Assembly (NCBI GenBank): GCA_039621445.1
Contig: CP154954.1
Location: 13,992,387 to 14,056,386, forward strand
DNA: 64,000 nucleotides
Direction: 5' to 3'
Origin: Euglena gracilis
Taxonomy: Eukaryota
Translations under genes and position numbers: made by a program
The notes under the pieces: model-generated
The model's database searches: none
Seen by the model: the letters and a program-made list of their open reading frames with translations, nothing else
Told to the model about the DNA's origin: nothing
In this document: positions 1 through 64,000 of the stretch, piece after piece
How positions within the stretch are numbered: position 1 is the stretch's first letter
Layout of the letters: each line of letters starts with the position of its first letter

Positions 1-524
1 CAAATTTGTGTGAAACCCCTCGTATTATCCGCCACATTTTTCTGATTGACAACTGGTGGAAATCATCCTGCTCTTTACCCCTTTCGAGAATTCTCAAATG
101 TCTCTAACAGTCTACTTCCACCTGCCAAACACACTTCTTTCGCAACAAACTTCATTTATCCCCTAAAGTGTAGCAGGCAACCAAAAAGCAAGCAAAGGGG
201 TTGATTTAAGAGCATCACCTTGCGCTGGTAGTTTGTGTGGCAGATTGGCCACATCATCTCACTTACATTGAGATTCTGTGACACCAATTCGGCAACAAAA
301 TCAATGTTCCTTCACACAACTGTGTAACGAAGCATTATTTGTCTTTTTGCGCAGTTGTGCAAATGAGCAATTTCATAACCAACCAACAGCCTCCCATGCC
401 AACGTGTTGTAGCTGGAAAACAAATGTTGGCTACATCATATGATATATTATATCCTATCATATCAATTAACCCCGGGGCTGAACCACCAGAACATCTTTG
501 TGAAAACATACTGCTTTCCTAGAT

Positions 525-3500
525 CTTAGGCGGCCTAATTCGCATTTAAGCTTTTTTATTTTTTTGCGCATTTGCGCAAATTTGCGAATTTTTTGATTCT
601 GCTTTGATTCGGCTGTGAAGGTCAGGGTGGTTTGAAAACACGTTGACAAGAGAGTGCAAAAAATATGCAAAATTCTGTTTTTGGCTGTGTGACCCCCGGG
701 ACCTTGCCCGCCCGCACTGAAAAAAATAAAAAAAAACACCAAAGGAACGGGACCTTTACTGCCCTTGTTGCTTCTTTCGGCTGTGTCCCCGGGTGTGCCC
801 GAGCTGCCGGCGGTGTGTGTCCTGGGTTTTTACCGGACTGCTTTGCTTGCGACGCCTTGCTGTGGTGTTTTGGGGCTGTTTGTCAAAGCGCGGGGAGGAG
901 GTGCCGGGGGGTGTGGGTGTTGTGTGACCGAGTGGGAAGGAGGGACGCAGTGAGAGGAAGGTAAGTGTGGGGTGTTGGGCAAGGGAAGGGCAGGGGGGAA
1001 GAAATAGGGTCCATAGGGAATGAGGGGGATGGGTGTCTCCCACCCAGCTTATACCCGGAATCCACACAACCAGTTGTGTGGCAAAGAACCCAGCAGAAGA
1101 AGCCCAACACCGGAAGGACAAAATTGTGTTTATTTGCGCGCAAATGCGTGCACCAACATGTTTATGTTTATTTGCGCATTTGCGCAAATAAACATAAACA
1201 TGCCCTTCAAGGATTGGGCTTTAGTACCCATGAACTGACGCTGTTGAAAAACGGTGTGACAAAGGAGCTGTGAGTGCGCAGACCAACGGGCCGTCCAGTT
1301 GGTAGGTTCGTCACACTGTTTGTCGACACGCAAGCTTATGGGCGCAAATGCGCACACAAACAAAAATTATGTTTATGTTCGCATTTGCGCAAATGCGCAA
1401 ACAAACATGTTCTTTGTTTATGTGCGCAAACGCGCAAATAAACACAAAGAAGAACGGTGTGATGGAAACACAACCGTCAAACACCAGCAGCAGATGTGGT
1501 CTATTTGCGCATTTGCGCGCATCACATTGTTTGTGGGCGCAAATGCGCAAATAAACTGCATGAGAAAACTGTACAATGTACATTTGGTTTATCTGCGCAT
1601 TTGCGCAAATAAACCACGTGATGCGCGCAAATGCGCAAATAAACCACCAACGGAGGAGTTTAAAGCGACTTCATTTGGCACTCCAACAACCACCCTCAGT
1701 GGCTTCTGAACGGGTTCAACCCAAATGGCAACACCGTCTCCTCTGGTATATGGTGTTTTGGTGCCGTATCTGGTGCCTTGACAGGTCCCACAAAAGACGG
1801 GAGACAGAGGATGTCCTGAGGTGGGTGCGCAGCCACCCAGTAACCGTACTCGTCCACCGGCACCAATTTTTGGGTCCCAAGGGCCCTGCCACTGGCCTGT
1901 GGCCTCGGCTCCGCTGTTGTAGCCACATCAGCTGCTGATGCTTCAGCACCCACCAGACCGGCATCCACCTCCCCGGTGCAACAACACCCAGCTTTAGCGG
2001 CCACGTTATACCCCACAACCGGGGCGTGAGACTGGGGGGACGACGTGGTGCCAGTGTATGGCAACCGGCAGCCGGAAAAAGGTAGCCCTCAAACACCCGT
2101 TATTTTGGGTGCAAGGAAGTGGTGAACCTTTACCACTGGATTGGTCGCATCAAAGCTGTGGGACTCACTCACCCCAAATTATGCACAAAAACTGGTGTGT
2201 TTTACGCATTTCAAGGCGAAAACGGTGGAGAATAACCAGAAAACGGACTACGGCCAGACACATCCCAGGTATTTCAGGTGCCAAATTTTGATTTCTTGCA
2301 ACGCAGTACTGTTACAGAAAAGGTGCCGAACAGTCACAGGTCGTTTGCACGTCATCAATTCATTACGTTTAACTGCCAAACAGATGACACCAAAGGAACA
2401 GGCCGTGTGGGCCGGGTAACAGCAGTGCAAATGTACACACATAAGACAGGCAAATTTTGGCCCGTCACATGCCGTGTTCCAGTGAGCATTACACACCACC
2501 TCTCACCACAAATTTCATCGCCATGTAATTGTGGTGCAAATCAATGGTTGGCATGAGGAATTGCGTTCGCCAGCCGTCACGGACGAGGAGATGGTATCGC
2601 ACAACTGATGTTTGTTCATTTGCCCATTTTGCGCAAATAAACACAATTTTGTTTGTGTGCGTTAAGGCTCGCTCAAACACATCATTTTGAAGCGGTTTAT
2701 TAATTGTTTATTTGTGCATTTGCGCAAATGCGCACACAAACGTAATTCTGTTTATTTGTGCAATTGCGCGCACCAACACGCCCAACACGTTTTAAAACCT
2801 CGTACGGTCATGGTCCTCATCAGGCTTGCGCTTAGTCGGGTGCCTACCCCACGGGGGGGGGTGCTAGGGGCAGGCACCCCATAGCACCCGATCCGGCCCC
2901 CCCCCCAGGGGGGGGTAGGGTTTTGGGGGGTGCCTGCCCCTAGCAGGCACCCCCCTCCGACCCCGGCGCCGAAGGTGCCGGGGGCCCGGAAAAGGCAATT
3001 TTCAATGAAAATTTTCTGGGTCCGGCCCGGACCCCTATCCCCCCCCCGGGGGGGTGCCTGCTAGGGGCAGGCACCCTATAGCACCCTCCCCCCCCCTCCC
3101 CCCCCGGTCGGTAAGCACAAGCATGGTCCTCATTGGTGTCTTTTAACATTGAAAGTAAAAATACATGTTTATTTGCGCATTTGCGCAAATAAACATAACT
3201 ATGTTGGTGTGCGCATTTGCGCAAATGCGCACACCAACAAATTTGTTTGTGTGCGCATTTGCGCCCACCAACACGTCAATTTAACTTCATCGTTGTATGT
3301 TTTATTTGCGCAAATGCACCCATAAACACAATTGTTTTTATTTGCGCAAATGCGCCCATAAACACAAATCAGTTGCGTGATGGCTGGTTGACGTAGTCTG
3401 TAGCACGTGATGTAATGAGGCTCAGTGTGTTCTTATCGTCTGCGGCAGTATCCAAGTCAGTTCAGCCAGCACGTCAGCACCATTTCCAAGTGTCGTAACA

Positions 3501-3751
3501 AGGGGTGTGTGCCTCTCTCCTGTTTGACATACAACAGCACGAGTCTCACCCTCTGCCCTCTTCGCGTTACTTGGTAAGCAGCATTTACACCTACTGTTAG
3601 GTACATCCCTCCAACACAGGGTTGAAACGGTTCATAAATTGTGTTCCGTGTGTCAGGGTACAGGGTCCAGGAATTTCGTAAAATTTGCGCATTTGCGCAA
3701 ATGCGCAAATTCTAAAGGAAAAACCCTTAAGTGCGAATTCGGACTCCTAAG
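525..3751. mobile_element. ~3.2-kb non-autonomous TIR DNA transposon with 5-bp TSD
   Basis: The left end CTTAGGCGGCCTAATTCGCATTTAAG (525-550) matches the reverse complement of 3726-3751 at 22/26 nt. Both ends are flanked by TAGAT (520-524, 3752-3756). The interior has many TTTGCGCATTTGCGCAAAT motifs. No recognisable transposase ORF. Confidence 0.75.
2821..3125. mobile_element. hAT-like MITE nested in the 525-3751 element
   Basis: TIR CAGGCTTGCGCTTA / TAAGCACAAGCATG (12/14). Perfect 8-bp TSD GTCCTCAT at 2813-2820 and 3126-3133. Confidence 0.85.
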
Positions 3752-4429
3752 TAGATTTTCCCTTGCAAAATCTCCTGAGATCCAAGCATACCCGTTTACT
3801 CTCGGTCTGGGCATGACCCCCCTCCCTGCGATGTGATGCCGAGTATGTGCTCTGTGTTTATGTGTTATGTGGTGTGGCTCCAACCAGGGCCAACGGATGA
3901 GTTGTGACGGATGAATTGTGTCCAGAACTCGAAGCTGCAAAAAAGTTCAAATATTTGCAAATTATGCAAGAAGTTCATCAGTGAAAGCTCATTTTTGACC
4001 CATTTCAGCAAAGTGGGTCAAAAATTTGCAAATGTGTCATTTGCAAATAAAAAAACACCCCTCCACCACCTGCTTTTTTTCCCAGCTTGACAATAAGTGA
4101 GATTAGACAACGTAAGAGGTTTAGCGCAAAAATCAGCCAGTGGTTTTTCTCCTGCCCGCCCAAACTTTCCGGCCTCTGAATTCGACCCCCTGTGGAAGGG
4201 TCACAAAGCTGTGACCTGCTCTTGAACCCTCCTTCGGGTTTGGTGGGAAGTAAATGACCAAAAAATTGCTTTCAATGCGGCAATGAATTTGCATTGTTGA
4301 TTTTTTTTTGCAATTTTCAGGTCAGTTGCTCACTTTTCACTTTTTTTTTTGCATTCTCTGACATCAAATGCATGTGACATTGTTCCGGTGTGTGGGTGTC
4401 AGGCCATCATGCATTTGTGTGTCACGCCA

Positions 4430-13850
<9,421 letters not shown>

Positions 13851-15262
13851 GGCCAGGTCGTCTCGCCGGACGATCCCTGTTCGACGTGCTGTGCTGGGTG
13901 TCATGCACCGGCCAGCAATCCGGTACCACCGCTGGACCCACCTGGTGGGGGCCGCTGGCCTCCTGACAGGTATTTGGTGTCGTGGCGCGGGTGCTGCGGT
14001 TTGGGGTTGCTGGCTTTCTCCAGGGTGTAGCAAGCACCCGATGATTGAAATTGAAACATGCCAAAATTCAATTTTATGCTTTTTTTTTAAGTTTTTGGAT
14101 GTTTTTAAACTTCCTTTTTGCTTTTTTGGCGATCACAAGAACCCAGGACGATTAAAAACGTGGTTTCGCTATTTAGCCTGCTGATTATTAAATTGAATTT
14201 GCTTTGATTTATTTTGTTTTACGAAAATATTTTCCTGTTTTTTTTTTGATGGATTGTTTTCTTGCATCACCTGCACCTCCAGTGGTGGCCTGTGGAACGT
14301 TTCTGCACGCCGCGCTGTTTAGCAAAGCGTTGTGTATTGCTCGCACAGTGGTTGCTCATTGTTTGTCATGTTGTGTCATTGCATGCATGATGGCACCCTT
14401 TTCCAGCGATCTGTGGTCCCAGGTCTTCGTCAAAGTGCCAAGCACCCCCTCGAACCGAAATCCAATTGATGTGGGCTGTTTATTGACACTCTAGAACTCT
14501 ATTTTCAATTACAAAAACCACATGATCTGCCAGAAGAATTAAAACTGGGATCTGTTATTGAAATAACTTCCGCTGCCCACGTGATCCAAGCAGGTCAGCC
14601 GCATGGCTTTCTCCAACACTGTCCGGAGAAACCCTTCTAGGGGGAAAAACTCAGTTCAGTGCTAATATTTTATGAAGGCCTACATCTGTGGTTAAATTTC
14701 TTCAATGGGAATGGGTTTCCTGTCTAACATATACAGATATATGTAAATGTGCTTTAATATGGCAAGTGTACCTTTGGATACCCTATCCTAGATGCCCTAG
14801 ATACCCTACCCTAGATAGTGGAGGTTATCGACGTGGACATATTCAACGTTAGTGAAGAAGTGGTTAAGGTTAGGATTGATAGGCCTAATTCCTGCCATCC
14901 TTTTGGGGGGTGCATTTCCAAGGCGTCAGAGGGACAGGAGAAGAAAAAGGGGACCGGATGTCCTTTCTCTGGTGTCACCCGGGGTTTTCAAGAGTTCTTT
15001 GGGGGGGTATTGAAATGATCTCAGCGGCCTAACTCACATTTAAGGTTTTGATTTTTGCATTGCGCCTAAGCGCAATGTTGCAATATTTTTGCAACCTGGC
15101 GGTGAAACCCAACTTTTTGACCCTCTGCTCTGGTTTCCTTTGGAACCCTCCACGGTGGCATTTGCATCATTTGCCGATGTTGGGACCCAGGGAACAGGCC
15201 CAATTTTCGGCTTGTGCACCATTTAAAAAGGTTCAAAAACCTGGGTTTTAACTTCCAGGACA

Positions 15263-15431
15263 CATACATACGTACATACATACATACATACATACATACA
15301 TACATACATACATACATACATACATACATACATACATACATACATACATACATACATACATACATACATACATACATACATACATACATACATACATACA
15401 TACATACATACATACATACATACATACATAC
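15263..15431. repeat. (CATA)n microsatellite
   Basis: About 42 tandem CATA units. Confidence 0.98.
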
Positions 15432-16837
15432 TGGGTCTTGCTGTTTTTGGTGTTAAATTAAATTGAACAGGAATTTTGCAGTTTTTTGGTGTTAAGTTTT
15501 GACTGCGCATTACAGGTGCATTTTTGTCTTAGTAATGTGAAATTGGTTTTTTCCCTTTCCACATCAGTTGCAGAGTTGTACAAATCATGTAGAATTTGGT
15601 TCCAGCCCTCAGCGGAGCTCAGTGCTATGGAGCAAAAGAAAACTGTCTGACCAAAATTGAAGCCCTTGGAATGCGCCTTTATCTAAATATCCAACCATAC
15701 TTTTTCCCAACTCCTTGTGTAGCCCGAGCTTGTAAGTGGTAAAAAAAATTGATGCCTTCAAAATATCTTGGAGATGAAGCAAAATCAAAGGAAATGTCTG
15801 GTGTCATAAAACAAAGCCCTTGGAACGCACCATCTAACGGTATTTTGGTTTCCCCGCAACTGCACGACTGCGCTGAAGATAGATGCATACATTGCACCAG
15901 GTGTCGTGTAGTGCTGAGCTCTTCACGTGTCTGATGGTCCCACAAAACAGCAGCTGTTTGAAGCATGTGGCTGCCAGCTGCCCAGCTACCCAGCCGGTGG
16001 CCCGCCGCCTGGCAGGGTTGACCTGGCAACCGGCAACCGCATACATCAAACAGCTGCTGTCTCGTGGTCTGGCGGGGGAATCAAAAATGCCATTGAATAA
16101 GGCTTTTTATGGGCTTCAGTGTTGGGTCTCCGGTGAATTTGCGTGGTTGGCCACCATTTTTCATTTTCAAAGCCATCCCCTGAACGAAAACCCTAATCCC
16201 AACCCTTAAACCCCATTCTGGATTTTAACCCTAACCCAAACACTAACCCAAACGCTGTTTCTCCCCCTGATTGGACATTTTTGTGAAGGTGGGTCCAATT
16301 TTTAAAGCTTTTTTTCAGTTTTTCGGTTTTTTTTATTTTCTCCAGCCAGCCAAAAAATTCTGCAAAAATATTTCTTGGTATTGATTGAATTATTTCTGTG
16401 TAAGCAGAGCCCCAAAACATAATCTTCCCTAGTGTTCATTTTGTTTCAAAACCATTTTTTTTTTGCGAAAAAGAAGAGGCAATTTTTTCTCCAGTTTGAT
16501 TGTCCTGTGTATTTCTCCTGACTTCTGAAGATAAAACAAAATGCAAAGTGGTGTGGGGTATGGAATCAATCTTTTTTTTGCAGGAGGGGTCAATATTTTT
16601 TATACAGACAGGTGAAACAAATTTGAAACAGACAGGGCTAGGATACTAAATGATGGGAGTGGGTCTTCCTGGATGGGATGGCCCCCCTGTGCGAAGGAAA
16701 GTTCGTTGCAAAATACCAGGACGTTGGAAGGGCCAGGCGTGTGGGTGGCCAAAACGGTGCACAGGACAACAAACTCGAGTTATTTTGATAACAATTGTCA
16801 ATTTTTGATCCAGAACAACTCACTTTGAGGATATGAG

Positions 16838-16855
16838 ATTTTCCGCCCATCTCAG
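16838..16855 (+). promoter_or_regulatory. candidate spliced-leader trans-splice acceptor of the Ufd2 gene
   Basis: Pyrimidine-rich TTTTCCGCCCATCTCAG ending 46 nt upstream of the ATG at 16902. Euglenid mRNAs are SL trans-spliced. Inference only. Confidence 0.35.
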
Positions 16856-16901
16856 TTTCATCCGCTGTTTTCACCCCTCATCCACAAGACCCCTGCCCCG
16901 G

Positions 16902-43677
<26,776 letters not shown>

Positions 43678-46600
43678 GCTGTCCCCCCATCGAACTCAAC
43701 ACTTTGCCCCGCCTTCCACCCACCACGACGCATATGCATTCCTGTGTGTGTTTGCCTCCTCACCTTTTCCTGCGATTTTAACAGCACTTTCAAGACACCT
43801 GTCACGGCGTCTTTTGGACGTTTGGCATCGCCTGCGGGAGACGCCCCAGTTTTACTGATTTGTACCATGACGCTTTTTCAGGATGGCTTTATGCAATTTA
43901 GGGTCACTGGGACATTTTTGGGCCCATTTCGCACAGCATATGCTTCGCATGTAATACACGTTCGTGTGTGCATGTGCATCTGTGTGTGTGGATGTGTGTC
44001 CGCGCGCGTGTGCGTGCGTGCGTGTGTGCGCGCGTGTGTGTGTGCGTTTCTGGATGCAGCAATTAGCCTCTAACCGCCAAATCTAACATCACGTTCATAC
44101 ATGTGATATAAGACAATGTTCCCAATTAAACCCCCCAAATAACCTGGCGGGGTCCTTGCTCCTGGCAGGGGCCGAATTACTTGGCAGGGGGAGGGGCAAA
44201 AAAAGATGGTTCCAGTAACTTGGCACCCCCCTTTTCAGGCAAAATTCCTTCATGTCGCTGAAAAAGGGGCCAAATAACATTACGGGGGGGGGGCAGGGCC
44301 AAAAGTTAGTTTCAATAACCTGGCATTGTATTTGGGGGTGGGGGTTACATGATTCCCCTCTTGCTGGCTGTGACAGTGCGGAGCACGAGTGGGGTCCAAG
44401 GAGGAAAGGAGGGGGGTTTCATCTTCTCAGGGAAAAATAAAAGAGGCGGGTGAGGTTTTGCCATTGATCTCAGTTCCGTTGAACCTTTACCACACGAATG
44501 GGCTGTGTTTTTAACTGGCAGGTGCAACCCCGAAGCCTGTATTGGAGATTTGAAACTTTATTTCCGACATGCCTACCCCCCCCCTCTTTTGAAGGGTGGA
44601 TTGGTGGCTGAGTTCAGACGTTCAAATTCTCATCATTTGATGCACTTAGTTGGGCATTGACTTTTTGTTGCCGGGGCATCCCTCTCCCACAACCAGGGCA
44701 GTCCTCAGGTGCAGTTCTTCTCTTTACTTTTCTTAAGGACTCCTTGGTGACCCCTTCCGGGCAATTGGCCCAGAAGGGGGGAACTGGAACCCAACCCCAG
44801 TCGAAACCCAAGGCGTTGCAAAACCATATCTTTTTGCATGTTTCACGTTGCTGGGCGATGTTCTATGGATGCCAGGTGTCGTGGTTTTCGTGTTCGGAAG
44901 ATCATCGCTGAAATAATATCCCCTCTGCCCTCCAGAAGAAAATAAAAAAATTATTATTTTTTGTCCGCCAAGCCACTGTAGATTACCTGAAGGACGGGAC
45001 AGCCAATTTGGGGTTATGTTGGTCTGAGGTGGTCTCTGAAGCATGTGCGGCCTCGTGGAGCAACGGGTGAAACAAGTGGGGGTTTTTGAGTCCCCAACAA
45101 ACAGTATTTTTTCAGCCAGGCATCGAGTGCCCCACTTTGTTGTAGCTTTCCAAACCCCTGCCACGGTCAGGTTTCTTTTTTAGGACAGTCACACCTTGAG
45201 GGGGGCTGCCATATGGTCAGGCGTTTGAAACCCCTTCAAGGACAGGTTTTTAGGGGTGGTGGTTCAAAAGCCCCCCTTCCAGGGCGTTGCTTAAGAAAAT
45301 TTGGCCCCCCCAGGGGGTCCAGCCAGCCAGCAGCCTTTTTCCAGCCCTGGAACCCCCTCCCTCCCCCCATCAACGAGTTGCATTTATTTCCAGCCGCCCG
45401 AAGGGTGGCTGGACGGTAATGGATTTTTCGCTTTCAGGAGTGCAGAAAAAATGGGCCAAAAATGGGTCAAAAATGGGCGAAAATGGGCTGGAAGAGGCTG
45501 GCCAGGGCAAATTTGGGGTCAAGAAATCGATTTTTTTTGCATAATTGGCAGTTTTTTGGGGGTATTTTTGCAGTTTCCATTTCTTTTGGTACCCAGTTCG
45601 ACCCTGGGCACCAGCTCCAGGACCCCTATGGAGGGGAGGGGCATGGCGCAACCCCTACCCGCCCTGGGAGGGAGGGGTGGTCAAGACCCACTCTCCAACA
45701 CCCCCTGCGGTTGGGGTCACACAGGTGTTAAGTGAACCTACGTCTTGTACATGCAGCAAGTGTCAATTTTAGGACCCTGGGATTTTTACTTACTGACTTG
45801 AAATTGGGTTGGCCATCTGTCCTTGGGGCGACTGGATACAGTAGGGTTGGGGTTAGGATTGTTGATTCTTAAAAATACTCCCTTCCTCCCTACCCGTCTA
45901 TTTGGGGGAGAGGGGAAGCGCGTTTCCCTCAGGCGGCAGAGGGATAGCGGGAGAAAAGAAAATGCCAATCGTGCCTCAACCAGGGACCAGAGTACAATTT
46001 TCTTTCAGTCTCCCAAAAAAGGCTCTCTGGGGTTGTTGAGGAATTGGGTTAGGGTTACGGTTTTAGTATTCTGGCACAAAAGTGCTAGGGCCTAACAATC
46101 CTAAACACAACCGGACTTCTTCCAATAAACCCTAAAGCCACATCGTCAACTGGGTGTGAAGCTCAGAACCCCCGCAGGGATCCTGAACTTAACACGTACA
46201 TATTTTCCCATCATTTCCCACCGCACATTTTCTACATCTTTTGCCACCTTTTCAACATCTTTTGAAAGAGCCATTTTGAGATTTGTAAATTTCGGGAACA
46301 AACAGAAAAAAGAAGAGGTCCATTTTTTCCCTTTCACAATCATTGATCGTTCCAAAATCGAAATGGGGGTCATCCAGCAGCCATTTTCCAGCCAGTCCAA
46401 TTTTTCCAGCCTCTGAGCTTCCCCCCCCCCCCGGGGGGAGGGGGGTCCCTGAGCAACGCCCTGCCCCCTTCCCATGGTGGTGGTGCTCATGGCGCATGGC
46501 TGTGGGATGGCACCCCCGAGTACAAGCCACCCTCTTCCCCACCCAAAGGTCAATATGAACAAACAGTTATATTATTTTGATACATAAATAAATAAATAAA

Positions 46601-46774
46601 TAAATATTATTACTGAATTATAATATATAATAATAATATAATTACAAAACTAAACAAAAATAAATAAATAAATAAATATTCAGATATTCATATTCAGATG
46701 AATAAAAGCCTGGTCAGTGGTCCACGGTGCTCACCCCCCCCCCTCCCCAACCTCCCCAGTGCCCCGCCACCCCC

Positions 46775-49700
46775 ATGGCCGCCGCCGGCCGGCTGCTGGC
46801 GGCGGTGCTCCTCCTCCTCCTCCCCCTGCCGGGGTCGGCGGCCCTCCAACGGCCGCCTGCCCACCGGCGGGTGGCCCCAGTAGGACCGCGGTCTGGCTTA
46901 GCCGCCGCCGCCGGCCGGGGCTTACAGACCGACCCGCGGCCGACCCCCGTGGACCGCGGCATGGACGGTGTGTAGCGTGGATCGGCCGGTGCCCGCACAA
47001 CGCTGCCATGGCACGCTCCCTGTTTGTGCTTGGTGTCGCTCTACTCGGGTCGAATGATTTCCCTCTTCGTGGGGGGAGGGGGGGGCGTTGCCACTTCTCT
47101 CTCTGCCTCTCGGCAAGGGGTGGCACAAAAGTGGTTTTATTTGTGTTTTTTGCTTGTTTTCCGAATTTTGCAAATCTTTTCTATTTATTATTTTCTACAT
47201 TTATTGTATCTTTTTTTGTTATTTTGCATTTTTTTTGCCTTTTTCCCCTGTCGCGATTCTTGAGGTCTGTGTTGCTGTTGCGCCCCCGCCGCTGCTCCAC
47301 CCTGAGCCTCTCATGCCCCCACAGGGCTGCCCACATCCAACAGCGCTCTCCCCAGTGACGGCGGCCCACTGACGCTGGCACCGGGGCTTTGGGCAGCAAT
47401 CGCGGTGGCGTGCCTGGCCAGCGTTAGTTGCGCACTGCGCCGCTGGTGGACGGGGGACAGCCGGACCGGCGTCCTCCGACCACTCTGTGACCCTCGCCAG
47501 GCACCGCCTTCCGCGAGGCCCTGAGGTTGCTGTGCAGATGCCCTGATAAACACCCCCCCCCCCCCAATGTGCTGATGTACACTGAGGGTCTTTAAATTTC
47601 GCCCTTGGAAAGAATCGGCAAGGTTGGGTTTTGTTTTTGTATTTTTGGGGTGGGGGTCCCAAAATCGGCCCAAAATTTTTGGGGGGGGTACCCAAAAATC
47701 AAAAATTTGGGTCTCCATTGACGACGAGAGAAAACCACAGGAAACAATGGTCGACCACATAAAGAACACTGGCCTTGCCACGAGTTCTGTTCCGAAGGTT
47801 CCATTTACGGCACTTCGAAAGCAGCTCCTCAATCAAAGCTTGCTGGGCGACACTTTTCACATTTTTCTGAAATTTCTCGAAAATGGTGGGGAATCAAAGG
47901 AAACGTCCACAAACCTAAATTGAAGCCCTTAACATGCCCTATCTAACAACATTTTGATTTCCCCGCAAGTCCCCGCTTAGCCCGAGTTACGGCCATTTTT
48001 CGGCCGATTTTGGCCATTTTGTACAGTTTTGGCCTGTTTTGACTTAGCCGTTTTCGGCCAGTTTTGGGTCAAAAAAGTCGGAAAAAATCGAAAAAGAATT
48101 TTGCCCGAAACGATGTTTTTTGGCCTCCCAGACCTGAAAAGCCTGTTTTTGAGCCCAAAATGAGCGTTTTTCGCCCCTCCAGCGCCCCGTTTTTGGCCCA
48201 AACTCATGGAGGGTGGTTGCGATTTTGGTGGCCTTGACACTGTGGTCACAAGGGACACGGTTGACAATCCCCTCAACAATGGCTTTGTGGGACAACAAAC
48301 GTTTATACACTTGCTGAGGGCAAATCTGGTATTGAACTCCTGTCCACAGCTTTGTAGAATTTCTTGAAAGAAGCCATAAAGAAAGGGCTGTGTTGCTGAG
48401 AAAAAAAATTTCAAACAGGGGGTCCCCAAAATACAAATTCTTGGGGTTTTTGGGGAAGTACCAAAAAAACAAACCCAAAACCCAACCTTGGAATCGGGAG
48501 TCTGTGTCAGGCCGACTACCTCAGGGATAGGGTATTTGGCGAAGGCATTTCCGGCACCAAAGGTAGCAGATGCCCAGAAAAGCCTATTTTGGGGAAATTC
48601 TTGAGTCACCGCTGCCCCCCCCCTGCCCTCACCCCGGGAGGGGTAGTGCTTGCCTGCCACTCCACAAGGGGGAAACACAAATTCGTTTTTTTGTTTGTTT
48701 TTGTGCTTTTTTGTTTACGGCAAAATATGTGTTTTTTTTGGTTTTTTTTGTGCTTTTCCGGTGATTTTTTTTCATTTTTGCAGGAAAAATTTTTGACAAG
48801 AAAAAATTCCTCGCCTTGGTCCCGATTTTCCCCAGGACTAAATTTTTTATCAACTTTTGGCATTTTAATGTTTTTTGGTCAACAAATTGCATATTTTTTT
48901 GCAAAAACGAAAAAAAATTCCCCATGGAGCCAAAATTATTTCTAGGTTCTCTCCAGCAGAAAGTGTGCATTCCGTGGAGCTTCTAAGAATTTCATATGTA
49001 ATTTGCCGTTTTTTTGTGTGTGTGTTTTGTGTTTATTTGTGTTTTTGTGCTTTTTTTACGTCGTGTTATTCGAGAGTCCATGTTGCGTTCCCCCCTCTTC
49101 CAGGGTACCCCTTTCACCTCCCCTCCCACCCTGGGTGATCAAATCAGTCGGTCTGTGTTTGTGGGTGGGGTTATTTGGAATCAGAATGCACACTGTCCGT
49201 GTCACCAGTCAGCTCCTGCACACCACCGATCTCCAAATGGGTGAACTCTGACTTTGTTCAGTTTTAGAGTTGCTGGTAATGACTCTAAGGCGGTGGGTGC
49301 GCCACAATGCAGGGTTTCCCACTGATTCGTACACGAATAAGTACGAATAAGTACGAATAAGTGCGAATTGCCGAGATGTGCCAAAATACGAATAAGTACG
49401 AATAAGTACGAATAAGTACGAATGAAAAATTCCCCAGTTACGAATAAGTACGATTGCCAAGTAGAAAAAGGTACAATTTTCTGCACCAGTGCACTGAGTT
49501 GAAGGGCCCCTCACACTTCTCTGTATGTGATGCATATCTTACGCTGCAGGACGCCTCATGTCCTCTTTTCCCTCCGAAAATGATTTTTAGGTTTGCCCAT
49601 CAACAAGTTAGACCATCCATCCATCAGGGGACTCATCCGAAAGTACACATCTGTACATGGCAGTGTGAAAGAGGGGAGTAGTTTGCACCGGTCAGTGGAC

Positions 49701-51408
49701 AGAGTGTATACCACACACATTGCGAGCATAAGGAAATCCTTGAGCGGGAAGAAAGTGTGGCTCACAAAATTGAATTGCCCTGGTCTGAACGGTCTTTCAG
49801 TTTGGCAGGACTGATTGATGTCAAAAACCGCCAACGCATGTCATCTAACCTTCGGCAAGCAGCCGTTGGCATGTTTTGCAATGGTGACTGCGAAGAACGC
49901 TTTGCACACCATTGAACAATCCGCTCGTTTCATCTTGAGTATTTGTTCGTGCATGGCATGCTGGACAACATCAGTCGCAAAGAAGGAATGTGTTTTTCCT
50001 GTAATGTTTTGTATTTTTTTTCACAGCGCGATTTTTTTTCCACAAATTTCGCCAGAATGAGTTCGTCACTTAGATAGTTTCTCAAGTGAATGACCTGTTT
50101 TCCTTGCTTTTCCCGGTTTCAGAACGTTGAAGATGTGCCCAAGGAAGCATACCAAATGGTCACCCATTGCCATACATGGCCCTTTTTTGAAGTACGAATA
50201 AGTACGAATAGGTACGAATAAGTACGAATAAGTACGAATAAGTACGAATGGGCAAAGGAGTCCCCAAGTACGAATCAGTGGGAAACCCTGCACAATGCCC
50301 ATTGCGGTACACCGTCCACCAGCGTTCAATTCCAGCCGTGCCCATGCTTGGCCCTCACATGTTTGCCTGAGGGGTGAGCTTCTGATGGATCTGTTTGTTA
50401 CCGGTTTTCTTGCCAGGTTTTCTTTTTAACACACAAAGTGTCGAATTTTGAGAAATGGTGTTGTGGTAATGTGCAGATCCCCCCTGATACAATTATACTG
50501 TTTTTTTTTTGAATTTGCACAGCGAACCCCCCCCCTAACTGTACAGCCCCCCCATTACCCTCAAATGCACAACCCTCCAAAAGTGTATGACCCCCCTGTG
50601 GCGTTTGATTTGAAGACTGAATGGGCAAACCCGCTTCATGCAAAATAATACCACCATTTTCGGCATCACAGGATCTTTCCATCATTTTGCTTTTTTCTGT
50701 GTTGTATTGTTGGACATATTCAAACTCGAACTGCTGATAATGTATATTCAAAAATAGATGATTTTTTATATGAAATACGGTGAGTTGCGGCATATTTGGG
50801 TCCCTAAAGTTTTTGACAAAACAGGGAACCCCCCCCAATAACAGAATCCCTGCTGGAGGTGTTGAAATCCTACCCAAATATATAACTGCGGGCTCCTACA
50901 TGCCCCCCTGCAGTGCAAACTTTTGAGCAGGGGGACGCGGGTGGCCCTCCCTCGCCATGGCGGCCCACACCGGCGCCAGCGCGGCAGACTCCTCGTCGCC
51001 TGCGCCGTGCCTGCAGAGCGCACTGCCCCCCACTGCGCAGTGGCCAGGGGAGGACCAGACTTGCAGGTAACATATGCCCCCCCCCTGATGAAGACAGCAG
51101 GCCGGAGATGAGAAAGGTGCATCTGGTCAATCTGTAGTGAATACATTGCGCAACATCATATGTGTGTGTGTGCTGTGTGGAGTTGACGCAAACCACGACC
51201 AACTGCAGTGGCAGTGCAGTGCCATGCAGCGAAGCGGCAGCGCAATTGCAGTACAATGGCGGTGGCAGTGCACTGGTATGGGTTTCAGAATACAGAGGAA
51301 TGGCAGAGGCAGTGCAGTGCAATGCAGGTCTCGAGGCCTTCCAGTAGTTGTGTGCGTGCGAGTGCGCGTGCGAGGAGCGAGCGAGCGCGCACGAGAGAGA
51401 GAGAGAGC

Positions 51409-51443
<35 letters not shown>

Positions 51444-54400
51444 TGTGTGTGTGCGTGCATGTGCGTGTGCGTGTGTGTGTGCGTGTGCGCGCGCGACGTC
51501 ATGTGCTATGTTGTTGTTTTTTGCAGTTTTTGTGACGCCATACCGTCGGGTCTGGGGAGGACACAGAGTACGACGTGGTGGTGGTCGGCGCCGGGCACGC
51601 AGGCTGCGAGGCGGCTCTGGCGGCGGCGCGCCTAGGGGCCCGCACGCTGCTGCTGACGATGACCCTGGACAAGATCGCCTGGCAGCCGTGCAACCCGCCC
51701 GCGGCCCCGCAAGCACCCAGGGGATGGCTTGGGGCGGGGGGGGGGGCGCAAACTTTTTTGCGTGTTTTTGACGTTTTTCGATTTTAGCAAAAATTGCTTT
51801 TTTGCGGGTTTTTTTTTTTAGCATTTTTGCATTCGAGGGCACATGTTGCCTCCACCCCCCCCCGCTTCAAATGCGAATCAACCACAACCGTTCAACTTTT
51901 GAACGGGTGAATGTGGTTCGTTGAAAGAGATGTTGTCGTGTAGAGTACCCAGCACCACGATGGGCTGGGGTCCCGACTCAACCCCCCCCCCCCCCGGCTC
52001 ATTGGCCCAGTCCATTGTGGCCCCAACAAGCCGGAGGGGGGAGGGCAACTTCGGGGCGCCATGTTGACCCCAATGACCAAAGGGGGGGCAACCAGCCGCC
52101 AAGCCAAAATGCCTCAAAACAAAACCATAAAATATCTGCGCAACTCCATTGTCCCAGCTCAGGCTTCCTCGTCATACCTCCGCCGCCCCGGCTCATTTCC
52201 CCCCCCCCTGTTGGGGCCAACATGCCCCCCACCTCCAAAGTTGGCCACAGGCCCAAATGTTTCAGCCACCAGGTCCTGGCACCTCCAAAATCCCTATAAA
52301 TGGACAGCATTTTTTGGTCTTTCTGCAGGTGGGGTCCAACAAATCCCTACAAATCCCGACAGAGAAAAAATTTGTGCAAATGAATGCCTAGCCAATGCCT
52401 TCCTAGTGAATAACTTCGACCATCTTTTTGTCCTTCCTTTTTTGTTGCAAAGTTTTGTAGTTTTCTCTGTTCCTTGCTTTTCTTCTTTGAAAACTTTTTT
52501 GCCAAAGTGTGCCTGGTAGAAGATCAGCATCAGCAGACTTAGTACAGTCCGGACAAAAATGATGGGAAACAAAAGTAAAACAAACAAAAATATAAAATAT
52601 ATAAAACAAATAATATATAATATATAATGTGTAATATATAATATATAATACATAATATATCAATATATAATATAACATATAATAAATGGCATACAATGTA
52701 CAATAATATATAGCATATATAATAATAACACTGACATACATAACAATAAAATGATATTAAACAAAAATAATGGGAAACCACCCAATTTTCCCATTCATTC
52801 TTCCTATCATTTTCCCCTGTACTTTTTCTATGCCCTTTGGTGGGGGGCACGTTCAGGGGTAGTCAATTTTCACCACAAAAAGTTGGGGGTATGAAATATG
52901 GTCACGTTTGGACTTCTTTTTTTGTAATAAAGGAACCACAAAAAAGACACCTACAAAACGATTTTGACGATTTTTTAAACCTCAATTTAAGTTTCAATTT
53001 GAATATTTTTGAGTTTAAAAGCCAATTGCATAAAAAATATTTATTTTTGAAATTTATATTTAATTATATTTAAATCTTCAGTTGCTTTTCTGCTGATTTA
53101 TTCATAACAATTGAGAAAAAATACCACCATTTTCCATAAAAGTTTAATCTTCCCATTGCGTTGATTGCGTTTCCAACATTAAAGATTTTCCATCATTTTT
53201 TCACGTCATTGTTGTTTCCCATCGTCGGACCGTGTATGCATTCTGGATCAAATCTGTCCAAAATAATGTGGCCAGGACCCCAACCCCAGTGTTCAATCCC
53301 GACAAATCCCGACAAAACATAACAAATCCTGACAAATCCCAACAAATCCTGACACAGCCAAATCGCAAGTGTCTACAGATGTCTGTCAAGGATAACAAAT
53401 TGAATATGATTTTTGTTCTGTTTTGGAACAGAGGTTAGCTGGCTGGATCTTTCATCAATTTAGCTTGGGTGGATTAACCTCGGCGTTTCCAGGGGAGAGG
53501 TAACCACCTTGTCCATATCGGGGTAAGAAAATCTGTTCGTCAACATTTACTTCAGAATTAAGGCCTCTACAAAATGCATGGAAAGATGGTGGGACCAATT
53601 TCCACCACGACGCAGTATTTGTGCTGGGAGGGGGGTGCTCGCCAGCATGCCAGGGGGGTGCTCGCCAGCCCAAAACTCCAAAAAAATGATGTTTTCACCA
53701 TTTTTATTTCACCGACCTCTCCCCCAATGAATGAAAAGGAGTTTATTTAGTTTGAACAAACGAAAAAAAAAACAATAATTTCCCCTTTTTTTTCTGTTTT
53801 CACGGGTTTATGTTGTTGTTTGCCAGGCCGGGCAGCGATGGCAGCCGTCGGGGGCTCCGCCAAGAGCCAGCTGGTGCACGAGGTGGACGCGCTGGGGGGT
53901 GAGATGGGCAAGGCGGCCGACGCGTCGTACCTCCACAAGCGCCTCCTGAACGCCTCCAAAGGACCGGCCAGGCCTGAACGCCACCGCTGAGCGGCCAAAG
54001 CAGCTCCTCCATGAGTTTGACTTTGGTTTTGGTTTGGGGTTGCGTCATTTTTGTCATTTTTTTTCATTTTTGTCATTTTTGCCATTTTGTTGATTTTTTA
54101 CATTTTTATTATTTCTGTAATTTTTGTCTTTTTTTGGCATCCATGCCATTTTGGCAGAGTTTTGTGCCTGAGGTCGGCTGTGCATGCCCTGCGAGCCCAG
54201 ACAGACAAGGTACGCTCTGCCCCAAGCGTGGCTGTCTGCACATTCACAGGGTCACAGGCTTGCCGACATCCTGTGTTTTGCATGTCTGATGCTTCGTGTC
54301 TATGCAAACTGGTGCTGGAAAGGCAGACAGAAAAGCGTGCAGGGATTGGATGTTTTGGTGATTTTAAGAAACAGGAACCCAAATTTACCTTAGTGTGCAG

Positions 54401-57400
54401 CCTGAACCTTCATAAGGAGGAAACCTTGGACGAGGAGGAGAACCGTTTCCCATTCAGCAGTTTTTGTTTCGGGAGCATGCAAGGGAAATATTATTTAATT
54501 ATAACACAGCAGGTCAAGCAACACAATTTTCAAAAAATATATAATTTATATTTTTATATTTTTAATATTTTATTAATATTTTTTTTTGCTAAAGCAGGAA
54601 GAATGTATAATGCAATTTGCATCGATTCTTGTCGATCTGAAAGGCACATTCGACTCTTTGGCCCCTGCCTTTCAGGTGGAGTACTCACAATATATGCGGC
54701 AGGTGCTGGAGACCACCCCGAACCTCTGCCTGCGCGAGGGCACCGTCAGCGAGCTGTTAGTGGATGAGCACAACGACGAGGTCCGCGGGGTGCGGGCCAT
54801 GGATTCCCTGCCCCCTGCGGTGACCCACCCAGGGGGGGGGGTGTGAAGGAGGGGTGGGGGGGTGGGTAGGTTTGGACCGCTGGGCCCTCGGGGGGGGGGG
54901 GGAGCAGACATTCATTTAGTGTGGTACACCAAGGTTGTCATTTTGTGGTTCACTGTGGACACCAAAAATTTTTTGTGGTTCACATATGGACACCAGAAAA
55001 ATTTTTGTGGTTCACCTGTGGACACCAAGAAAATATTTGTGGTTCACATGTGGACACCAAACATTTGGGTCAATAAATCGATTTTTCTGATAATTGTTAA
55101 ATGATGAAAATTTCGAAAGTGGTGGGCAGGGAATTTCTTAAGGACCCCCCGGGGGGGTCCAGCCTCCGGCTGGCAAAAAGGCTGCTGGCTGGATTTGAGC
55201 TGCTGGCTGGACCCCCCCGGGGGGGTGGGGGGGGGAGGGGGGGGGTCCGGGGCTGGAGGGGGCTGGGCTGGGCTGGGTCGGCGAAAAACAAAATTTTCTA
55301 ACACATTTTTGCCATTTTCGACATTTTGGTGGATGGAGCTAGATCAAGGCTGGGGACTGTGATGGAGGAAGCTGTGGTGAGGGGAAAAAATGCAGGGATA
55401 GGTGAGCTGGGCAGCCCAGTTGGCTGGCCAGCCTGCGGCCGGCTGGCCCGGCCTTCGGCCGGCTGGCCCGGCCTTCGGCTGGGCTGGACCCGACTTTATT
55501 TCAGTCGACCCCTGGGGGGGGGGGTCCCAGCCCGAATTTGGGCTGCGGGCTGGATTTGAGCTGCTGGCTGGCTGGACCCCCCCCCCGGGGATAGGGTACC
55601 CTCCGGCTTAAGAAATTCCCTGGTGGTGGGGAGTTAAAGGAAACGTCCCGTGACTTGAATTGAAGCCCTTTGAAGCCCTATCTAACCGTATTTTGATTTC
55701 CCCGCAACTCCCTGCCCAGCCCGAGTTACAGCCATTTTTCGGCCAATTTGGGCCATTTTGTACAGTTTTGGCGTGTTTTGACTTAGCCGTTTTAGGCCAT
55801 TTTGGGGTTAAAAAAGGTGGAAAAAATTCGGAAAAAAAGTCGAAAAAAAATTCAGCCCGAAACGATTTTTCTCGGACCCAGAAGAACTGTTTTTGAGCCG
55901 AAAATGAGAGTTTTTTGACCCGTTTTTGACCCGTTTTTTTGACCTGTTTTTGGCGCCGGAAGGTTTTTTGCCCCCGCAGAGGAGGGGGGGGGGAGGTCCC
56001 CCCTTCCAAAACAAGGGGGTGGGGGGACCAGGTTTGAATAGCGTTGAGCTCTTAATGGGACTTGCACGTAATGGACGAGGGAAAAGACTAGCATCGCAAA
56101 TTTCGCATAAATTATGATTTACAAATTACACACCTGCAATTTGCAGTTATTTACAGTAATTTTTGAAAGGTTAAGAGGTCAGCGACCCCCTCCCATACCC
56201 CCTACACCCCTTTGGTTCAACTTTTTTGACCCGGAAATTTAGAAGTTTCGCGACCGAAAACTGGAGGTTGGAGGGGGTCCCCCACCCCCCCCCCCCTCCG
56301 CCGAGATTCCCATACAAGCCTGGGGGTGTGATTCGCTGCCGCATTTTACAGATTGCGCCGGAGCCAAGGTCCATATTTTGGCGTCTCAAGATCAATCCGC
56401 TTTTAGTTGTAAAACTTGATTTTTTTTTCGATCCTCAATCATGTTTTGTGGGCAACAAATTTTTTTGTGGACACCAAAATTTTTTTTGTGGTTCACCTGT
56501 GGACACCAAAAAAAATTTTGTGGTTCACATGTGGACACCAAAAATTTTTTTGTGGTTCACCTGTGGACACCGAAAAAAAATTTGTGGTTCACACGTCTTT
56601 TGTGAACCACACTAAATGAATGTCTGGGGGGGAGAGGTGCATTATTTGTTCGCGTGTTTGGGCCCAGGGAAAAGTCTCCCTGGGGGGGGTATTGAAGTGA
56701 ATCCATGGGACGGACCGTGTACGGGATGGAGTTCCATGCCCCGACCCTCGTGCTGACCGCTGGTACAGCCAGCGGCGAGCTTTAGAACATCCCAGGTTTG
56801 GAATGCCCAGCCTTGTTGCATCTTTTTTTTTGCCCACTCAATTTCCCTCCCCCCTGGTGCTCCCCCTTGCAAGTGATGGGTAGGCGGAGTTGTTCCAAGT
56901 GAACCAGCATGTGTGTTTTTCTTTGAGAGCACCATAGGGCACCACCCAAGGAATCAGAACAGGCTGGCTGGGGTTTCCCGCATTTTCAAGGGGGTGGGGT
57001 CAGTCGGTGTCGGTGGCCGATGGCACACCCCACACATGCTTTGCCCGGGCCGCCCGTCAGTCGCCGCTGCCGCCCGTTCATGAACGGCACCATCTGGGTG
57101 GGCCGCACCACGCGCTCCGCTGGGCGGGCCGGGGAGCAGGCCTCGACGGGCATCACGGAGCAGCTGCAGCGTCTGGGACAGGCCGGGCCGGGGGGCCAGG
57201 GTGCTCGGGGGCGGTGGCGGTGCGTGGGCGTGCCCCGTGATGTGGTGACGTGGTTGTCGCGGACCTGGGTGTCCAGCTGTGGCCGGTGCTGCAGTGGTGT
57301 CGTTTCATGGCCGGGGCGAGCTGGCCACCTCTTTTCAACCAGCCTTTTCCCCCCACCTTTCGCCTTGAAGCTGTCCTTGTTGCCAGAGTCGCTGTTGAAG

Positions 57401-60400
57401 TTGTCATTAATTGCGTTTTTGGTGGCAATTTGCATTTGGAGCTTTGTTCTAAAAGGACTACAAATGATACAGTTGTGGCCAGGCTGTTCTCCAGAAGGGT
57501 CACCCCATGGTGGGGTGCTTTGGGCAGGCAGGAGAAGACAACATCTTCGAACCCCTAGGGTCGGGTTGGGGAGGAGGTGTTAATTATCTGTGCATCCCAG
57601 GCACCGAAAGCGCCGAGGGGCGGAAAACGGCCATTCTCAAGCAGTGCGGTCCATTTGGGACGGGAAGGTTTTTTTTCCCATCAAGGACCGCCCTTAGGCC
57701 ACTGAAACAGCCGGTTCAGAACTCAAATGTTGTTAAAAATGAAAATGTCTAAGAACACATTTTTGACGTTTTGGGTGGACGGGCGATGGTCCAAGGTTGT
57801 TCCACACCATTTTTTTTCCTTCACCAAGTCGGCCCGTTTTGCCATGATATGGCCATACCATTTTCTCGGCAATGTTTCCTGCGGATTTCTCGTGGAATGC
57901 GCTGAGACAGGGAATGGGAATTTCGTCTCCTTCGCCGAGTCGGTTCCCCAAAACGACCCTGCAACGGAAAGGCCCCCAAACGGCACAAGGTGTCGCCCTC
58001 CCCCAAGCGTCTGACTGTAGCAATGCGGTCCAGCCCCGCGGACGCATCCGTCGGGGCCCCAGTGCCGGGCCTGGCCGAGGCTTCACCACCGACCGGCTGA
58101 AGACGGGGACGCCGCCCCGTGTCGATGGCCGGACCGTGAATTTCGCCGTGATGGAGCCAAACATTCACTTACCCGCCCCCCCTGTCATACGACCACCCCT
58201 CATTTACGACCACCCCCCCGGTCACAGGTTGCAGGTCATGGGGGTGTTATGACCACCCCCCCCCCCCCGGTCACAGGTTGCAGGTCATGGGGGTGTTATG
58301 ACCCCCCCCCCGGTCACAGGTTGCAGGAACCCGGTCGTACGACGGGGGGGGGGGGGCGGGTAACATTGATTTGACCCCCGGTTCCCGAAAACAGTCGGTG
58401 TGGGTGGGTGGGTTTGCGCCCAGGAAGTGTGTTGCTAAGTGAATCTGTGGATGGAGCCGATGCCAGGGGACTCCCGCACGCGGTGGTTCACCCACGACAC
58501 CGCTCGGCACGTGGAGCGGGAACAGGTCAGGGATTTTTTTTGGCTGGGTGGAAAAGTCGCAAAATTTGCCTCGCTTTTGTCCGCTGGTGGAGTTGCATTT
58601 TGCTCACAGCCCCAAATATTTTTTTTTTCACAAAAGCCCCAATTATTTTCAGCCAAACAGCCCTGCACCGATGCTGTGCTACGGGACGCGGACGACCGCC
58701 GCCACCCACCAACTGATCCGCGACAACCTCCACGAGACTCCGAACAGGGCCCGGCAGATGGCGGTGTTTTGGGGAACAGAAGTGTACAGTGAATTGTGTC
58801 TGGCCAAGTGCTTACCCGCAATCCATCCGGGACAAAGGTGGTATAATTATACATTAAATTGTTTCGATGAAGGCTTTCACATTCGGACCTCAAGCATCCA
58901 CTGAATTTTGGTACTGCTGACCTTGGAAGGTTGGGAGACAGATGCCTGTTGGGACCCGGTTTTCTTTTGTTGATTCACCCGGACCCTGGGGTGGATCTAT
59001 GGCGGTTGGGTGGATTCCAAAGGCCCTCGCAACTGCCCTTCCATCGAGGACAAGATTGTGAAGTTTGCCCAGAAGGAAAGCCACCTGGCGCCGAATGGAG
59101 ATTTGAATCCTCCCCCAGCCGCTTAGTGAGAACCGCCAGTGGAAGAGCTCTGCAACACCGGAATCAATGAAATTGCTTCCAAGCTTGGGTGAAATGAAAC
59201 TCGAACGCAGAGCTGCAGCACAGACACCACCGAAGCCAAATATGAAAAAAATATTAATTGTAATTTATGTTAATGAATTGGAAAACACTGATTAATTATA
59301 ATTATTGATCAAAAATACGAAAAAAAAGTAATCTTATTATGAATAATAGTAAACACTGACACAAATATTAAATATCATTATAAATATTAAGATATTGCAT
59401 TATAAACATTATTATTATTATTATTATTGAATAATATAATTGTAAATATCATTAATTGCCCCTTTTCTCACCGCCCGACCCCATTCGACTCCGAGGCCAC
59501 CCAGTGTTCCTGGAGCCCGAGGGGCGCCGCACGCCGGAGCTCTACGTCCAGGCCCAGGGTTTGAAACCAGCAGAGCGGGCACCGGTGCTCCCCCTCGTCC
59601 TCCCTGAACAATGGCAAACCCTGCCCGGGGCTGCTCCACCGGGCTGCCAGAGCGCCTGCAGCTGGGGCTGCTGCGGGCTGGGGGGTCCCGGAACGAGGGG
59701 TCAGGGCAGGTCTCGCACACTACACGCAAACAGAAACGGACACTGCCAAGAGACCCAGACATGCCCGTCTGTTCACACTCACACCCACTCATTCATCACA
59801 GGGCAGGGGGGAGGAATGCGCCGCGCATTTTTGCGCATTTTTTGCGCATTTTTTCCATTTTCCCACTTTTTTTTTACACTTTTTGGAGGCATTTTGTCCA
59901 TATTGTCCACATTGTCCATATGTCAAAAATAAATTTGACATTGGTGTTCTTGAACACCGTTCTTCTGAACAATTCTATGTTGCCATCCATCCCTCTTTCC
60001 GCCAATAATCAAATTCTCCATTCTTCCCTCAGATTTTTTCACAAAATGGCTTCAAGTTCAAGGGCTGATCATCCAACCTTTTGTTCAATGGAAATTTTAT
60101 TCTTGGACAAAAGCTTGCTGCCAAGAAGTTGAGCAGATGGAGCAAGATGAAATGCGGAATCCTACTCCCCTGGTCACAAGTAAGCGGCACCATGGCTGAC
60201 ATTGTTGGTTATGGTGAACGGAGAGTGACGCTGCTGAGTGACGTTGCTCGTGCATTTTTTTTTGGCCAAAATGCCTTCATTTCAGCTCTTTTTGGTGATT
60301 TTGGTTTAATTTTGGGCTTATCGTTGGAAATTTTTCTAAGTCCTTTTTCCCTTAGGAATTTCACAACTCAGCGCATTTTTGCGCATTTTTGCGCATTTTT

Positions 60401-61546
60401 TTCCGAGGGCCGTCCAGCGCATCCCCCCCCCTGCACATGGGTAGACACGCACTCGCATTTATTTTAAAGCATACACACTCCCGTGCACACAAGCAGATAA
60501 ACGATAAACGCACAAACACACACAGACAAAGAAACACACATGTGTGCATAAACACACGCACGATCCTCAAACGTTGGTGGTGTCCTCCACGTTCTACAAA
60601 AGAGCTCCACATATAATCACCCTTTGAAGCTCAACCCTCGCTGCTCTTCCTCCCCCTCTTGTTTGGACCTCGCCCGGGCTCCCCCATCGAGGGACGCTGC
60701 CGGGGATGGAGCAGGTGAAGATGGTGCGGCCCGGCTATGCCATCGAATATGACTACATTCCCGCCACGCAGTGCACGCGAACCCTGCAGGCCAAGACGGT
60801 GCGCGGCCTGTACCTCGCTGGCCAGGTGTGCGGGGGCGGAATGAAAGTGGCACCTTGAATTGACCTATCCCCTGCGAAACACCAGCTCCATCACTTACCA
60901 ATTGATTTGATACACACACATATATACACATATTCATATATATGATCACATATGAATATATTAACAACGTGCATTACGAATATGTATTAACATGTATTAA
61001 TATGTTCATGCAGGTATGAATGCATAGCAATGCATTTTTTTAATATATATAATATGTATTAATATATCAATGTGTACAAATATGTTTTAATGTATATTCA
61101 TAGGTTGATAAATAATTGTATTTATATGATTTTTATTTCAAATCCAGCCCCCCCCCACAGGTGTGCGGCACGACGGGGTACGAGGAGGCGGCGGGGCAGG
61201 GCCTCGTGGCGGGGGCCAACGCCGCCCTCGCAGCGCTGGGCCGCCCAGGGGATTTAGTGAACTGGTGTTTTGCACAGGCAGAGGGGCAGACCCGGGCAGG
61301 AGGGGGGGCAGACCCGAAGGTGGGACCCCCCGCGCGATTTGTTTTCTTGGAGCATGCTCTAGATTTTGTTAAAAAAAAACGTATGCGAAGCCGCGATATT
61401 GGACCTTTTTTCCCAGTTCCCCCAAAATTTTTCCAGCGCTTTAAGCTGGAGAGTCTGTTGTGCCCCCCCCTGGTCACTCAATACCCTGTGGCCGCCCCGC
61501 GCTGGAGCTGCCGCGGGAGTCGTCGTACATCGGCACCATGGTGGAC
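46775..61546 (+). CDS. mnmG: plastid-targeted tRNA uridine-5-carboxymethylaminomethyl modification enzyme MnmG/GidA, multi-exon, 3' part beyond the window
   Basis: Exons: 46775-46967 (signal peptide [23 protein letters not shown]), 47325-~47500 (second [23 protein letters not shown]), ~50931-50981 (frame uncertain), 51560-51696 ([23 protein letters not shown]...[10 protein letters not shown]), 53843-53965 ([19 protein letters not shown]), 54176-54209, 54676-54794, 56713-56766, 57076-57175, 58079-58154 ([13 protein letters not shown]), 58455-58525, 58671-58741, 58994-59082 ([11 protein letters not shown]), 59499-59551 (FLEPEG), 59629-59674, 60692-60825 ([10 protein letters not shown]...LAGQ), 61161-61242 ([12 protein letters not shown]), 61494-~61546 ([11 protein letters not shown]). 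Confidence 0.95.
47897..48180. repeat. dispersed repeat, homologous to ~55637-55960
   Basis: Both copies share AAGGAAACGTCC...TTGAAGCCCTT...TTTTGATTTCCCCGCAA...GCCCGAGTTAC...TTTTGTACAGTTTTGGC...GACTTAGCCGTTTT. A fragment also lies at ~63045-63110. Confidence 0.85.
49310..50290. mobile_element. ~1-kb MITE with 23-bp perfect TIR, 7-bp TSD and subterminal 10-bp arrays
   Basis: CAGGGTTTCCCACTGATTCGTAC (49310-49332) is perfectly inverted at 50268-50290. TSD CACAATG at 49303-49309 and 50291-50297. (GTACGAATAA)n arrays lie at both ends. Confidence 0.92.
51697..53842 (+). other. nonconventional intron in mnmG
   Basis: Joins AAC CC|A GCC (CNPAVGG). gccCGCGGCCC pairs with GGGCAGCGatggc. Y|R at both borders. 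Confidence 0.8.
53966..54175 (+). other. nonconventional intron in mnmG
   Basis: Joins GGA CC|G GCT ([11 protein letters not shown]). ggcCAGGC...GCCTGaggtc, with CAG at +4 and CTG at -8. Confidence 0.85.
54905..56626. mobile_element. 1.7-kb hAT-like non-autonomous element
   Basis: TIR CAGACATTCATTTAGTGTGGT is perfect over 21 bp. 8-bp TSD GGGGGGAG. Subterminal TGTGGTTCACCTGTGGACACCAAAAA arrays. Confidence 0.9.
55127..55622. mobile_element. hAT-like MITE nested in 54905-56626
   Basis: Perfect 16-bp TIR CAGGGAATTTCTTAAG. Perfect 8-bp TSD GTGGTGGG (55119-55126, 55623-55630). Confidence 0.92.
56767..57075 (+). other. nonconventional intron in mnmG
   Basis: Joins GGT AC|G TTC (AGTFMNG). Perfect 9-bp stem CAGCGGCGA / TCGCCGCTG, in a 3+6 register. 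Confidence 0.8.
57176..58078 (+). other. nonconventional intron in mnmG
   Basis: Joins CTG|GGC TTC ([10 protein letters not shown]). ggaCAGGCCGGGC / GCCGGGCCTGgccga stem (9/10). Confidence 0.82.
58155..58454 (+). other. nonconventional intron in mnmG that is a TIR element with a perfect 8-bp TSD
   Basis: GATGGAGC at 58150-58157 and 58450-58457 flanks CAAACATTCACTTA...TAAGTGAATCTGTG. Removal gives [12 protein letters not shown]. Confidence 0.85.
58169..58363. mobile_element. small TIR element with ~50-bp internal tandem repeats, inside an intron
   Basis: TTACCCG-polyC-TGTCATACGACC is inverted as GGTCGTACGAC-polyG-CGGGTAA. Three CCGGTCACAGGTTGCAGG units. Related sequence at ~32860-32970. Confidence 0.7.
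58526..58670 (+). other. intermediate intron in mnmG (GT 5' end, non-AG 3' end, paired ends)
   Basis: Joins GAA CAG|ATG (EREQMLCY). CAGGG / CCCTG stem; 7 nt in total lie outside the stem. Confidence 0.7.
58742..58993 (+). other. nonconventional intron in mnmG
   Basis: Joins ACT CC|G ATC (HETPIYGG). gaaCAGGGCCCGG / CCGGACCCTGgggtg stem (9/10). Confidence 0.85.
59083..59498 (+). other. nonconventional intron in mnmG with 7/8 TSD
   Basis: Joins AGC C|AC CCA ([12 protein letters not shown]). Flanks AAGCCACC / AGGCCACC. Stem TGGCGCCGAATGG / CCATTCGACTCCG. Confidence 0.82.
59552..59628 (+). other. 77-nt nonconventional intron in mnmG
   Basis: Joins CAG|GGC ([11 protein letters not shown]). Perfect 9-bp stem CAGGGTTTG / CAAACCCTG. 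Confidence 0.85.
59675..60691 (+). other. intermediate/nonconventional intron in mnmG
   Basis: Joins C|GG ACG (LLRTLPG); the boundary can slide by 2 nt. Stem TGGGGGTCCCGG / CCGGGCTCCCCCA. Confidence 0.7.
59804..60433. mobile_element. MITE with 7-bp TSD
   Basis: CAGGGGGGAGGAATGCGC / GCGCATCCCCCCCCCTG termini. Flanks CACAGGG / CACATGG (6/7). GCGCATTTTT repeats. Confidence 0.75.
60826..61160 (+). other. GT-AG intron in mnmG flanked by an 11-bp direct repeat
   Basis: CAGGTGTGCGG at 60823-60833 and 61158-61168. Joins [11 protein letters not shown]. Confidence 0.85.
61243..61493 (+). other. nonconventional intron in mnmG with 7/8 TSD
   Basis: Joins GGC C|GC CCC ([11 protein letters not shown]). 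TIR CAGGGGATTTAGTGA / TCACTCAATACCCTG (13/15). Flanks GGGCCGCC / TGGCCGCC. Confidence 0.88.
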
Positions 61547-61939
61547 GGCCGCCGCCCTGCATGGATGGCACCAGGACCCACTGAGTCCAGAGGGGAGGGG
61601 GCGGTTGTTGTCTGAGGTTGTGACGGGGACCGGCTCACCCCCCCCCCTGCAACCCTCGCACCCGCCAATACAAGGCCCTCCTACCTCCTATTACAAAAAT
61701 CTGCGGCCGTGGTATCTGCCAATTTTTTATTCAGTACGTCAGAGTGCAAGGACAGTGGGGGGGCATCTTGCACAGGTGGGCGTGGTAGATAGAAAGCACA
61801 GGGAATCCCAGAGTGCTGGCAACACATGCTGTTTGCACTCCTGCCCTGTTTGCACACAGTGCCCTGTTGGAAGGAGGGAGTTTGATTGGGGGGTCACCCA
61901 ATTTTGTTAACTGTCTCTGGTCTCAACTGGGTTTTTAAC

Positions 61940-62464
61940 CAGGGGGCGGGGAATATGCAATTTGCATAATTTGCAGGTTTTTTTTGCATAATCAGGTTTT
62001 TCCGAAATTTGCTTTTTTTGCATTTTTTTTGCATTTTTTTGCAATAAATTTTTTTTGCATTTTTAAAATATTTTACCTTGGACAATTTTTTGTAGTTGGT
62101 CGCCATGTCATGTTTGGTCCCTCTGCAGTTGCCTGGGGTCTTTGGTACTTTCACCCTAGTAAAAGGCCGCCACTTTAATGATGTTGATGGTGACCTGGAG
62201 GGACGATTTGCTTTGCCTGAACGTGCAGGTGCCATTCGTGTTGATTTTCAAAGCTTCAGTGCTTGCCGTTGTCTTCCAGGAGGTCTTCTTTGTGAATCAT
62301 TGGCAGGTACACCGGCATTGTCACATGTTCACGGATTTTAGGCAGCAAACCTCTGTTATATTCCAGCCTTTTCTCAGGGGTTTAATGCAAGTTGCATTTT
62401 TCTGCATTTTTTTGCATTTTTTTACTTGCATAATTTGAAGGGCCAAGTTGCATATCCCCCCCTG
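61940..62464. mobile_element. MITE with 7-bp TSD
   Basis: CAGGGGGCGGGGAATATGCAA / TTGCATATCCCCCCCTG termini. TSD TTTTAAC at 61933-61939 and 62465-62471. TTTTTGCA subterminal repeats. Confidence 0.8.
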
Positions 62465-64000
62465 TTTTAACTGAGTTTTCAATTTCTTAAAATAGAAATG
62501 CTTTTCACACCAAATTGCTTTTCAGAGAAGTGGTTAATTAATTTATCAATGTTTTTGAGTACTGCTCAGATGTTTACAAGGGTGGGGGCCAGAACGATTG
62601 GCCCATTAATTTTGCAGTGGGCAAAGTTGTTTGGGGTACTGAAATGACCCCTCCCAATTAGAAGCCCCCAGGAGTTATTGTTCGGTCAGTCTGCGGAAAA
62701 CCCGAGGGGGGCTTCTAATGGGGCACCCTTGTGTGGGGCCCAAAAAACTTTCGGCGCTTCGCGTCGGGTGTAAAAAGTCAGGCTTTTTGGGCTTGTGTTG
62801 ACGTGGAAATAATTCCTTTTTATGCGCACACTCTCGGGTCCCCTGCCAGAGTTCCTCGAAGATTTCACTCTTTTTGATGCCCCCAAAGAATCCGATCCAC
62901 CTGCATTTGTGTGCTTGTGGTTGGCCAGCGCCTTGAATACGTACAGCTGCTTGGGGGAGGGGGGCTGTTATTTGGATTTTTGGCGGCGGGAAACCCGAGG
63001 GGGGGGGGGCTTCTATTTGGGGGGGTTCAACCCCCTTGTCCAATTAATTTTGCACCGTTTTGGCCTGTTTTTGACTCAGCCGTTTTTGGGTCATTTCGGG
63101 GTCAAAAATACACAAAAAAATAATACAAAAAAAATTCAAAATGTCTCCCAAATTACGGCCTATCAAAGGAAATCACTGTGTACTTGTGTAATTCTTAGCT
63201 GTAGAGGCTGCCAGGTCTACGTTCAGCTGCACGCCTACCTCCTGATATGGCCCCTTTTGGATTGTTTTGGTCTCCCAGTAAGATGGTCATTAAAACAGCC
63301 ACTGTTCGTCTCAGACTGGGGGGGCACCTATGGCGTCAATTATTGACCATGGGTTGGGGTATAGGGCCATTTTAGGCTGTTTTTGGTCCTGTTGGCTAAC
63401 TCATCACTTTAACCAGTTTGGGCATTTTGGCAATTTCCGACAACTTTTGGGCCATTTTTGGCGTTGTTGGTCATTTCTAAGGGCACTTGTGGCAATTTTT
63501 AGCCAAATTATTGCAACCTTTCGTTGTTTGTCGCAACCCTTCAGAATGCTGAGCCACGTTTTGCATTATCATCAGCCATTCTGGGTATTTTTTAACCTTT
63601 TTGGGGGGGCCCCATCGGACTGTTGCTTACCAATTACCAATGTTTGCCGTTTGGAGAATTTTTGTTTTGATTGATTTTTTTTGCGCTAACCACCACATCC
63701 TGATTTTCACGAAAGCATATCCTTTTGCACGCTTTCCTTTGCGGGGAGAGGGGGCAAAGTGGACGGTTACTTTTCGGCATTCTCCCTGGCAAAGATATTT
63801 GTGCCTGAAAACTTTAACCCCCCCCTCCAAAATGACCCCAAAACCCAGGACCCCAAAAGAAGGCATGTACTCATTTTGGGCGGGATTTTTTTTAGGGCAC
63901 CTTAAAGTCAGGTTGGTGGGTCATTTTTCAAAAAGCACCAACACACCGGGCGTGCCGAACCCATGGCCCAGGGCTGTGCGGGAAGCCCCGAAATCATATG

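Follow-up and report, generated by a model that had tools for sequence, protein, structure and literature searches.

The DNA analysed here, a stretch of 64 kb referred to below as the window, is euglenid nuclear DNA. It carries two genes interrupted by many introns, Ufd2 and mnmG, the latter a bacterial-type gene, together with free elements that end in terminal inverted repeats (TIRs). The question addressed is the origin of the nonconventional introns of euglenids and the reason why they are cut 3 and 5 nt away from their paired ends.

The introns of mnmG and Ufd2

All junctions in both genes are predicted from homology to transcript-derived proteins of related species, P0002 for mnmG and P0122 for Ufd2. 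The mnmG intron lengths were fixed first, from homology to the euglenid protein P0002 only and with no use of any rule on the position of the cuts, and stems were sought afterwards. Competing lengths gave alignments that were 1 to 7 points worse in mnmG and mostly 7 to 12 points worse in Ufd2. Fourteen mnmG introns were sized, two of them GT-AG and twelve non-GT-AG; the remainder of the gene beyond position 61545 was not detectable within the window. The Ufd2 model, built on the database ortholog P0122 and on coordinates, comprises 22 sized introns and leaves out the intron between 23199 and 24244. A first exon search for Ufd2 orthologs returned only a 145-aa genomic fragment. An ab initio intron finder based on stems and GC3 was dropped as non-specific (8235 matches on one strand), and a metagenome scan with P0002 found bacterial MnmG loci only (identity at most 64%), with no orthologous euglenid DNA or empty site among them.

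Nine of the twelve non-GT-AG mnmG introns have a length equal to the span of their terminal stem plus 8, that is, spacers of 3 and 5 nt. All introns lie on the forward strand, and stems are given here by their first and last base. Intron 1 (51697..53842, 2146 nt) is non-GT-AG, with a weak stem at 51700/53837 that has 8/10 pairs and is not of the CAG type. The other eight are nonconventional: intron 2 (53966..54175, 210 nt; CAG...CTG stem 53969/54170), intron 4 (54795..56712, 1918 nt; perfect 9-bp stem 54798/56707), intron 6 (57176..58078, 903 nt; stem 57179/58073), intron 7 (58155..58454, 300 nt; stem 58158/58449), intron 9 (58742..58993, 252 nt; stem 58745/58988), intron 10 (59083..59498, 416 nt; stem 59086/59493, its outer pair a wobble), intron 11 (59552..59628, 77 nt; 9-bp stem 59555/59623) and intron 14 (61243..61493, 251 nt; stem 61246/61488). 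Intron 7 also has an internal 49-nt tandem repeat.

The remaining three depart from this spacing. Intron 5 (56767..57075, 309 nt) is nonconventional and has a 9-bp CAG...CTG stem at 56770/57069, with a spacer sum of 9 (3 + 6 or 4 + 5). Intron 8 (58526..58670, 145 nt by homology) starts with GT and has no AG; its stem at 58528/58665 gives a sum of 7, and it is either of an intermediate type or spliced as a GT-AG intron at 58652 with six extra residues. Intron 12 (59677..60693, 1017 nt) is non-GT-AG, and its G/C-rich stem at 59680/60685 gives 9 or 11. In P0001, a genomic fragment from a related euglenid, there is also non-coding read-in directly upstream of the exon that follows intron 12. The two GT-AG introns are intron 3 (54210..54675, 466 nt), which is conventional, and intron 13 (60826..61160, 335 nt), which has an 11-nt direct repeat at both junctions and a 9/10 stem near its ends.

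Among the 22 sized introns of Ufd2, one and perhaps two are nonconventional. The sole clear case, which the initial annotation had already named and to which the Ufd2 model added no other, lies at 26537..27253 (717 nt by homology to P0122) and has a CGG...CTG-type stem at 26540/27248 with a spacer sum of 8. The proportion of non-GT-AG introns, 12 of 14 in mnmG versus one (perhaps two) of 22 in Ufd2, fits a history in which nonconventional introns are later gains.

Terminal stems and the position of the cuts

The splicing code published for euglenid nonconventional introns reads N3-CDG ... CH'G-N5-6, with a purine past the cut (Nomura et al., 2025; PMC12501133). In the available excerpts of that study, the 3-nt and 5-6-nt spacers and the paired CAG/CTG are required, removal of these introns is assigned to a nonconventional machinery, and slidable (repeat-flanked) introns were excluded when the motif was derived. 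In mnmG, the paired CAG/CTG motif is present in introns 2, 5, 6, 9, 11, and 14 and a variant of it in introns 1, 4, 7, and 10; neither intron 8 nor intron 12 conforms. The first exon base past the 3/5 cut is a purine in all nine introns that sum to 8.

The initial annotation had formulated a "3 + 5 = 8 rule" from nine mnmG introns and the Ufd2 intron at 26537. With cuts placed 3 nt upstream and 5 nt downstream of the stem, the frame is indeed restored and the protein matches the homolog in each of the nine, and the Ufd2 intron follows the same spacing. The rule does not extend to introns 5, 8, and 12, three non-GT-AG mnmG introns that it had left unmentioned. We also ran an unbiased stem scan, which used no information from the flanks. 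Of 13 non-GT-AG introns, 7 had a top stem with a sum of 8, as against 0 of 16 GT-AG controls; for introns 4, 7, and 10, the scan returned the same helix with one end pair extra or missing.

Flanking repeats and free TIR elements

If the spacers reflect a duplicated target, the 8-mers that flank the stem on either side should resemble each other. The identities reported in the initial annotation proved exact: 8/8 for intron 7 (58150-58157 and 58450-58457), 7/8 for introns 10 and 14, 5/8 for introns 2, 4, and 11, and less in the rest, with 4/8 for intron 6, 3/8 for intron 1, and 2/8 for intron 9; the Ufd2 intron has 6/8, and intron 5, outside the rule, 2/8. Together the nine introns match at 46 of 72 positions, compared with 13-28 matches when the register is shifted by -4 to +4. 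Shuffling the flank partners 200,000 times, a procedure that preserves the position-specific composition of both flanks, gave P = 1.7e-4, the mean for non-self partners being 3.07/8. Twenty GT-AG introns compared in the same register averaged 3.3/8, and none reached 7. Without the three best introns (at least 7/8), the remaining matches (24/48 versus 19.5 expected) are marginal (P = 0.037), so that the "decay series" read from these repeats depends mainly on three introns. The comparison with shuffled junctions, proposed originally as a genome-wide check, thus shows a clear excess within the window, over shuffled partners and shifted registers alike, which becomes marginal once the top three introns are removed.

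These numbers bear directly on the possibility that coincidence and splicing constraint account for the pattern. Here, the spacers would be set solely by the splicing machinery, the free elements described below would be ordinary transposons with an end motif in common, and the repeats would arise from cut-site preferences (for example, a pyrimidine followed by a purine) plus chance. The position-specific composition of the flanks does raise non-self identity to the mean given above, six of the nine introns have a weak repeat signal (5/8 or less), and three introns have sums of 7, 9, and 9-11; in the published code, as given in its available excerpts, the spacers are also written as arbitrary N, with 6 nt allowed at the acceptor (PMC12501133). 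However, the shuffle that keeps this composition still leaves the excess in place, and preferences at one or two positions do not predict matches of 8/8, 7/8, and 7/8 in exact register; no GT-AG control reaches 7. A strain-specific intron with 8-nt repeats has moreover been published (PMC4770533, from excerpts). We therefore consider coincidence unlikely.

The window contains seven free elements with CAG...CTG-type ends, six with perfect 8-base flanking repeats and one with 7/8; no strand is assigned to them. The perfect repeats noted at first for the elements at 2821, 11067, 54905, and 55127 are all present. The six are those at 2821..3125 (305 nt), 11067..11466 (400 nt, CAGGG-type ends), 23862..24239 (378 nt, at the 3' end of a Ufd2 intron), 45280..46463 (1184 nt, CAGGG-type ends), 54905..56626 (1722 nt), and 55127..55622 (496 nt). 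The last is nested in the element at 54905, and both lie inside mnmG intron 4. The ends of the 54905 element are identical over at least 20 nt, it has 32-nt subterminal tandem repeats, and it has a 307-nt match of 80% at 47884-48177; the ends of the 55127 element are 16 nt long, perfect, and start with CAGGG. The seventh element, at 34857..35108 (252 nt, CAGGG-type ends), has the 7/8 flanks and lies within a GT-AG intron of Ufd2. Four of the free elements have a common 16-nt end consensus. No transposase gene was found in the window, which has no reading frame above 336 aa.

Among 231 CAG...CTG inverted-repeat candidates, the flanking 8-mers at offset 0 were perfect in five and 7/8 in three, compared with 0-2 at each of seven control offsets. 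By length, perfect flanking repeats numbered five at 8 bases, two at 7, and none at 6 or at 9-13.

This length distribution is relevant to a second alternative, the repair of double-strand breaks, in which staggered breaks take up filler DNA, leaving short direct repeats of variable length, with the inverted ends evolving or being selected later. It is the authors' own proposal for a recent gapC intron of E. agilis (Milanowski et al., 2016; PMC4770533, from excerpts), and 84.4% of all E. agilis introns, conventional and nonconventional, are stated to be flanked by short direct repeats (PMC12501133, likewise). GT-AG introns also have junction repeats in the window, such as the 11 nt at intron 13; repeats are thus not limited to a length of 8, and some repeat-making process besides 8-bp duplication must exist. 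Yet the repeats adjoin the inverted ends exactly, those of the free elements are 8 bases long with none at 9-13, and copies of the same architecture occur outside introns, which break repair does not predict; we judge it quite improbable as the source of these introns.

The ends of two introns resemble those of free elements. Intron 7 and the 54905 element are identical, by manual count, at 12/15 and 12/16 end positions, and intron 14 and the 34857 element at 13/16; by our own rough estimate, made by hand, such similarity could be due to chance with a probability of about 0.03-0.07 after multiple comparisons. A pattern based on how intron 7 and the 54905 element end (one mismatch or fewer) was found six times against 2.98 expected, which is not significant (8 of 100 shuffles reached 6), and enrichment of such patterns is weak or circular in any case since they were drawn after the ends had been seen. 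With 15 pieces of introns and 6 free elements as queries, we found no second copy of an intron body in the 64-kb window. Of the comparison suggested at the outset between intron ends and free TIRs, what holds within the window is therefore the likeness of two end pairs, with no repeated intron body beside it, and it is through this likeness of ends, as a single line of evidence, that the introns may be assigned to a mobile family.

A proposed transposon origin for the 3 + 5 spacing

We propose that these introns are probably MITE-like insertions that are excised from RNA together with one 8-bp duplication copy's worth of sequence. Cut-and-paste elements that are small, non-autonomous, and bounded by CAG...CTG-type inverted ends, most like those of the hAT superfamily, would move as DNA and duplicate 8 bases of their target. 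Insertion of one of these elements into an exon would give a pre-mRNA in which the inverted ends pair, and the euglenid nonconventional splicing activity would cut 3 nt upstream of the stem's first base and 5 nt downstream of its last. These two distances add up to the length of the duplication, so that removal would be seamless: the element would leave with exactly one copy's worth, and the mRNA would regain its sequence from before the insertion, whatever the orientation. Once the insertion is fixed, the intronic half of each duplication copy would drift, producing a series from 8/8 downward.

It is very improbable that the pattern is an artefact of the gene models: the junctions are predicted from homology to a related species' protein and might be misplaced, several slide by 1-13 positions at the protein level, stems and junctions could have been picked to fit, and an alternative GT-AG model exists for intron 8, but the spacer sum is unchanged by sliding, the lengths were set ahead of the stem search and outscored the others, and the stem scan had no access to the flanks.

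The transposon origin was put forward in the initial annotation as the suggestion that a target-site duplication of 8 bp left the +4/-6 geometry as its footprint. This view is supported in part: the sum of 8, the repeats found in register at the flanks, and the free elements, which have similar ends and duplications of 8 bases, all agree with it; three of the twelve introns off the rule and the weak repeats of six others do not. From the former we infer an origin of the introns in such insertions and a causal link between 3 + 5 and 8. The synthesis is new and plausible, short of proof. If it is correct, the source elements would be hAT-like elements that are still visible, massive intron gain would have had a simple and immediately neutral route, parallel to that of introners with the spliceosome unused, and the junction repeats set aside by earlier genome-wide work would become key data.

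A bolder reading, which we offer tentatively as a possibility, is that nonconventional splicing serves to erase, at the RNA level, a single class of transposon to which it is tuned, the 3- and 5-nt offsets existing because CAG...CTG elements duplicate 8 bp. Each new exon insertion would then be silent at once in either orientation, which would explain why about 70% of E. agilis introns are nonconventional, why the sequence context is the same at both junctions, and why introns are mostly "slidable". The element's own transposase could even be the source of the activity that cuts and joins, or could have co-evolved with it.

Comparison with known systems

Several components of this proposal are already published, as far as the available excerpts of the sources go: the 3 + 5 cut geometry, the idea of a MITE origin for nonconventional introns (PMC3935182), the junction repeats resembling target-site duplications, and the strain-specific E. 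agilis intron. The background given in the initial annotation, namely spacers of 3 and 5-6 nt (PMC12501133), 8-bp duplications by hAT elements (PMC3260210), and the earlier MITE proposal, is correct by the same excerpts. Our literature search found no paper that equates 3 + 5 with an 8-bp duplication or describes matching free elements.

The introns at this locus share with known euglenid nonconventional introns their non-GT-AG ends, the CAG/CTG-type pairs at +4..+6 and -8..-6, the 3-nt donor and 5-nt acceptor spacers, the purine as first exon base, and the short direct repeats at the junctions. They are viewed differently in the papers on those introns (Milanowski 2014, 2016; Nomura 2025), where, in the excerpts available, the spacers are arbitrary and 3 + 5 is not tied to the length of a duplication. 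The closest single case is intron 4 of gapC in E. agilis ACOI 323, a nonconventional intron missing in other strains and flanked, like intron 7 here, by 8-nt direct repeats; its authors invoke double-strand-break repair instead (PMC4770533, excerpts).

The free elements resemble non-autonomous hAT elements such as maize Ds, with an 8-bp duplication, short TIRs, a size of about 0.3 to 1.7 kb, and subterminal repeats; their CAG/TAG-type starts were compared with the Ac/Ds ends printed in the excerpted source, which begin with C/TAGGG (PMC3260210). Merlin elements, which are present in E. gracilis, likewise make 8-bp duplications, and their ends start with GG (PMC8101967). The free elements are most like hAT elements, a likeness that falls short of proving the superfamily, no hAT transposase being present in the window. 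P-type elements generate 8-bp duplications too.

Finally, the initial annotation called the system introner-like. Introners of Micromonas, Aureococcus, and others are DNA transposons that obtain a splice site from their target-site duplication (summarized in PMC11282704). The logic fits: in both cases a transposon in an exon is removed from the RNA and the message restored, with the duplication as part of the arithmetic. The defining multi-copy feature was not seen, none of the 14 mnmG introns having a second copy in the 64 kb, and the ends of the nonconventional introns are not GT/GC-AG. Introners are spliceosomal, have GT/GC-AG ends, and occur in many near-identical copies, whereas removal here would be nonconventional and guided by the stem, with a duplication of 8 bp.

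Intron sizing and intron types in mnmG and Ufd2

The split gene at 51.5-61.6 kb encodes the tRNA-modification enzyme MnmG (GidA family), whose homologs carry PF01134. A database search found no identical protein on record. The best relative, P0002, a transcript-like euglenid homolog of 581 aa, matches the exons at 60-100%, so that intron lengths can be fixed without any splicing rule. For each neighbouring exon pair, all donor and acceptor positions were enumerated and the best alignment to P0002 was kept (to P0003 at the first junction). The 14 introns measure, in order, 2146, 210, 466, 1918, 309, 903, 300, 145, 252, 416, 77, 1017, 335 and 251 nt, alternative lengths scoring 1 to 7 alignment points below the best. 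Only two are GT-AG (intron 3, 54210-54675, and intron 13, 60826-61160); the other 12 are not. Although the gene runs on, no exons were detectable from 61545 to the end of the window.

In the adjacent Ufd2 gene, 22 introns were sized with P0122, a 955-aa MMETSP transcript ortholog. GT-AG is among the top-scoring junctions in 14, and in four more a GT-AG solution of the same length lies within 3-8 score points. One further intron is GC-AG by inspection, and another probably has GT-AG ends with its length slightly altered. The remaining two comprise one without a fitted model and one, starting at 26537, that is the only clearly nonconventional intron of this gene. For the intron at about 23200-24243 there is no GT-AG solution; a terminal-inverted-repeat element (23862-24239) has its right end 4-5 nt upstream of the next exon start inferred by homology (about 24244), and this end may be the acceptor-side motif of a larger intron. 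Long (CA)n-type microsatellite tracts also occur within Ufd2 introns (31527-32300, 33153-33300).

Intron type thus contrasts strongly between the two neighbours: one, perhaps two, of 22 introns are nonconventional in Ufd2 (16900-43700), against 12 of 14 non-GT-AG in mnmG (51500-61600). MnmG is a bacterial-type protein, with nearest database relatives that are bacterial (55-64%), and its intron complement agrees with the view, already published, that it is the nonconventional introns that are being gained.

Spacer geometry and flanking repeats

The initial annotation held that nine mnmG introns (1, 2, 4, 6, 7, 9, 10, 11 and 14, starting at 51697, 53966, 54795, 57176, 58155, 58742, 59083, 59552 and 61243) restore the reading frame when cut 3 nt before and 5 nt after a terminal stem. 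We searched for the right-hand partner of the sequence starting 3 nt inside each. In all nine, the best partner places the intron end 5 nt downstream, and the stem-defined length equals the length derived from homology, bearing out the restored frame. Since the sum of the two spacers is unchanged by sliding a junction along a direct repeat, it is a robust measure. We also scanned for stems using only homology junctions and base pairing, with sums of 0 to 16 allowed. Among 13 non-GT-AG introns (12 from mnmG, one from Ufd2), the best stem has a sum of 8 in seven; in introns 4, 7 and 10 it is the sum-8 helix with one additional chance pair or shortened by an end mismatch or wobble. In the 16 GT-AG control introns the stems are weaker, and the best one never sums to 8.

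Nine of the 12 non-GT-AG mnmG introns thus do show the 3+5 geometry, but the rule as first stated omitted three exceptions: intron 5 (56767-57075, sum 9), intron 8 (58526-58670, sum 7) and intron 12 (59677-60693, sum 9 or 11). Intron 8 begins with GT, and a good polypyrimidine-AG acceptor lies at 58652, whereas P0002 homology prefers an end at 58670, adjoining a CAGGG/CCCTG stem; six residues separate the two models. Introns 5 (3+6), 8 and 12 call for a separate account, such as other element types, compensated later indels, or conversion from conventional introns.

The 8-mers flanking the stems of the nine listed introns match at 3, 5, 5, 4, 8, 2, 7, 5 and 7 positions, exactly as annotated (46/72). 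Left flanks set against right flanks from other introns match at 3.07/8 on average, above random because of G+C richness and the purine they share at position 6; of 200,000 partner shuffles, 0.017% reached 46. Totals fall to 13-28 when the right flank is moved by -4 to +4, and the 20 GT-AG introns of the window, read in the same register, have a mean of 3.3 (two at 6, none at 7). Once the three introns scoring at least 7 are dropped, the signal is marginal (24/48 against 19.5 expected, P = 0.037). The proposed "decay series" thus keeps its identities but is carried mainly by introns 7 (58155-58454), 10 (59083-59498) and 14 (61243-61493). Intron 7, with perfect flanks, contains 2.7 copies of a C- and G-run-rich 49-nt tandem repeat (58204-58327). 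The Ufd2 intron at 26537 behaves as annotated, with a length of 717 nt predicted by P0122 homology and flanks of 6/8 around its stem (26540/27248).

At each junction of GT-AG intron 13 stands a copy of an 11-nt direct repeat (60823-60833, 61158-61168); the intron is slidable over 12 positions and has a 9/10 stem within 1 nt of each end. P0001, a related euglenid genomic fragment, likewise reads into non-coding sequence here. Such features suggest an "intermediate" intron or an insertion of another kind, and the repeat shows that a further repeat-making process also acts.

Free elements and their ends

Pairs of CAG and CTG ends no more than 5 kb apart, with at least 10 of the first 12 nt complementary, number 231. 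Their flanking 8-mers are identical in five and match at 7/8 in three, against 0-2 cases at each of seven control offsets. One of these eight pairs is mnmG intron 14, and another, 42761-46463, is probably an alternative pairing, its right end being common with the 45280 element. Five perfect flanking repeats are 8 nt long and two are 7 nt, with none of 6 or of 9-13 nt. Perfect 8-base duplications flank the elements at 11067-11466, 23862-24239, 45280-46463, 54905-56626 and 55127-55622 (the last two inside mnmG intron 4, 54795-56712), as well as 2821-3125, confirmed by a looser scan; all four free elements of the initial annotation are among these. The element at 34857-35108 has flanks of 7/8. 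Excising an element with one duplication copy joined no convincing coding frame at 11067, 23862, 34857, 45280, 54905 or 55127.

Near both ends of element 54905-56626, and inverted with respect to one another, stand arrays of four 32-nt tandem repeat copies (54941-55061, 56466-56592), which may be subterminal transposase-binding repeats; a separate internal 307-nt stretch of the element is 80% identical to 47884-48177. No reading frame of transposase length is present in the window. The window abounds in poly-G and poly-C runs from end to end; several of the target duplications are likewise rich in G or C.

A 16-nt end consensus starting CAGGG is common to four of the free elements. Intron 14 agrees at 13/16 positions with an end of the 34857 element, the intron 7 ends agree with those of the 54905 element at 12/15 and 12/16, and one intron 4 end falls in the same group as the latter. 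A rough binomial estimate puts the chance probability at a few percent after the number of comparisons, so this likeness is suggestive only; a pattern drawn from it is not significantly enriched in the window, where no intron body recurs elsewhere.

A proposed hAT-like origin and its published parts

A hAT-like non-autonomous element would insert and create an 8-bp duplication, and its inverted ends would pair within the transcript. A nonconventional splicing activity would then cut 3 nt upstream of the stem and 5 nt downstream of it, removing the element plus 8 nt and restoring the mRNA in either element orientation. The window itself shows the geometry, repeats that lie in register, end similarity, and free elements whose duplications are exactly 8 bases long; published work supplies the paired motif and the requirement on the spacers. 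We infer that the introns began as hAT-like insertions and that the equality 3+5 = 8 is causal. Excision of such insertions with one copy of the target-site duplication (TSD) of 8 bp is the best explanation and a moderately probable one: the geometry, repeats and free elements lend this interpretation partial support, and the three exceptions and the concentration of signal in three introns speak against it. A long-standing question thereby becomes a simple genome-wide and bench test.

The background invoked in the initial annotation agrees with published work. Knock-in mutagenesis gave the splicing code N3-CDG ... CH'G-N5-6 | purine, with a donor spacer that must be exactly 3 nt and an acceptor spacer optimal at 5 nt (Nomura et al., 2025; PMC12501133). 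Direct repeats were found at 84.4% of introns, such "slidable" introns were excluded and a MITE-like source was mentioned; the terms TSD and target site duplication are absent from that paper. A MITE origin was proposed earlier (Milanowski et al., 2014; PMC3935182), and a 2024 review describes TSD-like repeats as frequent at junctions (PMC11282704). Eight-nucleotide direct repeats surround a nonconventional intron present in only one E. agilis strain, and were ascribed by the authors to double-strand-break repair (Milanowski et al., 2016; PMC4770533). In the openly available full-text literature (main texts of non-subscription papers), we found no paper equating 3+5 with an 8-bp duplication and no euglenid report of free CAG...CTG elements flanked by 8-bp duplications. 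The TSD reading therefore appears to be an unpublished but coherent synthesis of published pieces with new evidence from the window. Among known systems, Ac/Ds elements make 8-bp duplications and have ends starting C/TAGGG (PMC3260210); E. gracilis also has Merlin elements with 8-bp duplications, whose ends begin GG (PMC8101967).

Follow-up and report, generated by a model that had tools for sequence, protein, structure and literature searches.

The nuclear MnmG/MTO1 gene, a euglenid tRNA-modification gene, is interrupted in Euglena gracilis by a short insert between two copies of an 8-bp repeat, and the locus raises the question of whether a DNA transposon that landed in a coding exon is now removed from the transcript as a nonconventional intron. 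Nonconventional introns make up 71.8% of the introns of E. agilis, and a 2025 genome-scale study terms their origin unclear (PMC12501133). Both MITE insertion and break repair have been put forward in earlier reports (PMC3935182; PMC4770533). That such introns derive from MITEs has thus already been proposed in print, and one young case has been documented: intron 4 of gapC in E. agilis ACOI 323, a strain-specific nonconventional intron with 8-nt direct repeats that was read as a recent gain (PMC4770533). A literature search of main texts outside subscription journals returned no naming of a transposon family, an 8-bp target-site duplication (TSD) class or a 3+5=8 argument for nonconventional introns. 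The MnmG locus makes the MITE-origin hypothesis simply testable and, with splicing that is predicted here, offers a concrete example of how nonconventional introns can arise from transposons. The analysis covered one stretch of 64,000 nucleotides from contig CP154954.1 (the window); coordinates are those of the window, and all MnmG features lie on the forward strand.

Structurally, the insert looks like a transposon insertion. The sequence GATGGAGC is read at 58150-58157, where it spans the codons ..V-M-E-P.., and again at 58450-58457, with 292 bp between the two copies (58158-58449), exactly the duplication that the first-pass annotation had described. Identity at the left copy reaches 58158, and counting this next C the exact repeat becomes the 9-nt GATGGAGCC. 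The insert opens with CAAACATTCACTTA (58158-58171) and closes with TAAGTGAATCTGTG (58436-58449), which form 14-nt inverted repeats complementary at 12 of 14 positions. Direct repeats that are perfect over 8(9) bp and abut a 12/14 TIR support an insertion by transposition. Internally, the noncoding insert has 62% G+C and contains tandem repeats at 58204-58327 (a 49-nt unit present twice at 96% identity, and a 32-nt core present three times). It shows the traits of a MITE, being short and devoid of coding capacity, with TIRs and a TSD of fixed length abutting them; no second copy of it was found in the window.

Reading through the insert is impossible. The exon-frame ORF (57848-58252) ends within it at an in-frame TGA (58250-58252), the stop codon reported earlier. 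Deletion of the insert together with one repeat, 300 nt in all, gives the predicted junction GTGATGGAGCCGATG, which scored best against the euglenid orthologue P0001 (..ALEPMPGDD..) and aligns without gaps to two bacterial MnmG proteins, P0003 and P0039; the earlier statement that this removal is collinear with MnmG was borne out. The insert sits exactly at an exon-exon junction, the sole point at which collinearity with the orthologues is interrupted. Homology and the junction scan place the flanking exons at 58079-58154 and 58455-58525, the latter followed by a GT-AG intron (58526-58652). The predicted nonconventional intron, intron 6, then occupies 58155-58454, with CA at +4,+5, TG at -7,-6, and the purine A58455 opening the next exon. 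Its borders can slide through 10 DNA-identical registers (starts 58150-58159), all of which predict one and the same mRNA. Since all 13 intron junctions of MnmG reconstruct open and homologous frames, the gene appears otherwise intact. Frame and homology together suggest that the insert is excised from the RNA. A protein derived from cDNA of the same species was not found for MnmG in a collection of 5.8 billion proteins, in which P0001 was the best match (77-81% identity), nor did a search among proteins of 22-72 aa return one. When metagenomes were scanned with P0001, 80 loci were retained, each a single uninterrupted stretch of at most 64% identity, with no close euglenid relative among them.

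Frame restoration also bears on whether the ordinary spliceosome might remove the insert through cryptic sites. A GT at 58148-58149 and an AG at 58455-58456 lie 309 nt apart and in frame, and their use (58148..58456) would shorten the product by three residues (..VNFAPMPGD..). This route is very improbable: the AG is not preceded by a polypyrimidine tract, the product would lose V-M-E at positions that are occupied in P0001 (A-L-E), P0003 and P0039, and it was the 300-nt removal that the junction scan favored. The 300-nt intron itself has GT/C-AG borders in none of its 10 registers, and thus lacks the borders by which spliceosomal introners are recognized.

The arrangement is probably best read as a MITE-type insertion in an MnmG exon that is removed as a nonconventional intron, restoring the frame that existed before insertion. 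A small non-autonomous DNA transposon would have entered the coding exon and duplicated its 8-bp target. In the pre-mRNA, the inverted ends would form a helix that juxtaposes the two target copies, and the nonconventional-intron machinery would cut 3 nt upstream and 5 nt downstream of the helix, the spacers given in PMC12501133. Such cuts would excise the element along with exactly 8 nt, as many as one target duplication holds, and return the gene to its pre-insertion frame. Because the two spacers, of 3 nt and 5 nt, together equal one 8-bp duplication, this geometry would explain why the frame is restored exactly, and the locus thereby suggests a reason for the spacers themselves.

Most features of intron 6 agree with those of euglenid nonconventional introns, as set out in three studies (PMC3935182; PMC11282704; PMC12501133): GT-AG borders are lacking, inverted ends can pair, CA and TG stand at +4,+5 and -7,-6, a purine opens the next exon, direct repeats make the borders slidable, and a MITE origin has been hypothesized. 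A further hallmark of the class is release from the pre-mRNA as a circular RNA. The loose CA/TG rule, taken from PMC3935182, holds in two registers, 58155..58454 (CAA/GTG, followed by A) and 58159..58458 (CAT/ATG, followed by G). Intron 6 differs from the class in that its flanking repeat is complete instead of vestigial, and in that the third pair of its terminal triplets is an A/G mismatch (CAA/GTG), at variance with the strict CDG/CH'G signature. This strict, experimentally defined code (5'-N3-CDG at the start and CH'G-N5-6 at the end, followed by the purine R; PMC12501133) was found in none of the 10 registers; only its purine rule holds. The 5' triplet is CAA where CDG is expected, and the sole CTG would require a 7-nt spacer. 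Six of the 9-10 non-GT/AG introns of MnmG fit N3-CAG/CTG-N5-6 followed by R; intron 6 fits CA (+4,+5)/TG (-7,-6) followed by a purine.

The failure of the strict code in 10 of 10 registers is one argument for a different reading, on which the insert is a recent transposon insertion that is unspliced or poorly spliced. This MnmG copy would then represent a weak or null allele, such as a single haplotype in a polyploid clone, with its transcripts either ending at the TGA or undergoing nonsense-mediated decay. In the knock-in assay described in PMC12501133, the test intron was no longer spliced after single substitutions within CAG or CTG, and lengthening the spacer by 2 nt reduced splicing further. 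The terminal duplex of intron 6 (-9.9 kcal/mol) is the weakest of ten compared, against -14.4 to -35 kcal/mol for seven other introns and -24 and -31.5 kcal/mol for two transposons, and a perfect TSD implies too little time for selection to have become visible. Other findings count against an unspliced insertion. Of the gene's 9-10 nonconventional introns, 3-4 miss the strict code, old intron 3 with its decayed TSD (5/8) among them, in a gene that is otherwise intact and conserved; likewise, 38.8% of the annotated nonconventional introns of E. agilis lack the strict signature (PMC12501133). Intron 6 still follows the loose CA/TG and purine rules and keeps a perfect inner helix of 9 bp. In the modeled fold, the core TIR pairs 58165-58170/58437-58442 have pairing probabilities of 0.82-0.99 and the helix is present in the MFE structure; the whole-intron fold was not more stable than shuffles (z +1.4). 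On balance, an unspliced insertion is unlikely, though it has a substantial claim. The first-pass annotation had spoken of a functioning intron: the fit of frame and homology upholds the prediction of an intron, and this predicted intron fails the strict published splicing code.

The termini of the insert point to its relatives. A 1722-bp non-autonomous DNA transposon (54905-56626, no strand assigned) lies 1.5 kb away and bears the TIR CAGACATTCATTTAGTGTGGT, with 28-nt arms that are 93% complementary, as annotated; it further has 32-nt subterminal repeats at both ends and the 8-bp TSD GGGGGGAG at 54897-54904 and 56627-56634. The element had been described as free, but it is nested within intron 3 of the same MnmG gene. 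Among 30 termini in the window, those of the insert are the nearest relatives of this TIR, the 5' end matching it at 12/14 positions and the 3' end, as its reverse complement CACAGATTCACTTA, at 11/14 (and the 3' end of intron 3 also at 11/14), which agrees with the resemblance noted before. Only 4 of 420 between-element terminus pairs reach 12/14, against a background that is slightly blurred because introns 1 and 10, and intron 4 at its right end, entered the comparison out of register by 1-4 nt. Intron 3 itself (54795-56712) is a nonconventional intron of CAT/ATG type, 188 nt long without the nested 1722+8 bp, and its ends CATGGATTCCCT / AGTGAATCCATG belong to the ATTCAYTT terminus group. 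The insert, old intron 3 and the 1722-bp transposon nested in it thus form a terminus subfamily, CA-N3-ATTCAYTTA. Exact matches to CANNNATTCAYTT number five in the window, and all are element termini in the MnmG gene. The raw count of the TIR motif is not significant (4 against 2.36 expected, with at least 4 in 23 of 100 shuffles), nor is the count with at most one mismatch (21 against 14.3, with 21 reached in 9 of 100 shuffles); it is the placement of the motif, not its raw count, that is non-random.

What the insert and the 1722-bp element have in common is, as judged from their sequences, a TIR subfamily and not one MITE family. Blastn at word size 9 found no internal similarity of the insert to the 1722-bp element or to the rest of the window, and the subterminal repeats differ between the two (GTGGTTCAC type against ACGACCACCCC type). 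The proposed direct link to one specific MITE family has to be given up accordingly, since only the termini are shared.

A second element shows that transposons of this end type have moved. Within the 1722-bp element is nested a 496-bp MITE (55127-55622, no strand assigned) with the perfect 16-nt TIR CAGGGAATTTCTTAAG and the perfect TSD GTGGTGGG at 55119-55126 and 55623-55630. A paralogous repeat at 47868-48177, which matches both flanks of the MITE at 80% identity, contains the target site ATGGTGGG unoccupied and in single copy (47883-47890, forward strand), and sequence comparison with this empty site shows the MITE to be genuinely mobile. The locus thereby connects a predicted intron whose 8-bp duplication is intact with structurally complete transposons that share its end type, and one of these has an empty site.

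Elements with CAG...CTG ends and 8-bp duplications occur in excess across the window. With looser criteria (TSD of at least 7/8, TIR of at least 10/12), 5-11 occurrences arise by chance per shuffled window, which could suggest that the repeat at MnmG is a chance event or an assembly artefact; that scan was dominated by (TA)n low complexity and was superseded by a filtered one. After removal of low complexity, perfect 8-bp repeats abutting a TIR of at least 10/12 amounted to 22 pairs in the window and to none in each of 15 block shuffles, although the filter also loses the real elements 45280, 54905 and 55127, whose TSDs are G- or C-rich. One repeat array (1184-3341) holds 15 of the 22 pairs, and the insert is among the other 7. 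As the insert also coincides with the sole collinearity break and its termini match those of a neighboring transposon, chance or artefact is scarcely credible. Pairs of the form CAG..CTG with a TIR of at least 10/12 numbered 149. At length 8, flanking repeats of at least 7/8 accompanied 7 of them; length 7 gave 3 and length 9 gave 0, and 20 shuffles yielded none. Among the members of this class are intron 13 of MnmG and two elements whose positions leave exons uninterrupted. Five further 8-bp-TSD elements were recorded (2821, 11067, 23862, 34857 and 45280), for which junction-spanning ORFs were uninformative about exon status in this G+C-rich DNA.

The same data bear on intron gain by double-strand-break repair with staggered fill-in instead of transposition. 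That explanation was proposed for the 8-nt direct repeat at the newly gained gapC intron, whose absence from other strains was shown and whose authors favored break repair (PMC4770533), and the single-copy state of the insert in the window would suit it. In the MnmG insert, by contrast, the inverted ends can be linked to the TIR that a structurally complete transposon bears at a distance of 1.5 kb, and the insert belongs with an 8-bp-TSD class that has a demonstrated empty site. The 8-bp duplication also flanks CAG..CTG elements by which no exon is interrupted, and the repeat-length profile peaks sharply at 8. Break repair is therefore improbable here, and transposition remains the preferred origin of the insert.

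The state of the duplication suggests an order of ages within the gene. It is best preserved in intron 6 (8/8), against 2-7/8 in the 7 other nonconventional introns compared. Intron 13 (61243-61493), which follows the strict code, contains an element at 61246-61488 (CAG..CTG) with flanks GGGCCGCC / TGGCCGCC that are identical at 7/8 positions. Over eight introns (six strict-code and two loose-rule, out of the gene's 9-10), 8-nt flank identity exceeds that of cross-paired flanks (mean 4.75 vs. 3.05; permutation p 0.0016, rising to 0.012 when intron 6 is left out). The intron had been called young; its intact TSD, the one feature that speaks to its age, is consistent with youth. The two TIRs carry three substitutions in their terminal 5 nt, next to a perfect TSD, which would be odd for a very young insertion of a perfect-ended element. 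We infer both the youth of the insert and a shared transposase family that moved it and its relatives.

A broader proposal, which we hold to be about evenly balanced, is that one DNA-transposon superfamily (8-bp TSD, CAG...CTG) is the direct and still active source of nonconventional introns, with 3+5=8 setting the geometry of splicing. If this is true, any exonic insertion with a purine at target position 6 would be erased from the mRNA without a scar; one gene would show a recent insertion (intron 6), another whose TSD has begun to decay (intron 13, 7/8) and old ones (2-5/8); and like elements would also transpose into non-exonic DNA, three levels deep.

Transposons that are spliced have been described in other systems. 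Maize Ds, a non-autonomous element of the 8-bp-TSD superfamily hAT, was reportedly found by Giroux et al. in 1994 to be spliced as a de novo intron, and its removal is said to be imprecise and to use cryptic spliceosomal sites. Compared with Ds, the MnmG insert is predicted to be removed as exactly the element plus 8 nt. Introners, or MITE-derived introns, are known from Micromonas, Aureococcus, dinoflagellates and Fritillaria, as summarized in PMC11282704. There, too, non-autonomous transposons with TIRs and TSDs become introns, with the TSD helping to set the borders and the frame being restored; however, introners are removed by the spliceosome (GT-AG or tolerated variants), whereas for the MnmG insert it is the spacing from an RNA helix, 3 nt on one side and 5 nt on the other, that is predicted to set the borders.

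With regard to classification, Merlin DNA transposons with 8-bp TSDs have been reported in Euglena gracilis (PMC8101967). The elements at MnmG share the 8-bp TSD, but Merlin was rejected as an assignment because its TIRs end in 5'-GG (PMC8101967), whereas the ends here are CA(G)...(C)TG. No Pfam family, and no transposase, was found in the 10 longest of 44 ORFs of at least 170 aa. By two traits, the 8-bp target duplication and the CAG-type inverted ends, the element class appears hAT-like. The terminal consensus of hAT elements is YARNG; its fifth position is missed by CAGGC (2821, 23862 and intron 5), by CAGAC (the 1722-bp element) and by the CAAAC / CACAG ends of the insert, whereas seven elements (11067, 34857, 45280, 55127 and introns 8, 10 and 13) end in CAGGG.

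The 292-bp insert at 58158-58449 lies within the coding region of MnmG, the gene of a tRNA-modification enzyme. Used as tblastn queries, P0001 and two bacterial MnmG proteins place 15 exon segments on the + strand between 51560 and at least 61642. P0001, the closest relative found, is a 581-aa euglenid tRNA uridine 5-carboxymethylaminomethyl modification enzyme encoded on an intronless 1790-nt contig; for its residues 384-581 (the C-terminal third), tblastn gave no match in the last 2.4 kb of the window (61642-64000), and the sequence encoding them may lie outside the window or consist of short exons that have diverged. By scoring each in-frame donor/acceptor pair against P0001, 13 introns were rebuilt with open and homologous frames. 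For intron 6, which holds the insert, the top solution takes out exactly 300 nt, at a point where P0001 reads ..ALEPMPGDD.. and the bacterial MnmG proteins have no gap. This agrees with the first-pass annotation, in which removal of the insert with one repeat gave a frame collinear with MnmG. Ten DNA-identical registers, with starts at 58150-58159, yield the same mRNA.

Re-checking of the sequence also bore out the duplicated 8-bp repeat and the in-frame stop reported for the insert. GATGGAGC occurs at both 58150-58157 and 58450-58457, and one further identical base extends the full direct repeat to GATGGAGCC. The insert starts with CAAACATTCACTTA and finishes with TAAGTGAATCTGTG, ends that are 12/14 complementary, and the frame of the upstream exon meets a TGA inside it (58250-58252). 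A scan of pairs up to 3 kb apart, low complexity excluded, required a perfect 8-bp direct repeat immediately next to a terminal inverted repeat (TIR) of at least 10/12. The window contains 22 such pairs and the 15 block shuffles contain none; 15 of the 22 belong to one repeat array at 1184-3341, and the insert is one of the other seven. An array of short palindromes based on TTGCGCAAAT / GCAAATAAAC occupies 1180-3350 and is the source of many spurious pairs of this type. Because looser criteria (repeat 7/8, TIR 10/12) yield 5-11 chance pairs per shuffled window and raw counts of the TIR motif alone are not significant, the case against chance rests on the perfection of the repeat, on what the termini are and on the insert's position at the only point where collinearity with the protein breaks. 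Taken together, the insert is very probably a transposon insertion.

The termini were compared with those of a structurally complete non-autonomous DNA transposon at 54905-56626. The arms of this 1722-bp element are 28 nt long and 93% complementary, with no mismatch in the first 21 nt; each end also carries an array of a 32-nt subterminal repeat, and a perfect 8-bp duplication, GGGGGGAG, flanks the element. It had been described as a free transposon; it in fact sits in MnmG intron 3, between exon pieces 54673-54794 and 56713-56767. Among 30 termini compared, those of the insert are closest to its TIR (12/14 and 11/14), as the first-pass annotation had noticed, and to the 3' end of intron 3 (10-11/14); 12/14 is reached by only 4 of 420 between-element pairs, with three background rows off-register. 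The ends of intron 3, CATGGATTCCCT / AGTGAATCCATG, contain the same ATTCAYTT core, and all five exact matches to CANNNATTCAYTT in the 64 kb are termini of the insert, the 1722-bp element or intron 3 (about 0.24 expected by hand arithmetic under uniform base composition). No internal sequence is common to the insert and the 1722-bp element. Therefore, the proposed link to a specific MITE family holds for the related termini and not for the family: the link is a terminus subfamily, compatible with mobilisation by related transposases.

Intron 3 measures 188 nt without the 1722-bp element, and 54795-56712 comprises three nesting levels, as the transposon itself carries a 496-bp MITE (55127-55622) with a perfect 16-nt TIR and the target-site duplication (TSD) GTGGTGGG. 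By eye, both nested elements fit the strict pattern N3-CAG/CTG-N5|G; the intron 3 transcript might therefore undergo nested nonconventional "twintron" processing. Part of the 1722-bp element is one copy of a dispersed repeat of about 300 bp with at least four copies of 80-84% identity (55624-55921, 47868-48177, 15787-15861 and 63047-63108). With the 496-bp element excised in silico, its flanks and the copy at 47868-48177 are 80% identical across a 323-column alignment. That copy has the target once, ATGGTGGG at 47883-47890, and represents an empty site. The site gives direct evidence of transposition, with creation of 8-bp duplications, by elements of the CAG..CTG end type.

Among the 149 CAG..CTG pairs in the window with a TIR of at least 10/12, near-perfect flanking repeats numbered seven of length 8, three of length 7, none of length 9 and one of length 10, and none occurred in 20 shuffles. 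The seven of length 8 flank elements at 11067-11466, 23862-24239, 34857-35108 and 45280-46463, the 1722-bp element, the nested 496-bp element and MnmG intron 13 (61246-61488, 7/8). The scan for perfect repeats with TIRs added 2821-3125 and the insert. The four elements first named and that at 2821-3125 are CAG-ended, span 252-1184 bp, carry duplications of 7-8/8 and have TIRs close to CAGGNNNTTNYTTAR. A comparison of the 8 nt before and after the terminal helix in the eight MnmG nonconventional introns that follow the strict or loose rule gave a mean identity of 4.75, versus 3.05 when cross-paired (permutation p 0.0016; 0.012 without intron 6). Repeats are best preserved at intron 6 (8/8) and intron 13 (7/8), and the flanks of the eight look like decayed duplications.

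Intron 6 has GT/GC-AG in none of its registers. Read as 58155..58454, it has CA at +4,+5, TG at -7,-6 and a purine opening the next exon, in line with the loose rule derived from tubulin genes (PMC3935182). It departs from the experimentally defined strict code N3-CDG/CH'G-N5-6|R (PMC12501133): the 5' triplet is CAA, its partner is GTG, and the sole CTG would require a 7-nt spacer. In a test intron, single changes within CAG or CTG stopped splicing (PMC12501133). The main rival reading, a less likely one, is a recent insertion with poor splicing or none. In the predicted RNA structure of intron 6, the inner TIR pairs 58165-58170 / 58437-58442 reach probabilities of 0.82-0.99. Its terminal duplex, at -9.9 kcal/mol, is weaker than the nine others compared, and shuffled sequences fold at least as well as the whole intron. 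Against the strict-code failure weigh the 61.2% share of nonconventional introns with the strict signature (PMC12501133) and the mixed classes within MnmG: introns 2, 7 and 12 are GT-AG, intron 9 is ambiguous with a GC-AG register, the strict code fits introns 1, 4, 5, 8, 10 and 13, only the loose rule fits introns 3 and 6, and intron 11 follows neither. Removal from RNA as a nonconventional intron is likely, and the combined reading, a transposon insertion so removed, is favoured with somewhat less assurance. The observation in the first-pass annotation is confirmed, and its interpretation as a young intron of transposon origin is supported in part.

The reported splicing spacers, 3 nt ahead of CAG and 5 nt following CTG (PMC12501133), sum to 8. 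If the helix begins at the first and last bases of an element, excision would remove the element together with a length of sequence equal to one duplication, so that any exonic insertion would be erased exactly, provided that target position 6 is a purine (A58455 for the insert). We infer that this 3+5 geometry would erase the insert exactly from the mRNA.

A MITE origin of nonconventional introns was proposed in 2013 (PMC3935182) and repeated in a 2024 review citing TIRs and "TSD-like" repeats (PMC11282704), and a 2025 genome-scale study still terms the origin unclear (PMC12501133). In E. agilis gapC, a young strain-specific intron has eight-nucleotide direct repeats, for which the authors tentatively invoke break repair (PMC4770533). 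TSDs of 8 bp are also reported for Merlin elements of E. gracilis, whose TIRs, however, end in GG (PMC8101967). Searches of openly accessible main texts revealed no paper that assigns nonconventional introns to a named transposon family, describes an 8-bp class for them or makes the 3+5 argument, and protein and metagenome collections yielded no genomic MnmG locus of a close relative. The insert adds one more example, and an unusually clean one, to a known and hypothesised kind, and its context (nested transposons, empty site and 8-bp class) adds real support to a transposon origin of euglenid nonconventional introns.

Further features were observed in the window. The segment 60692-60825 was set against P0002, a 151-aa ORF that closely matches P0001 and comes from a relative's 2.6-kb genomic contig; P0002 breaks off where introns 11 and 12 stand, and both positions therefore appear common to the two species. 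GT-AG intron 12 (60826-61160) has an 11-nt direct repeat, CAGGTGTGCGG, on both flanks with the AG|GT junction within it, resembling introner insertions that supply splice sites. At 28728-29189, a 462-bp element of an end type unlike the CAG class is bounded by a perfect 12-nt TIR (TGGCAGGTGGGA..) and flanked by a 7/8 repeat, TATGCATA/TATACATA. Long (TA)n tracts occupy 7461-8470 and 18990-19075, and 31527-32300 is a dinucleotide microsatellite, its type deduced from a (TH)n ORF translation.
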